From an uncultured Gemmatimonadales bacterium (GTDB lineage Bacteria; Gemmatimonadota; Gemmatimonadetes; Longimicrobiales; Gaopeijiaceae): 64,000 bases of DNA. Shown here one piece after another: positions 1 to 64,000 of the stretch (the first letter of the stretch is position 1; every line of letters starts with the position of its first letter). The notes beneath the pieces were generated by a model that saw only the letters and a list, made by a program, of their open reading frames with translations, searched no databases and had not been told where the DNA came from. The translations under genes and the position numbers were made by a program. The stretch lies in the NCBI GenBank assembly GCA_963809895.1, contig CAWELD010000003.1, forward strand, positions 2,528,001 to 2,592,000, written 5' to 3'.

Positions 1-331
1 CGTGGTCCTGGATCTGCGCGCCGGCTCGCCCACCTTCGGACGCTGGGCCGCCGTGGAGATCTCCGAGGAACGGTGGAACCAGGTACTGGTGCCCCGTGGG
101 TTCGCCCACGCGTTCTGCACCCTGGAACCCGACACGCACGTTCTCTACAAGGTCACGGCGCCGTACGTGCCCGAGGCCGAGGGCGGAGTGCGCTGGGACG
201 ATCCGGACGTCGGCGTGGACTGGCCCCGGCGGCGCGGGCTCGTCATGTCCGATCGAGACCGGGCGCTGCCGCGTCTCCGGGAGTTCGACACACCTTTCGT
301 GTATCCGACGACCGAACAGGAGGGCCCGTGA
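1..331 (+). CDS. rfbC: dTDP-4-dehydrorhamnose 3,5-epimerase, 5'-truncated at window edge
   Basis: DLRAGSPTFGRW, VPRGFAHAFCTL, YKVT..Y and WDDPDVGVDWP are RmlC motifs; stop overlaps next start (GTGA). Confidence 0.93.
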   Translation, partial: VVLDLRAGSPTFGRWAAVEISEERWNQVLVPRGFAHAFCTLEPDTHVLYKVTAPYVPEAEGGVRWDDPDVGVDWPRRRGLVMSDRDRALPRLREFDTPFVYPTTEQEGP

Positions 332-1383
332 AGCTCCTCGTCACCGGTGGCGCCGGCTTCATCGGCTCCAACCTCGTCCGCTTCCTCCTGGAGGAAGACG
401 ACGCCGTGGAGGTCGTGAACCTCGACCTGCTCACCTACGCCGGGAATCCGGAGAACCTGGGACCGGTCATGGACGACCCCCGGCACCACTTCGTGCGAGG
501 CGACGTCTGCGACCCCGATCTGGTGCGGGACCTGATGCGCGACGTGGACGCCGTGCTCAACCTCGCGGCCGAAAGCCACGTCGACCGCTCGGTGACGTCG
601 GCGGCGCCCTTCGTGCGCACCAACGTGCTGGGCACGCAGACGCTGCTGGCGGCGGCGCTGGAGGCCGGCGTGCCGCGCTTCGTCCAGGTGTCCACCGACG
701 AGGTCTACGGGGAGCTGCCGTGGCACGATCCGGCGGAGCCCGATCCCGGCGCCCCCCGCTTCACCGAGACCACGCCGCTGTCACCGCGCTCGCCCTATTC
801 GGCGACCAAGGCCGCCGCCGATCTGCTGGCGCTGTCGTATCACACCACCCACGGCATGGACGTGGTCGTGACGCGCTGCTCCAACAACTTCGGCCCTTTT
901 CAGTTTCCGGAGAAACTGATCCCCCTGATGATCACGAACGCCATGGAGGGCCGCGCGCTACCGGTGTACGGGGACGGGCTGAACGTCCGCGACTGGATCC
1001 ACGTGCGCGATCATTGCCGCGGGCTGACGCTGGCGCTCACCCGGGGCGAAGCGGGTGGAATCTACAACTTCGGTGGCGACGCGGAGCGCACGAACCTGCA
1101 GGTGGTCCGGGCCATCATGGCCATCGTCGACGCGCCCGAGGAGCTGGTCCGATTCGTGGACGATCGCCCGGGCCACGACCGGCGCTACGCGGTGGACTCC
1201 ACCCGGGCCCACGAGGAGCTGGGCTGGGAGGCGGGCGTCGATTTCGAGGAGGGACTGCGGGCCACCGTGGACTGGTACCGGGAGCACACCGACTGGTGGC
1301 AGCGCGTGAAGACCGGGGAATACCGGAGCTACTACGACGGCATGTACGGAGCCGGCGGCCGCCACGCCGCTGAGCGCGCCTGA
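328..1383 (+). CDS. rfbB: dTDP-glucose 4,6-dehydratase
   Basis: GTG start at 328 after AGGAGG; LVTGGAGFIGSN, AAESHVDRS, STDEVYG, YSATK, DRPGHDRRY. Confidence 0.97.
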   Translation: MKLLVTGGAGFIGSNLVRFLLEEDDAVEVVNLDLLTYAGNPENLGPVMDDPRHHFVRGDVCDPDLVRDLMRDVDAVLNLAAESHVDRSVTSAAPFVRTNVLGTQTLLAAALEAGVPRFVQVSTDEVYGELPWHDPAEPDPGAPRFTETTPLSPRSPYSATKAAADLLALSYHTTHGMDVVVTRCSNNFGPFQFPEKLIPLMITNAMEGRALPVYGDGLNVRDWIHVRDHCRGLTLALTRGEAGGIYNFGGDAERTNLQVVRAIMAIVDAPEELVRFVDDRPGHDRRYAVDSTRAHEELGWEAGVDFEEGLRATVDWYREHTDWWQRVKTGEYRSYYDGMYGAGGRHAAERA

Positions 1384-1391
1384 GGGGCTCT

Positions 1392-2324
1392 CTATCCGGA
1401 TCCCACCCCGGATTCGGTCAGGATCAGCGACGCGGCGTCAGCGTCCAGAAGGGCCCGCGCGCCCAGCGGCAGCGTCCAGTTGTGCTCGACGTGGCCGAAG
1501 GGGAGGTCCACCACCGCCGGCACGCCCAGGCGCCTCGCCACCTCGTCGAGCACGCCCCGCACCGGATAGCGCGCGTCGTCGGGCGCGTCGGTGAAGCGCC
1601 CCAGCGCCAGGCCGGCGACGCCGGCCAGGACGCCCGCCCGCTCGAGCTGGAGCAGCATGCGATCCACCTTGTAGGCCGGCTCGCCCACGTCTTCCAGCGC
1701 CAGGATGGCCCCACGGGCCCCCAGCGACAGGGGCGTCCCGCACATGGCCGCCAGCATGGCCAGATTGCCACCGACCAGGGGCGCCTCCACGCGACCGGGA
1801 ACCAGCGTGGCCGGCTCCGGGTCCCCGGGACGCCTGGGCAGCGTGCCGGGCGCATCGGTCCGGAAGAGCACACGGCGAAAGGCCGCTTCCGTCTCGGGGG
1901 GGAAATCCCGGCCCGGATGCGGACCGTGGAACGAGACCACGCCCAGCCCGGCGTGACGCGCGTGCAGCGACGTGTTGTCGCTGAATCCGATGAAGGGGAT
2001 GGGGGCACGGCGCTGGCGACTGAGATCCAGGGACTCGACGATGCGCAGCGATCCGTACCCCCCGCGCAGCGCCCACACCGCGTCGATGGCCGGATCGTCG
2101 AAGGCGGCCTGGAGGTCGGCGAGACGCTGACCGTCGGTCCCGGCCAGGTAGCCGTGACGGGCGCCTGCCGACGGGAAGACGACGGGCTCAAGTCCCAGCG
2201 CCCGGCAGCGCGCCGTGGAGGCTTCGATGCGTTCGGCCTCCACGGGGCCGGCGGGCGCCACGAGCGCCACCCGGGCCCCCGGCCCCAGGGCCCGGGGTCG
2301 CATGGCGCCAGAAGGTTTCGTCAT
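1392..2324 (-). CDS. ldcA: LD-carboxypeptidase, peptidase S66 family
   Basis: VALVAPAG, RGGYG, GFSDNT (catalytic Ser), GGNL, LEDVGE, FGH; start ATG 2324 or 2303. Confidence 0.9.
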   Translation of the reverse strand: MTKPSGAMRPRALGPGARVALVAPAGPVEAERIEASTARCRALGLEPVVFPSAGARHGYLAGTDGQRLADLQAAFDDPAIDAVWALRGGYGSLRIVESLDLSRQRRAPIPFIGFSDNTSLHARHAGLGVVSFHGPHPGRDFPPETEAAFRRVLFRTDAPGTLPRRPGDPEPATLVPGRVEAPLVGGNLAMLAAMCGTPLSLGARGAILALEDVGEPAYKVDRMLLQLERAGVLAGVAGLALGRFTDAPDDARYPVRGVLDEVARRLGVPAVVDLPFGHVEHNWTLPLGARALLDADAASLILTESGVGSG

Positions 2325-2359
2325 GTTGGCATTATCGCCCGCCGCATCCGGCGGCGCGA

Positions 2360-4075
2360 GTGAGCCCATCCGGAGTCGACACAGGTCGCCCATGTCTCCG
2401 AGCCCGCACCTTTCCCTGGCCCGATGCCTGGCCGTTTCGTCCCTCGCCCGCCCCTGCCCCGACGTACCGCGCGGTGGTGGCGAGCACCGACGCATACGCG
2501 AGCCGGGTCGGTGTGGACGTGCTGGCGGCCGGTGGCAACGCGGTGGACGCCGCCGTGGCCGTCTCCTTCGCCCTCGCGGTGGTGAACCCCGAAGCGGGCA
2601 ACGTCGGAGGGAGCGGCTTCCTGGTGGTGCGTACGCCAGGAGGCGAGATCGCGGCGCTGGACTACCGGGGCACGGCACCTGCCGCGGCGACGAAGGACAT
2701 GTACCTGGACGCCGAAGGAGAGCTCACCGAAGCCGCCCAGGTGGGACCGCTGGCCGCCGCCGTGCCCGGATCGGTGCGAGGGCTCTGGGACGCGCACCGC
2801 CGCTTCGGCCGCCGGCCGTGGAGCTCGCTGGTGGAGCCCGCCGTCGGCCTGGCGCGGGGCTTCGAGGTGCGGGACCGCCTCACCCGCTCCTTCCCACCCC
2901 ATATCGTCGCCGGGCTCGGCCGTTTTCCCGAGAGCCGGCGCATCTTCCTGCCCGGCGGCGTCCCTCCCCGCCGGGGAGACGTCTTCCGTCAGCCGGACCT
3001 GGCCCGCACGCTGGAGCGCATCCGCGACCAGGGGCCGGACGGCTTCTACCGGGGCGAGACCGCCGACGCCATCGCCGCCGAGATGGAGCGGGGGGGCGGA
3101 ATCATCACCCGGGACGACCTGAGGGCATACCGCCCCCGGTGGCGGGAGCCGGTGCGCGTCCGCTACCGCGATCACGTCCTGGCCTCCATGCCCCTGTCCT
3201 CGTCCGGGGGCGTGACGTTGGCGCTCATCTGCAACCTCCTGGCCGACAGCGCCCCCGGGGCCCTGCCCTGGCACGGCGTCGGACACGTGCACCTGCTGGC
3301 CGAGGTCTGGCGGCGCGCCTTCGCCGATCGCAACCACTACCTCGCCGACTCCGACTTCGCGGACATCCCCCTGGAGACGCTGCTGTCGGTCGACTACGGT
3401 CGCTGGCGGGCCCGCGACATCCGCCCCGAGGCCGCCACGCCATCGGCCGAAGTCGCTCCCGGCGTCGCCGCCTTCGAGCGGCACCGGGCGCGGCACACCA
3501 CCCACGTGTCCGTCGTGGACGCAGAAGGGATGGCCGTCTCGCTCACCACCACGCTGAACACCTGGTACGGCAGCAAGACGGTGGTCCCGGGCACCGGCGT
3601 CCTCCTCAACAACGAGATGGACGATTTCACGGCCAGACCCGGCACCCCGAACCACTTCGGGCTCGTCCAGGGTGAGGCCAACGCCATCGAGCCGGGCAAG
3701 CGCATGCTGTCGGCCATGACCCCCACCCTGGTCCTGGATCCGGACGGGGAGCTGCGCATGGTAGTGGGCACGCCGGGCGGCTCCACCATCATCACCACCG
3801 TCTTCCAGGTGGTCTCCAACGTCGTGGACCACGGCATGACGCTCCGCGACGCGGTATTCGCGCCCAGGGTGCACCATCAGCACCTCCCGGACCTGCTCCA
3901 CGTCGAGCCCGGGGGCCTCGCTCCCGAGGTGTTGCACGGGCTGCGCGGGCTGGGTCACCGGGTGCTGGAGCGGAGCGAGCACTCCGGCGACGTGCAGGCG
4001 ATCCTGGTGGAGCCCGGAGGCGGGCTGACCGGGGTGGCGGACCCGCGCCGCGGCGGTGTGGCCCTCGGTCTGTGA
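2360..4075 (+). CDS. ggt: gamma-glutamyltransferase (start uncertain)
   Basis: GGNAVDAAVA, HTTHVSVVD (nucleophile Thr), LNNEMDDF, SAMTPT, GTPGGSTI, ADPRRGG. Confidence 0.93.
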   Translation: MSPSGVDTGRPCLRARTFPWPDAWPFRPSPAPAPTYRAVVASTDAYASRVGVDVLAAGGNAVDAAVAVSFALAVVNPEAGNVGGSGFLVVRTPGGEIAALDYRGTAPAAATKDMYLDAEGELTEAAQVGPLAAAVPGSVRGLWDAHRRFGRRPWSSLVEPAVGLARGFEVRDRLTRSFPPHIVAGLGRFPESRRIFLPGGVPPRRGDVFRQPDLARTLERIRDQGPDGFYRGETADAIAAEMERGGGIITRDDLRAYRPRWREPVRVRYRDHVLASMPLSSSGGVTLALICNLLADSAPGALPWHGVGHVHLLAEVWRRAFADRNHYLADSDFADIPLETLLSVDYGRWRARDIRPEAATPSAEVAPGVAAFERHRARHTTHVSVVDAEGMAVSLTTTLNTWYGSKTVVPGTGVLLNNEMDDFTARPGTPNHFGLVQGEANAIEPGKRMLSAMTPTLVLDPDGELRMVVGTPGGSTIITTVFQVVSNVVDHGMTLRDAVFAPRVHHQHLPDLLHVEPGGLAPEVLHGLRGLGHRVLERSEHSGDVQAILVEPGGGLTGVADPRRGGVALGL

Positions 4076-4076
4076 G

Positions 4077-4874
4077 CTACTTCCTGCGGTGGTGCAGCGT
4101 CACCGGCTCACTCACCCGCTTGCGCTCCCACCAGTTCTGATAGAGGTCGACGCTGAACATGAGCAGCAGCATGAAGACGACGATCCACTGGGGGATGTAG
4201 GGGAAGGCCGAGCCGTTGACCTCGAGCTCGGCCGTGTGCCCTCCCTCCAGGAAGAGCACGAAACCGATGAGCAGGAGCACGAAGAGGCCCAGGATCTCGA
4301 ACTCGGGGTTGGAGGTGAGAAAGCGGGCCAGCGGCGCCGCGAAGATCATCATGACCACCACCGACACCACCACCGATCCCGCCATGACGAAGAGATGATC
4401 CGTCATCCCCACCACCGTCAGGATCGAATCCACCGAGAAGAGCAGGTTCATGCCCACGATGAGCGTCACGACATCGCGGAAGCGCGCCGCGGCCTCGACC
4501 TCCGAGTCCACGCCCTTGAGCTTCACGCGCAGATCGTGCACTGCTTTCCACAGGAGGAAGATGCCGCCGCCCCACAGCACCAGCGCCTTGCCGTTCACGT
4601 CGCCCGACAGGTCGATGCCCGCGACGTTCAGGTCGAAGTCCACGAGGCTTTGGGTGGCGATGCGGAGGATGAGGCTCACCACCGCCAGGAGCGCGATTCG
4701 GAAGAGCATGGCCAGCACCAGACCCCAGCGCACCGCCCTGGTGCGGTCGTGTTGCGGGAGTTTCTGGGCGATGATGGTGATGATGATGAGATTGTCGGCG
4801 CCGAGGGCGACCTGGATCAGCGTGACGCCGAAGAGGCTCGCCCAGACGGCGGGGCTCAGGAGGATGTCGAACAT
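4077..4874 (-). CDS. TerC family integral membrane protein
   Basis: ALGADNLIII, FSVDSILTVVG and multiple TM segments typical of TerC. Confidence 0.85.
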   Translation of the reverse strand: MFDILLSPAVWASLFGVTLIQVALGADNLIIITIIAQKLPQHDRTRAVRWGLVLAMLFRIALLAVVSLILRIATQSLVDFDLNVAGIDLSGDVNGKALVLWGGGIFLLWKAVHDLRVKLKGVDSEVEAAARFRDVVTLIVGMNLLFSVDSILTVVGMTDHLFVMAGSVVVSVVVMMIFAAPLARFLTSNPEFEILGLFVLLLIGFVLFLEGGHTAELEVNGSAFPYIPQWIVVFMLLLMFSVDLYQNWWERKRVSEPVTLHHRRK

Positions 4875-4966
4875 GGGCGGCGAGGAGCGGCGATGAGCAG
4901 GCGCGGGTGCGAGAGCCCGCGGCGGTTCCGGAAGATGGCGAGGATGCCCCGGTGAGGCACGGGGGC

Positions 4967-5686
4967 TCAGCGCCCGGGCTCGGTGCCGAGCGCGGCGCGT
5001 GTGTCCGAGTCCACCCGTCCATCCACCATGTGGATCACCCGGTCGCAGCGCTCTGCCACGTGCTGCTCGTGGGTGACGATGAGAAACGCCGTGCCGCGAC
5101 GCTCGTTGAACGAGCGCATGAGCTTCAGAACCCGCTCCCCGGCCTGGGTATCCAGGTTTCCCGTGGGCTCGTCGGCGAGGATCAGCAGCGGCTCCATCAC
5201 CAGGGCGCGCGCCACCGCAACCCGCTGCTGCTCTCCACCGGACAGGTCCGTGACCCTGTACCCGACACGGTCCGACAGGCCGACCTCGCCGAGAAGCTCC
5301 TGGGCCCGGTCGCGCATCCAGGATTCTCGCCGGCCGCGCCGGGCGAGGAGCGGCATCATGACGTTCTCGGTGGCGGTGAACGCCGACAGGAGGTGATGGA
5401 ACTGGAAGACGAATCCCAGCGACGTGGCCCGCAGCGCGGTGCGCGCCTCGTCGTCGAGGAGACCCACGTCGCGCCCCTGAAAGAGGATGCGGCCGCCGCT
5501 GGGACGGTCCAGGAGCCCCACCAGATTGAGGAGTGTGGTCTTCCCGGACCCTGACGGTCCCGTGAGTGCGCAGAATTCCCCCGCTTCGAGCTCCAGATCG
5601 ATCCCCCGGAGGACCAGGGTGCGGACCCGGTCTCCGTACGTCTTCGTGAGAGCTTCGGTGCGGAGCAGCGCCGGTCCGTCAGCCAT
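4967..5686 (-). CDS. ABC transporter ATP-binding protein, LolD/MacB-like
   Basis: Walker A GPSGSGKT, LSGGEQQRVAVARAL, LADEPTGNLD, VTHE. Confidence 0.95.
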   Translation of the reverse strand: MADGPALLRTEALTKTYGDRVRTLVLRGIDLELEAGEFCALTGPSGSGKTTLLNLVGLLDRPSGGRILFQGRDVGLLDDEARTALRATSLGFVFQFHHLLSAFTATENVMMPLLARRGRRESWMRDRAQELLGEVGLSDRVGYRVTDLSGGEQQRVAVARALVMEPLLILADEPTGNLDTQAGERVLKLMRSFNERRGTAFLIVTHEQHVAERCDRVIHMVDGRVDSDTRAALGTEPGR

Positions 5687-6896
5687 TCCGGATCACGCTG
5701 GCGGGGTCCATGTGTGCGGCCCGCCGTGCCGGAAGCAGGGCCGCCAGAAGCCCCACGAACAGCGCCACGGCCGAGGAGCGCACGAACAGGACCACGTTCA
5801 GATCCACGGGAAACCTCGGCGATCCGTCCGGGTTCGTCGCCAGACTCGCGAAGAAGAGGGCCAGGATGGAGCCGATGGCGATCCCGACCAGGGAGCCGGC
5901 AGCCCCCAGAATCGCTCCCTGGAAGAGAAAGATGCGGGTCACCGAGCGGGTACGCGTCCCCGTGGCCTTGAGAATTCCGATCTCCCGGGACTTCTGGACG
6001 ACCGAAACCGCGAGAACGCTGGCGATGCCCAGCGCCACCGCCAGGATCACGAATACCTGAATCATGATGCTGGACTGGTTCTGTGACCGGAGACCCACCA
6101 GCAGGTCACCGTTGCGCGTCATCCAGCTGTCCGCATCCAGACCGGTGCGGTCCCGGATGCGTGCCGCCAGGGCCTCGGCCTGGAAGATCCGGGTGCCCTT
6201 CACCTCCAGCGTGGAGACCCCTCCCTCCAGATCGAACATGGTCTGGGCCCCGCGCAGCGAAACGAAGACCCATCGCTCGTTGAGATCCTTGCTGCCCAGG
6301 TCGAAGATGCCGGCCACCGTGTAGACACCGCCCCGCTCTCCGGCCGCTTCGAGGCGCACTCGACCACCCACGACCAGTCCCAGCTCCCGCGCCAGCTCCA
6401 TGCCCACCACGGCCTTGAAGCCGGTGAGGTCGAAGGTGCCCTCGACGACGCGTCCCCGCAGGTCCACGATGGGCTCGTAGCTCTCGATGTCGACGCCCCG
6501 CACCGTCACCGAGGTGGAGCCGGGCCCCCGGACCGCCATGGCGGGCCCTGCCACCGTGGGCGCCACCGCGATGACATCGGGCGTGCGGCGCAGGAGACCC
6601 GCGACGCGCTGCCACTCCACGATGGAGCGCACGCGCTGAGGTGGCCGTTGAACCACCGTGGACTGCAGCGCCTCATCGGACCGCTCCAGGACCCGTGGCA
6701 TCTCCTCGGGAGCGCGCACGACCACGTGGGCCTGACTGCCGAGGGTCCGGTCGATCAGGCTCTGCTGAAGACCGTTGATCAGGGCCGACAGGAAGATGAT
6801 GACGCCGACGCCGACGCCCACCCCGGCCAGGATGAGCCAGGTCTGGAGTCGGCCGTCCCTCAGATAGCGAAGGGCGACGAAGAGCTCGAAGGGCAC
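5679..6896 (-). CDS. ABC transporter permease, FtsX/MacB/LolE family
   Basis: N-terminal TM, periplasmic domain, KSREIGILKATG and PARRAAHMDPA. Confidence 0.92.
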   Translation of the reverse strand: MPFELFVALRYLRDGRLQTWLILAGVGVGVGVIIFLSALINGLQQSLIDRTLGSQAHVVVRAPEEMPRVLERSDEALQSTVVQRPPQRVRSIVEWQRVAGLLRRTPDVIAVAPTVAGPAMAVRGPGSTSVTVRGVDIESYEPIVDLRGRVVEGTFDLTGFKAVVGMELARELGLVVGGRVRLEAAGERGGVYTVAGIFDLGSKDLNERWVFVSLRGAQTMFDLEGGVSTLEVKGTRIFQAEALAARIRDRTGLDADSWMTRNGDLLVGLRSQNQSSIMIQVFVILAVALGIASVLAVSVVQKSREIGILKATGTRTRSVTRIFLFQGAILGAAGSLVGIAIGSILALFFASLATNPDGSPRFPVDLNVVLFVRSSAVALFVGLLAALLPARRAAHMDPASVIRNG

Positions 6897-6897
6897 G

Positions 6898-8100
6898 TCA
6901 CTCCTCCTGAGGCCGACGCACCCGGACGCGCTCGCCCAGACCGGGAGAGTCCTCCGGAGGCACCACCAGGTCTCCTCCGTCGAGACCGGACACGATCTCG
7001 ACCCAGCGCTCCGCTCTGAGCCCGATCGCCACCGGCCGGCGCGCCAGTCTGCCGTCGCGCGCGACCGCCACCCAGGGCGAGTCGGTTCCCAACCCGCGCA
7101 CGGCGGCCTCGGGGAGGACCGTGGCCCCCGTGCTGCGACCCGCCTCGATGTTCACCGAGACGGTCATCTCCGGACGCAGATAGGCCGGCGGATCGCCGAC
7201 GGAGAGGCGGACCTCCACGGTGCCCTGGGCCGGATCCACCGATGGTGCGATCAGCGAGACGTGGGCGATGAAGGTCGAGTCGGGGTACGCGTCGGCGGAC
7301 GCCGTGGCGGTGGCCCCCGCGCGCAACTGGCCCAGATTCTCCTCCGAAGGAAAGACCACGAGCTCGGTGGGACCGTCCAGCGCGAGGTCGAGGAGGGCGG
7401 AGCCGGGCTGGACCGCCTGGCCCGGTTCGACGTCGCGGGTCAGGACCACGCCGGCGGCGGGAGCTCCTACGCGGGTCAGCGCCAGACGCGCTCGGGCGGC
7501 ATCGAGTCCTGCGCGCGCCCGCTCCACCGTCGCGTTGCCTCCGGGCTCGGTACGCGCCTGCGCCGCCTGCAGGCGGCTGCGGGCATCGGCGGCCCTCTGC
7601 TCGGCCTGCTCCAGGCGCTGCTGCGTCAGACCGCCGGCGGCCACCACCGCCCGGATTCTCGCCAGATCCCGCTCGGCCTGCCGGACCTCGTTGTCGGCCT
7701 GCTCGACGGCGGCACGGGTCTGGGCGATGGCCTCGGCCAGAGCCGCCTCGGCCTGGGCGACACCGGCGCGCGCCTCCCGGTCATCCAGGGTCACCAGGAG
7801 CTCGCCCGCCTCCACGCGGTCTCCCTCCCGGACCAGCACGCGCCGCACCGTACCCGCAATGGAGGCGCCCACCCCCGCCCTGGAGGGCGGCCGCACGCGC
7901 CCCACCAGAACGAGCGTGCGCACCACGTCGCGCGTCTCCGGAGCGACACCCGTGACCGTGGCCGGAAGCGCGACCCTGAAGGCCAACGCCACCACGACCA
8001 GGCCGAGGCCGAGGCCGAGCAGCCATCCCACGGGATGGCGCCTGAATGTCGAGCGACGGCCGGGGGTCTGCTGGCTCGCTTCGGACTCGGCCCTATCCAT
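6898..8100 (-). CDS. efflux periplasmic adaptor subunit (MacA/HlyD family)
   Basis: N-terminal TM, lipoyl-like VREGDRVEAGELL, coiled coil, EIVSGLDGGDLVV. Confidence 0.9.
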   Translation of the reverse strand: MDRAESEASQQTPGRRSTFRRHPVGWLLGLGLGLVVVALAFRVALPATVTGVAPETRDVVRTLVLVGRVRPPSRAGVGASIAGTVRRVLVREGDRVEAGELLVTLDDREARAGVAQAEAALAEAIAQTRAAVEQADNEVRQAERDLARIRAVVAAGGLTQQRLEQAEQRAADARSRLQAAQARTEPGGNATVERARAGLDAARARLALTRVGAPAAGVVLTRDVEPGQAVQPGSALLDLALDGPTELVVFPSEENLGQLRAGATATASADAYPDSTFIAHVSLIAPSVDPAQGTVEVRLSVGDPPAYLRPEMTVSVNIEAGRSTGATVLPEAAVRGLGTDSPWVAVARDGRLARRPVAIGLRAERWVEIVSGLDGGDLVVPPEDSPGLGERVRVRRPQEE

Positions 8101-9496
8101 CCAACGCCTCCAGCAGGCGGTCGTGAATCCCCCCGAAGCCCCCGTTGGACATGATCAGCACCACGTCGCCCTCCCGCGCCGCCGCCGCCACGTCGCTGAC
8201 GATGCGTCCGACGTCCGGGATGTAGTCGGCCTCGGCCCCGGCGGCGCGTACCTCCGCCACCAGCGCCTCGGGATCCATGCCCGTGTCGTCGTCGTAGCGC
8301 TCCGGGTGGAAGAGCCCGGCCAGGATCACGCGGTCGGCGGTGGCCAGCGCGTCGCGAAAGGGGTCCTGGGATTCCCGGCGCTGGGCGGTGTAGCTCCTGG
8401 GCTCGAAGATCGCCACCACACGCCGACCCGGATACCGCTTCCGCACGGCGTCGACCGTCTCCCGCACCGCCGTGGGATGGTGGGCGAAATCATCGATGAC
8501 GGTGACGCCCCGGACCTCTCCCCGGACCTCCATGCGACGTCGCACACTGCGAAAACTCCGGAGCCCCTCACGTAGCGCCTCGGCGGGCGCACCGGCGGCT
8601 CGCGCCGCCGCCATGGCTGCCAGAGCGTTGCGCACGTTGAAGGTGCCGCCGAGCGGAGACTCGAAGCGGCCCAGGCGCTCACGGTCGTGCCAGAGGGTGA
8701 ACGTGGTGCCGGCAGGTCCCTGCTCCACGTCGGCGGCCCACCAACCGGCGCGATCGGCGGAGTCGTCGGCCAGCCCGAAGGGATGCACCGGCGCGAAGGA
8801 GAGTGCCCCCAGGTCGCGCGCCGCGTCTCCGTCCGAGCCCAGCACCAGCGTCCCGGACCCCGGCACCAGGTTCACGAAGCGTTCGAAGGCGAACCGGTAG
8901 GCGATCTCGTCGCGGAAGATGTCGGCGTGGTCGAATTCCACGTTGGTCACCACCGCCGTGGTGGGCAGGTAGTGCCACATCTTGGGTCCCTTGTCGAAGT
9001 ACGCCGTGTCGTACTCGTCGGCTTCGATGACGAAGAGCTCCGAGTCCGTGAGGCGGAACGACGCGCCGAAGTTCTCTGCCACGCCCCCGATCAGGAACGA
9101 CGGCTCGAGCCCCGCACACTCCAGGATCCAGGCGAGCATCGAGGCCGTCGTCGTCTTGCCGTGGGTACCTGCCACGGCAAGCACGTGCCTGCCCCACAGG
9201 AGCTCGTCACGGATGGTGGCGGCGGCGGAGACGTAGCGCAGGCGGCGGTCGAGCACGGCTTCGAGCTCCGGGTTTCCCCGGCTGATGGCGTTCCCCACCA
9301 CAACCCGATCCGGCGCCGGGTCCAGGTTCACCGGATCGAAGGAATGCGCGTAGGCGATCCCGAGCTCGTCCAGCATGGTCGACATGGGCGGATACACACC
9401 CTCGTCCGAGCCCGTGACCCGGTGTCCCTTCGCCTTGAGGAGGCCCGCCAGCGAGCCCATGGCCGTGCCGGCGATTCCGATGAGGTGGTAGTGCAT
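8093..9496 (-). CDS. mpl: UDP-N-acetylmuramate:tripeptide ligase (murein peptide ligase)
   Basis: HLIGIAGTAMG, YPPMST, AGTHGKTTT, EADEYDTAYFDK, DDFAHHPT, MSNGGFGGIH. Confidence 0.93.
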   Translation of the reverse strand: MHYHLIGIAGTAMGSLAGLLKAKGHRVTGSDEGVYPPMSTMLDELGIAYAHSFDPVNLDPAPDRVVVGNAISRGNPELEAVLDRRLRYVSAAATIRDELLWGRHVLAVAGTHGKTTTASMLAWILECAGLEPSFLIGGVAENFGASFRLTDSELFVIEADEYDTAYFDKGPKMWHYLPTTAVVTNVEFDHADIFRDEIAYRFAFERFVNLVPGSGTLVLGSDGDAARDLGALSFAPVHPFGLADDSADRAGWWAADVEQGPAGTTFTLWHDRERLGRFESPLGGTFNVRNALAAMAAARAAGAPAEALREGLRSFRSVRRRMEVRGEVRGVTVIDDFAHHPTAVRETVDAVRKRYPGRRVVAIFEPRSYTAQRRESQDPFRDALATADRVILAGLFHPERYDDDTGMDPEALVAEVRAAGAEADYIPDVGRIVSDVAAAAREGDVVLIMSNGGFGGIHDRLLEALDG

Positions 9497-9587
9497 GGGT
9501 CGAGTATAACGGGCGGCGCCGCGCGAGAAACCCCGACCGTCCGCATCCCGTAGGCTCCTGCGGATGTCACCCACAAAGGAAGCCTCC

Positions 9588-12059
9588 ATGGATCGTCTCA
9601 AGAGCCATCTGACCGTCGCCGTCCGCAGGCTCGTTCGGGCTCCCCTCTTCGCCGTCACCGCCGTGGTCACCCTGGCGGTGGGGATCGGTGCCAACACGGC
9701 CATCTTCAGCGTCGTAGACGGCGTGCTCTTGAAGCCCCTCCCCTTCCGGGACAGCGACGAGTTGCTGGGCCTGTGGTTCACGGCCCCGGGGCTGAACTTC
9801 GACATCGTGCCCCAGTCCCCGGCCACCTACCTGACCTTCCGCGAAGACTCCCAGCGCCTGGACGACGTGGCGCTCTGGTCCAGCCGGACGGCGCAGGTCA
9901 CGGGCCAGGCGGAGCCCGAGCAGGTGGAGTCGCTCATGGTCACCGACGGCTTCCTTCCCGTCCTCGACGTCGATGCCGCCCTGGGTCGCCGTTTCACCGC
10001 CGACGACGACCAGGCGGAGGCACCGCGCACGGTGATGCTGAGTCACGCCTACTGGGAGCGGGCCTTCGGGGCTTCGTCCGACGCCATCGGCCAGACGCTC
10101 CAGGTGGACGGGCGCCCGTGGGAGATCATCGGCGTGCTGCCGGAGGGCTTCCACTTCATGGATCGGGATCCGGCCTTCCTCTTCCCGGCGCGCCTCGATC
10201 CCGCCGAGGTCTTCATGGGCAATTTCTCCTACCAGGGAATCGCCCGCATGAAGCCCGGGGTGACCCCCGACCAGGTGGCTGCGGAGATGGAACGCCTGAT
10301 CCCGGTGGCGGCGGAGCGCTATCCCGGACCGGTGTCACTGTCCATGCTCGAGCAGGCGCGCTTCGCACCCATCGTACACCCGCTCAAGGACGACATGGTG
10401 GGCGACGTGCGCCCGGTGCTGTGGGTGCTGCTGGGAACGGTGGCCATGGTGCTCCTGATCGCCTGTGCCAACGTGGCCAATCTCTTCCTGGTCCGTGCCG
10501 AATCGAACCAACGGGACGTGGCGGTGCGCACCGCGCTGGGCGCCGGCCGGGGTGACATCGCCGGACAGTTCCTCACGGAGAGCGTACTGCTGGGGCTCGT
10601 GGGCGGACTCGGGGGGGTGGGCCTGGCCTGGGTCGGACTGGAGTTCCTGCTGTCGCGGGCCCCGGCGGGCCTGCCGCGAATCGATCAGATCACCCTCGGC
10701 CCGCTGGTGCTCACCTTCACCCTGGCGATCTCGGTGCTGGCCGGACTGTTGTTCGGGGGATTCGCGCTGCTGCGCTACGGCCGTCCAGACATGGTCACGT
10801 CGCTCAAGGAGGGGGGCCGGGGCTCGGCGCAGGGCAAGGAGCGTCACCGGGCCCGCAACACCCTGGTGGTGGCCCAGATGGCGCTGGCCCTGGTGCTCCT
10901 CGTGGGCTCGGGGCTCATGATCCGCTCCTTTCAGGCTCTCCGCGGAGTGGATCCGGGCTTCGATTCCGACGACCGCTTCACCTTCCGGGTGAGCGTGCCC
11001 CAGGCCGTCATGCCCGACGAGGATGAAACGGTGGCGGCCTACGAGCAGATGCTCCGAAACCTCGAGGCGATCCCGGGGGTCGAGGCTGTGGGCAGCGCCA
11101 GCGCCGTCCCCATGGGCGGCTCGGACTCCAACGACGCCGTCTACGTCGAGGACCATCCGACACCCGAGGGAGAGATCCCGCCCATCCGTCGCTTCGACTG
11201 GGTGCTCCCGGGATACTTCGCCGCAATGGACATTCCGGTGGTCGCGGGCCGGGACCTGACGTGGGACGACATCCGGGAGGGCCGGCCCAGGGTGGTCGTG
11301 TCCGAGAACTTCGCCCGCGAGTACTGGGGCGAGCCCCGGGCCGCCCTCGGAAAGCGGGTGAGCACCATCAACATCAACGACGAAGCTCCGGTCTGGCAGG
11401 AGATCGTCGGCGTGGTGGGGAACGTCCACATGGACGGGCTGGACCACGACCCCGAGGCGGTCATGTACTGGCCCATGTACCAGACCGAACTCTACGGCCA
11501 GGGCTACGAGCTGCGGCGGAGCATGGTGTTCGTGCTGCACGCGCGTCCCGGGGTCATGGCGACGCTGCTCCCGTCGGCTCGCCAGGCGGTCCGCCAGGTG
11601 ACCACCAGCGTGCCCCTGGCACAGATCCGTACCCAGGCCGAGCTGGTGCGGCGGTCCATGGCCCGCACCTCCTTCACGCTGGTGATGCTGGGGATCGCCG
11701 CCCTGGTGGCGCTCCTCCTGGGCGCGGTGGGCATCTACGGCGTCATCTCCTACGCCGTCAGCCAGCGCACGCGCGAAATCGGCGTGCGCATGGCGTTGGG
11801 TGCCGAGCGGGGCGCGGTGGCCAGGATGGTGGTGGGCCAGGGCATGGTCCTGGTGGCCGCGGGCGTGGGCATCGGCCTCATGGCTGCCTTCGGCCTGACG
11901 CGCCTCATGGCCTCACTGCTCTACGGTGTGCGGCCCCTCGACTTCCCCACCTACGGGGTGGTCTCGGTGGCCCTCGCCGGCGTGGCCGTGGTGGCGAGCT
12001 GGCTCCCGGCTCGACGGGCGGCGCGTGTGGATCCGGCGACGACGCTGAGAGAAGAGTAG
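9588..12059 (+). CDS. duplicated-domain orphan ABC permease (ADOP-like), no N-terminal prefix domain
   Basis: GIGANTAIFSVV, LLIACANVANL, VSQRTREIGVRMALGA; two MacB/FtsX halves. Confidence 0.92.
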   Translation: MDRLKSHLTVAVRRLVRAPLFAVTAVVTLAVGIGANTAIFSVVDGVLLKPLPFRDSDELLGLWFTAPGLNFDIVPQSPATYLTFREDSQRLDDVALWSSRTAQVTGQAEPEQVESLMVTDGFLPVLDVDAALGRRFTADDDQAEAPRTVMLSHAYWERAFGASSDAIGQTLQVDGRPWEIIGVLPEGFHFMDRDPAFLFPARLDPAEVFMGNFSYQGIARMKPGVTPDQVAAEMERLIPVAAERYPGPVSLSMLEQARFAPIVHPLKDDMVGDVRPVLWVLLGTVAMVLLIACANVANLFLVRAESNQRDVAVRTALGAGRGDIAGQFLTESVLLGLVGGLGGVGLAWVGLEFLLSRAPAGLPRIDQITLGPLVLTFTLAISVLAGLLFGGFALLRYGRPDMVTSLKEGGRGSAQGKERHRARNTLVVAQMALALVLLVGSGLMIRSFQALRGVDPGFDSDDRFTFRVSVPQAVMPDEDETVAAYEQMLRNLEAIPGVEAVGSASAVPMGGSDSNDAVYVEDHPTPEGEIPPIRRFDWVLPGYFAAMDIPVVAGRDLTWDDIREGRPRVVVSENFAREYWGEPRAALGKRVSTININDEAPVWQEIVGVVGNVHMDGLDHDPEAVMYWPMYQTELYGQGYELRRSMVFVLHARPGVMATLLPSARQAVRQVTTSVPLAQIRTQAELVRRSMARTSFTLVMLGIAALVALLLGAVGIYGVISYAVSQRTREIGVRMALGAERGAVARMVVGQGMVLVAAGVGIGLMAAFGLTRLMASLLYGVRPLDFPTYGVVSVALAGVAVVASWLPARRAARVDPATTLREE

Positions 12060-12151
12060 GCGCGCTCCCTGGCGATTGTGGCCCAACGGCCACACGTTTG
12101 TGGCCGATCGAAACTCGTGCTGGACTCATCACGCCAATGGAGCGAACACCC

Positions 12152-12793
12152 ATGTCGATGTTCCTGAAGGGATGGACGAACGTCACTGCCTCCCGGAGCG
12201 CGCTGCTCGCGCTGGTCCTGGTGGCCGCGGCCGCGACCCCGGCAGCGGCCCAGTCGAAGCTGGACTTCGACCTCCGGGCGGGCGGCGCCATCCCCGCCGG
12301 CGACCTGAACGAAGTCAGCAAGCCCGGCGCGAGCGTCGGCGTAGGTGGCGCGTACCAGCTCGGCGATCGCTTGGCGTTCCGCGTCGACGGCGACCTGGAG
12401 TTGCTCAGCGAGCGCGAGCTCGCCGACGGCGTCATCATGCCGAAGGCGTATCTCTGGCACTATCACGCCGGCCTCGAGCTCGACGTCATGGGCGACGCGG
12501 AGTCCATGTGGCGGGTGCGGTTGCGCGGGGGTGCCGGCGGAACCACCTACGACACCAAGCTCTTCCAGAGCCGCAACGACGACTTCCTCGACACCTTCTT
12601 CTCGGTGAGCGGGGGTCTGTCGGTCGGGCGCCAGATCAGCGACGGCATGGAGCTGGGCGTGATCGGTCAGGCCTACGTCACCTTCACGGACAAGGACCGG
12701 ACGGCCGAGTTCGTCCAGGAGTCCAGCCTTCTGAACGAGTTCTCCAAGGCGTCGAGCTTCCCGATCCAGCTCTACCTGCGCTGGACCCGCTAG
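12152..12793 (+). CDS. putative outer-membrane beta-barrel protein (start 12137, 12152 or 12158)
   Basis: signal peptide ending AAA-Q, alternating beta-strand pattern, C-terminal LYLRW. Confidence 0.65.
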   Translation: MSMFLKGWTNVTASRSALLALVLVAAAATPAAAQSKLDFDLRAGGAIPAGDLNEVSKPGASVGVGGAYQLGDRLAFRVDGDLELLSERELADGVIMPKAYLWHYHAGLELDVMGDAESMWRVRLRGGAGGTTYDTKLFQSRNDDFLDTFFSVSGGLSVGRQISDGMELGVIGQAYVTFTDKDRTAEFVQESSLLNEFSKASSFPIQLYLRWTR

Positions 12794-12812
12794 CGCGTCT
12801 CGCGCCGCGTCG

Positions 12813-12857
12813 ACGCCCCGGCCGCCGTCGCTGTCATGCGACCGTCGGCCGGGGCGT
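12813..12857. terminator. GC-rich stem-loop after the beta-barrel gene (possible terminator or RNA-stability hairpin)
   Basis: ACGCCCCGGCCG (12813-12824) pairs with CGGCCGGGGCGT (12846-12857), inner GTCGC/GCGAC stem; no clear U-tract. Confidence 0.4.
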
Positions 12858-12935
12858 TCGCATGTGCTGCAACGGCGTCGGCGCTCCCCCTGTCTCACCA
12901 GGCAGTGTCGACGCTCCGAACGACGAGAGGGGTTC

Positions 12936-15446
12936 ATGCTCAGGTTGAAGCTGGCGATCCGCACCCTGGTGAAGACGCCGTTCATCACCGCGGTGGCGGT
13001 GCTCTCCCTGGCGTTGGGGATCGGCGCCAACACCGCCATCTATTCGCTCTTCGACCAGATGCTGCTGCGGTCGCTTCCGGTCCGGGAGCCGGACCGGCTG
13101 GTGAACCTGTCCGCGCCGGGGCCCAAGCCCGGGTCGCAGTCCTGCACGCAAGCGGGAAGCTGCGAGGACGTCTTCAGCTACCCGATGTTCCGCGACCTGC
13201 AGCGGGCCGAAGGACCCTTCAGCGGGGTGGCGGCCCACCGGCGCTTCTCCGCCAACCTGTCGTTCGAGGGGCGCACGCTGAGCGCGACCGGGCTCCTGGT
13301 GTCGGGATCCTATTTCCCGGTCCTGGGCGTGCGCCCGGCGCTGGGCCGGCTGTTCGACCGCGGCGACGACCGCAACCCGGGGGAACAGCGCGTCGTGGTC
13401 CTCTCGCACGACTACTGGGAAAGCAAGTTGGGGAGCGACCCGGGCGTGCTCGATCGAAGCATGGTGGTGAACGGGATCTCCATGACCGTGGTGGGCGTCG
13501 CGGCGCGCGGCTTCACCGGAACCACCCTGGGTCTGGACCCCGACGTCTTCGTGCCCCTGACCATGCGCACCGAGTTGGAACCGCTCTTCGGAGATACGTT
13601 CGAGAACCGACGCGCGTACTGGGCCTACGTGTTCGCGCGTCTGAAGCCGGGGATATCGATGCAGCGGGCTTCGGAAGAGGTGAACAACCTCTACCACGGC
13701 ATCATCGACGAGGTCGAGGTGCCGCTGCAGGAAGGCATGAGCGAGACCACCCTGGCCCGCTTCCGCGACAAGGACATCCTGCTCGAATCGGGATCCCGTG
13801 GCCAGAGCTCCCTGGCGGCGGATGCGCGCACGCCTCTCACGCTCCTCCTGGCCATCACGGGCGTGGTCCTGCTCATCGCCTGCGCCAACATCGCGAACCT
13901 GCTCCTGGCCCGCGGGGCCGCCCGAACCCAGGAGATGGCGATCCGGAGCTCGCTGGGCGCCGGCCGCGGCCGACTCGTCGGCCAGCTCCTCTCCGAATCG
14001 CTGGCCCTGGCGCTCCTGGGGGGCGTCGCGAGCCTGCTGGTGGCCCACTGGACCCTCGCCGCCATCGGGTCCATGATGCCGGCGGAGCAGCTCGGCGGCC
14101 TGACGCTCCGCATCCGGCCTTCCCTGCTCTTGTTCACGGGCGCCCTGGTGCTGGGCACGGGGATCCTCTTCGGCCTCTTTCCCACGCTGCACGCGACCCG
14201 CGCTGACCTGGTCACGACCCTGAAAGGCAGCTCGGGTCAGCCGTCGGGCGCACGTGCCGCCGCCCGCTTCCGCACGAGCCTCGTGACGGCCCAGATCGCG
14301 CTGTCCATGACCCTCCTGGTGGCCGCAGGGCTCTTCATCCGGAGCCTCGTCAACCTCAGCCGGGTGGATCTGGGGCTCGACACGCGCCATACGTTGGTCT
14401 TCGGCGTCTCGCCCGTGTTGAACGGCTACGAGGCGGAAGAAAGCATGTCGCTCTTCCAGAGGGCGGAAAGCGAGTTGAGCGCGATCCCCGGCGTCGGCGG
14501 CGTGACCGCTGCCACGGTCCCCGTGCTCGGCGGCAGCTCGTGGAGCAACAGCGTCTCGGTGGAGGGATTCGAGGGCGGTCCCGACGTGGACCAGAGCTCG
14601 CAGTACAACGAGGTGGGCCCACACTACTTCAGCACCCTGGGCATGCCGTTGCTCGGCGGGCGGGAGTTCGACGAGCGCGACGGCGGCAACGCGCCCCCGG
14701 TGGCCATCGTCAACGAGGCATTCGCGCGCAAGTTCGGACTCGACCCGCGGCAAGCGGTGGGAAAACGGATGTCCCGGGATCGCTCGTCCGACCCCGAGCA
14801 GTTGGACATCCAGATCGTCGGCGTCGTGCAGGACGCGAAGTACAACGACGTGAAGGAGGCGGATCCCCCCGTCTTCTTCGTCCCCTACCGCCAGGACCCG
14901 GGCGTCGGCTTTCTGTATTTCTACCTGCGAACCTCGCTCGACCCGACCCAGGTGATGCGGGCGATTCCCGAGGTGATCGGACGGCTGGACCCGAACCTGC
15001 CCGTGGAGGACCTCAAGACGCTGGACGCGCAGGTCCGGGAGAACGTCTACTCGGATCGCATGATCAGCTCGCTGTCCACGGCCTTCGCCGTGCTCGCCAC
15101 ACTGCTGGCGGCCGTGGGTCTCTACGGCGTCCTGGCGTACACCGTGGCCCAGCGCACGCGTGAGATCGGGCTGCGCATGGCACTGGGCGCGGGCTCGGAG
15201 CGGGTGCGGGGAATGGTGCTTCGGCAGGTGACGCGCATGCTCGTGGTGGGTGGGGTCCTGGGTCTCGGCGCCGGCCTGGCGCTGGGGAGGGCGGCACGGG
15301 CACTCCTCTTCGGCCTGGAGGGCTCGGACCCCTGGGTGATCGTGGCGGTGACCCTCATCCTCACCGTGGTGGCCCTGGGAGCGGGATATCTGCCGGCGCG
15401 GCGAGCCTCACGCGTGGATCCCATGCAGGCGCTTCGCTACGAATAG
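12936..15446 (+). CDS. duplicated-domain orphan ABC permease (ADOP-like), no N-terminal prefix domain
   Basis: GIGANTAIYSLF, LLIACANIANLLL, VAQRTREIGLRMALGA, DPMQALRYE. Confidence 0.93.
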   Translation: MLRLKLAIRTLVKTPFITAVAVLSLALGIGANTAIYSLFDQMLLRSLPVREPDRLVNLSAPGPKPGSQSCTQAGSCEDVFSYPMFRDLQRAEGPFSGVAAHRRFSANLSFEGRTLSATGLLVSGSYFPVLGVRPALGRLFDRGDDRNPGEQRVVVLSHDYWESKLGSDPGVLDRSMVVNGISMTVVGVAARGFTGTTLGLDPDVFVPLTMRTELEPLFGDTFENRRAYWAYVFARLKPGISMQRASEEVNNLYHGIIDEVEVPLQEGMSETTLARFRDKDILLESGSRGQSSLAADARTPLTLLLAITGVVLLIACANIANLLLARGAARTQEMAIRSSLGAGRGRLVGQLLSESLALALLGGVASLLVAHWTLAAIGSMMPAEQLGGLTLRIRPSLLLFTGALVLGTGILFGLFPTLHATRADLVTTLKGSSGQPSGARAAARFRTSLVTAQIALSMTLLVAAGLFIRSLVNLSRVDLGLDTRHTLVFGVSPVLNGYEAEESMSLFQRAESELSAIPGVGGVTAATVPVLGGSSWSNSVSVEGFEGGPDVDQSSQYNEVGPHYFSTLGMPLLGGREFDERDGGNAPPVAIVNEAFARKFGLDPRQAVGKRMSRDRSSDPEQLDIQIVGVVQDAKYNDVKEADPPVFFVPYRQDPGVGFLYFYLRTSLDPTQVMRAIPEVIGRLDPNLPVEDLKTLDAQVRENVYSDRMISSLSTAFAVLATLLAAVGLYGVLAYTVAQRTREIGLRMALGAGSERVRGMVLRQVTRMLVVGGVLGLGAGLALGRAARALLFGLEGSDPWVIVAVTLILTVVALGAGYLPARRASRVDPMQALRYE

Positions 15447-15524
15447 CGGGCACATCGTGACGCCTCGCGGGTTGACCGAGGAGCAGGACCGAGAATCCTC
15501 CGAACGCCAACGACACGAGGCACC

Positions 15525-15950
15525 ATGAAGCGCAAAGGCTCAGCGATCTGGGAAGGCACTCTTCGCGAGGGACGTGGGCAGGTTTCGTCGGATAGCGGCG
15601 CCCTGTCCGGGGTCCCCTACACCTTCGGCATGCGGTTCGAGAGCGATCGGGGCACGAACCCCGAGGAGCTCATCGCGGCGGCGCACGCCGGGTGTTTCTC
15701 CATGGCCCTCTCCGGCGGCCTCCAGAAGGCCGGCTTCGATCCGAAGCGCATCGACACCGAGGCGGTGGTCACCCTCGAGAAGGGCGACGACGGATTCTCC
15801 ATCACGGCGGTGCACCTCACCACCCGGGCGGAAGTGCCCGGCGCCGATCGTGAGGGCTTCGCCAAGGCCGCCGCTGACGCCAAGAAGGGCTGCCCGGTGA
15901 GCAAGGTGCTCAACGCCGACATCACGCTGGAGGCGACGCTCGTGACCTGA
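15525..15950 (+). CDS. osmC: OsmC family peroxiredoxin
   Basis: GTNPEELIAAAHAGCFSMAL and KGCPVSK. Confidence 0.95.
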   Translation: MKRKGSAIWEGTLREGRGQVSSDSGALSGVPYTFGMRFESDRGTNPEELIAAAHAGCFSMALSGGLQKAGFDPKRIDTEAVVTLEKGDDGFSITAVHLTTRAEVPGADREGFAKAAADAKKGCPVSKVLNADITLEATLVT

Positions 15951-15979
15951 CCGGGCGCACCGGGTGACGCCGCTCTTGC

Positions 15980-16034
15980 GCTCTCCGGAATAGGTAGACA
16001 GACTAACGTTAGACAGTCTACCTATTCCGAGAGC
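15980..16034. promoter_or_regulatory. long palindrome with tandem putative PadR operators
   Basis: CGGAATAGGTAGAC (15986-15999) / GTCTACCTATTCCG (16016-16029) perfect arms; contains TAGACAGACTA and TAGACAGTCTA; directly upstream of padR. Confidence 0.7.
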
Positions 16035-16043
16035 CGTCCCTCC

Positions 16044-16367
16044 ATGGATCTCCTCCCCGGCACACTCGATCTCCTCGTTCTGCGCATCCTGGATGACGAG
16101 GCGCTGCACGGCTACGCCATCGCCCGGCGCATCGAGCAGCTCTCGCGAGACGAGCTCAAGGTGGAGCAGGGATCGCTGTACCCCGCGCTCTACCGCCTCG
16201 AGCGCGCGGGGCTGGTGGGCTCTGCCAAGGGGACCTCGGAGACCGGCCGGCGTGTGAAGGTCTACGCCCTCACCGCCGCGGGCCGGGCGAAGCTCGCCGA
16301 CGAGGTCGCGGGGTGGGACCGGTTCGTGAAGGCGGTGGGCCGGGTGGTACGGGGGTACGCGCCATGA
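16044..16367 (+). CDS. PadR family transcriptional regulator (acidobacterial type)
   Basis: LLPGTLDLLVL, LHGYAI, QGSLYPALYRLE, YALTAAGR; ATGA overlap with permease. Confidence 0.95.
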   Translation: MDLLPGTLDLLVLRILDDEALHGYAIARRIEQLSRDELKVEQGSLYPALYRLERAGLVGSAKGTSETGRRVKVYALTAAGRAKLADEVAGWDRFVKAVGRVVRGYAP

Positions 16368-19106
16368 GCCCGTTGCGCAGTCTCGTGTGGTGGCTCCGCA
16401 GCCGCCTGGGACGAGGTCGGATCACGCGCGAGGTGGACGAGGACATCCGGACCCACATCGAGCTGGACGCCGAGCGCCTCCGCAAAGAAGGGCTGGCCCC
16501 CGAGGAGGCCCTCCGCCGCGCCCGCGAGCGCTTCGGAAATCAGGAAGGCATCCGCCGGGAGATGCTGGCCATCGCCGCGGGAAAGCCGTCGCCCTCGAGC
16601 CACTCCCTGGCCGAGTCGGTCACGCTTCATCTGCGTCACGCCTTCCGCTCGCTCCGCGCCACCCCGGGAGCCACCGCGCTCGTCGTGGCGACCCTGTCCA
16701 TCGCCGTGGCGGTCCACACGCTCACCGTCGCCGTGGCGAACACGGTCTTCCTGGGTGACGGCGGGGTCTCGGACGCGTCGCGGGTGGTCTCGGTCTTCGG
16801 ATATTACGAGGCGCTTCCCGAGGGGCAGAGGGAGCAGCCCCTCGCCGGCCTGCAGGTCGCGCAGACGCTGAACGCCGACGCGGCGGAAGCCGTGGCGGGC
16901 TTCAAGTCGGACTACTTCAACCTGACCGGCCACGGGCGGCCTCGTCGACTGGACGGCTTGCGCACGACGCCCGGCCTGTTCCGGGTGGCGGGGGTTCGTC
17001 CGATGCTCGGACCGGGCTTCCGGGACGTGACGACCGGTGAGGAGCGGGTGGCCGTGATCTCGTGGAGCCTCTGGCAGGAGTTGGGGGCGGATCCCGAGCT
17101 GCTCGGCACCGCGCTGCAGCTCAACGGGGAGCCGTTCGCCGTGGTGGGCGTGATGCCCGAGGGCTTCGACTTTCCCCGGCGGGAGGACCTGCCCGCAACC
17201 GTGCGCCTGCCCCGCCACCCCGACATCTGGGTGCCCTACGTGCTCCCGGAGCGAGGTCCCGGTGACATGGGCGTCGTGGCGAGACTGCGCCCCGGCGCCA
17301 CGCTGGCTGCGTTCGAGGGCGACATGAAGGCCGCACTCCGGGCCTTCGCGGCATCGTTGGCCGATCGCCTGAACGGACAGGAGCTGCCCTACAACCTGCG
17401 GGCGGTGCCGCTGCGAGAGCAGGCCACGGGCCCCATCCGGCCGGCGGTGACTCTCCTCCTGGTGGCGGCGACCCTGGTCCTCCTGGTGGCCATGGGGAAC
17501 GTGACCGGTGTGGGTGTGGCCCGTGGCGAGGCCCGGGCCGGCGAGCTCGCGGTGCGCATGGCCCTGGGCTCTGGACGCCGGGGGGTCGCGGCGCTCATCG
17601 CCGCGGAGAGTCTGCTGCTCGGCTCCGTGACCGCCGTGATCGGCGTGGGCCTCGCGGCGAGTCTGGCGGCCGTGGTGCGTGACGCGGCGCCCGCGAGCAT
17701 GCCGGGCGTGGATCAGCTCCACATCCCCCTGCCCTTGATGGCGCTGGCGCTGGCCGTCTCGCTGGCGGGAGCGGGGTGCCTGGCGCTGGGGTCGGTGGCT
17801 CGCGTGCGCCGCTGGAGGCTCGGTGACGTCCTGCGCGGCAGTCGTGATGCGGGGTCCCGGGGCACCCGCCGCACGGGGCTGGCTCTCATCACCGTGGAGC
17901 TCGCTGCCACGTTGGTCCTTCTCTCGGGGTCGGTGGTGATGGTGAGGAGCGTGCTGGGGCTGCTTTCCGTGGATCCCGGCTTCGACCCGGGTCCGGTGCT
18001 CACCGCCGAGATCACCCTTCCGGAGGCGAGCTACCCCGACGAGGCGCGAACGCGGGCTGTGCAGCGAGCACAGCCGGCCGAGGGAGCCGACCCACCCGTG
18101 CCGCAATTCCAGCGGGCTCTGCTCGAACGCCTCGAGGCGCAGCCCGGAATCATGGCCGCCTCCTTCGTCCATCCCCTCCCCTTCGGCGGCGGCCAGGAGG
18201 CCAGCGTGTACTGGGTGGAGGGCCAGGAGCCCTTCGACGACCTGGCCATCGTGGACTACACCGTCGTCAGCGAGGGCTACTTCGAGAGCATGGGCATCCC
18301 GCTGCTGCAGGGACGCGAATTCACGCGGGCCGACCGGCACGACACGGAGCCCGTGGTGGTGGTGAGCCAATCCCTCGCCGACCAGTTTCCGGGCGGCAAG
18401 GCGGTGGGGGCCCGCATGAAGCTGGGCGGAGCCGCAGAAGCGCCGTATCCCTGGCTACGCGTCGTCGGGGTCGTCCCGGACGTGAAGCGCACCGACCTGG
18501 TCGAACCCCGCTCGGCCCGAGATGTACGTGCACGTCGCGCAGGGCGGCTACACCTCGCTGTCCACCTCGCGCCTGGTGGTGCGGGTGGCGGACGGCATGG
18601 CGCCGACCGATGCGGTGCCGGCGATCCGCGCCAGCCTGGCCGACATGGACCCGGACGTGCCGCTGGAGAACATCCAGTCGATGAACGATCTGTTGGCCGA
18701 CGCCACGAGCCGCGTGCGGTTCACGGCGCGGCTGGTGCTGGGATTCGCGGTGCTGTCGCTGCTCATCACCGCACTGGGGCTGTATTCGGCCGTCTCCTAC
18801 GCCGCCACGTCCCGCCGGCGGGAGCTCGCCGTGAGGGTGGCGCTGGGCGCGTCGTCGGGCGAGGTGCTGGGGACGGTGCTGGGCGAGACGGCGACGGCAC
18901 TGGTCGGGGGACTGCTCCTGGGGGCCGGCGGCGCCTACCTCACCTCGGGGTTGCTACGCGGGTTGGTATACGGCGTGGCGCCCTTCGAGCCGATATCGCT
19001 TCTGGCGGCCGTGGGGATCCTGTGCGCCACGGTGTTGCTGGCGGCGCAGGGCCCGGCCCGTACGACTCTGCGCATGGATCCGGCGAGGGTGCTGGCGCGG
19101 GATTGA
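16364..19106 (+). CDS. duplicated-domain orphan ABC permease with N-terminal prefix domain; apparent +1 frameshift at 18506-18509
   Basis: prefix REVDEDIRTHIE..ARERFGN; removing one C from CCCC joins ...DLVEP to ARPEMYVHVAQ...RRRELAVRVALGA...DPARVLARD. Confidence 0.85.
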
Positions 19107-19195
19107 GTGGCGGCGGCTGGCTTCCGCCGGGTGCGGGGCCCAAGATGGGGGAGAAGCGGAAGCGCCTCCATCTCGTGCCCGGACCCGTCTGAACG

Positions 19196-22132
19196 ATGTC
19201 TCGACCGCTCCTTCACTGCCGCCTCACCCTTCGGTCGCTACTCCCGGTGGCCTCGTTGGCCTCGTTGGCCCTCTGCGCCGGGAGTGCGACCGCCCAGCGA
19301 CCCAATCCCTTCGCCGAGCTGACCTTCCGTTCCATCGGCCCCGCCGTCACCGGAGGCCGCATCCACGACGTTCAGGCGCTGGCCGACGACCCCGGCACGA
19401 TCTGGGTGGCCAGCGCCACGGGAGGGCTGTGGAAGTCCACGAACCGGGGCACGACCTGGGACCCGGTCTTCGACGGTCAATCCACCGGCACCTTCGGCGT
19501 GGTGGCGGTGGCCCCGTCGGACCCCGCCGTGGTGTGGGCCGGCACCGGCGAGCAGAACAACCGCCAGAGCAGCTCCTGGGGGAACGGGGTCTACCGCAGC
19601 ATCGACGGCGGCGGGACCTGGACGCATCTGGGGCTGGAGAATACCCGGGCCATCGGCCGCATCCTGGTGGACCCCTCGGATCCCGACGTGGCCCTGGTGG
19701 GCGCGCTGGGTAACCTGTGGGCACCCTCCGAGGACCGGGGCGTGTACCGCACCACCGACGGCGGGCGCACCTGGCAGAAGGTGCTCTACGTCGACGATGT
19801 CACGGGCATCGTGGACATGGCCCGGGACGGCGGCGACGCCAACACCGTGTACGCCGCCGCCTACCAGCGGCTCCGCCAGCCCTGGGGCTTCAACGGCGGA
19901 GGGCCCGGCAGCGGCATCTTCCGGAGCACCGACGGCGGCCAGAGCTGGGAGCGCCTCACCGAGGGGCTGCCCGAGGGCGACGAGGGCCGGATCGGCCTGG
20001 CGACCTCGGCCCACACCGCGGGGCTGGCCTACGCGGTGATCGAGCACGACGACGCCGGAGGCATCTACCGGACCACCGACGGCGGCGACCACTGGGAGCA
20101 GATGAGCGACATGAACTCCCGGCCCGCGTACTACAGCGGGTTGTACGTGGATCCCACCAACGACCGGCGGCTCTACCTGCTGACGCGCTGGTTCTATTCC
20201 AGCGAGGACGCCGGCGCCACCTGGCGCACCATGCCCACCGAGCCCACCTACGACGTGGGCCTCAAGGGCGACTACCACGCCATGTGGATCGACCCCAACG
20301 ACTCCCGCCACTTCTACCTGGCCGGCGACGGCGGGCTCTACCAGACCCACGATCGGGGCGAGACGTACGTGCCCTACGAGAACATCCCCATCGGGCAGTT
20401 CTACGGCCTCGGGCTCGACGACCGCTCACCCTACTGGATCTACGGGGGGATGCAGGACAACCACTCGTGGGAGGTGCCCAGCGCCACGCGTCACTACCTG
20501 GGCATCGCCCCCGGCGACTGGCGCGAGATCGGCTTCAACGACGGCCTGGAGCACGACGTGGACGTGGACGGTCCGCGCTACGTGTACAGCAACGCCGTGC
20601 AGGGCGACCTCACCCTGGTGGACGCCTACAACGGGGACCGCCGGGACATCCATCCCGTGGCGGCACCGGGCGAGCCCGAGCTGCGCTGGGAGTGGATGAC
20701 GCCGGGGGCGGCGTCGAAGGTGAGGCCCGGCACGTACTACTACGGGGCCCAGCGGCTCATGATCACCCGGGACCACGGCACCACCTGGACGGGCACCGAG
20801 GACCTGACCCGGGCCATCGACCGGGACACCCTCACCATCATGGGCGTGCGGGGCTCGGAGCCCATGCTGTCCAAGAATGACGGGCAGAGCGACTTCAGCG
20901 CGCTGAGCGCCGTGGCCGAGTCGCCCGTGGACCCGACGGTGCTGTGGGCGGGCAGCGATGACGGCAACCTGCAGGTGAGCCGCGACGGCGGCGACACGTG
21001 GACCAACGTGGCCGCCAACCTGCCGGGCATGCCCGACGGGGCCTACGTCAGCCGCATCGGACCGTCGCGGGCCGGGCCGGGCGTGGCGTACGTGGCCGTC
21101 GACGACCACCGCCGCGGTGACTTCCGACCCTACGCCTACCGGACCGACGACTTCGGCGCGACCTGGACCTCGCTGGCGGCGGGGCTGCCCGAGGACGGCT
21201 CCGTGCGCTTCATCGGCGAGCACCCGGACCGGGCCGGAGCCGTCTTCCTGGGAACCGAGCACGCGCTCTACTTCTCGCCGGACCGGGGCGAGACCTGGTA
21301 CCCGCTGGGGGCGGATCTGCCGGCCACGCTCTACATGGAGGTCGAGGTTCAGCCGAGGGTCCACGACGCGGTCGTGGCCACCCACGGTCGGGGCATCTAC
21401 ATCCTGGAAGACGCTTCATCGCTGGCCGAGTGGACCCCCGAGGTCGCCGCTGAAGCGGCCCACCTGTTCTCGCTCCGACCCGCGCACATCTGGCAGTACT
21501 GGGAGGACTATTCCTACCGGGGACAGGACTTCTGGGCCGGCGAAAATCCCCCGGAAGGCGCGGTGTTGGACTACACCCTGGGCCGGGCCGCTCCGTCGGC
21601 GACGCTCACGGTGCGGAACGAAGACGGTGCGGTTGTGCGCACCCTCGAAGGCCCCGGGAGCGCCGGCACGATCCACCGGGTGACGTGGGACCTGCGCCAC
21701 GAGCCGCCGCCGTCGCAGCCCGACGACCCGAACCGGCCGCAGGCCCGGGCCCTGCCGCGGCCGCCGCGGCCGCTGTCGCCGGTGGGACCCTGGGTCTCGC
21801 CGGGAACCTACACGGTCACGCTGGAGGCCGGCGGGGCGACCTCGACGCGAACCGTCGAGGTGAGGGGGGATCCGGGAAAGCCGCGGCTCACCGCCGCGCA
21901 GTACCGTGACCGGGAGCGCTTCCTGGTCGAGCTGCTCCATCTCCAGCGGGAGGCGTGGGAGCGCATGAGCCAGCCGGGAGCCTCGGGCGCGCTGCGCCGC
22001 GTCTACTTCGGCACGTCGAGCCTGGCGGGAGACTTCAACGGCTCGGGTTCGGTGCAGGGATCGCTGTATCCGCCCACCCCCGAGCAGCGGCGGCGACTGG
22101 AGGAGCTCAAGGCGCAGCTCGGCGGGGGGTAG
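19196..22132 (+). CDS. secreted Asp-box (BNR)/VPS10-sortilin-like beta-propeller protein
   Basis: signal peptide, FRSIGPAVTGGRI, many S/TxDGGxTW repeats, GGMQDN, ATHGRG. Confidence 0.85.
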   Translation: MSRPLLHCRLTLRSLLPVASLASLALCAGSATAQRPNPFAELTFRSIGPAVTGGRIHDVQALADDPGTIWVASATGGLWKSTNRGTTWDPVFDGQSTGTFGVVAVAPSDPAVVWAGTGEQNNRQSSSWGNGVYRSIDGGGTWTHLGLENTRAIGRILVDPSDPDVALVGALGNLWAPSEDRGVYRTTDGGRTWQKVLYVDDVTGIVDMARDGGDANTVYAAAYQRLRQPWGFNGGGPGSGIFRSTDGGQSWERLTEGLPEGDEGRIGLATSAHTAGLAYAVIEHDDAGGIYRTTDGGDHWEQMSDMNSRPAYYSGLYVDPTNDRRLYLLTRWFYSSEDAGATWRTMPTEPTYDVGLKGDYHAMWIDPNDSRHFYLAGDGGLYQTHDRGETYVPYENIPIGQFYGLGLDDRSPYWIYGGMQDNHSWEVPSATRHYLGIAPGDWREIGFNDGLEHDVDVDGPRYVYSNAVQGDLTLVDAYNGDRRDIHPVAAPGEPELRWEWMTPGAASKVRPGTYYYGAQRLMITRDHGTTWTGTEDLTRAIDRDTLTIMGVRGSEPMLSKNDGQSDFSALSAVAESPVDPTVLWAGSDDGNLQVSRDGGDTWTNVAANLPGMPDGAYVSRIGPSRAGPGVAYVAVDDHRRGDFRPYAYRTDDFGATWTSLAAGLPEDGSVRFIGEHPDRAGAVFLGTEHALYFSPDRGETWYPLGADLPATLYMEVEVQPRVHDAVVATHGRGIYILEDASSLAEWTPEVAAEAAHLFSLRPAHIWQYWEDYSYRGQDFWAGENPPEGAVLDYTLGRAAPSATLTVRNEDGAVVRTLEGPGSAGTIHRVTWDLRHEPPPSQPDDPNRPQARALPRPPRPLSPVGPWVSPGTYTVTLEAGGATSTRTVEVRGDPGKPRLTAAQYRDRERFLVELLHLQREAWERMSQPGASGALRRVYFGTSSLAGDFNGSGSVQGSLYPPTPEQRRRLEELKAQLGGG

Positions 22133-22134
22133 CC

Positions 22135-22677
22135 TCAGCCGAAGAGCAGGCGCACGGTCCACACGGCGATGATCATGGCGGCCAGGTCCGCCGTGAGCCC
22201 GGCGGGTACGGCGTGGCGGGTCTTCTTGATGCTCACCGCCCCGAAGTAGACCGCCAGCACGTAGAAGGTGGTCTCCGTGGACCCGAACATGACGGCCGCC
22301 ATCTTCACCAGGATGGAATCCTCGCCGTACTGGTGGATCATGTCGGCCACGATGGCCGCCGAGCCCGAGCCCGTCAGGGGCCGGATGATGGCCATGGGGA
22401 GCACTTCCGGCGGGAAGCCGATGGCACCCAGCACGGGCCGCAGCAGCTCCGCCAGGAAGTCCATGGCCCCGCTGGCCCTGAACATGCCGATGGCCATGAG
22501 GATGGCCACCAGGTACGGGATGATGCGGATGGCGACCTCGAATCCCTCCTTGGCACCTTCGACGAAGGTCTCGTAGACCGGCACCCGCTTGTAGAGCCCG
22601 TACAGGGGAAAGAGCACCAGGATCAGCGGGATGACGAAGTAGGACAGGAGGCCGATGGTCTCGCGCACGGTGTCCAT
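22135..22677 (-). CDS. spmB: SpmB-like nucleoside-recognition (Gate) membrane protein
   Basis: VYETFVEGAKEGF, RPLTGSG, GSTETTFYVLAVYFG. Confidence 0.9.
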   Translation of the reverse strand: MDTVRETIGLLSYFVIPLILVLFPLYGLYKRVPVYETFVEGAKEGFEVAIRIIPYLVAILMAIGMFRASGAMDFLAELLRPVLGAIGFPPEVLPMAIIRPLTGSGSAAIVADMIHQYGEDSILVKMAAVMFGSTETTFYVLAVYFGAVSIKKTRHAVPAGLTADLAAMIIAVWTVRLLFG

Positions 22678-22686
22678 GGCGCCTCC

Positions 22687-23712
22687 TCAGTCCGACGGGC
22701 CGGCGGCGGGCGAGGACGGGCCCGGCGGCGGTGTCCGATTGGGGTCGGAGGCGCGGACGCCTGGCAGGCGCCCGAAGAGCTTGGTGGCGACGATGGCGAT
22801 GACCAACGACAGCCCGGTGGTGATGATGATGGCGAAGATGAGCTGGTTGATCTGGAGCCCCATGAGCGCCAGCAGCAGAACCGGCGGTACGAGTTGCACG
22901 CTGGCGGTGTTGACGGCCAGGAGCATGACCATGGAGTTGGTGGCCGTATCCTCGCTGGGATTCAGCGTCTGGAGCTCCTCCATGGCCTTGATGCCAAAGG
23001 GCGTGGCGGCGTTGCCGAGGCCGAAGATGTTGGCGGTCAGGTTGAGGGCGATCATGCCCAGCGCCGGGTGGTCCGGGGGGATCTCCGGAAACAGGGGACG
23101 CAGCACGGGGCGCACGACCCGCACCAGCGCATAGATGACACCCGCTTCCTCGGCGATCTTGAGAATCCCCAGAAAGAGGGCCAGCACGCCGATGAGGCCC
23201 AGGGCGATCTGCGCCGCGGTCTCGGCCGAATCGAGGGCTCCGGCGGCGATGGCATTGAGTTTGACGAAGCGCACGGGCTCGAAGCGCACGGCCGCACCAG
23301 CAGCGGCGCCCGGACCGGCAGTGGCCGCAGGCGGCGTGAAATCGGTCAGGGTGCCCTGGAGCTCGTCGTCCCGGGAGCTGGAGACGCCCCGGATCGTGGC
23401 GAGTGGCTCCGGCAGATCGGCGCCGGCGTCGAAGCGGAGCTGACGGCCTTCACGGGTCTGCACCAGGTAGCCGTCGTACGTCGTGTCCGCCGGACGCTCG
23501 TCGGTTCCGTAGAAGTCCCGGTACGTGCCGGGGGCGATCCGGATGCGAGCGGGAACGCGGCGCGCTCCGGGCTCGTACCCCTGCGGGAAGGTGAGCTCCA
23601 CGGGCAGGGGCTGGCCGTTGCGGTAGGTGTCGTGGGCCAGGTCACCCACGTCGAACACCATGGCGAAGACCAGGGCCGACACGATGAGCCCCGTCCAGAT
23701 GTAGTTGAGCAT
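22687..23712 (-). CDS. spmA: SpmA-like nucleoside-recognition membrane protein with a large soluble insertion
   Basis: MLNYIW, LFPEIPPDHPA, ANIFGLGNAATPFGIKAMEELQ, NTASVQLVP. Confidence 0.88.
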   Translation of the reverse strand: MLNYIWTGLIVSALVFAMVFDVGDLAHDTYRNGQPLPVELTFPQGYEPGARRVPARIRIAPGTYRDFYGTDERPADTTYDGYLVQTREGRQLRFDAGADLPEPLATIRGVSSSRDDELQGTLTDFTPPAATAGPGAAAGAAVRFEPVRFVKLNAIAAGALDSAETAAQIALGLIGVLALFLGILKIAEEAGVIYALVRVVRPVLRPLFPEIPPDHPALGMIALNLTANIFGLGNAATPFGIKAMEELQTLNPSEDTATNSMVMLLAVNTASVQLVPPVLLLALMGLQINQLIFAIIITTGLSLVIAIVATKLFGRLPGVRASDPNRTPPPGPSSPAAGPSD

Positions 23713-23727
23713 GGGCGGCGCTCCTCG

Positions 23728-24288
23728 TCAGTCGCGCCAGGTCGTCAGGTCACGGGCGCTCGAGCGGGGCTTGGGATCCGGCGTGTCCACGGGTTCGCCG
23801 ATCTGGATCAGCGCCACGATGCGCTGGCCGTCGGGAACGCGCACCGCGGCCCTCGCTGCGGGATCATCCATGACCGCCCCGGACTTGATGTGCGTCCCCA
23901 GTCCCATGGCCTCGGCCGCCAGCGCCAGATTCTCGAGGCCCATGAAGATGGCCGCGTAGTCCTCTTCGCGGATCTCGGGGTTGTCGTCCAGGGGCATGGC
24001 CACAGCGACCAGCGCCGGCAGCGCCTCGTAGTCCCCGGCGACCTTTTCCCGCACGGCGTGCGCCGCGTCGGGGTCCTCGACCTTCTTCGCCTTGCGGGCC
24101 CCCAACGCTTCACCCCACGCCCGCCGAGCCCGGGGGCCGAGGACGTAGAAGCGCCACGGCTGGGTCATGCGGTGGTTCGGGGCCAGCGTCACACTCTCGA
24201 GGAGCCGCTCGATCTCGTCGCGGGACACGGGACGGTCGGTGAAGTGCTTGATGGAACGTCGATTCTCGATGGCGGCAAAGACGTCCAA
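23728..24288 (-). CDS. nitroreductase family protein (YdjA-like)
   Basis: TTG start after GGAGG; AIENRRSIKHF, APNHRMTQPWRF, LAAEAMGLGT. Confidence 0.9.
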   Translation of the reverse strand: MDVFAAIENRRSIKHFTDRPVSRDEIERLLESVTLAPNHRMTQPWRFYVLGPRARRAWGEALGARKAKKVEDPDAAHAVREKVAGDYEALPALVAVAMPLDDNPEIREEDYAAIFMGLENLALAAEAMGLGTHIKSGAVMDDPAARAAVRVPDGQRIVALIQIGEPVDTPDPKPRSSARDLTTWRD

Positions 24289-24419
24289 GGATGATCCTCC
24301 GTGAGGTGGAACGAGCGGAAGGTCATGAAAATGAACGCTTCCCGCGGCTCGCGCACCTCGATAAGCGTGCGGAGCCGGTGGCCGGACCTGTTCGGGGCTC
24401 CCGGAGCGGCTCCCCGTGG

Positions 24420-24920
24420 TTACGGGTGATCGGCCGGGATGATGCTCAACCGACCATCCGGCTCGACATAGGCGGCCATGCAGTCCTGGATCGAGTTGAG
24501 GCCCTGCTTGCGTAGCTCCTCCATGATTTCGTCTTCTGTGAGAAGCTCTTTGCGCGCGTTCTCGCGGACGATCTCTCCGTGCTGGATGACGGGCAGCGCT
24601 CGTTTGCGGAGGAGGGCCCGTGAAGCCGGAATGCGATACGCGACCTGGTCGATCAACCACTCCCAGAAGAGCAGGGTCCCGCCCGCGATGGCGGCGGTGC
24701 CCACGCTGGGATCGTGCCCGGTGAGGCCCAGGCGCACGGAGCTCGCGAGGAGCACCAACAGCAGGAGGTCGGAGATGGCCAGGTGGCCGAGTTGTCGCCT
24801 GGAGACCATGCGCAGTGCCAGCAGGAGCAACAAGTAGACCGCCGACACGCGCACGAAGATCTCGAGAAGCGGCGTCTGGGGGATGAAGATGCGGCCCCAC
24901 TCCACCGGGCCCAGGTGCAT
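24420..24920 (-). CDS. DUF421/YetF family membrane protein
   Basis: RRQLGHLAISDLLLLVLLA, three TMs, VIQHGEIVREN, AYVEPDGRLSII. Confidence 0.88.
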   Translation of the reverse strand: MHLGPVEWGRIFIPQTPLLEIFVRVSAVYLLLLLALRMVSRRQLGHLAISDLLLLVLLASSVRLGLTGHDPSVGTAAIAGGTLLFWEWLIDQVAYRIPASRALLRKRALPVIQHGEIVRENARKELLTEDEIMEELRKQGLNSIQDCMAAYVEPDGRLSIIPADHP

Positions 24921-24928
24921 GATTCCTC

Positions 24929-25402
24929 CTAGCTTTTCATCGAGGTCACTTGGCTCAGCGCGTCCTCTGCGGAAAGTCGCCCGACCGCGCCATTCGAATA
25001 GCTCGAGAACCGCACCTCTCCAGCCGGATCGAGGATGAACTGGGCGGGCTGTAGATACGATTTCTCGTTCTCGTGAACGAAGAGCCCGAGGCGGTCGTGC
25101 ATCGCCTCCACGTCGAGCCCGTAGAGGACGGGAAACCCCAGTTTCTGCCCCTCCTTCATCTCGCGTGCGCCGTCTTCGTCCTCCGACGACAATGCCACGA
25201 TCTGCACGGCCTCCCGGTCGAAATCCTCCAGGCGCTCATTGAAGCCGGCCAACTGCCGGCGACAGTGTGGTCACCAGTGTCCGCGGTAGAAGATGAGCAC
25301 CGCCCACACTCCCTCTACATCGTCGGGGAGCGTCATGGGCTTCCCGCCCACAGCGGCAGCTCGCACCGTGGGAAATTCGTCTCCTCGGTCGAGCATGGGC
25401 AT
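24929..25402 (-). CDS. peroxiredoxin-like (AhpC/TSA) selenoprotein, 157 aa, Sec at codon 44
   Basis: GGAGG RBS and ATG 25402; LIFYRGHW-TGA(25273-25271)-PHCRRQL reads in frame into the 24929..25252 ORF (QIVALS, FPVLY, PAQFILDPAGEVRF). Confidence 0.88.
25244..25270 (-). promoter_or_regulatory. putative bacterial SECIS element
   Basis: after UGA: CCACACUGUC-GCCGGC-AGUUG-GCCGGC; 6-bp GC stem, loop starts 16 nt after UGA, G at loop position 2. Confidence 0.65.
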
Positions 25403-25451
25403 GTCGCGTCCCTCCAACTGGGGTGTGCTTCTGAGTGCCGCGAAATAGAGA

Positions 25452-25467
25452 TGCAACGCCGGTGCCA
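25452..25467 (-). promoter_or_regulatory. sigma54 (-24/-12) promoter
   Basis: minus strand TGGCAC-CGGCG-TTGCA matches TGGCAC-N5-TTGCW, about 50 nt upstream of the selenoprotein start. Confidence 0.75.
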
Positions 25468-25573
25468 ACGGCGACCCCGCATGACACCATGGCGCTCGGC
25501 GGGGGGGCTTCGCCATCTTTTCTGGACATTGGCCATCCGGGCCTCCCTCCCAACGGGCCGAATAGGAGTAGCC

Positions 25574-26698
25574 ATGCCCGATTCCCCGGCCGGTCTCGAC
25601 CTGCAATCCGGTGACACCCTGGTTCTCGTGGGCACCACCAAGGGTGCCTTCCTGCTCCGCTCCGACGCCGATCGGCGTCGTTGGGACGTCGACGGCCCCC
25701 ACTTTCCCGGCGAGGAGGTCTATGCGCTGGCCTTCGACCAGCGGGCAGGCCGGAAGACGCTGTGGGCTTCTCCGTCCAACCCCTTCTTCGGAGCCACGCT
25801 GCGGCGTTCCGACAATGGTGGCCGCTCGTGGTCCGACAAGGACGAGCGGCCGGTGAAGTTCCCCGAGAGCTCGGGCCTCGCGCTCAAGCGTGTCTGGCAG
25901 ATCCGGCCGGGACGGGACGACGATCCGGACCGGCTCTATCTCGGTGTCGAACCCACCTGCCTGTTCGAGAGCAAAGACAACGGAGCGACCTGGGCTCCCG
26001 TCCAGGGATTCCTGGAGCACGAGCACCGACCCAAGTGGACGCCCGGAAACGGTGGCCTCTGCCTGCACACGATCCTGCCGGACCCAGCCGACCCCGAGCG
26101 CATCCTGGTCGCCTTCTCCACCGGGGGCGTGTACCGCACGGACGACGGAGGAGCCACCTGGAGGCCGCGCAACCACGGCGTGCGCGCGGAGTTCCTGCCC
26201 GACAAGCATCCGGAGTTCGGGCAATGTGTGCACAAGGTCGCCCACCATCCGTCCCGCCCCGAGCGCCTCTACCTCCAGAACCACTGGGGCCTCTATCGGA
26301 GCGATGACTGGGGCGAGTCCTGGCACGACATCGCCAACGGCGTGCCGTCGGACTTCGGTTTCCCCATGGTGGTGCACCCGCATGACCCGGACACCGCGTA
26401 CATCGTACCCCTGGAGGCTGACGCCTTCCGCTGCACACCCGAGGCCAAGCTGCGCGTCTACCGTACGCGCGACGCGGGAGCCTCCTGGGAGCCGCTGACC
26501 AGGGGACTCCCGCAGGATGGCGCCTACGAGACCGTCCTCAGGGATGGCATGGACGCCGACGATGCGGAAGACGCAGGCATCTACTTCGGCACCCGCAGCG
26601 GCAAGGTGTTCGCTTCAGCCGATTCGGGCGACTCCTGGATGCTTGTCCGGGAGGGCCTCCCCCCCGTCGTGTGCGTGAAGGCAGCAACCGTGGTATGA
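25574..26698 (+). CDS. cytoplasmic Asp-box (BNR) beta-propeller protein
   Basis: AGGAG RBS; VLVGTTKGAF; six Asp-boxes (SDNGGRSW, SKDNGATW, TDDGGATW, SDDWGESW, TRDAGASW, SADSGDSW); no signal peptide. Confidence 0.85.
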   Translation: MPDSPAGLDLQSGDTLVLVGTTKGAFLLRSDADRRRWDVDGPHFPGEEVYALAFDQRAGRKTLWASPSNPFFGATLRRSDNGGRSWSDKDERPVKFPESSGLALKRVWQIRPGRDDDPDRLYLGVEPTCLFESKDNGATWAPVQGFLEHEHRPKWTPGNGGLCLHTILPDPADPERILVAFSTGGVYRTDDGGATWRPRNHGVRAEFLPDKHPEFGQCVHKVAHHPSRPERLYLQNHWGLYRSDDWGESWHDIANGVPSDFGFPMVVHPHDPDTAYIVPLEADAFRCTPEAKLRVYRTRDAGASWEPLTRGLPQDGAYETVLRDGMDADDAEDAGIYFGTRSGKVFASADSGDSWMLVREGLPPVVCVKAATVV

Positions 26699-26976
26699 GC
26701 GTTCGCCTCGTGCTTCCGTCACAGCTCCAGGAACTCAACCGCGGACGAGGGGCGCTGGAGCTGGGTAGCCCGGTCGCCACGGTGGCCGGCGCTTTCGAGG
26801 CTCTGCGCGCCAGCCACCCAGGGCTCTACGACCGAATCGTCACCGAGCGGTTCGAGTTGCGCCCCCACGTCAACGTGTTCGTCGACGGTGAGGATATCCG
26901 CTGGTGTGGCGGGCTGGACGCTCCGGTGCGGGAGCACAGCGAGGTGATGATCCTGCCCGCGGTGAGCGGGGGCTGA
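26695..26976 (+). CDS. MoaD/ThiS family ubiquitin-like protein
   Basis: ATGA overlap with upstream gene; HVNVFVDGEDIR, C-terminal ILPAVSGG. Confidence 0.9.
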   Translation: MSVRLVLPSQLQELNRGRGALELGSPVATVAGAFEALRASHPGLYDRIVTERFELRPHVNVFVDGEDIRWCGGLDAPVREHSEVMILPAVSGG

Positions 26977-26982
26977 GCCGAG

Positions 26983-28473
26983 TCAGGGTCCCAGGGCGTC
27001 GAGTGCGGCCTCGGTGGCCTTGAAGAGGACGCGGCGCGGGATGTCACGCTCGCGCGTCCAGCGGGTGGCGGCGGTCCAGCCGTCGGGATCGGCGCCCTGG
27101 CGGCGGTTGGCGGCCACGAGGGCGGCGACGGGCTCCGGGCCCAGCTCCGGCGGCTGCCAGCCGCCGTCGTAGTGGATCCCGCCCAGCGGATCCCGGAAGA
27201 GGGCCTGTCCCGGGCCGGTCCACTCCATGCTCCAGCCGCCCTCGTGCACGAGTCGGTGATGGAAGTAGCAGAGCAGGAGGCAGTTGCCCAGCGAGGTCTC
27301 GCCGCCGTCGGCCCAGTGCACGATGTGATGGGCGTCGGTGTAGCGGAGCCCACAGCCGGGAAAGCGGCACCCGCGGTCGCGGGCCTCCAGCGCCCGGCGC
27401 AGCGCCGGGGGGATGGTGCGGGTCTTCCGGCCCACGTTCAGGATCTGTCCGGTTTCGGGCTCGTGGGTCATGTCGACCCGCCCGGCATCGCACGCCAGTC
27501 GCCGCGACGTTTCAGCTGAAACGCGGGTGCCGTCGTCCAGCTCGGAGCGGCCGGACTCGTGGGCGTCGGCCCGGAGCGTCTCGGGCTCCACGTGGAGCAC
27601 CACCTGATAGCGCTCGGCCCGGGCGCCGCTGACCGGCGCGTTCTCGTCGCCGAAGCCGACCCCGAGCGCCCGCTCCGCCAGCAGACCCAGGGCATCGGCC
27701 CGCCGCTGGGCCGCGTCCTTCCGGCGCTCGGCGTCGGTGTCGAGCTTCGGCACCCCGTGCTCCCGGACCAGGGCGTCGCTGGCCGCGTCCAGCGCCCGCA
27801 TGAGCAGCGCGCCCAGCTCCGGCGTCAGCTCACCCCGCACCTGGTAGATGCCGTCCTCGTCGGGGAAGACCGAGACCCTGCGGTTCTCGTACCGCCAGGC
27901 CTCGAACGCGGCCTCGTCACGCCCAGAGCCCCGCTTCCAGCCCCGGACCAGCCGCTCCAGCTGCGCCGTGGTGGCCCCGCGGGCCAGCTCCAGTAGATCG
28001 GTCTCGTTTTCGGGCGTGGCCACGCGCGTGAGCGCCCGCACCTGGGAGAAGGACAGCTCGCCTCGGCCCATGGCGGCGCGGGTCGCAGGCAGCCCGGCCA
28101 GGACCCGGGCTGCGCGCACCTTCTCACGGGCCGTGCTCAGATCGATGCCGATGCGGGCCGCGAGCCAGTGGGCGCAGGAGCGGTGACCGCCCAGCTCCCA
28201 GCCGCGACGGCGGTCGAAGTCGGCGATCAGGGCCAGCATGCGCTGGGTGGCGGCGTGGATGTGGGCCGCCAGCGTGGCGATCTCGTCGCCCAGCTCCTCC
28301 AGGGCGTCGGCGTCGTCGAACGGATCGACAGGGTCGGGAGGCGCCGCGGGCGCGCCCACGGCGGCATCTTCGGGCCCACCCTCGTAGCCGTCCTCGACGG
28401 CCGCCTCGCGCACGCACCACCGCGCCCGCGTATCCCGACTCCACGCACCCCCTGCATCTGCCCACCGCACCAT
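26983..28473 (-). CDS. DUF222 (13E12/Rv1128c-like) + HNH endonuclease, start uncertain
   Basis: IATLAAHIHAA, SCAHWL, GELSFSQVRALTR, VSAETSRRLACDA, RDRGCRFPGC..DAHHIVHWADGGETSLGNCLLLCYFHHRLVHEGGW. Confidence 0.88.
   Translation of the reverse strand: MVRWADAGGAWSRDTRARWCVREAAVEDGYEGGPEDAAVGAPAAPPDPVDPFDDADALEELGDEIATLAAHIHAATQRMLALIADFDRRRGWELGGHRSCAHWLAARIGIDLSTAREKVRAARVLAGLPATRAAMGRGELSFSQVRALTRVATPENETDLLELARGATTAQLERLVRGWKRGSGRDEAAFEAWRYENRRVSVFPDEDGIYQVRGELTPELGALLMRALDAASDALVREHGVPKLDTDAERRKDAAQRRADALGLLAERALGVGFGDENAPVSGARAERYQVVLHVEPETLRADAHESGRSELDDGTRVSAETSRRLACDAGRVDMTHEPETGQILNVGRKTRTIPPALRRALEARDRGCRFPGCGLRYTDAHHIVHWADGGETSLGNCLLLCYFHHRLVHEGGWSMEWTGPGQALFRDPLGGIHYDGGWQPPELGPEPVAALVAANRRQGADPDGWTAATRWTRERDIPRRVLFKATEAALDALGP
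27508..27523. repeat. perfect 16-bp palindrome inside the HNH gene
   Basis: CGTTTCAGCTGAAACG; near-identical copy at 28664-28679. Confidence 0.9.
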
Positions 28474-28662
28474 GACCACCGCCACCTGCGCCTCGAGAAG
28501 AGCCCCAGAACGAGGCCCACGAACCGAACACAACCCGAAACCACACCCGAAAGCTACCGCGCGAGGTGAGACATCGGCATGGCGCGATGGGACGGATTCA
28601 GGGACCGCGAAACGCGACCGGAGCCCCGCCCGCCCATCCAGACATCCCCCCGTCCCATTCAT

Positions 28663-28680
28663 GCGTTTCACCTGAAACGC
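28663..28680. repeat. intergenic copy of the HNH-internal palindrome
   Basis: GCGTTTCA-CC-TGAAACGC; 16/17 identical to 27508-27524. Confidence 0.85.
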
Positions 28681-28824
28681 CCCGGGTGTATGACGCCTCC
28701 ACCAACTCCGCACCCGGCAGCCCTCGGAGCCGGCCGGCGAATCATCATCGGTGCATCCGCACGCGACCGCGCACGCCCCCGTGCTGACAACCTCGCGCGA
28801 CCCGCTCGTATGTCGCGACATGGG

Positions 28825-29030
28825 CTCTTGGCCCCATGATGGCACCGATGCCGGACCCGAACCGAGCAGCGCTTCTCCGGACAGGTGATTTCGGGCTCCG
28901 GCGAGCCCCTGGGGACGGTCTTGATGCCGGCCCGCTTCCGCGTCCTGGCCGTTACCGGCGATCGCGTGCTGGGGGCGCACCACGACGACTTCGATGTTCG
29001 GCGCGTCATCGTCTTTCCCCGTCACCGCGA
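28825..29030 (+). pseudogene. decayed 3' fragment of a 6-bladed beta-propeller gene, paralog of 29151..30350
   Basis: GEPLGTVLMPARFRVLAVTGDRVLGAHHDDFDVRRVIVF resembles EPLGTVKLPAAL...RLYGVVLDEYDVPSIEEW of the next gene; in-frame TGA at 28837-28839 upstream. Confidence 0.6.
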
Positions 29031-29150
29031 CACCGACGGCCCGACCCAGCCGCAGGGCATCGCTCGCGTTCCCGCAACGACATCGGTGCTGGCGCGTAAG
29101 CTTCTGCGAACAGGGCTGCCAGCCACGCTCCCCTACGACGAGGAAGCTCC

Positions 29151-30350
29151 ATGCGCCGCATCGCCGTCGTCCCGCTCCTGTCGCTGCTGGCCACCGCCTG
29201 CGCCGAGCCCGCGCCGGAGCCACGGAGCCAGCCCGCGCTCCACGCCGTCCGCGTCCAGACCTTCGGGGACGCCGAAGGCCCCGGCGTCCTGTCGAACGTC
29301 TTCGATGTGGACGTGTCTTCGGACGGCCGCGTCTACGCGTCCGAACCGACCCTCCAGCACGTCATGGTCTTCGCGCCGGACGGCACCTTCGAGCGGGTCC
29401 TCGGACGCGCGGGCCAGGGGCCGGGCGAGTTTCAGGCTCCCGGGAACCTGACCTGGACCGGCGACACGTTGGTGGTCTACGACTTCCAGCTCGGCGCCAA
29501 CCTCTTCGATCCCGGATTGAGCTTCGCGGGGCGGGTCAGTTTCCATGTCCAGACCGACGACAATCCGTGGTTCGGGATCCTGCCCTTCTTTCTCCTGGCG
29601 GACGGGAGTGTCATGGGGTTCGCACCGACGCCGACCTCGGCCGTGGCCTCCGGGGAGATACCCACCCAGCGATGGTTCCGCCTCTCCCGGACCGGTGACA
29701 TCCTCGACACTCTGGCGGTCCTCCCCCTGAAGGGGCAGTTCTCCGAGGTCGACTTCGGCACCCCGACACCCGCCGTGCCTGATCCGCTGCCCTCCAATCC
29801 TCTGAGCGCCATCCCTCCGGACGGGTCCTTCATCGTCCTCGTCGAGCGGGCACCGGCCACGGTGGACGGGTCACCCATTTATCGCGTAGACCGCGTCGCG
29901 CTCACCGGCGACACGGTGCGGTACGGCGATCAGGACTTCACACCGGCGAGCCTCAGCGAAGCAGAAAGGGACAGCATCGCCGAGTCCAAGGCCTCCTGGT
30001 ACGCCGACGTCCATCACATCACGCTGGAGCGGGCGACGCAGGCCCTGCGCGACCAGATCGCCTGGCCCGCCTACCGCCCCCCGGTCACCGCGGCGCTCGC
30101 AGCCACCGACGGCACCGTCTGGCTGCGCCGCGAGAAGGCGCAGGCGGACTCCATCCGCTGGGACGTGCTGGACGCCGAGCTCGAGCCTCTCGGCACCGTC
30201 AAGCTGCCGGCGGCGCTGGACGCCAAGGTCGTGATGCCCGGCTCGGCTACCACCGAGGGCGCCGGCACCGGCTGGCGCCTCTACGGCGTGGTGCTCGACG
30301 AATACGACGTGCCGTCCATCGAAGAGTGGCGGGTGACCCCGGGCCGCTGA
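29151..30350 (+). CDS. lipoprotein, 6-bladed beta-propeller (NHL-like)
   Basis: lipobox LLATAC, GRAGQGPGEFQAP, DGTVWL, GVVLDEYDVP. Confidence 0.75.
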   Translation: MRRIAVVPLLSLLATACAEPAPEPRSQPALHAVRVQTFGDAEGPGVLSNVFDVDVSSDGRVYASEPTLQHVMVFAPDGTFERVLGRAGQGPGEFQAPGNLTWTGDTLVVYDFQLGANLFDPGLSFAGRVSFHVQTDDNPWFGILPFFLLADGSVMGFAPTPTSAVASGEIPTQRWFRLSRTGDILDTLAVLPLKGQFSEVDFGTPTPAVPDPLPSNPLSAIPPDGSFIVLVERAPATVDGSPIYRVDRVALTGDTVRYGDQDFTPASLSEAERDSIAESKASWYADVHHITLERATQALRDQIAWPAYRPPVTAALAATDGTVWLRREKAQADSIRWDVLDAELEPLGTVKLPAALDAKVVMPGSATTEGAGTGWRLYGVVLDEYDVPSIEEWRVTPGR

Positions 30351-30365
30351 AGCACCTGCGGCGCC

Positions 30366-32057
30366 CTATTCCGCCAGCGACACCCCGAAGCGGCGCGAGA
30401 AGTCCTCGAGGCACGCCAGCGCCAGGCGATGCTCCAGGTCCCGCTCGACCTGGAATTCGTCCAGGCCTCTCCCGAAGAGCCTGCGGCCCACGCTGTCCGG
30501 GCCCAAGCGCTCTTCGAGCCAACCGGCGAGGCACCCCCGGTGCCATTCGACGGTGGGTGTGGGGAATCCCAGCTTCGGCCAGTGACCCCAGTCCCGGGGA
30601 TAGAAGCGCGCGTGCGCCGCCCGCACCACAGGCTTGCGCACGCCCTCGTCGTCGTACACCCGGTGAGGCGGAAGGCGGAACGCCAGCTCCAGGACCGCCG
30701 GATCGACGAAGGGAAACACCGGCCGCAATCCCACGTCGTCCGCCGCCCGCGTAACCTCCTGCGTGTGCATGCGGGCCCAGGTGTACAACGACATGCGCAG
30801 CCGACTCTCGTAGACGTCCCCATCGGGGGAGCGGAAGCGCTCCTCCAACTCCGGCGCCGGCTCGCCGTCCCCGAAGACGTGGCGGTAGCGGTGGTAGAGC
30901 CCGCGATCCAGCTCCACCCGCCCCATCTGGAAGAGGCCTCGGACGGGGTCCTCCAGCAGCATCGCCCTCAGGTCGCCCAGATGACTCCGGTCCAGGGGAA
31001 GCGGTGCGGCCAGGGCACGCCGAACCGCGCCCGGGACCCACCGCTGCCATCGGGCGCGCCCCAGTGCCCTGGCGATCCGCATCCGGCTCCTCCCCCCCAG
31101 CAGCATGTCGGCCGCGGCGCCGTGCACGACGACGTCGGCATCGTCGCGGAGACGGTGCAGGGTGGCCACGACGGCGAGGAACCAGTGGTCCTTCGGCGGA
31201 GCCTCCAGCAGGCGCGTGACGTCGGAGGCGGCCGCCAGCACCTCGTCGCCCGAGAGCTCCAGGATCCGGTGCTGGATCCCCAGGTGCTCGGCGGCCTGGC
31301 GCGCGCGGGGCAGCTCGGGATCGTCCCACAGCTCCGGAGGCCATGTGGGTGTCACCGCCAGGAGATCCGGGCGGATACGCTGGGCCAGCGCCGCGAGAAG
31401 CGCCGAGTCCACACCTCCGCTCAGGAGGATCGCCGGCCGGGCAGCGCCCGACAGGGCCACGTCGAGGCTCGCCTCCAGGGCGGCCACGAGCTCGTCGGCC
31501 AGGCCCTCCACGGTCTCCTCGGAACCGGGCTCATAGCGCGGATCGTGTACCACGGAGGCGCCCTGGGATCCACCGGAACGCCAGGTCAGCGCGGTCCCCG
31601 GCAGGAGCTGTCCGATCCCCTGGACGAGGGTCCTCGCTCCTGCGCACCAACGATAGACCAGCATCTCCCGAAGCGCCGCGTCGTCGAACACCCGCCGGCC
31701 GAGCCTCGGCAGGAGCCCGGCGAGCTCGGTGCCCCACGCCGGCTCGCCGGCGTCGCGGGACTCGCCGGTCCAATAGAGAGGCCGCTGGCCCAGGGGACAC
31801 TGGACCAACGTCACCTCACCCGAACCCGCCCGCGAGACCTCCATGCCCCAGGCGCCGAAGACGTCACCGAGCGCCTCCGTGCCCGACGCTCCCACCTCCT
31901 GGAAGAGCGTATCGGGCGCCACCTCGCGCCCCCGCCGCTCGCCACGGCCCACCAACACGAAATCGACCTCTCCGGACCGGCCTCGATGGACCGGTGCGGC
32001 GGCGCGGCGCGCCGGAGCCGGCACGAAGCGGCCGACGGAGGTCGTCCTCTGGTCCAT
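30366..32057 (-). CDS. asparagine synthase-related ATP pyrophosphatase with degenerate glutaminase domain
   Basis: PLGQRPLYW, QLLPGTAL, LLSGGVDSALL, GAAADMLLGG, PFVDP, PKLGFPTP; no N-terminal Cys. Confidence 0.8.
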   Translation of the reverse strand: MDQRTTSVGRFVPAPARRAAAPVHRGRSGEVDFVLVGRGERRGREVAPDTLFQEVGASGTEALGDVFGAWGMEVSRAGSGEVTLVQCPLGQRPLYWTGESRDAGEPAWGTELAGLLPRLGRRVFDDAALREMLVYRWCAGARTLVQGIGQLLPGTALTWRSGGSQGASVVHDPRYEPGSEETVEGLADELVAALEASLDVALSGAARPAILLSGGVDSALLAALAQRIRPDLLAVTPTWPPELWDDPELPRARQAAEHLGIQHRILELSGDEVLAAASDVTRLLEAPPKDHWFLAVVATLHRLRDDADVVVHGAAADMLLGGRSRMRIARALGRARWQRWVPGAVRRALAAPLPLDRSHLGDLRAMLLEDPVRGLFQMGRVELDRGLYHRYRHVFGDGEPAPELEERFRSPDGDVYESRLRMSLYTWARMHTQEVTRAADDVGLRPVFPFVDPAVLELAFRLPPHRVYDDEGVRKPVVRAAHARFYPRDWGHWPKLGFPTPTVEWHRGCLAGWLEERLGPDSVGRRLFGRGLDEFQVERDLEHRLALACLEDFSRRFGVSLAE

Positions 32058-32328
32058 GGAGGGTGCACCGCGAACGAGGTTCACTTGGGATGCCCGACCG
32101 GGATGGGAGCAAGAAATCGGCCTCCGGCACTCCCGTCGACACGCGGCACTTTCGGCCCCTGGCTCGAAAGGTGCAAGTTTCGTCGCATCTCGCCCGTCTC
32201 TCGGGACGGCCAGACCCCGGACGGCGCCGCGATGTGCGCCGCTCGTAGCGTTCTGGCGCGCCCGGCGCCGCACCGTGGGGTGCCACGCCGGCGCGGCACA
32301 TGTCGCACACGAGCCACAGGGCGCGTAC

Positions 32329-33681
32329 ATGGACGACGGTCGGCTGAATCCGACGAAGGTGGCGGCCCCGCGGGTCCCGGCGAGCCTCACCGCGTGGTGC
32401 CTCGCTGGCCTCGGGGGAGGCCTCCTGCTCGGCGTCATGGGCAACCTCGGATGGCTGCCCTGGGCCGCGCCGTTGAGCCACGCGGTGGAGCCGCTGGGAT
32501 CCCTGTGGATCAACGCCATTCGCATGTGCGTGATCCCGTTGGTGATCACCCAGCTGCTGGCGTCCATCGGCACCGCCGACGCCGAGGTGATCGGAGGGCT
32601 CGGGGGGCGAGCTCTGGCGCTGTTCGTCACCATGCTCGCCCTCATCGGCACCACCACGGTCCTGGTGACGCCCACGCTCCTCGTGCCCTTCCACTTCCCC
32701 GAGGGCACGGTGGCCGTGCTCCAGGCCCGCAGCGGGGTGGCCCAGGCGGCCGCCGAAGCCGCGGCGAGCGCCGGTGCGCCGCTCTCGCTGGGAGACTGGC
32801 TGGTGGGCCTCGTCCCCAGAAACCCGTTCGCCGCCGCGGTGAACGGCGACATCCTGCCGGTGGTGGTCTTCACGGTGCTCTTCGCCCTGGCCGTGACCCG
32901 GCTGCCCGACGCGCCGCGCCGCCTGCTGGGCGACGTCTTCCGGGCCGCCGCCGCCGCCATGATGCAGCTCATCAGCTGGATCCTGCTGGGGACGCCCGTG
33001 GCGATCTTCGCCATCATCCTGGGGCTGGCCGTGGACACGGGCTTCGGCGCGGCCGGCGTGCTCGGCGCCTACATCATCCTCGTATCCGCCCTCTGTCTCC
33101 TCATGACCGGCCTCATGTATCCCCTGGTGGCCATCGCGGGCCGCACGCCGGTGCGGACCTTCGCCCGCGGCGTGGCGCCGGGTCAGATGGTGGCGCTCAC
33201 GACCCAGTCCTCGCTGGCTTCGCTCCCGGCGTTGGTGGAGGGAGGCGAAGACCACCTCCGGCTGCCCCGCAGCAGCACGGGCTTCGTGCTTCCGCTGGCG
33301 GCGTCCACGTTCAAGCCCAGCCAGGGGGTGTCCTCGGTCTTCAAGTTCGTCTTCCTGGCCCAGGTGTACGCCGTCCCGCTGACCATGGGGCAGAAGGCGG
33401 GCTTCGTGCTTCTCGTGATCCTCCTGAGCTTCGCGGTCCTGGGCGTCCCCAGGGGTGGCGGGGGATTCAAGACGCTACCCGCCTACATCGCCGCGGGGAT
33501 TCCGGTGGAGGGCGTGGTCATCATCGAAGCCGTCAAGACCATCCCCGACGTCTTCATGACGCTCCTGAACACCACGGCGTACATGGCCGTGGCGACCCTG
33601 CTCTCGCGCGGCGCACGGCGCACCGCCAACGCCGCGGGGCTGGCGCCATCCCCTCCACCGCTGGTCAACGAAGGCGGCTGA
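32329..33681 (+). CDS. dicarboxylate/amino acid:cation symporter (SDF/DAACS family)
   Basis: GSLWINAIRMCVIPLV, VPRNPFAA, TQSSLASLP, FVLPLA, DVFMTLLN. Confidence 0.87.
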   Translation: MDDGRLNPTKVAAPRVPASLTAWCLAGLGGGLLLGVMGNLGWLPWAAPLSHAVEPLGSLWINAIRMCVIPLVITQLLASIGTADAEVIGGLGGRALALFVTMLALIGTTTVLVTPTLLVPFHFPEGTVAVLQARSGVAQAAAEAAASAGAPLSLGDWLVGLVPRNPFAAAVNGDILPVVVFTVLFALAVTRLPDAPRRLLGDVFRAAAAAMMQLISWILLGTPVAIFAIILGLAVDTGFGAAGVLGAYIILVSALCLLMTGLMYPLVAIAGRTPVRTFARGVAPGQMVALTTQSSLASLPALVEGGEDHLRLPRSSTGFVLPLAASTFKPSQGVSSVFKFVFLAQVYAVPLTMGQKAGFVLLVILLSFAVLGVPRGGGGFKTLPAYIAAGIPVEGVVIIEAVKTIPDVFMTLLNTTAYMAVATLLSRGARRTANAAGLAPSPPPLVNEGG

Positions 33682-33695
33682 GGCCGATCCTTCCC

Positions 33696-33751
33696 TTGCG
33701 CGCCCGGCGGGCTCCTGTATACTCGTGATGAGTATACCTTTCAGGAGTACA
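33696..33751 (+). promoter_or_regulatory. sigma70-like promoter overlapped by tandem putative PadR operators
   Basis: TTGCGC(33696)-16 bp-TATACT(33718); palindrome GTATACTC-N5-GAGTATAC (33717-33737) plus degenerate second copy 15 bp downstream. Confidence 0.65.
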
Positions 33752-33762
33752 TCAAGCCGCTC

Positions 33763-34104
33763 ATGGACCCTGACACGCTGCTGCCCCTGACGGATCTCGC
33801 CTTCTCCATCCTCGTGGCGTTGAAGGACGAGGAGCTGCACGGATACGCCCTCCTCAAGGATCTCCGCGCCCGCACCGGTCGCGAGGCCCTGCGCACCGGC
33901 ACCGTGTACGCCGCGCTGGCCCGTCTCCAGGACCAGGGTCTGGTGCGGGAGACCACCGGACCCGACGACCCCGACGATCCACGGCGCAAGTACTACCGGC
34001 TGACCGCGCTCGGGCTCCAGGTAGCCACCGCCGAGGCCGAGCGGCTGGCGGAGTTGCTGATCCTCGCCCGCAGCAAGGGAATCGTGGCTTCGGGCACGGC
34101 GTGA
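33763..34104 (+). CDS. PadR family transcriptional regulator
   Basis: LPLTDLAFSILVAL, LHGYAL, TGTVYAALARL, RRKYYRLT. Confidence 0.93.
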   Translation: MDPDTLLPLTDLAFSILVALKDEELHGYALLKDLRARTGREALRTGTVYAALARLQDQGLVRETTGPDDPDDPRRKYYRLTALGLQVATAEAERLAELLILARSKGIVASGTA

Positions 34105-36818
34105 GCACGCGCCTTCACCGCTGGGTCGACGGGGCGCTGGGTCTGGCGCTGCTGGCGTTTCCCTCCAGGATCCGGAGGCGCGACGGAGCGTCGCTACGCC
34201 AGGCCGTGAAGGACCAGCTCCACGAGGCCGGCCGCGCCGGCACGGCTGTCTGGCTGAGGGTGCTCGCCGGGGAGTGGCTGGGCCTGCTCCGGGCGGGATT
34301 GGGCATGCGGGTGGGCGCGACGGTGGACGTCATGCGGACGAGGTGGACGACGATGGGGTGGACGACGGAGATCCGGATCGCGATTCGCGGGCTCGTCAGG
34401 AGTCCGGGATTCACGCTGGTGGCGATGCTGACCCTCGCACTGGGGCTGGGTGCCAACGGCGCCGTCTTCGGGCTCGTCCAACGGGTGCTGCTCCGGGATC
34501 CCCCGTACGGCGAGCCGGATCGTCTGATCTTCGTGTGGCGGACCCTCAGCGATCGCGGCGAGCCCATGACGGTCCCCGCCCCGGATGCGGCGGTGGTGGA
34601 GCAGCGGGCCGCCTCTCTGACGGCGACGGCCTTCACCACGCGCACCACCGACGCCACCCTGGCCGCGCCCGAAGCCGACGCCTCGCCCGTCCACGCCCTC
34701 ATGGCGGGGGTGACGCGCGACTTCTTCGGCGTGCTCGGGGTGTCCATGGCACTGGGCCGCTCCGCCCCCGAAGACGAGGTGCCGGGCGACGGCCCGCCGG
34801 CGGTGATCCTGTCGGACCGGGTGTGGCGCGCGGTCTTCGGTGCCGATCCCGACCTGGCCGGGCGCACGGTGCTCCTCAACGATCGACCGGTGACGGTGCT
34901 GGGCGTGGCGCCGCCGGACTTCCGGCTCGAGCTCCCCCCCGGGTCGGGAATCACGCCCGGCGTGGACGTGTGGGTGCCGATCCGCATCCCCCTGTCCGAC
35001 TTCGAGCGCCCCGTCGGCCGCTTCGTGGATCAGGACTCGGACAACACCGGCGCCGTCATCGCCCGGCTCGCCCCGGGCGCCACCCTGGCCCGGGCCCAGG
35101 CCGACGTGGACCGGATCGCGACGGAGCTGCGCGCCGAAGTCCCGAGCTACGCCGAGGCCGGCTTCGGCCTGGTGGCGAGGCCGCTCCATGCCGACGCCAC
35201 CGCGCACGTACGGGGCCTCATGCACGCCCTGCTGGCCGGCGCCGTCGGCGTCTTCCTCGTGGCCTGCCTCGGCCTCGCCACGCTGATCCTGGCCCGGGGC
35301 CTGAGCCGGGGACCGGAGTTGGCGCTGCGCTCCGCCCTGGGAGCCGGCCGCTGGCGTCTCACCCGCACCCTGGTGACCGAAAACGTGCTGGTGGTCCTGG
35401 GGGGCGGCGTGATCGCCCTGCTGGTGGCCGGCTGGAGCGGCGCGGCCCTGACGCGTCTGGTGCCCCCGGGAACCACCGCGTTCGATCTCGACACCACCGC
35501 GCCTTCGCTGGCGTTCGTGCTGGGTGGCACCGCCGCGGCAGTCCTCGTCTTCAGCGCGACGGCGGCCCTGCATGCGCGCCTGATCACCGCCGGCGCCGAC
35601 GTCCGGGGGGCCCTGGCACGCTCGCGGGCCTCGCGAGGGCGGGTCCGCGAAGCGCTGGTCGTCGCCCAGGTGGCGGTGTCCGTGGTACTGGTGCTGGGCG
35701 CGGGTCTCCTCTTCCGCACCGCGCGGGCCCTGGGCGAGGTGGATCCCGGCATCGAGGTCGAGGGAGCGCTGGCGCTGGACCTCTCGGTGCGGGTGGCGGG
35801 AGCCTATTCCGGTCCTGCCGAGCGCGCCCGACTCATCCGCTCCCTGGAGGACGCGGCGCGGGCGCTCCCCGGCGTGCGCCAGGTCGGGGTCACCGGCGGA
35901 CTCCCCCTCTCGGGCCGGCGTTGGAGTCAGCCCTGGGGCCGGCCCGGCGAGGCGCCGTCGCAGTGGACCACCCGGCGCGCGGACTTCCGTACCGTCACCT
36001 CAGGGTACTTCCGCGCCGTGGGCACCCGCCTCCTCGAGGGCCGCACCTTCACGCCCGAGGAGGACCTGAGCGAACGACAGCGCGTCGTGGTGGTGGACCG
36101 CACGCTGGCGCGTCGTCTCGCGCCGGAAGGCTCGGCGGTGGGGCGGGTGATCGGCATCCCCCTCGACGGCGAGGCCGTGGAGGCTCGGGTCGTGGGCGTG
36201 GTGGAGACGGTGCGTCAGCACGACCTGGCGGTACCGGGTGGTGAGGCCGTGTACGTACCCTATCGCCAGGAGGCGTCGCGCGACGTCACGCTGGTGGTGC
36301 GGGCCGCCGGCGATCCCGCCGAGCTCGCGCCGGCGGTGCGGGCCGCCCTCCTGCGCGTCGAGCCCCGGCTGGCCATCCACGACACCCGCACCCTCTCCCA
36401 GTACCTCGACCGACAACTCGCGCCGACCCGCTTCGGCCTGGCCCTCCTGGGCGCCTACGCCGTGCTCGGGCTGTTGGCCGCGACCCTGGGGCTCTACGGG
36501 GTCGTCGCCTGGGAGGTCGGGCGCCGTACCCGCGATCTGGGAATCCGTATGGCGGTGGGCGCCACGGCCGGCCGGATCCGGCGTTCGGTGCTGGCCCGGG
36601 GACTGCGCCTGACGCTCACCGGCCTCACCGCCGGGGTGGCGCTGGCGGCGCTGGCCGCGGGGCTCCTGCGACGGGTGGTGTTTGGCGTCACCGTGGCCGA
36701 TCCAGCCGTGTGGACGGGCGTCGTAGGCACCGTCCTGACGGTCACGCTGGCGGCAGCCTGGATCCCGGCGTGGCGGGCCGGCAGGCTCTCCATCGAGCGG
36801 GTGCTCCGCCCCGATTGA
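34101..36818 (+). CDS. duplicated-domain orphan ABC permease with N-terminal prefix
   Basis: GTGA overlap with padR; LTLALGLGANGAVF, ELALRSALGAGR, RRTRDLGIRMAVGA. Confidence 0.9.
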   Translation: MSTRLHRWVDGALGLALLAFPSRIRRRDGASLRQAVKDQLHEAGRAGTAVWLRVLAGEWLGLLRAGLGMRVGATVDVMRTRWTTMGWTTEIRIAIRGLVRSPGFTLVAMLTLALGLGANGAVFGLVQRVLLRDPPYGEPDRLIFVWRTLSDRGEPMTVPAPDAAVVEQRAASLTATAFTTRTTDATLAAPEADASPVHALMAGVTRDFFGVLGVSMALGRSAPEDEVPGDGPPAVILSDRVWRAVFGADPDLAGRTVLLNDRPVTVLGVAPPDFRLELPPGSGITPGVDVWVPIRIPLSDFERPVGRFVDQDSDNTGAVIARLAPGATLARAQADVDRIATELRAEVPSYAEAGFGLVARPLHADATAHVRGLMHALLAGAVGVFLVACLGLATLILARGLSRGPELALRSALGAGRWRLTRTLVTENVLVVLGGGVIALLVAGWSGAALTRLVPPGTTAFDLDTTAPSLAFVLGGTAAAVLVFSATAALHARLITAGADVRGALARSRASRGRVREALVVAQVAVSVVLVLGAGLLFRTARALGEVDPGIEVEGALALDLSVRVAGAYSGPAERARLIRSLEDAARALPGVRQVGVTGGLPLSGRRWSQPWGRPGEAPSQWTTRRADFRTVTSGYFRAVGTRLLEGRTFTPEEDLSERQRVVVVDRTLARRLAPEGSAVGRVIGIPLDGEAVEARVVGVVETVRQHDLAVPGGEAVYVPYRQEASRDVTLVVRAAGDPAELAPAVRAALLRVEPRLAIHDTRTLSQYLDRQLAPTRFGLALLGAYAVLGLLAATLGLYGVVAWEVGRRTRDLGIRMAVGATAGRIRRSVLARGLRLTLTGLTAGVALAALAAGLLRRVVFGVTVADPAVWTGVVGTVLTVTLAAAWIPAWRAGRLSIERVLRPD

Positions 36819-36887
36819 GTGCGAAACGCCTCTCTTCCTTGCATCCTTAGCGCTCGGTAGCCCTGGGACAGCCACGAGGAGAGGCTC

Positions 36888-38120
36888 TTGTCAGCGAAGA
36901 AGGTCGTTCTCGCATACAGCGGCGGACTCGATACCGCCTGCATTCTGAAAGTCCTGCTGCAGCGCGGATTCGAGGTCGTCGCGTACGTCGCCAACGTCGG
37001 TCAGAAGGAGGACTTCGACGACGTGGCGAGACGCGCCCGCGAGACGGGGGCGTCCAAGGTCTTCGTCGAGGACCTGCGGCGGGAGTTCGTCACCGACTTC
37101 ATCTTCCCGGCCATCGCCGGCAACGCCATCTACGAGAACCGGTACCTGCTGGGCACCTCGTTGGCGCGACCGGTGATCGCGCGCCGGCAGGTCGAGCTCG
37201 CCCTGCAGGAAGGCGCGACGGCGCTGGCCCACGGCGCAACGGGCAAGGGCAACGATCAGGTCCGCTTCGAGCTCGCCTACGCGGCGCTGGCGCCCGGACT
37301 CGAGGTCATCTCACCCTGGAAGGAGAAGGCGTTCCTGGAGCGCTTCCAGGGCCGGAGCGACCTGCTGGCCTTCGCCCGGGAGCACGACCTGCCGGTGGAA
37401 GCCACGGCGGAGAAGCCGTACTCCAGCGACGAGAACCTCATGCACCGGTCGTACGAGGCCGGACTCCTGGAAGACCCGGATCAGACGCCGCCGGAGGACA
37501 TGTTCCGGCTCACGCGCTCCCTCGCGGACGCGCCCGACGAACCCACGCATCTGTCCATCCACTTCAAGGATGCCGACCCGGTGCGGGTGGAGAACACCGA
37601 CGACGGAACCGTGCACACCAACCCGCTGGAGCTCTTCCTCTATCTGAACGAGCTTGGCGGCATGCACGGTATCGGTCGCGTTGATATGGTCGAGAACCGG
37701 TTCGTAGGCATCAAGTCCCGAGGTGTGTACGAGACCCCTGGCGGTACCATCCTCCACCACGCCCTCCGGGACCTCGAAGGCGTGGCCATGGACCGCGAGG
37801 TCCTGCGGCTGAGGGACATGCTGTCACCACGCTTCGCAGAGATCATCTACAACGGCTTCTGGTTCTCGCCGGAGATGGACTTCATCCAGGCCGCCTTCAG
37901 CCAATCGGAGCATCTCATCGACGGTCGGGTCCGCCTCGAGCTCTACAAGGGCAACGTGGTCATCCAGGGGCGGGAATCCACCAGCGCCCTCTACGATCGC
38001 GAGCTCTCCTCCATGGACGTGGCCGGCGGCTACGACCAGGAGGACGCCCGCGGCTTCATCCGCATCAACGCGTTGCGTCTGCGGGCACACAAGCTGATCC
38101 TCCGCAAGGCAGGCGAATGA
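36888..38120 (+). CDS. argG: argininosuccinate synthase
   Basis: TTG start after [48 protein letters not shown]. Confidence 0.97.
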
Positions 38121-38130
38121 GAGTCGACCC

Positions 38131-39990
38131 ATGATCCTCCCACTCCTCCTCTCACTCCTCCTGCTGGGAGGCCTTCCCGCCTCCGCCGCGGGCCAGGGCC
38201 GCACCCTGCAGCTGGCGAGCTTCCACGCCGACGTCACCGTCGAAGCCAACGGCGACATCGACGTCACCGAGACGCTGCGGCCCCGCTTCACCGGGTCCTG
38301 GAACGGCATCTTCAGGAACCTCTCGCTGCAGCACCACACCGCCAGGGGGATGCCCCGTCGGCTCGACGTGGAGATGCTCTCCATCACCGACGGCGAGGGC
38401 AACGACCTGCGGGTGGACCGCTCGTCGCCGGACTCGTGGACACGCCGCTTCCAGATCTGGGTGCCCGGGGCCGAGGACGCCACGCGGACGGTGGTCCTCC
38501 ACTACCGCGTGGACAACGCCATCCGCTTCTTCGAGTCGGAGAGCGACCCCGGCGGCGTCCACGACGAGCTCTACTGGAACGTCACCGGCAACGCCTGGGA
38601 GATCCCCATCGACCGGGCCTCGGTCACGGTCACGCTTCCGGAGGGCACGTCGGTCTCGGAGGCCTACGCCTACACGGGCCCCGAGGGTTCGACGGCCCGG
38701 GACGCCGACGTCACCACCGACGGGAACCGCGCCGAAGCCGTCACGCGCAACGCCCTGTCGGCCGGCTCGGGGCTCACCTTCTCCGTGTCGTGGCCACCGG
38801 GCGCCGTCGCGCGGCCGTCCTCGTTCGCCACCACCGCGGAAGAGATCCACCTGTTCTGGCCCGCGATCCTTCCCATTCTCGCGATCCTGCTCATGGTGCG
38901 GCTGTGGATGCGCCGGGGTCGGGATCCCAGGGCACGGGCCATCGTCGTCCAGTACGAGCCGCCGGAGGGCCTGAGCCCTGCGGAGGTGGGTACGTTGGTG
39001 GACCACCGGGCGGAGATCCACGACATCACGTCGATGCTGGTCGACCTGGCCGTGCGCGGCTACATCCGCATCGAGGAGGAGGTCGAAAAGCACTTCTTCG
39101 GCCTCAAGACCGACCGGGACTACGCCTTCGAACGGGTCAAGCCGCGCTCGGAATGGAGCGAGTTGAAGCTCCACGAGCGGCGGTTTCTGACCGCCCTCTT
39201 CGGATCGACCCCCGCGGAGAACAAGGTGCGGGAGATCGGGGTTGGCAAGTTCGTGATGAAGCTCCTGGCGAGCCGCCTGAATCCCGAACAGGCCCTGGAA
39301 GACCTGGACGAGCCAAGCGACGGTGAGCAACCGCCGGAGAGGATCGAGCTCTCCGACCTGGCCGAGAAGTTCTACAAGTCGTTGAGCGGCATCCGGGACG
39401 CCATCTACGATCGGCTGGTGAGCGCAGGCCACTACCTGGAGCGTCCCGACAAGGTGAAGGGCCGCTACACGGCCCTGGCGATCGTCACGGCCATGGCCGG
39501 CGTCGGCGGCTTCGCCCTGCTCCAGAAATCCCCCATCTTCCTGGCCCACCCGGCCTTCCTTCTCGGGGGATTCCTCGGCTCGGCTCTGGCGATCCTGGTG
39601 GTCGGAGTCTTCATGCCGGCACGCACGAAGAAGGGCGCTCGCACCCGGGAGGCGGCCCTGGGCTTCAAGGAGTTCCTGAAGAAGGTCGAAGAGCCCCGCT
39701 ACCGGCGCATGATCAAGTCACCGAAGGACTTCGAGCGCTTCCTGCCCTACGCCATGGCCTTTCAGGTGGAGGAGCGCTGGGCCGAGGCGTTCGAAGACAT
39801 CTACACGGAGCCCCCCACCTGGTACGTGGGCTCCAATCCGGCCCACGGCTTCCACACCCACGACTTCACGTCTCGCCTGAGCTCCATGTCGCACCAGGCC
39901 TCGTCGACCTTCTCGTCGTCCCCGTCGGGCTCCGGGGGCGGGGGCAGCTCCGGCGGGGGCTCGGGAGGCGGGGGCGGCGGGGGCTTCTGA
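38131..39990 (+). CDS. DUF2207 family membrane protein
   Basis: signal peptide, DELYWNVTGNAW, LVDLAVRGY, FERFLPYAMAF, Gly/Ser tail GGGSGGGGGGGF. Confidence 0.9.
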   Translation: MILPLLLSLLLLGGLPASAAGQGRTLQLASFHADVTVEANGDIDVTETLRPRFTGSWNGIFRNLSLQHHTARGMPRRLDVEMLSITDGEGNDLRVDRSSPDSWTRRFQIWVPGAEDATRTVVLHYRVDNAIRFFESESDPGGVHDELYWNVTGNAWEIPIDRASVTVTLPEGTSVSEAYAYTGPEGSTARDADVTTDGNRAEAVTRNALSAGSGLTFSVSWPPGAVARPSSFATTAEEIHLFWPAILPILAILLMVRLWMRRGRDPRARAIVVQYEPPEGLSPAEVGTLVDHRAEIHDITSMLVDLAVRGYIRIEEEVEKHFFGLKTDRDYAFERVKPRSEWSELKLHERRFLTALFGSTPAENKVREIGVGKFVMKLLASRLNPEQALEDLDEPSDGEQPPERIELSDLAEKFYKSLSGIRDAIYDRLVSAGHYLERPDKVKGRYTALAIVTAMAGVGGFALLQKSPIFLAHPAFLLGGFLGSALAILVVGVFMPARTKKGARTREAALGFKEFLKKVEEPRYRRMIKSPKDFERFLPYAMAFQVEERWAEAFEDIYTEPPTWYVGSNPAHGFHTHDFTSRLSSMSHQASSTFSSSPSGSGGGGSSGGGSGGGGGGGF

Positions 39991-40000
39991 CCCGGGGGCC

Positions 40001-42601
40001 TCACTCCCGCAGCGTGCGGGCCGGATCGACCCGCCCGGCCCGCAGCGCGGGGATCAGCGCGGCCAGCGCCGACACGCCCAGCAGCACGCCCGCGATGAGG
40101 CCCATGGCCAGGGGGTCCTGGGGACCCACCCCGAAGAGGAGGGAGCGCAGCACGGGCGTGGCCAACACGGCGGCGCCCACGCCCAGGAGCACCCCCACGG
40201 CCGCCATGGCGAGTCCCCAGCGCGTGATGGACGCGACCACCCCGCCCAGGCGAGCGCCCATGGCCATGCGGATGCCGATCTCCCTGGTCCGCTGGCTCAC
40301 GGTGTACGAGACCACCCCGTAGAGTCCGAAGACAGCCAGGACGAGAGCCGCGATCCCGAACCCGCCCAGCACGCGCGTGGCCAGGAGCTCGGCGGCAAGG
40401 CTCTCCCGTCGGTAGCTCTCCATGGTGCGCACGCGATCCAGGGGAACGTCGGGATCCACGTCAGCGACGATACGACGCACCCGAGGCAGCAGTGACGTCA
40501 CCGCCCCCGGCGCCCGGATCACGAGGCTGAGGCCGAAAACCCGCAGGTGGTGCGGCAGGTAGATCTGTCCCCGCCCCTCGATGCGCACGCCGTAGTGGTG
40601 CACGTGCCCCACCACCCCCACGACACGCACGCGCGGTCCGTCTCCGGTGAACCGCACGGTCCGGCCCAGGGCGCTCTCGCCGGGCCACAAGCGCTCGGCC
40701 AACGTCTGGTCGATGACGGCCACCGGGTCGTCGGGGCCGTCGTCCCGGTCGAACGCCCTGCCGGTGATCACCGGGATACCCATGCTGGCGAAGTACCCGG
40801 GTGTCACGCTGGACTGATCGGTGCGCAGGCCCTCGGAACCCACGGTTTCGAGCCCTTCGCCGGACAGATGCCACTGCCGGTTGTATCCGGTGAGGGGCAA
40901 CGGATCGCCGGCGCCGGCGGACACCACCCCGGGCAGGTCTCGCACGCCCGCCAGCACCTCGTCGTAGAAGCGCGCCCGATCCTCGACCGTCGGGTATCCG
41001 GCACGGGGGAGCGGGACGTACATCGTCAGCACGCCGTCGGTGTCCAGGCCCGTGTCCGCGCCCAGGAGGTTGCCCATGCTCCTCACCATGAGTGCCCCTC
41101 CCAGCAGGAGCACGAAGGACAGCGCGACCTCCACTGCCACCAACCCCTGGCGCAGCCTGCCGCGCCGTCCCCCGCCATCCCCCCGACCACCGGAACGAAG
41201 CTCCCGGGCGGGGTCACCCGCCGCGAGCCGAAGCGCGGGCACCAGTCCCACGATCAGCGCCACCAGCCCCGACACCGCGACCGTGAACAGCAGCACGGCG
41301 CCGTCGACCTCGATCCTCGACACCCGTGGCAGATAGCCCGCTCCCAGCAGCCGGAACGCCCACACCAGGCCGTACGCCAGGCCCACGCCCCCCATCCCCC
41401 CGACCAGCGAGAGCACCAGCGCTTCCACCAGGAAGTGCCGCACCACCCGCGCACGACCCGCTCCCAGCGCGGTGCGCACGGCCGCCTCCCGGCCGCGAGC
41501 CGCGGCCCGGGCGAGAAGCAGGTTGGCGACGTTGGCGCACGCGATGATCAGGACCAGCGCCACCGCGCCCGCGAGCAGGAGAAGCGTGGGTCGCGCAGCG
41601 CCCAGAAACCGCTCGCGCAGCGATCGCACCACGACCCCGGCGTCCTGGTTGGCGTCGGGGTAGTCCCGGGCCAGCTCCGCCGCCACGGCGTCCATATCCG
41701 CCTGGGCCGACTCGAGGCTCTCGCCGTCCCTCAGGCGTCCGATCACGCTGATCCCCGGGTGCGAGGAGCGCGAGGCCCGATCGTTCGCCGTCAGCGTGGT
41801 CAGCGGCGCGACCACCTGGGCATCGTCCAGGGGGAACTCCTGGCCCGGCGGCAGCACGCCGATCACGGTCCAGGGCTCCGCGTCCAGGGTGATGGTCCGC
41901 CCCACCACCGAGGGGTCGCCGCCGAACCGGCGGGTCCAGAGCTCTCCGCTCAGCAGAACGACGTGCTCCTCCCGAGCTTCCTCCTGCGCCGTGAAGAACC
42001 GCCCCAGCGCGGGCTCGACACCGAGCACACGGGCCAGGTTCGCCGACACGAGTCGCACGGACAGCTCCTCGGCGTCCCCGTCACCGGTGAGGGTGAACGA
42101 CCACCCGGTACGGGCACCCAGGTCGCGGAAGACGTGGCTCCGCGCCCGCCAGTCCTGGTAGTTGGGATAGGAGACCGATCTGGTCTCGCCGCCGGCGGCG
42201 CTCTCGTACATGTAGACCAGCTCGCCGTCATCGGGATACGGCAGCGCCTCGAGCAGGATGCCGTGCACGACGCTGAACACGCCGGCGTTGGCCCCGATCC
42301 CCAGAGCGAGCAGGAGCACCACCACCCCGGCGAACCCGGGCCTGGAGCGGATGCCCCGCAAGGCGAGTCGCACGTCCTGTCCCATGCCACCCTGCCAGCG
42401 TCTCTCGTCCCACCACATCCCCGGAAGGTTGCGGGCGAGATCCAGCGTCTCCCGCATCGCCACCCACGCTCGTGCACCCGGCGACGGGGCGTCTCGCAGG
42501 ACCTGGGCGAACCCCGCGCGCAGCTGGTCCCCCACCTCCTCCCGATAGCGCCGAGGGGCGCAACGCAAGAGCAGGCCGTAGACGCGCTCCGCCCAGCTCA
42601 C
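40001..42601 (-). CDS. duplicated-domain orphan ABC permease with N-terminal prefix
   Basis: GTGA overlap with padR; ALGIGANAGVFS, IACANVANLLL, VSQRTREIGIRMAMGA. Confidence 0.92.
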   Translation of the reverse strand: MSWAERVYGLLLRCAPRRYREEVGDQLRAGFAQVLRDAPSPGARAWVAMRETLDLARNLPGMWWDERRWQGGMGQDVRLALRGIRSRPGFAGVVVLLLALGIGANAGVFSVVHGILLEALPYPDDGELVYMYESAAGGETRSVSYPNYQDWRARSHVFRDLGARTGWSFTLTGDGDAEELSVRLVSANLARVLGVEPALGRFFTAQEEAREEHVVLLSGELWTRRFGGDPSVVGRTITLDAEPWTVIGVLPPGQEFPLDDAQVVAPLTTLTANDRASRSSHPGISVIGRLRDGESLESAQADMDAVAAELARDYPDANQDAGVVVRSLRERFLGAARPTLLLLAGAVALVLIIACANVANLLLARAAARGREAAVRTALGAGRARVVRHFLVEALVLSLVGGMGGVGLAYGLVWAFRLLGAGYLPRVSRIEVDGAVLLFTVAVSGLVALIVGLVPALRLAAGDPARELRSGGRGDGGGRRGRLRQGLVAVEVALSFVLLLGGALMVRSMGNLLGADTGLDTDGVLTMYVPLPRAGYPTVEDRARFYDEVLAGVRDLPGVVSAGAGDPLPLTGYNRQWHLSGEGLETVGSEGLRTDQSSVTPGYFASMGIPVITGRAFDRDDGPDDPVAVIDQTLAERLWPGESALGRTVRFTGDGPRVRVVGVVGHVHHYGVRIEGRGQIYLPHHLRVFGLSLVIRAPGAVTSLLPRVRRIVADVDPDVPLDRVRTMESYRRESLAAELLATRVLGGFGIAALVLAVFGLYGVVSYTVSQRTREIGIRMAMGARLGGVVASITRWGLAMAAVGVLLGVGAAVLATPVLRSLLFGVGPQDPLAMGLIAGVLLGVSALAALIPALRAGRVDPARTLRE

Positions 42602-42942
42602 GAGCCACCTCCCGCGGGGGACCGGGCCACGTCCAGCAGGGCCGTCAGCCGCTCGACCTCGGCATCGAGCACGGCGCGTCCCTGGAGCGTCAGCACGTAG
42701 GTCCGGCGCCGCTCGTCCTCCTCGGCAGCCGGGTCGGGAGCCCGCTCGATGAGCGCCTCGCCCTCCAGACGCAGCAGCGCCCGGTAGAGGGTGGCGAGGC
42801 CCGGCACCGCACCTCCCTCGCCACGGTCGCGCGCCTCCTGCAGCAGGGCGTAGCCGTGCCGGGGACCACGCGAGAGGCCCGCCAGCACCTGGAGCTCCAC
42901 GGGCCGGAGTGGAAGGAAGTCCTGGGGATCGGGCCTGGGCAT
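42598..42942 (-). CDS. PadR family transcriptional regulator
   Basis: FLPLRPVELQVL, HGYAL, ATLYRALLRL, ERRRTYVLT. Confidence 0.92.
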   Translation of the reverse strand: MPRPDPQDFLPLRPVELQVLAGLSRGPRHGYALLQEARDRGEGGAVPGLATLYRALLRLEGEALIERAPDPAAEEDERRRTYVLTLQGRAVLDAEVERLTALLDVARSPAGGGS

Positions 42943-42967
42943 GGAATCGCTCCGCTGGAGAGGGCTG

Positions 42968-42999
42968 TTATCGCTACGCAACTACTCGCGTCACGATAA
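42968..42999. promoter_or_regulatory. tandem putative PadR operators
   Basis: TTATCG-N5-CAACTA (42968-42984) and TACTCG-N5-CGATAA (42983-42999), imperfect dyads in an AT-richer patch upstream of padR. Confidence 0.5.
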
Positions 43000-43041
43000 T
43001 AGATGACCGCAGCGGCGCGAAGGTTGGAATCGGACCGGAGA

Positions 43042-43728
43042 TCAGTCCGGCTCGCCCCCGATGCTGATCTTGTAGGGGAACCAGGCGGCGATGGGTTTGC
43101 CGCCCTGCACGGCGGGCTTGAACACCCACTCGGCAGCGTCGCGAATGAGGCGCTTGTTGAGGTCCCGGTCCTTCGTGGGAGGCTCGAGGCGCGTGGAGTC
43201 GGGCACCACCCGGCCGGTGGCGTCCACGAACACCCACACCTGCACGTCGTGGCCCCTCAAGGCCTCGGCGAAGTCCGGGGCGATCATGCCACGCGGCTGG
43301 GGAGGAACCATGCGGTAGAGCCCCTGATCCGACGTCCCCCCGTCACCCTGGCCCGTGCCGTTCTCCAGGCCCGGCCCGTCGAACCCCTCGCCGAATCCCT
43401 TGAGTCCGGTGTCCTCCAGGCGCACGTCCTCGTCGAACTCGATGGGCTCGATGTTGTCGATGGTGGGCAGGGGAACCGGGGGCGGCACGATGGGGAGCGA
43501 GGGCCGCGTGGCTACGTTGATGGCCTGCATGGATCCGGCGGCGGCCCGGTCGTCGCCCGAGCGGGGGCCCGCGGCGGCGAAGGGCGACAGGAGAGGGCCC
43601 CGGGTGCGCCATAGAAGCAGCACCGCGAGGTGGATCGCCAGCGCCACCAGGAACGCACTACGCCACACCTTCCGCTCGCGGCGGCGGCGTTCTTCGTTGC
43701 TCAGCGGTTCCTGAATCTGCGTATCCAT
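43042..43728 (-). CDS. TonB-like energy transducer (N-terminal TM, C-terminal TonB-like domain)
   Basis: VALAIHLAVLL anchor, Pro/Gly linker, VWVFVDATGRV..W.FKPA..GGKPIAAW. Confidence 0.7.
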   Translation of the reverse strand: MDTQIQEPLSNEERRRRERKVWRSAFLVALAIHLAVLLLWRTRGPLLSPFAAAGPRSGDDRAAAGSMQAINVATRPSLPIVPPPVPLPTIDNIEPIEFDEDVRLEDTGLKGFGEGFDGPGLENGTGQGDGGTSDQGLYRMVPPQPRGMIAPDFAEALRGHDVQVWVFVDATGRVVPDSTRLEPPTKDRDLNKRLIRDAAEWVFKPAVQGGKPIAAWFPYKISIGGEPD

Positions 43729-43800
43729 GGTTGCGCCTAGTAGTACTGGCGGGAGCGGCCGATTGTTTCTGCCCCACGGGGGTGAGAGTTTAGGTGCGCC

Positions 43801-44724
43801 ATGTCCGGATCCACCGAGCACCTCGCCCCTCCCGAGCCCTCAGAGCCGCCGGCCCCGCGTCCGTCCGGGCCCCTGCGCCCGTATTACGAGCTCACCAAGC
43901 CCGGCATCGCAGGGTTCGTGACGATCACGGCGGGAACGAGCTTCTACGTTGCCGCGGGGGGGCGCCCCGAGCTGGTTCCGGTCCTGCAGACCATGCTCGG
44001 CACGGCCCTCGCGACCGGGGGCGCGCTGGCGCTGAACCAGTACGTGGAGCGCGACCTGGACGCGCGCATGAAGCGGACCCGGCGGCGTCCGATCCCGTCG
44101 GGCCGCGTGTTGCCGGGGCGTGCGCTGACCTTCGGCAACACCCTCCTGGTGCTGGGCGTGGGATGGCTGCTCGCGACGCTGGGATGGCTGCCCGCCCTCA
44201 TCACGGCGCTGTCCGCTGCGGCCTACATCCTCCTCTACACCCCCCTGAAGCGACGCTCCTACCTCGCGACGCTGGTGGGCGCCGTGCCCGGAGCGCTTCC
44301 GGCCCTGATCGGGTGGAGTGCCGCCACCGGAGGGCTCTCGCTGGGGGGATGGGTGCTGTTCGGGATCTTCTTCCTGTGGCAGCTCCCCCACGTGCTGGCC
44401 CTGGCCTGGCTCCTCAAGGACGACTACCGGCGCGTGGGGTTCTTCCTGTCCCCGCCCACCGACCCCGACGGACGCCGCATCGGGCGCCACATGGTGTACC
44501 ACTCCATCTCGCTCCTCTTCCTGAGCCTGGCCCCCACCCTCCTGGGCATGGCCGGCTGGATCTACGGCGGGGGCGCCGTGGTGCTGGGTGTGGGCATGCT
44601 GGGCGCCTGCCTGTACGCCGCCAACGACATGTCCCTGCCCCGGGCCCGCCACGTCTTCCTGGCCTCCATCCTCTACCAGCCCGTCCTCCTGGGCTTCCTC
44701 CTTCTCGACACCGTACGCGTCTGA
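43801..44724 (+). CDS. cyoE: heme O synthase (protoheme IX farnesyltransferase)
   Basis: ELTKPGI, NQYVERDLDARMKRTRRRPIPSG, YTPLKR, WQLPH. Confidence 0.95.
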   Translation: MSGSTEHLAPPEPSEPPAPRPSGPLRPYYELTKPGIAGFVTITAGTSFYVAAGGRPELVPVLQTMLGTALATGGALALNQYVERDLDARMKRTRRRPIPSGRVLPGRALTFGNTLLVLGVGWLLATLGWLPALITALSAAAYILLYTPLKRRSYLATLVGAVPGALPALIGWSAATGGLSLGGWVLFGIFFLWQLPHVLALAWLLKDDYRRVGFFLSPPTDPDGRRIGRHMVYHSISLLFLSLAPTLLGMAGWIYGGGAVVLGVGMLGACLYAANDMSLPRARHVFLASILYQPVLLGFLLLDTVRV

Positions 44725-44740
44725 CAGCAGGGAGTCTCCC

Positions 44741-45937
44741 ATGTCCCAAGCCGCTGCCCTCGTGCTCGTCCTCGCACTCGCCCTGCCCGGCCTCGCCGCC
44801 GCACAAGCCGCGCCGCGGGGCGCGCGCCCGCGGGCGCGCGATCTGGGGATCGAGGTGGGGATCTTCCAGCCCGGACGCTGGAACGCCATCACCGACGTGG
44901 AGGGTGTGGAGGTGGGCCAGACGACGGTGCGCGAGGGCGACCGCGTGCGCACCGGAGTGACGGCGATCCTGCCCCATGCGGGCAACGTCTACCAGAGCCG
45001 GGTCCCGGCGGCCATCCACGTGGGCAACGGCTTCGGCAAGCTCCTCGGGGTGACCCAGGTGCGCGAGCTGGGCGAGATCGAATCCCCCGTCCTGCTCACC
45101 TGCACGCTGTGCGTGTGGAAGGCCGCCGACGCGCTGGTGGGCTGGATGCTGGAGCGGCCGGGGATGGAGAACGTGCGCTCGCTCAACGTGGTCGTGGGTG
45201 AAACCAACGACGGTGGGCTGAACGACATCCGGTCCCGCCCCATCACCCCGGAGCACGTGCGCCACGCCGTGGAGTCCGCCACCACCGGACCCGTGGAGGA
45301 GGGGTCGGTGGGTGCGGGTACCGGCACGCGGGCCTTCGGCTGGAAGGGGGGCATCGGCACCAGCAGTCGAGTGCTGCCCGAGAGCCTCGGCGGATGGACG
45401 GTCGGGGTGCTCGTACAGACCAACTTCGGAGGGATCCTCTCCATGGCCGGCGCTCCCGTGGGCCGCGAGCTGGGTCGCTACTCCTTCCAGGGCGCCGTCG
45501 AGGGCGCGGGCGGGGCGCCCGACGACGACGGCGACGTGCTCAGGAGCGCCGAGGACACCGGACAGGGCTCCATCATGATGGTGGTGGCCACCGATGCGCC
45601 CCTCTCGGACCGCAACCTGGAGCGCGTGGCCCGCCGCGCCATCATGGGGCTGGCCCGCACCGGGTCCTTCGCCGGCAACGGCTCGGGGGACTACGTGATC
45701 GCCTTCTCCACCGCCGAGGGCGTGCGGCGTGCACCCGGCCAGGCGGCCCCGGCGGCCAGCGAGGTGGGCAACGACGACATGTCGGGCATCTTCGAGGCCA
45801 CGGTAGAAGCCACCGAAGAGGCCATCTACAACTCGCTGCTCAAGGCGACCACGGTGACGGGCATGGGCCACACGGCCGACGCGCTCCCCATCGCCGAGAC
45901 GGTGGAGGTGCTGCGGCGCTACGGGGTGATCCGCTAG
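44741..45937 (+). CDS. P1/S58 family peptidase (DmpA-like aminopeptidase), secreted
   Basis: signal peptide, NAITDVEGVEVG, GSVGAGTG, KGGIGTSSR, GSIMMVVATDAP, GSGD. Confidence 0.9.
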   Translation: MSQAAALVLVLALALPGLAAAQAAPRGARPRARDLGIEVGIFQPGRWNAITDVEGVEVGQTTVREGDRVRTGVTAILPHAGNVYQSRVPAAIHVGNGFGKLLGVTQVRELGEIESPVLLTCTLCVWKAADALVGWMLERPGMENVRSLNVVVGETNDGGLNDIRSRPITPEHVRHAVESATTGPVEEGSVGAGTGTRAFGWKGGIGTSSRVLPESLGGWTVGVLVQTNFGGILSMAGAPVGRELGRYSFQGAVEGAGGAPDDDGDVLRSAEDTGQGSIMMVVATDAPLSDRNLERVARRAIMGLARTGSFAGNGSGDYVIAFSTAEGVRRAPGQAAPAASEVGNDDMSGIFEATVEATEEAIYNSLLKATTVTGMGHTADALPIAETVEVLRRYGVIR

Positions 45938-45944
45938 CAGACCT

Positions 45945-47834
45945 TCAGCCGGCGGGTGGCTCGGGTAGCGGCTCCGTGGGTTCCGTGAGCCCCACGCGCT
46001 CGGCCAGCAACAGGGCGTTGCGGGTGGTGGCCAGGCCCGGGCGCAGCCGGTAGTCGAAGTCCAGCCCCCGCTCGCCCCCGGCACGCTCCGCCACCGATTC
46101 GCGGAAGTGCACCAGCACGGCGGACGCCTCCACCTCGGGATCCCGGTGCAGTTCGAGGTCGTGGGTCGTGACCGCTCCCACGGCGCGGCGCCGCAGAAGG
46201 TGCCGGATCAGGCGGCGACCCGCGATCCGGCGCTCCTCGGAGTTGGTGCCGTGAAGCACCTCGTCGACGAGGTAGAGAAGGGGTGCCTCGTCCGTGGCGT
46301 CTCGCGGTGGGGCGGCGTCCAACAGTCCACGAAGCCGTTCCAGTTCCGCCATGAAGAGCGAGACGCCCTCTTCGAGGGAGTCACGCACCTGCATGGAGGT
46401 GAAGATCCGGAGCGGCGGCAGCAGCAGCGACTCGGCGCAGACCGGGCCCCCGGCGCGCCCCAGGACCACCGCCGCTCCCATGGAGCGCAGCAGGGTGCTC
46501 TTTCCGGACATGTTGGAGCCCGTCACCAGGAGCACCGTCCCGGGCGGCCCCACCTCCACGTCGTTGCGCACGCAGCGCTCGTCGGTGAGGAGAGGATGGC
46601 CCAGCGCCACGGCGCGCAGAACCGGGGGCTCGGTGTCGACGCAGGTGGGCCACGCCCAGCCAGGGTGGTCCGCGGCCAGGGTCGCCAGCGCCGACAGCGC
46701 CTCCAACTCCCCCAGGGCGTCGAGCCACGCCGGCACATGGGCCCCCTCGGCGGCCCGCCATGCTTCCAGCCGCGCGGCCACGTGCACATCCCACAGCAGC
46801 ACCGTGGCCACCACCCCGTGCAGCATGCTGGAGAAGCGGGCATCGGCGGCGTCCAGGAGTCCCTCCAGGCGCCGCAGTCGGCTCGACGCGGGTGCGTCAC
46901 CCCCGCCGTGAAGGGCCGCGACCAGGGCGGCCAGACGCGGCGCGTCCGCCTCCAGGCCCTCCCAGTGAACCAGGATGCGATGGTAGCGACGTAGGCCCGG
47001 CACGCCCGACGAGGCGCGTCCGAAGAAGGCGTGGATTCGGGGAGCCGCCCGCCACGCCACAACCGCCTGCGCCACCAGCATGGCCACCCAGTATCCCGGC
47101 GGGGCGAGGCCGGCCAGGTTCAGCGCCACGGCGACCGCGGTCGCCAGCGGCATGGCCCAACGCAGGAGCGCCAAGCGGGTGCCCCCCACCACCCGGGGCT
47201 CCTCCAGCCAGTCCAGGAACCCGTCCAGCACCCCCGGCGCCACCGGATCGAGCAGGGCGCCTTCCACGGCTACCGACTCCCGCAGGTTGGCCTCTCCGAC
47301 CAGCTCGCGCGCGGCCTCCTGGCGCGCCTCGACCCCGTCCGCGGGGCCGGGAGCCAGGAGCCACCCGTCCAGCGTCCGATGACCCATGGGGGTGAAGACC
47401 GGCCCCAACAGACTCCTGAGCGACGCGGCCCCGAAGACGTCCAGATCTCGGGCGTAGGGGTGGTCCTCGCCCGCCGCCGCCGGCTCGACCACCGGGGTGG
47501 GCAGGTCGCGCCAGCGGCGCTCGACCCGGGCCGCACCGTGGAGCGCCAGGTCGCGACCGGTGATCGCCCGCGTCAGCGTGTCGCGCAGGTGCCGGTGGCG
47601 GATCACCAGAACGGCGAAAAGGGCCAGGATGGCCAGGCCCGCCCCCCGCCACGCCCCGGCGGGTCCGGGCAGCTCCGCGGCCAGCAGGAGCGGCAGGACA
47701 CCCCCCAGGAAGGAGGCCAGGCGCAGGACCGACAGGCGCCGGGCCCGCAGCTCCAACGCATGGGCCTCGGCGCCATGGGCCGCGGCGACCGCCCGATAGC
47801 GTTCGGCGGGGTCCGGATCCCCTCGCACGGCCAT
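45945..47834 (-). CDS. membrane-anchored MutS-family ATPase (domain V only)
   Basis: N-terminal TMs, HPYARDLDVFG, LGHPLL, VTGSNMSGKSTLLR, DEVLHGTNS, TTHDL. Confidence 0.87.
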   Translation of the reverse strand: MAVRGDPDPAERYRAVAAAHGAEAHALELRARRLSVLRLASFLGGVLPLLLAAELPGPAGAWRGAGLAILALFAVLVIRHRHLRDTLTRAITGRDLALHGAARVERRWRDLPTPVVEPAAAGEDHPYARDLDVFGAASLRSLLGPVFTPMGHRTLDGWLLAPGPADGVEARQEAARELVGEANLRESVAVEGALLDPVAPGVLDGFLDWLEEPRVVGGTRLALLRWAMPLATAVAVALNLAGLAPPGYWVAMLVAQAVVAWRAAPRIHAFFGRASSGVPGLRRYHRILVHWEGLEADAPRLAALVAALHGGGDAPASSRLRRLEGLLDAADARFSSMLHGVVATVLLWDVHVAARLEAWRAAEGAHVPAWLDALGELEALSALATLAADHPGWAWPTCVDTEPPVLRAVALGHPLLTDERCVRNDVEVGPPGTVLLVTGSNMSGKSTLLRSMGAAVVLGRAGGPVCAESLLLPPLRIFTSMQVRDSLEEGVSLFMAELERLRGLLDAAPPRDATDEAPLLYLVDEVLHGTNSEERRIAGRRLIRHLLRRRAVGAVTTHDLELHRDPEVEASAVLVHFRESVAERAGGERGLDFDYRLRPGLATTRNALLLAERVGLTEPTEPLPEPPAG

Positions 47835-49423
47835 CAGTCCAGCGTCACGGCCCGGGCGGAGTGAACCTCCGGGACCTCCTGCAGGCTCCGGGTCACCTCG
47901 GGCGCCACGGGGCCGTCCACCACCACCACCGCCAGCGCCTCGCCGCCCTCGTCGCGACGCGCCTGATGGTATTCCGCGATGTTCAGCCCCAGGTCACCCA
48001 GGAGCGTGCCGACTCGGCCGATGACGCCGGGCACGTCACGATTGTGGAGCACGAGAATCGTCCCCGCCGGTGCCACGTTCACGTCGAATCCGTCGAGCTT
48101 CACCAGCCGGGGGTGCTGCCCGCCGAGGAGCGCGCCGGCCAGGCCCACCGCTCCGTGCTCGGCCGTCAGCGTCACCTCCACCACCTCGCCGTAGGCGCTC
48201 CCGTTGGGCTTGCGGTGGGTGGACACCGTGACCCCGCGAGCCTTCGCCAGCACCTGGGCATTGACGAGGTTGACGTTGGCCCGGCCCACCGCGGGCTCCA
48301 GCAGCCCCATGAGCACGTAGCGGGTCAGCATGCGGCTGGCGTCGTCACTCCCGGCATGGGCCACGCCCACGCCCTGGATGCCGCCGGGCGCCAGCGCCGC
48401 CCCCAACCGACCCAGGCGCCGGCCCAGGTCGAGAAGCGAGGCCAGGCGCTTCATCTCCTCGCCTCCCACCGACGGCGCGTTGAGCGCGCTGGAGAGATCT
48501 CCCTGGGCCAGGGCAGCGCGAACACCTCGGGCGATCTCGCTCGCGACCCGTTCCTGGGCCTCGGCGGTGGACGCGCCCAGGTGCGGAGTCAGCACGAGGT
48601 GGGGCGCGTCGCGCAGGGGGCTGTCCTCTGCCAGCGGCTCCTCGTCGTACACGTCCAGCGCGGCGCCCGCCAGGTGTCCGGAGTGGAGCGCCCGGGCCAG
48701 CGCCGCCTCGTCCACGACACCCCCGCGCGAGGCGTTGACCAGGTAGCCGCCGGCGCGAAGCGAAGCCAGGCGCCGCGCATCCACCAGCCCCCGGGTGTCG
48801 TCGGTCAGGGGGACGTGCAGGCTGACCACGTCGGCCCGGGCGAAGACCTCGTCCAGTCCCACCGGCTCGGCGTCCATCCCCCGTACCCGGTCCTCCGGCA
48901 GATAGGGATCGTGGACCAGCACCTGCATCTCGAAGGCCCGCGCGCGCCGGGCCACCTCCCGGCCGATGCGCCCGGCTCCGACCAGGCCCAGCGTCTTGTC
49001 ACGCAGCTCGGTCCCCTTGAAGCGGCTGCGGGCCCATTCGCCGGCCCGGATGGACCGGTCGGCCTCGGCCACACGGCGCACCGCGGCCAGCAGGAGCGCC
49101 AGCGTGAGCTCCGCCGCCGACACGGTATTCCCGGCCGGTGCGTTCAATACGGCCACGCCCCGCTCGGTGGCGGCGTCGACGTCGATGTTGTCCACGCCCA
49201 CGCCGGCCCGGCCCACCGCGCGCAGCGTCGGCGCCGCCTCCAAGACGGCCCGGTCCACGGTGGTGGCACTCCGGACGATCAGGGCATGCGCCGTGGCCAG
49301 GGCTTCAGCGAACGCCGGATCGCCCGAGTCGTCCTGACGGACCACCTCGAAGCGCTCGTCCTCCAACAGGGGAGCCAGTCCCCCTTCCGACACCTTGTCC
49401 GTCACCAGCACGCGCCAGGTCAC
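47834..49423 (-). CDS. serA: D-3-phosphoglycerate dehydrogenase
   Basis: GRAGVGVDNID, GAGRIG, NASRGGVVDE, TPHLGASTAEAQ, ACT domain NRDVPGVIG. Confidence 0.95.
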   Translation of the reverse strand: MTWRVLVTDKVSEGGLAPLLEDERFEVVRQDDSGDPAFAEALATAHALIVRSATTVDRAVLEAAPTLRAVGRAGVGVDNIDVDAATERGVAVLNAPAGNTVSAAELTLALLLAAVRRVAEADRSIRAGEWARSRFKGTELRDKTLGLVGAGRIGREVARRARAFEMQVLVHDPYLPEDRVRGMDAEPVGLDEVFARADVVSLHVPLTDDTRGLVDARRLASLRAGGYLVNASRGGVVDEAALARALHSGHLAGAALDVYDEEPLAEDSPLRDAPHLVLTPHLGASTAEAQERVASEIARGVRAALAQGDLSSALNAPSVGGEEMKRLASLLDLGRRLGRLGAALAPGGIQGVGVAHAGSDDASRMLTRYVLMGLLEPAVGRANVNLVNAQVLAKARGVTVSTHRKPNGSAYGEVVEVTLTAEHGAVGLAGALLGGQHPRLVKLDGFDVNVAPAGTILVLHNRDVPGVIGRVGTLLGDLGLNIAEYHQARRDEGGEALAVVVVDGPVAPEVTRSLQEVPEVHSARAVTLD

Positions 49424-50517
49424 GACGACAGCACCTCGCTCAGAACCGCCAACAGCCCGTCCAGCTCCTGGACGGTGTGATCACCCATGTGCCCGATGCG
49501 CACCGTGTCCTCCTTCAGCTTGCCGTAGCCACCGCCGATCACCCAGCCCCGCTCCCGAACGGCGGCCACCACGTCGGGGCCCCTCCGGCCCGCGGCGAGG
49601 CGCAGGCAGGTCACCGTGGGCGAGCGCCGGCCCGCCGGTGCGAGGATTTCGATGTCGGCGCGGCCCGACGCGCGCATCTCTTCCACCCAGCTCTCGCAGC
49701 GCTCGGCCATGGCCGCGTGCCGCGCCCAGCGGCCTTCCATGGTCTCGTCGGCGATACGCCGCAGTTGGGTCTCCAACGCGTACAGGAGCGTGAGCGCCGG
49801 CGTGGTGGGCGTCTGGTTGCGCGCCAGCTCCGCCATGAACTTGACCAGGTCGAAGTAGAGTCCCCGGTCGGGAAGCGTGGCGGCCCGGTCCACCATGGCC
49901 TCCGAGGCCACAGCGAAGGCGAGTCCCGGAGGCAGCGCGAGGGCCTTCTGGGATCCTGTCAGCACGAAATCCAGGCGCCAATCGTCGGCGAGCATCGGCG
50001 CCCCTCCCACCCCCGTGACCGAGTCCACCAGCAGAAGCGTGTCGGGCCGTTCGGCCACGACCGCCGCCAGCTCCGCCAGCGGATTCAGCACGCCGGTCGA
50101 GGTCTCGGAGTGGACCACCGTCACCGCGTCCACGTCGGCCGAAGCCAGGCGTTCCGCCAGCGCCGCCGGGTCGTGCGCCTCGCCCCAGGGCACCTCCAGG
50201 CGCTCGACTTCGCGGCCGCAGGCCTCGGCGATGTCGGCGAAGCGTGCGCTGAACGCGCCGTTCACCAGGCTGAGCACCCTGCGCCTCACCCCGTTGCGTA
50301 CCGCGGCCTCCATGAGTCCGGTGGCCGACGAGGTGGACAGGAGAACCGGACGAGCCGTCCGGAACACGTCACGCATCCCCACCTGCAGGCCAGCAACCAG
50401 CTCCTGCACCTCCCGTCCCCGATGCCCCATGAGCGGACGTACCTGGGCCTCGAGCACCTCGGCACACACCTCGGTGGGTCCGGGCAGGAAGAACCTGCCC
50501 GGTTCCAGATCACTCAT
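49420..50517 (-). CDS. class V PLP aminotransferase (alanine-glyoxylate/serine-pyruvate type)
   Basis: FLPGPT, HSETSTGV, VDSVT, GSQKALALPPG, RIGHMG. Confidence 0.92.
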   Translation of the reverse strand: MSDLEPGRFFLPGPTEVCAEVLEAQVRPLMGHRGREVQELVAGLQVGMRDVFRTARPVLLSTSSATGLMEAAVRNGVRRRVLSLVNGAFSARFADIAEACGREVERLEVPWGEAHDPAALAERLASADVDAVTVVHSETSTGVLNPLAELAAVVAERPDTLLLVDSVTGVGGAPMLADDWRLDFVLTGSQKALALPPGLAFAVASEAMVDRAATLPDRGLYFDLVKFMAELARNQTPTTPALTLLYALETQLRRIADETMEGRWARHAAMAERCESWVEEMRASGRADIEILAPAGRRSPTVTCLRLAAGRRGPDVVAAVRERGWVIGGGYGKLKEDTVRIGHMGDHTVQELDGLLAVLSEVLSS

Positions 50518-51029
50518 CGCCACGCCTCCTGCCAACGCACGTAGTGCACGGGCACCACCCCCGCCCGCTCCAGGATCTCCACGCCCGCCCGACTCCGGTA
50601 GGCTTCGCGGTAGAAGACGTGCGAGACGTTGGCCTGAACCATGAGCTTGGCACACATGGCGCACGGGCTTGCGGTCACGAACGCCACCTTGTCGCGCAGA
50701 CGTCCCGGGGCCTTCACCAGCGCGTTCTGCTCGGAGTGGATGCAGCCGCAGCGGCCCGGCTCCGGTGAGTCACAGCGGTTCGGAAACCCGCGGGCGTTCC
50801 CGTTGTAGCCGATGGCCACCACGTTCTCGAGGTGGGCGTCGGTGAGCACCGTCCCCACCTGCAGGCGAGCGCACGTGCTCCGCTTGGCCAGCTCCTCGGC
50901 CATGCGCATGTACACCTCGAAGAGAGGTGGTCGGGTCACCTGCACCGCAGGGTCGGCGCCCTCGGGCACCTCGAGCAGGTTCAGGGGATGCGTGTTTTCG
51001 GGAACGAGGTCGCGGTGGACGAGCGGCAC
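50514..51029 (-). CDS. dCMP deaminase-like zinc deaminase (ComEB family)
   Basis: RSTCARLQVG, GYNG, HSEQNAL, SPCAMC. Confidence 0.88.
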   Translation of the reverse strand: MPLVHRDLVPENTHPLNLLEVPEGADPAVQVTRPPLFEVYMRMAEELAKRSTCARLQVGTVLTDAHLENVVAIGYNGNARGFPNRCDSPEPGRCGCIHSEQNALVKAPGRLRDKVAFVTASPCAMCAKLMVQANVSHVFYREAYRSRAGVEILERAGVVPVHYVRWQEAWR

Positions 51030-51248
51030 GGGAACGGCATGATGGGAGTCGGCAAAGCCGGGACCCGCCTAAGGTGGAGCACCGGAGGCGTGGCGTCCAC
51101 ACCGCGACCCGACCCGCGCCGAGGTCGGGCGCAGATCCGCGACCGATGCATTATCTTCGTGCAGAGCGTACGCGCCCCGTTTCAACGAGAGACATGGCAC
51201 GCCTGTGCATGATCCCCCTCGATTCCCCGTGGCCGACCGGTCGTGACC

Positions 51249-51947
51249 ATGGCTGACGACTCGACGATCCGTGCCGGCGAGTCCGCACCGTCGGCGGCCG
51301 AGGCGCTCGCGCGCGCCGGATGGCCCCTGGTGGCGGACCGGCTCCTGGCCGGGATCGTGCACGACCTCAACGGTAGGGTCACCTCGCTGGGTGGCATGAT
51401 CCAGCTCCTCACGCTGGGCGACGAGGTGGGGGGCGTGGTGCCCTTCCTGGAAGAGGAGATCTCCCGTCTCGAAGCCTCCGTGAAGCTGGTGTCGCTGCTG
51501 GTCGGCGACCCCGACCCCGAGCCGGAGCCCCTCGACGTAGCCGAGCTTCTGCCGGCGTTCCTGGAGCTGCACCGGCGCCACCGCGGCATGGAAATGTTGG
51601 ACGTGCGCCTCGAGCTGGTCACCTCGCCCCGCGTGGTGGCCGTGTGGAGCCTGCTGGGCCGGGTCCTGCTCATGGCACTGGCCGCGGGGGGCGCACAAGC
51701 TCTCGCGCGGGGACGGCGCCTCGGCATCCGGGCCGACAGCCACCCCGACGGCGGCCTGCTCCTTGACCTGCTGGCGCCTGGCGAGGTGGAGGGCGCCGCC
51801 GCGGCCGCCGCGCCCTACGCGGCGCCGGACCTGGACCGCCTGAGGGAGGTGGCGGCCCTGCTTCCTGCCCACTTGGAGGTCCACGGGGAACCCAGCGCGT
51901 TCAGACTCCAGATCCACTTTCCACGCATGCACGCGCTCCGCGACTGA
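51249..51947 (+). CDS. hypothetical protein, degenerate histidine-kinase/phosphotransfer-like
   Basis: H-box-like LLAGIVHDLNGRVTSL; no recognisable N/G1/G2 boxes; upstream of a receiver gene. Confidence 0.5.
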   Translation: MADDSTIRAGESAPSAAEALARAGWPLVADRLLAGIVHDLNGRVTSLGGMIQLLTLGDEVGGVVPFLEEEISRLEASVKLVSLLVGDPDPEPEPLDVAELLPAFLELHRRHRGMEMLDVRLELVTSPRVVAVWSLLGRVLLMALAAGGAQALARGRRLGIRADSHPDGGLLLDLLAPGEVEGAAAAAAPYAAPDLDRLREVAALLPAHLEVHGEPSAFRLQIHFPRMHALRD

Positions 51948-52029
51948 CGGACCTTGCCCGCCGGCGACGAGCCCGGCAACGTACGGTCAGGAGCAACACT
52001 CAAGTCCCGCGCGCTACGGGGGTCCCTTC

Positions 52030-52681
52030 ATGGCCACGATCCTCTTCGTGGACGACGACGAAATGGAGCGGTACTTCGCTCGCGAGATCCTCGAGCCTCG
52101 CGGCCATCGCGTCCTCTATGCCGGCGACGGCGAGACGGCCCTGCGCGTCTTCGACCACGACGATGTCGACGTGGTGGTGACCGACCTCGCCATGCCCCGC
52201 CTCAACGGGCTGCGACTCATTCAGCAGCTCCGGGAGAAGGACCCGCACGTGAAGGTCATCGCCGCGTCCGGGATCAACGCCGACCAGTTGGACCTGGCGC
52301 AGGACTACGGGGCTCTGGCGATCCTCCAGAAGCCCTGGGATCCACGACAGTTCCTGGATACCCTGTCGAGCATCCTCGAGGCCAAGAGCGAGAAGGACGC
52401 CGAGTTCGAGGCCGTGTGGCCCACCATGTACTCGGAAGGCGAGTTCGACGAGCACGGCCGCCTCATCACCCCGGCCCGGCAGGCCGAGGAAGCCGAACGA
52501 GCACAGGCCGCCAGCGGGGACGACGCCGGCGGCGAGGACGCCGAGCGACCTCCTGAACCTGGACAGCGTGGAGCTGGAGGTGGAGGAGCCCGAGGTTCCC
52601 GGCCACACTCCCCGGCCGGGCCACAAGATCTTCGACAGCGACACCCTCGAGCTCGAAATCGAGCCCGACGACGAAGGCTGA
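52030..52681 (+). CDS. response regulator receiver with acidic C-terminal tail; apparent +1 frameshift near 52542
   Basis: ILFVDDD, VTDLAMP, QKP; the +1 frame gives [15 protein letters not shown]...IEPDDEG with TGA 52679-52681 and avoids a long overlap with typA. Confidence 0.75.
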
Positions 52682-52710
52682 CGGAGGGGGAAGCCCGAGC
52701 CCGGGTCTCC

Positions 52711-54553
<1,843 letters not shown>

Positions 54554-54686
54554 GATGTCCCTGTTACGTCAGCCATGTGCGCGCGGGTCCACGGAACGTC
54601 CGGAAGGGCCGCCGATATTTCCCGCAGTCAGTACAGCCTTTTAACGTAACCAGAGACGGCCCCGAGATGTGAGGCCTCGGGGCCTG

Positions 54687-55703
54687 CTAGTCGCCCAGGA
54701 CGTACCCGAAGATGAGCGGCGCCACGATCATGGCGTCGGAGTTGATGAAGAAGCGCGGCGTGCCGTCGTCGAGCTTGCCCCAGGTGATCTTCTCGTTCGG
54801 CGGGGCGCCGGAGTAGCCACCGTACGAGGTGACGGCGTCGGTGATCTGCGCGAAGTAGCCCCAGAAGGGCACGTCTTCCTGCATGTCCTGGATGATGGAG
54901 GGCACCGCGCAGATGGCGAAGTCGCCGGCGATGCCACCGCCCACCTGGAAGAATCCCACGGAGGGCACGCGACCGGCGCCGTGGTTGGCCTTGTACCAGC
55001 CGATCAGGTCGGCGAACTGCTCGGTGCCGGATTTCACGCACTGATGGTGCGGGACCTTACCGGTGACCACGTTGGCGGCGAACATGTTGCCCGTGGTGGA
55101 GTCCTCCCAGCCCGGCGAGTAGACGGGGATCCCCTTGTCGGCCGCCGCCACCATCCAGGAGTGGGCCACGGGCACCTGGTAGTGCTCCTCCAACTCTCCA
55201 CTGCGCAGCACGTCGAAGAGATACTGGTAGGGGAACTTGCGCTCCCCACGCTCGCACGCGCCCTTCCACCGCTCCAGCAGCCGCGATTCCAGATGACGCA
55301 TGACGTCTTCGGGAATACAGGTGTCGGTCACCCGGTTCATGCCCCGGTCGTAGAGGGCCACCTCGTCGGCCGCGGACAGGGCCCGCCAATCCTGGATGAT
55401 CTCGTACTCGTCGTGGGCCAGGAGGTTGAAGACGTCCTCCTCGAGGTTCGCTCCGGTGCACGAGATGGCGTGCACCTTACCCTCTCGGATCATGCGCGCG
55501 AGAATGATGCCCAGCTCTCCCGTGGACATGGCACCGGCCAGCGACACCAGCATCTTGCCGCCCGCGTCCAGGTGCTCTTCCCAGGCCCGGGCCGCCGCCA
55601 CCGTCTCCCGGGCGTTGAAGTGCAGATAGTGCTTGTCCAAGAAGTCGCGAACAGCGCCCATTCCAGTCGTCTCCGTCGGTCGGCGGTGAGTATGCTCGGC
55701 CAT
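54687..55703 (-). CDS. deoxyhypusine synthase-like protein (start 55703 or 55661)
   Basis: AGAMSTGELG, CTGANLEED, GGGIAGDF, YGGYSGAPPNEKITWGKL, INSDA. Confidence 0.88.
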   Translation of the reverse strand: MAEHTHRRPTETTGMGAVRDFLDKHYLHFNARETVAAARAWEEHLDAGGKMLVSLAGAMSTGELGIILARMIREGKVHAISCTGANLEEDVFNLLAHDEYEIIQDWRALSAADEVALYDRGMNRVTDTCIPEDVMRHLESRLLERWKGACERGERKFPYQYLFDVLRSGELEEHYQVPVAHSWMVAAADKGIPVYSPGWEDSTTGNMFAANVVTGKVPHHQCVKSGTEQFADLIGWYKANHGAGRVPSVGFFQVGGGIAGDFAICAVPSIIQDMQEDVPFWGYFAQITDAVTSYGGYSGAPPNEKITWGKLDDGTPRFFINSDAMIVAPLIFGYVLGD

Positions 55704-55756
55704 GCCGCGTTAACGGTAGAGGATCGGCGGCCGGTCGAAAAGCGCAGCCGCGTCGC

Positions 55757-57439
55757 TCACCGTCTGGTCAGCACGCGCCCCGCCAGAGTGTTCGTGAAGT
55801 GGCCCCCCGAGATCGCGGCCTGGCCGTTCACCAACACATGCACCATGCCTTCCGCCAGTTGGTGGGGATCCGTGAAGGTGGCGTCGGTGTGCACGCGCTC
55901 CAGGTCGAAGACCACCAGATCCGCGGCGGCACCCGGACGGATCTCGCCCCGGTCCGGCATGCGGTAGACGCGGGCCGGGAGCGACGTCATGGACCGTATC
56001 GCTTCCTCCAGCGTGACAACGCCCTGGTCCACCACGTAGGTCTCGAGCTTGCGGGTGAAGGTGGCATAGGAGCGGGGGTGGGGCACCCCCTCGCCCCACG
56101 GCACCAGGTCCCCGTCCGACGCGGTCATGGTGAAGGGCTGGACCATGATGGTCCTGAGGTCGTCGGCGTTCATGTTGAACGACACGATGCTGGGGCTGCC
56201 CTGCTCGAAGAGGTCGAGCGCCGTGTCGCTGGGATCCCGAGCGCGCTCACGCGCGAGATCGTCCAGGGTGCGCCCCTCGATGGAGGGATCCTCGCGGAAG
56301 CGACGGAACTGGATTCGGTCGGCCCCTCCCCGCCGAGCCAGGTTCTCCACAATGGCGGCTCGAATGCGTGTCCGGTCCGCGGGTCGGCCGAGCCGCGCCA
56401 GCAACGAATCCCGTCCGCCAGCCTCCGCCCAGCGCGGAAGGAGAGCCGCCGTGAGTCCGGTGGCCGAAGCCAGATAGGGATACTGGTCGGCATAGACCTC
56501 GATGCCCTCCTCCCGTGCCTGCCGCAGGCGGTGCACCAAGGCGAGCGAGTAGCCCCACACGGGCGGCCCCAACGCCTTGGCGTGCGTCCACACTGCGGGA
56601 ATCCCAGCCTCCCGGGCCACGGTGACGACCTCTTCCACGGCTGCCACCACACCGATCGTGTAGTCGGACTCGTCGCGGACGTGGCTCTGGTAGGCGCCTC
56701 CGTACTCTGCCACCACCCTCGCCAGCTCTACCAGCTCGCGGGTGTCGCTGTAGCTCCCGGGCGCGTAGAACGGTCCGCTCGACAATCCCCAGGCACCGTC
56801 CTTCATGCCCTGGCGGACCAACGCTCTCATGCGCTCCAGCTCCGCGTCCGTGGCCAGCCGGTCCTCCATTCCCATCACCTCTCGGCGGATGGAGCCGTGG
56901 GACACGAACTGGGCCACGTTCACCCCGAGGCTGTCGGCCAGAAGTCGTGACCGCTGCTCTGCCAGGTCCACCGGGCCGCCGCCGTCGGGATTGGCGAAGA
57001 TGGTCGTGACACCCTGGGCGAGAAGGGGCTGCGCATGGCTGAGGCCCGGCGTCGCAAGCCCGCCGCCAGCGTGGGAATGCGTGTCGATGAAGCCCGGCGC
57101 CACGTAGAGGCCGGTGGCGTCGATGGTGCGCTGCGCGATGGCCTCGGACAGGTCGCCGACCGCCGCGATGCGGTCCCCCAGGATCCCGACATCCGCCCGG
57201 AACCATGGGTTGCCGTCGCCGTCCAGGACCCGACCGTGCCGAACGAGGACGTCGAAGTACCGTCGCACGCCCGTTTGAGGCGCGCCCGTGTCTTGTGCCC
57301 GGACGGGGGTGCCAGCGCAGGCGGAGAGCAGAATCGCGGCAAGCAGCGCGCACGGGGTCCGCCCCGAGACGCGCTTCGAGGCGCCCCTGGGGACACGCTT
57401 CGAGACGGTGATCGAGAGGTGGTGGTCTGGATGGGTCAC
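55757..57439 (-). CDS. N-acyl-D-amino-acid deacylase family amidohydrolase, probable lipoprotein (start uncertain)
   Basis: LLSAC lipobox, APGFIDTHSH, SHVRDE, HPRSY, GAAADLVVFD, VLVNG. Confidence 0.87.
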   Translation of the reverse strand: MTHPDHHLSITVSKRVPRGASKRVSGRTPCALLAAILLSACAGTPVRAQDTGAPQTGVRRYFDVLVRHGRVLDGDGNPWFRADVGILGDRIAAVGDLSEAIAQRTIDATGLYVAPGFIDTHSHAGGGLATPGLSHAQPLLAQGVTTIFANPDGGGPVDLAEQRSRLLADSLGVNVAQFVSHGSIRREVMGMEDRLATDAELERMRALVRQGMKDGAWGLSSGPFYAPGSYSDTRELVELARVVAEYGGAYQSHVRDESDYTIGVVAAVEEVVTVAREAGIPAVWTHAKALGPPVWGYSLALVHRLRQAREEGIEVYADQYPYLASATGLTAALLPRWAEAGGRDSLLARLGRPADRTRIRAAIVENLARRGGADRIQFRRFREDPSIEGRTLDDLARERARDPSDTALDLFEQGSPSIVSFNMNADDLRTIMVQPFTMTASDGDLVPWGEGVPHPRSYATFTRKLETYVVDQGVVTLEEAIRSMTSLPARVYRMPDRGEIRPGAAADLVVFDLERVHTDATFTDPHQLAEGMVHVLVNGQAAISGGHFTNTLAGRVLTRR

Positions 57440-57604
57440 GTGCACCTCTATCTTGCTAGCCGTTGGACGGTCGCCGCGCACCCTCGGCACGGGGCAGCCA
57501 ACGTGCGCCGGGGCGCTCCCCCGGGCAACCGCGTCGGCGAACCGGGCGAGGCAGGCGGTGTACGCCGGTCCGCTCCGATTGATCACGAACGCGCGGAGGC
57601 GCCC

Positions 57605-59320
57605 ATGCGCTCGGCCGAAGAGCTGACCGAACTGCTCCACGACATCGACGGGCGGGGCTACAAGGCCTACAAGGCCATCGGGGGCCGGTGGGATCTGGGC
57701 GATTTCGTGCTGTCGGTGGACCACGTGCAGGGCGATCCCTTCGCCTCGCCGTCTCGCGTCTCTGCCCACCTGGCCGCCGAGGTGGCGGCGCTCCCGCCCT
57801 CGCTCCTCTCCAGCCCCGCGCGCAGGACCGGCGTCGCGGCCTGTCTCGCCCGTGCCTTCGCGGCCGCGGCCCGGGAGGCGTCGTCGCATCTGGGCAGTGG
57901 CAAGAGCGGGGTCGTCGTCATGGAGGACCCGGGACAGCTCGTGATCCCGCAGACCGCCGTGCGGGTGGATGCCGACGGGTGCGTCGAGGCCCGCTTCCGG
58001 GTTGGGCTCCCGGCCCGCGGACGCAGGGTTCTGGGGCACAAGGCCGCCACGCTGCTGGGTCGGACCGTGGCCGCGCTGGTCCGCGACACGCTTCCGGCGC
58101 CGGTCCACGACCCCGAGTCGCTGCGCCACGCCGCCGAGGTGAACGAGGACGCCGACGCCCTGCGCGCCTCGCTCCGGGACCGGGACCTGGTGGGCTTCGT
58201 GGCCGAGGGCGCCCGTCTGCCGCGTCGGAGCGGGGTGGACGACCGGCCGCTGGAGGGGCCGTCGGTGGTCTCGTTCGAGGCCCCGCAGTCGCTGAGGGTC
58301 GGCCTGGAGACCCCCAACTCGGGACTCGTCACCGGCATGGGCATCCCCCGGGGGGTGACGCTGATCGTCGGGGGAGGATTCCACGGCAAGAGCACCCTGC
58401 TGCGGGCGCTGGAGCGGGGCGTCTACAACCATGCACCGGGCGATGGCCGCGAGCGGGTGGTGGCGGACGCCGCGTCCGTGAAGGTACGGGCCGAAGACGG
58501 ACGCTCGGTGGCAGGCGTGGACATCTCGGGCTTCATCGACGGCCTGCCGGGAGGCGAGGACACGCATCGCTTCACCACCCCCAACGCGTCGGGATCCACC
58601 AGTCAGGCCGCCGGCCTGGTGGAGGCGCTGGAGGCCGGCGCCCGCGTGCTGCTGGTGGACGAAGACACGGCCGCCACGAACTTCATGATCCGGGACCGGC
58701 GCATGCAGGCGCTGGTACCCGCCGAGGCCGAACCCATCACCCCGTTCGTGGACCGCATCCGGGAGCTGGCGGACGGCGAAGGCGTGAGCTCGGTGCTCGT
58801 CCTGGGCGGCAGCGGCGACTATCTGGACGTGGCCGAGACCGTGATCCTCATGCGGGACTACCGGCCCCACGACGCCACCTCGGCCGCGCGGCGCGTGGCC
58901 GAGGAGCACCCGACGGGCCGACGCCACGAGGCCCGCGCGCCCCTGGCCCCTCGGCCTCGGCGCGTGCCGCTGCCGGCCTCGGTGGACCCCAGCCGGGGGC
59001 GCCGCGACGTCAGCGTGAAGGTCCGGGACCCCGACGAGATCCTCTTCGGAGACGAGACCCTGGACCTGACCGCGGTGGAACAGCTCGTGAGCTGGAGCCA
59101 GGCGCGGGCCGTGTCCGAGGCGCTGGTCCTGGCGCGCCGGGAGCTCATGGACGGCCGCCGTTCCCTGCCGGACATCCTCGACGGGGTGATGGCCCGGGTC
59201 GAGGCCGAGGGGCTCGACGTGCTGGACCGCCGGCGCCCCGGCGACCTGGCGGCCTTTCGCCGCTTCGAGCTCGCCGCGGCGCTGAACCGCCTCCGGACGC
59301 TCGAGGTCACGTCGTCATGA
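57605..59320 (+). CDS. predicted ABC-class ATPase domain protein
   Basis: DHVQGDPFASPS, GGGFHGKSTLL, RAEDGR, ASGSTSQAA, DEDTAATNFMIRD, GGSGDYLD. Confidence 0.88.
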   Translation: MRSAEELTELLHDIDGRGYKAYKAIGGRWDLGDFVLSVDHVQGDPFASPSRVSAHLAAEVAALPPSLLSSPARRTGVAACLARAFAAAAREASSHLGSGKSGVVVMEDPGQLVIPQTAVRVDADGCVEARFRVGLPARGRRVLGHKAATLLGRTVAALVRDTLPAPVHDPESLRHAAEVNEDADALRASLRDRDLVGFVAEGARLPRRSGVDDRPLEGPSVVSFEAPQSLRVGLETPNSGLVTGMGIPRGVTLIVGGGFHGKSTLLRALERGVYNHAPGDGRERVVADAASVKVRAEDGRSVAGVDISGFIDGLPGGEDTHRFTTPNASGSTSQAAGLVEALEAGARVLLVDEDTAATNFMIRDRRMQALVPAEAEPITPFVDRIRELADGEGVSSVLVLGGSGDYLDVAETVILMRDYRPHDATSAARRVAEEHPTGRRHEARAPLAPRPRRVPLPASVDPSRGRRDVSVKVRDPDEILFGDETLDLTAVEQLVSWSQARAVSEALVLARRELMDGRRSLPDILDGVMARVEAEGLDVLDRRRPGDLAAFRRFELAAALNRLRTLEVTSS

Positions 59321-60996
59321 GCCGCACTACCAGCCTCGCCCTGCCCCCCGGCCCGGCGCCCACGCCAGAGGCACTCCAGAGCGACGATCCGTCCCTGTCG
59401 CACGCGGCGCCGGCCCGGGGACGTCCGTTCCGGCTCGCCGGGCGCCGGGCGGTGGTCACCGGCATCGACACGCGAGGGATCACCGCCAGCCAGGGCGACG
59501 GGCAGCTTCTCACCGGACCGGTGACGCTGGAGAAGGGCCCCGGTGCCAACGTGGTGCTGGCACCCCGCTTCCTCCGCCGGGAGCTGCCGGCCCACGGGGC
59601 CTCGCTGCAGGAGCTCGTCCTGGTGCCCGCGGCGCTCCCGGGCTTCGCGGTTCAATGGACCGCGCGTTCCGGGTCGGGCCCCTGGAGCGCACGTCTCGAG
59701 GTCCAGCTGCCGGGTACCCCCGGGGGTGGAAGCCGCTGGAACGCCGAGGCGGGCATCCTGCGGGTGGCCGGCGGCGAGGGAGACGACGCCGGCTGTCTGC
59801 TGGCGCTGAGTCCCGCGGGCCCGTGGCAGGTGACGGAAGAGGGCGTGATCCGGCGAGCCCGGGTCGAGCTGGCGGTGCCCGAGGACGAGCCGCTCACACT
59901 GCTGGTGGCCGCCGTGGACGGGACCGGCGCCCTGCCCTCCCTGGCTTCGTTGGCCGCGCTGGAGGCCCACCGCCGTCGGCTCGAGGTGGAGCTGCGCGAC
60001 GCACCGGGGATCCGCCTGACCACCGGCGTCGCGGAACTGGACCGGACGGTGGCCTGGAGCCGAGCCGCCCTCAGGGCGGCGGTGGGGCCCGAGGCCCCGC
60101 CCTCCGAAGGTCCCGCGCCCGGGGGAGCACCGGAGCTCGCCGAGCTGCTGATGCCTTCGGCGCGTCGGGGGTGGGCCGTGATGGGTGCCCTGGCGGCCGG
60201 CGAGCACGACGTAGCCCGTGCGCTACTGGACCAGGGCTGCGACACCCCCACCGAGATCGCCGCCGCCGCGCACTGGATGGCGTGGACCGGCGACGCTGGC
60301 ACCTTGAGGGCGCGGGCCCTGACCGCTCCCCCGTCCCCGTCCCCGAGCGCGGGACGAGGCGTCCGGCTCCCCACGGTGTCGTCGCCGTCGCCGGCCTCGG
60401 GGCTGGTGGCGGCGGTCCTCGGAGATCCCGGGGCGGGAGGGCCGGCCCCGACGACGGCGCCCTGGAGCTGGGCGAAGGCGGAGAGTCCGGCCGAGGCGCT
60501 TCTCCTGGCGCGGGCGCACTATGCCTGGGGCGATGCCCACGGGGGATTCCGGCTCCTGCGGCCCGCGCTGTCGGCGCTCCTGGCCGACGGACCGCCCCTG
60601 GACGCCACGCTGCCTGCCCTGGCGATGTGGGCGCTGGTCACCGGGCTGCTGGGCGCACGCCCGGACGCGCCGGTGGGCCGACTGCGACTGGCGCCGGCGC
60701 TGCCCGGGTCCTGGACCGGCTTCGCCCTGGAGGGACTGAGGGTGGGGGATTCGGTGCTCGACCTGGAGTACCGGCGCAGCGGGTCCGGACACCTGTGGCG
60801 CTTTCGTCCTACCGCGGGGGCCGTCCCCCTGATGCTGGTGCTGGAACCCCTGATCGCCGTCGATGGCGTGGACCGCGTCGAGGTCGACGGCGCGGCGGCC
60901 GACGTGGACATCACCGACGCCGCGCCCGGCTACACGCGTATCCGGCTCCAACTTCCGCTGGACACGGAGCGCAGCCTCGCGGTGGAGGCGCGCTAG
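59317..60996 (+). CDS. hypothetical protein with six-hairpin glycosidase-like C-terminal region
   Basis: ATGA overlap; GLLGARPDAPVGRLRLAPALPGSWTGFALEGLRVG resembles the tail of (alpha/alpha)6 glycosidases. Confidence 0.55.
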   Translation: MSRTTSLALPPGPAPTPEALQSDDPSLSHAAPARGRPFRLAGRRAVVTGIDTRGITASQGDGQLLTGPVTLEKGPGANVVLAPRFLRRELPAHGASLQELVLVPAALPGFAVQWTARSGSGPWSARLEVQLPGTPGGGSRWNAEAGILRVAGGEGDDAGCLLALSPAGPWQVTEEGVIRRARVELAVPEDEPLTLLVAAVDGTGALPSLASLAALEAHRRRLEVELRDAPGIRLTTGVAELDRTVAWSRAALRAAVGPEAPPSEGPAPGGAPELAELLMPSARRGWAVMGALAAGEHDVARALLDQGCDTPTEIAAAAHWMAWTGDAGTLRARALTAPPSPSPSAGRGVRLPTVSSPSPASGLVAAVLGDPGAGGPAPTTAPWSWAKAESPAEALLLARAHYAWGDAHGGFRLLRPALSALLADGPPLDATLPALAMWALVTGLLGARPDAPVGRLRLAPALPGSWTGFALEGLRVGDSVLDLEYRRSGSGHLWRFRPTAGAVPLMLVLEPLIAVDGVDRVEVDGAAADVDITDAAPGYTRIRLQLPLDTERSLAVEAR

Positions 60997-61009
60997 CAGG
61001 TCGGCAGCG

Positions 61010-61243
61010 CTATCTGGACTTCCTGGACTTCTTGGGCTTACGGACCTTCATCTCGGACTCGTCCATGAATCCCTCGGCCACGAGAAGCTTCTGCAGCGAA
61101 TTCTCACGGTCGGGAAGCGAGGTCCGGGCGATTTCACGGGCGAACTCGATCCGTTTCATCTCGGGAACCCGGTCCAGGACCGCGATGGGCGCCCCGTAAC
61201 GAAGAAGGATGCGCTTCGCGTCCACGGCCACGGAATCGTCCAC
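61010..61243 (-). CDS. small hypothetical protein with basic C-terminus
   Basis: GTG start after AAGGGGG; DAKRILLRYGAPIAVLD; fills the intergenic gap. Confidence 0.6.
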   Translation of the reverse strand: MDDSVAVDAKRILLRYGAPIAVLDRVPEMKRIEFAREIARTSLPDRENSLQKLLVAEGFMDESEMKVRKPKKSRKSR

Positions 61244-61332
61244 GAAACCCCCTTGTCCTTCGGGAATGGTAGGGCGGCAAACGCAGTAATTTAGCGGCTG
61301 AGCCGACGCGCTACCAAGGCCTCCCCCGGGGA

Positions 61333-61938
61333 TCACCCACCGACGACCACCCCGAATGTGACGAAGAGGTCGTGCTGGAACGACGCCTCGACATCGGGCG
61401 CATCGAAACGGCTGACGAGATCCTGGAGCTCGAGGCGGCCCCGCACCACGCCGAGGCCCAGCTCCAGTCCGAGACCCAGGTGGCCCGTGATGTCGTTGGC
61501 ATCGCTGAGGATCGCCCGGGCGCCCTCGTCGGACAGATCCTCCCTGGTGAAGTCGTAGCGCTTCACGCCGGCGCCCAGCAGCACCAGGGGTTGCACGAAG
61601 ACCAGCGTCGGCAGGGGACGGATGACGAGCGCGGCGGTAGCCGCGGTCACGGTGCTGCGAGCGCAGGCGCTGCAGCCCACACCGGACACGGGCACTTCGG
61701 AGTCGGTGGCGTGCAGGACCGTGAAGCGGAGGCCCGGACCCAGTTCGAGGGCCCCTCCGTAGGCCAGCGACGACTCGCGCTTTCCGAACGACACGGCGTC
61801 GCCGGCAGACGGCAGCTCGGTGGCCGCCGCGTACAGCCCGACCTGCGGGATGACCCGGAATTGGGCCGAGGCGGGCGCCGGCACCAGCAGCAGTGCGACG
61901 AGGAGCCCGCGGGAGAAGTAACGACGGGAGCCAGGCAT
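61333..61938 (-). CDS. putative outer-membrane beta-barrel protein
   Basis: signal peptide ending ASA-Q, alternating beta-strands, terminal FVTFGVVV. Confidence 0.6.
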   Translation of the reverse strand: MPGSRRYFSRGLLVALLLVPAPASAQFRVIPQVGLYAAATELPSAGDAVSFGKRESSLAYGGALELGPGLRFTVLHATDSEVPVSGVGCSACARSTVTAATAALVIRPLPTLVFVQPLVLLGAGVKRYDFTREDLSDEGARAILSDANDITGHLGLGLELGLGVVRGRLELQDLVSRFDAPDVEASFQHDLFVTFGVVVGG

Positions 61939-62002
61939 GTGGACCTCGGTGGGGGTTGGGGCCGTTGCCGGGCTCCGGCGCGGAGCACGGACCGGCACGC
62001 CG

Positions 62003-62416
62003 TCAGTTCATGACGTGGGGACGGTCCTCGTCATCGAGGGGAGGCAGGGGCGCCTGGAGGGCGAATCGAGGAATGGCCACGCGGAAGCGGGCCCCGTCGG
62101 AGCTCTGGAAGGTGTAGTAGCCCTCCATGAATCCCACGGGAGAGCGTAGCACGCAGAAGCTGGAGTAGGCGTGTGCCTCGCCCGGAAGCAGGATGGGCTG
62201 CTCGCCGACCACGCCCTCGCCGTCCACCTCCACGTCGTCACCCGCCGCATCGTGGATGCGCCAGTGCCGGAAGAGGAGCTGGACCGGCCCGCCTCCGTGG
62301 TTCTCCACCTCGACCCGATACGAGAAGACGAACGTCCCCTCGCCGGGCTCGGAGCGCGCCAGCGAGAAGGTAGGACGGACATCGACCCGGACCCCCTGCG
62401 AGCTGTCGTCCATCAT
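62003..62416 (-). CDS. apaG: ApaG protein
   Basis: FVFSYRVEVEN, QLLFRHWRIHD, GEGVVGEQP, GFMEGYY. Confidence 0.95.
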   Translation of the reverse strand: MMDDSSQGVRVDVRPTFSLARSEPGEGTFVFSYRVEVENHGGGPVQLLFRHWRIHDAAGDDVEVDGEGVVGEQPILLPGEAHAYSSFCVLRSPVGFMEGYYTFQSSDGARFRVAIPRFALQAPLPPLDDEDRPHVMN

Positions 62417-62625
62417 GGTCGACTCCCGGGTGAGCAGGCCGCCCCATCGCCGGCCTCGTGCCAGGTACTACCCTCCGCCGGACCGAAGGGGTTCCAACGA
62501 TTCCCCCCGGCGCCACTCCCGCCCGGCTGTTAGATTTCGCGGACTGGGGAGCCCGTCCGAGTCGAGGAGTGCGGCCGCGGTCGGCTCCCGACGCCCGGGA
62601 GGAGCACCTCTGGCCCCCGCTACCG

Positions 62626-63321
62626 ATGACGTCGACTCCCAAGCGGTATTCGCCCTCGGTCGAGGACTACCTGAAGGCCATCTTCGCCATCAACGAGCGC
62701 GGAGAGCCGGCCTCTACCAGCGCGCTCGCCGGTGCGCTGGAGGTGGCGCCGTCGTCGGTGACGGGCATGATCAAGCGACTGGCCGAGACGGATCTCCTGG
62801 AGCATCTGCCGTACAGGGGCGTCCGCCTCACCGCCGCGGGCTCTCGTGAGGCGCTTCGGATCCTCCGGAGACACCGGATCCTGGAAACGTATCTCACCGA
62901 ACGCCTGGGCTATGCCTGGGACGACGTGCACGACGAGGCGGAACGGCTCGAGCACGCGGCCTCCGACCGCTTGATCGAGGCCATGGCCGCGGCGCTCGAC
63001 GACCCCAGCCACGATCCCCACGGGGCGCCGATCCCCACCGCCACCGGCGAGCTCGAGGCCACGGACTTCTCCACCCTGGCCGAGGGCTCGGCAGGGGACC
63101 GCCTCGTGATCCGGGCCGTCCAGGACAAGGACGCCGCCCGTCTGCGGTTCCTCGAGTCCCGGGGGCTTCTGCCCGGCGTGCGCGTGCGTATCCACGATCG
63201 CCAACCCTTCGGCGGCCCGTTCACCCTGCAGGTAGGAGACGGGGAGGATCGCATGGAGGTCGTCGGTGCGGAGCTCGCTCGACTGATCTTCGTGTCGCCG
63301 GCGGATCCCGGCGCCGCGTGA
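62626..63321 (+). CDS. DtxR/MntR family metal-dependent regulator with FeoA-like domain
   Basis: SVEDYLKAIF, SVTGMIKRL, RRHRILETYL, HDEAERLEH, DPHGAPIP. Confidence 0.93.
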   Translation: MTSTPKRYSPSVEDYLKAIFAINERGEPASTSALAGALEVAPSSVTGMIKRLAETDLLEHLPYRGVRLTAAGSREALRILRRHRILETYLTERLGYAWDDVHDEAERLEHAASDRLIEAMAAALDDPSHDPHGAPIPTATGELEATDFSTLAEGSAGDRLVIRAVQDKDAARLRFLESRGLLPGVRVRIHDRQPFGGPFTLQVGDGEDRMEVVGAELARLIFVSPADPGAA

Positions 63322-63941
63322 GCCGCCCCCTGGTCATCGGAGTCGCCGGTGGAAGCGGGTCCGGCAAGAGCACGGTGGTGCGGGAGATCGTGCGGGGCGT
63401 GGCGCCGGAAGCGGTCAGCATCGTGTATCAGGACGCCTACTACCGCGACTACGGCCACCTTCCCCAAGAGGAGCGCGCGGCCATCAACTTCGACCACCCC
63501 GACGCGCTGGAGAGCGACCTCCTGGTCGAGCATCTGGACGCGCTCCTCACCGGCCGTGACGTGGCCGTGCCCATCTACGACTTCAAGACGCACACGCGGC
63601 GGCCGGAGACCGAGACCGTCCGGGCCACCCGGGTCGTGATCGTGGACGGCATCCTGGTCCTCGCCGATCCGGAGCTGCGGGACCGCATGGACATACGGGT
63701 GTACGTGGACACCGACGCCGACATCCGACTGATCCGACGCCTGCGCCGGGACGTCGAAGAACGGGGGCGGACCGTCGATTCCGTCATCCGCCAATACGAG
63801 GCCACGGTGCGGCCCATGCATCTCGAGTTCGTGGAGCCCAGCAAGCGTTATGCGGACCTCATCGTACCCGAAGGGGGATTCAATCGCGTAGCCGTGGACA
63901 TGTTGGTGACCAAGATGGCTTCCATTCTGGCGGATCCGTGA
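63318..63941 (+). CDS. udk: uridine kinase
   Basis: IGVAGGSGSGKST, QDAYY, NFDHPDA, RRLRRDVEERGR, FVEPSKRYAD. Confidence 0.96.
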   Translation: MSRPLVIGVAGGSGSGKSTVVREIVRGVAPEAVSIVYQDAYYRDYGHLPQEERAAINFDHPDALESDLLVEHLDALLTGRDVAVPIYDFKTHTRRPETETVRATRVVIVDGILVLADPELRDRMDIRVYVDTDADIRLIRRLRRDVEERGRTVDSVIRQYEATVRPMHLEFVEPSKRYADLIVPEGGFNRVAVDMLVTKMASILADP

Positions 63942-64000
63942 CCGACGCGGCGCTCGCGCTGGCCGCCTGGCGCGGCCTTCCCGACCCCTCGTGCGTCGTG
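63938..64000 (+). CDS. 5' end of the next gene, product not determinable
   Basis: GTGA overlap with the udk stop and an open frame to the window end. Confidence 0.45.
   Translation, partial: MTDAALALAAWRGLPDPSCVV

What the first reader, a model, noticed from the sequence alone, without database searches (positions are those of the whole stretch)
24929..25402. Hidden selenoprotein: peroxiredoxin-like gene with a UxxC active site
Seen: the minus strand reads TTC TAC CGC GGA CAC TGG TGA CCA CAC TGT CGC CGG CAG TTG = FYRGHW-*-PHCRRQL. The ORF track splits this into a 43-aa tail (25271..26383) and a separate 107-aa ORF, but both are in one frame with a good RBS and ATG at 25402. Known: AhpC/TSA-like thioredoxin-fold proteins carry W-C-P-x-C here, and Sec replacing the first Cys is a recognised selenoprotein pattern. 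Inference: the TGA is read as Sec44, so the organism should encode selA/selB/selC/selD.
Basis: partly seen in the sequence, partly recalled or inferred. Interest (0 to 1): 0.85.

Follow-up and report, generated by a model that had tools for sequence, protein, structure and literature searches.

The report
Hidden selenocysteine redox enzyme, known family
The apparent stop codon inside this small bacterial redox gene almost certainly codes for selenocysteine, so two annotated fragments are really one selenium enzyme; it is well supported but belongs to an already listed family of predicted selenoproteins.

Summary
Window 25402→24929 (−) is one 157-codon gene with a single in-frame TGA at codon 44 (W-U-P-H-C). 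The genome encodes selA, selB, selD and tRNA-Sec. Among 95 close homologues, codon 44 is TGA in 22 and Cys in 73, never anything else. All 22 TGA copies carry a 6-bp hairpin (loop AGUUG) 16 nt downstream, with compensatory changes at 4 of 6 pairs; 0 of 73 Cys copies form it. It fits the published bacterial SECIS model. All 14 genomes with a close TGA copy have selA or tRNA-Sec. One refinement: this is not a true peroxiredoxin. It lacks the Prx Pro, Thr and Arg and fits the listed 'Prx-like thiol:disulfide oxidoreductase (PF00578, UxxC)' family, with a PRXL2-type Arg40. No substrate, expression or selenium incorporation was shown. Side result: the Cys forms of this subfamily nest among Sec forms, suggesting Sec→Cys reversions. 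The scan has reported this kind of gene four times on other genomes. Verdict: real, new member of a known kind, low-to-moderate interest.

The parts
24929..25402 (-). Coding sequence of a 157-aa Prx-like (PF00578) UxxC selenoprotein, ATG 25402 to TAG 24931-24929
   Evidence: thioredoxin/Prx fold model pLDDT 90.5, best structural match Z 22.2, rmsd 2.1, 151 aligned
25411..25415 (-). Shine-Dalgarno-like GGAGG, 8 nt before the ATG
   Evidence: seen in sequence
25271..25273 (-). In-frame TGA, codon 44, predicted selenocysteine (first position of UxxC)
   Evidence: TGA in 22 and TGC/TGT in 73 of 95 close homologues
25262..25264 (-). Cys47, second position of UxxC, predicted resolving residue; aligns with the peroxidatic Cys of Prx
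   Evidence: invariant in 95 of 95; alignment
25244..25260 (-). Predicted bacterial SECIS: 6-bp stem with 5-nt loop AGUUG (25254-25250), loop 16 nt after the UGA, G at loop position 2
   Evidence: 6 of 6 pairs in 22 of 22 TGA copies, 0 of 73 Cys copies; 4 of 6 pairs covary; -11.5 kcal/mol; fits the model in PMC13188914
25250..25252 (-). Leu51 TTG codon inside the SECIS loop, which gene callers use as a false start for a 107-aa fragment
   Evidence: TTG in 22 of 22 TGA copies vs 5 of 73 Cys copies and 5.2% of genome Leu codons; 7 of 13 database homologues begin at this position
25283..25285 (-). Arg40, four residues before Sec44, where Prx has Pro; same spacing as Arg40/Cys44/Cys47 of human PGFS (PRXL2B)
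   Evidence: invariant in 95 of 95
25046..25048 (-). Pro119, at the thioredoxin-fold proline position where Prx has its catalytic Arg
   Evidence: aligns with Prx Arg and with the Pro of a TlpA/ResA-like paralogue; Pro, Ala or Ser and never Arg in the 94 of 95 homologues with a residue there

Best explanation
This is one functional gene for a cytoplasmic 157-aa thioredoxin-fold oxidoreductase of the 'Prx-like thiol:disulfide oxidoreductase' (PF00578, UxxC; PRX_like2/PRXL2-type) selenoprotein family. Shown here: the intact frame, the complete Sec machinery, the Cys/TGA pairing and a covarying hairpin that occurs only with TGA. Inferred from established bacterial Sec decoding: SelB-GTP-Sec-tRNA binds the AGUUG hairpin and delivers Sec to UGA44; without selenium the ribosome would stop after 43 residues. 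Inferred from the fold and residues: the Sec44 selenolate at the start of the active-site helix is the attacking nucleophile, helped by the invariant Arg40. Cys47 resolves it to a selenenylsulfide, which a cellular thiol system (thioredoxin/NADPH or similar) re-reduces. The substrate is most likely a protein disulfide or an organic (endo)peroxide, handled by a thioredoxin-style dithiol cycle and not by the Prx catalytic triad. Confidence is about 0.96 for Sec decoding and about 0.8 for the thioredoxin-style UxxC chemistry; the substrate is not determined.
For: Sec machinery in G000: selA 540 bits, selB 322 bits, selD 374 bits with its own in-frame TGA, tRNA-Sec 76.6 bits with anticodon TCA. 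TGA is the usual stop in this genome (1515 of 1983 long ORFs) and the only tRNA-Trp found has anticodon CCA, so this is site-specific recoding. Codon 44 is TGA or Cys in 95 of 95 close homologues. Hairpin: 126 of 126 cells paired in 21 distinct rows, 16 double-sided changes, 0 of 500 shuffles as high, best slid register 49%; RNAalifold predicts the same 6 pairs unaided. The 3' arm changes alter amino acids (L-A-G, L-V-D, L-A-D, L-G-D), so the RNA structure constrains the protein. All 14 genomes with a close TGA copy have selA (13 of 14) or tRNA-Sec (12 of 14). Four other genes of G000 have an in-frame TGA in known Sec motifs with downstream hairpins. The Prx Pro, Thr and Arg are absent. The family is listed as 'predicted with high confidence' in PMC13188914 Table 1.
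Against: No protein, selenium-labelling or RNA evidence was obtained. Folded alone, the region is no more stable than shuffles (z -0.37 to +0.38), so the SECIS call rests on comparison. The lower stem seen in several orthologues is poorly paired in this copy. Four of 22 orthologue hairpins, scored as the bare 6-bp stem, are slightly weaker than the model's -7.5 kcal/mol (-7.3 three times, -6.7 once). The homologues are related, so the counts are not independent events. The best structural matches are true peroxiredoxins (BcpB Z 22.2, AhpE Z 21.7), ahead of ResA (16.8) and PGFS (15.5). No NCBIfam model reaches its cut-off. One paper on cyanobacterial PRX-like proteins infers that they are not disulfide oxidoreductases (PMC3514251 passages). 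G327 has Sec machinery but a Cys form. One genome with a TGA paralogue, G026 (78% complete), showed neither selA nor tRNA-Sec.
Confidence: 0.9

Rival explanations
1. The gene is a real selenoprotein, but it works as a peroxiredoxin-type peroxidase: Cys47 is peroxidatic and Sec44 plays the Thr's role or acts as a fast resolving residue, with Arg40 or Arg142 standing in for the missing catalytic Arg.
For: The closest solved folds and sequences are Prx enzymes. Cys47 aligns with the peroxidatic Cys. Arg40 and Arg142 are invariant or nearly so. The related human PGFS reduces an endoperoxide (PMC12938796 passages).
Against: The Prx Pro, Thr/Ser and Arg are all replaced. Sec normally replaces the attacking residue (recalled). 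In PGFS the first Cys of CxxC is the one modelled next to the peroxide. The genome has a separate Prx-type gene with Sec at the peroxidatic position.
Confidence: 0.06
2. The TGA is a real stop: the gene is a pseudogene or is split into a 43-aa peptide and a separate 107-aa protein starting at TTG 25252.
For: Gene callers annotate the 107-aa piece on this contig and in relatives. No expression was seen.
Against: The TGA is kept at the same codon in 22 loci down to 34-57% protein identity, both halves stay intact, and a TGA-specific hairpin covaries. The 107-aa piece lacks the redox motif, and no Shine-Dalgarno-like sequence precedes its TTG.
Confidence: 0.02
3. The TGA is an assembly or sequencing error, or the organism reads TGA as Trp/Gly/Cys genome-wide.
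For: The genome is an assembly with no raw reads seen here.
Against: Three runs' contigs show no other letter at the codon. Orthologues in 13 other genomes share the TGA. TGA ends 1515 of 1983 long ORFs. The only TCA-anticodon tRNA found is a Sec-type tRNA.
Confidence: 0.01

Closest known systems
Prx-like thiol:disulfide oxidoreductase selenoprotein family (PF00578; UxxC/UxxU; 'Prx-like 1' in the GOS survey)
   Same: PF00578 domain, single Sec in a UxxC motif, Cys-containing homologues, in-frame bSECIS. Listed in PMC13188914 Table 1, PMC9312934, PMC2398784 Table 2 (225 selenoprotein sequences) and PMC1794560.
   Different: I could not align it to the papers' representative (WP_010940744.1), so the exact subfamily is not fixed. 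The organisms named for the family in the passage seen are anaerobic Deltaproteobacteria; this subfamily is patchy in another phylum (10 of 401 genomes).
PRX_like2 / PRXL2 proteins, including human prostamide/prostaglandin F synthase (PRXL2B)
   Same: CxxC-type motif whose second Cys matches the Prx peroxidatic Cys, lack of the other Prx triad residues (definition in PMC3514251 passages), Arg four residues before the first Cys, and a Pro at the thioredoxin proline position.
   Different: Sec replaces the first Cys. The structural match to PGFS is only middling (Z 15.5, rmsd 2.6, 140 aligned, 14% identity). CDD cd02970 could not be searched, and the cd02970 selenoprotein entry in the review has a UxxS motif.
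True peroxiredoxins, including Sec-Prx (TxxU)
   Same: Same fold; best structural and sequence neighbours.
   Different: Prx has PxxxT/SxxC plus a distant Arg, and Sec-Prx carries Sec at the peroxidatic position. Here Sec is at the Thr position, Pro is Arg40 and the Arg is Pro119.
SelL-related redox protein (NF040769)
   Same: Weak match over the active-site region (36.5 bits, E 3.6e-9).
   Different: Far below the cut-off of 120 bits. SelL has UxxU (recalled); this has UxxC.

Membership tests
Bacterial selenoprotein (UGA-Sec recoding) | In-frame UGA aligned with Cys in homologues | tested here: met
   22 TGA and 73 TGC/TGT of 95 close homologues
Bacterial selenoprotein (UGA-Sec recoding) | selA, selB, selC and selD in the genome | tested here: met
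   all over the curated cut-offs
Bacterial selenoprotein (UGA-Sec recoding) | bSECIS: 3-9 nt loop, 4-16 bp stem, G in first two loop positions, 16-37 nt spacing, energy <= -7.5 kcal/mol | tested here: met
   5-nt loop, 6 bp, G at position 2, spacing 16, -11.5 kcal/mol; criteria from PMC13188914; covariation
Bacterial selenoprotein (UGA-Sec recoding) | Selenium actually incorporated at codon 44 | not testable with these tools
   needs 75Se labelling or mass spectrometry
Prx-like thiol:disulfide oxidoreductase (PF00578, UxxC) | PF00578 domain | tested here: met
   78.7 bits against cut-off 26, residues 7-132
Prx-like thiol:disulfide oxidoreductase (PF00578, UxxC) | UxxC or UxxU motif | tested here: met
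   U44-P-H-C47; Cys47 invariant in 95 of 95
Prx-like thiol:disulfide oxidoreductase (PF00578, UxxC) | Clusters with the family's published representative sequence | not tested
   the representative accession was not fetched
PRX_like2 / PRXL2 | CxxC-type motif with second Cys at the Prx peroxidatic position and the other two triad residues missing | tested here: met
   definition from PMC3514251 passages
PRX_like2 / PRXL2 | Scores against the CDD model cd02970 | not testable with these tools
   CDD is not among the libraries offered
Peroxiredoxin (true Prx, incl. Sec-Prx TxxU) | PxxxT/SxxC(U) active-site motif | tested here: not met
   Arg40 at the Pro position and Sec/Cys44 at the Thr position in 95 of 95
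Peroxiredoxin (true Prx, incl. Sec-Prx TxxU) | Distant catalytic Arg | tested here: not met
   position 119 is Pro, Ala or Ser in 94 of 95 and a gap in 1; aligned to the Prx Arg
Peroxiredoxin (true Prx, incl. Sec-Prx TxxU) | Prx variant of the thioredoxin fold | tested here: met
   Z 22.2, rmsd 2.1, 151 aligned to BcpB
SelL-related redox protein (NF040769) | Score over the 120-bit cut-off | tested here: not met
   36.5 bits

The most novel reading that the evidence does not exclude
This gene belongs to a distinct, so far unnamed cytoplasmic subfamily (motifs RGHW-U-xHCRRQL and YSxGxVGRL) in which selenocysteine is ancestral and the many Cys versions arose by two or more Sec-to-Cys reversions that also lost the SECIS, the less common direction for the family. 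With its PGFS-like Arg40, it would be a bacterial selenium counterpart of PRXL2 enzymes that reduces organic endo- or hydroperoxides, and its minimal 17-nt SECIS visibly steers protein evolution. Support: in a rooted tree the Cys forms nest among Sec forms, and monophyly of the Sec forms is rejected (p-AU 0.0026; same pattern). Caveats: only 15 of 22 Sec and 12 of 73 Cys rows were used, the test was chosen after seeing a first tree, the basal branches are not strongly supported, and repeated Cys-to-Sec gains or gene transfer were not excluded.
Probability: 0.3. Interest if true: 0.45.

Novelty: new member of a known kind. Interest (0 to 1): 0.25.

Why it matters
It corrects an annotation: databases hold this gene and its relatives as 89-111-aa fragments with no active site (12 of 13 hits), 7 of them starting at the SECIS-loop codon. 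The family is only 'predicted' in the 2026 review, so a small, soluble member with natural Cys counterparts and a compact covarying SECIS is a convenient test case for what Prx-like UxxC proteins reduce and what Sec adds. It also shows Sec use is common in this lineage (39 of 61 related genomes have tRNA-Sec). It does not reveal a new mechanism.

Tried and rejected
Single-sequence folding gave no signal over shuffles, so it was not used as support. Rfam had no meaningful match in 24500-25800; the one hit was E 0.53, 14.7 bits against a gathering score of 45. The promoter scan found 0 sigma-70-like sites and 2 terminator-like sites, the same as chance. No NCBIfam family reached its cut-off for the protein. 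The genome-contig scan returned 77 Cys and 1 Thr of 78 loci, but one seed peptide contained Cys at that position, so it could not fairly sample TGA copies and was not used for the Sec/Cys ratio. Gene neighbourhood: no neighbour was shared widely among the 22 TGA loci within up to about 1.5 kb; shared neighbours were limited to pairs of loci, so the downstream DUF421 and nitroreductase genes give no functional clue. No RNA holder was listed among sequencing runs. Run X4's contig ends 4 bases beyond the codon and was not counted. My first genome-wide TGA scan was too strict and missed both this gene and selD; the relaxed scan recovered both; neither is a complete selenoproteome. Two followed-up sites were rejected: C3:488985, which looks like an ordinary stop between two genes, and the duplicated C3:937945/936173 site, a 47-codon frame with no support. 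The ESM Atlas gave no result for this protein. Global TGA reassignment and true-Prx membership were considered and rejected (see rivals). Literature searches for PRXL2+selenocysteine+bacteria found 0 papers; Gemmatimonad(ota)+selenocysteine found 8 and 5 papers, none on this protein by title or abstract; a search for experimental work on Prx-like selenoproteins listed 3 papers, none such by title or abstract. Subscription journals and the papers' supplementary sequence sets were not seen and may already list members of this subfamily.

Full report
Observation. The minus strand from 25402 to 24929 is one reading frame of 157 codons with a single internal stop, TGA at 25273-25271 (codon 44), followed by P-H-C and ending in TAG. 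GGAGG lies 8 nt before ATG 25402. Five other close orthologues complete at the 5' end have ATG or GTG exactly 43 codons before their TGA; a sixth is cut by its contig end. The read-through product scores 78.7 bits on PF00578 over residues 7-132, across the TGA. It folds as a confident thioredoxin/Prx-type domain (pLDDT 90.5, pTM 0.88, 7-sequence alignment).

Is the TGA real? Contigs of four public DNA runs were laid on 24800-25500. Three span the codon well inside their ends and list no other letter there. One of them differs at 16 other places and by one deleted base, but not at all between 25235 and 25364. The fourth ends 4 bases past the codon and was not counted. These are contigs, not raw reads, and one run may be the source sample. 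Stronger evidence is the orthologues: 13 other genomes carry the same in-frame TGA.

Sec machinery. Genome G000 (95% complete) has selA (540 bits), selB (322 bits), selD (374 bits, itself with one in-frame TGA) and tRNA-Sec (76.6 bits, anticodon TCA). TGA is still the main stop codon (1515 of 1983 long ORFs), so recoding is site-specific. Of the 14 genomes with a close TGA copy, 13 have selA, 12 have tRNA-Sec and all 14 have at least one. A more distant paralogous group, with longer N-termini, has TGA at the same codon in 19 genomes; 18 of these have selA or tRNA-Sec, and the exception, G026, is 78% complete. Family f2 has neither gene in 12 of 12 genomes and none of its listed matches has a TGA, though it also lacks close orthologues, so this is a weak control. 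G327 has the machinery and a Cys version. Kin are not independent, so these counts are descriptive.

Cys/Sec pairing and SECIS. I pooled 96 loci (7, 9, 80) and dropped one duplicate (L132 = L027), leaving 95. Codon 44 is TGA in 22 and TGC/TGT in 73. One search kept only the best 80 of 509 confirmed stretches and one of its two seed patterns contained Cys, so the ratio is not a census. In all 22 TGA copies a 6-bp stem closes the loop AGUUG 16 nt after the UGA; none of the 73 Cys copies forms more than 4 of the 6 pairs. In 21 distinct rows all 126 cells pair, 4 of 6 pairs show double-sided changes (16 cells), 0 of 500 shuffles reach the paired fraction or covariation score, and slid registers reach at most 49%. 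RNAalifold predicts the same six pairs without guidance. Several 3'-arm changes are non-synonymous, so the RNA structure constrains the protein. The loop's Leu codon is TTG in 22 of 22 TGA copies, against 5 of 73 Cys copies and 5.2% of Leu codons genome-wide. The hairpin meets all four criteria of the published bSECIS model (PMC13188914, section 5 read whole), at -11.5 kcal/mol. Against: folded alone the region is not unusual (z -0.37 to +0.38), the lower stem of some orthologues is weak here, and 4 of 22 bare hairpins score -6.7 to -7.3. The loop TTG also explains the misannotation: 7 of 13 database homologues start at that position, and a 107-aa call is on record for a contig of the same length as the window's contig.

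What kind of enzyme. The nearest solved structures are peroxiredoxins (BcpB Z 22.2, rmsd 2.1, 151 aligned; AhpE Z 21.7; ResA Z 16.8; human PGFS Z 15.5). The active site is not a Prx site. In alignments with archaeal Prx, Cys47 matches the peroxidatic Cys, Sec44 the Thr, Arg40 the Pro and Pro119 the catalytic Arg. Across the 95 homologues Arg40, Gly41, Trp43 and Cys47 are invariant and position 119 is Pro, Ala or Ser, never Arg. Pro119 aligns with the proline of a TlpA/ResA-like paralogue. This matches the PRX-like2 description (PMC3514251, passages) and the Arg40/Cys44/Cys47 layout of human PGFS/PRXL2B, where Arg40 gives positive charge near the motif and the first Cys is modelled next to the endoperoxide (PMC12938796, abstract and passages). 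The most likely mechanism (inferred) is a thioredoxin-style cycle: Sec44 selenolate attacks a disulfide or organic peroxide, Cys47 resolves it to a selenenylsulfide, and a cellular reductant resets it. No signal peptide is evident in the 157-aa sequence (by inspection). The authors of PMC3514251 inferred that PRX-like proteins are not disulfide oxidoreductases, so the substrate class is open. The gene is followed 8 nt later by a DUF421 gene and then a nitroreductase on the same strand, and faces a BNR-repeat gene and a ThiS-family gene divergently, but no neighbour is conserved among the 22 TGA loci.

Comparison with what is known. 'Prx-like thiol:disulfide oxidoreductase, PF00578, UxxC/UxxU' is listed as predicted with high confidence in the 2026 review (PMC13188914, section 7 part 1 of 3) and in PMC9312934 (passages). 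'Prx-like 1' (pfam00578, UxxC) had 225 selenoprotein sequences in the GOS survey (PMC2398784, passages). PMC1794560 (passages) lists the family in several anaerobes and reports Cys-to-Sec as the commoner conversion. No supplements were read. The testable features of that family are met; true-Prx membership fails; no NCBIfam model reaches cut-off. Earlier AI notes of this scan describe four similar genes in other genomes and a different Sec-Prx gene in this genome; none matched this stretch by sequence. The phylum name Gemmatimonadota comes from one of those notes and was not tested here.

Evolutionary side result. The close subfamily is patchy: 10 of 401 genomes of the phylum at E <= 1e-22. 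In a 67-row tree and a 35-row rooted tree its Cys forms lie inside a supported clade that also holds Sec forms, with other Sec forms branching outside. An AU test rejects a single Sec-only clade (p 0.0026; 15 of 22 Sec rows, 12 of 73 Cys rows, 8 outgroup rows). The simplest reading is ancestral Sec with two or more reversions to Cys. The test was chosen after seeing the first tree, and repeated gains or transfer are not excluded.

Verdict. It is a new member of a known, computationally defined family, with unusually clean comparative support for its SECIS. Interest 0.25.

Noticed in passing
G000:C3:3207072 (+), L010: selD itself has an in-frame TGA (G-A-G-U-A-C-K) with a 7-bp hairpin whose loop starts 14 nt downstream, slightly closer than the 16-37 nt model.
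   Followed up: partly
G000:C3:841607 (+), L221: AhpD/CMD-family gene (PF02627) with an in-frame TGA in a CxxU motif and a hairpin 16 nt downstream; likely selenoprotein.
   Followed up: partly
G000:C3:2000822 (-), L222: Molybdopterin oxidoreductase (formate dehydrogenase alpha-like) with an in-frame TGA in a U-H-x-P motif and a downstream hairpin; likely selenoprotein.
   Followed up: partly
   Followed up: partly
L029-L041, L043, L045-L049: A second, paralogous group of R-G-x-W-U-x-x-C genes with longer N-termini in 19 related genomes, with a different hairpin further from the UGA; not found in G000 with this query.
   Followed up: partly
G000:C10:356346-358464 (+): An array of 17 tRNA genes on one strand within about 2.1 kb.
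   Followed up: no
G000:C3:1254663-1255015 (-), near selB at 1258597-1259712: The tmRNA gene lies within about 4 kb of the selB match; selA, selB, selC and selD are otherwise scattered, not in one operon.
   Followed up: no
G000:C3:937945 and 936173 (-): Two identical stretches about 1.8 kb apart, each with a TGA followed by G-C in a 47-codon frame; looks like a local duplication, no evidence for a gene.
   Followed up: partly
window 25241-25303: Short stretches of unrelated contigs in all four runs match only this active-site and hairpin region at 88% or more identity, showing nucleotide-level similarity in other organisms' DNA.
   Followed up: no
window 16313-19192 (+): An ABC-transporter-permease-like gene appears frameshifted near 18500: the long frame loses protein-like sequence and a second frame (18522-19106) carries a typical C-terminus (judged by eye).
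   Followed up: no
window 26983-28400 (-): An ORF that looks like an HNH endonuclease/DUF222-type protein (family recalled, not searched) next to the ThiS gene.
   Followed up: no
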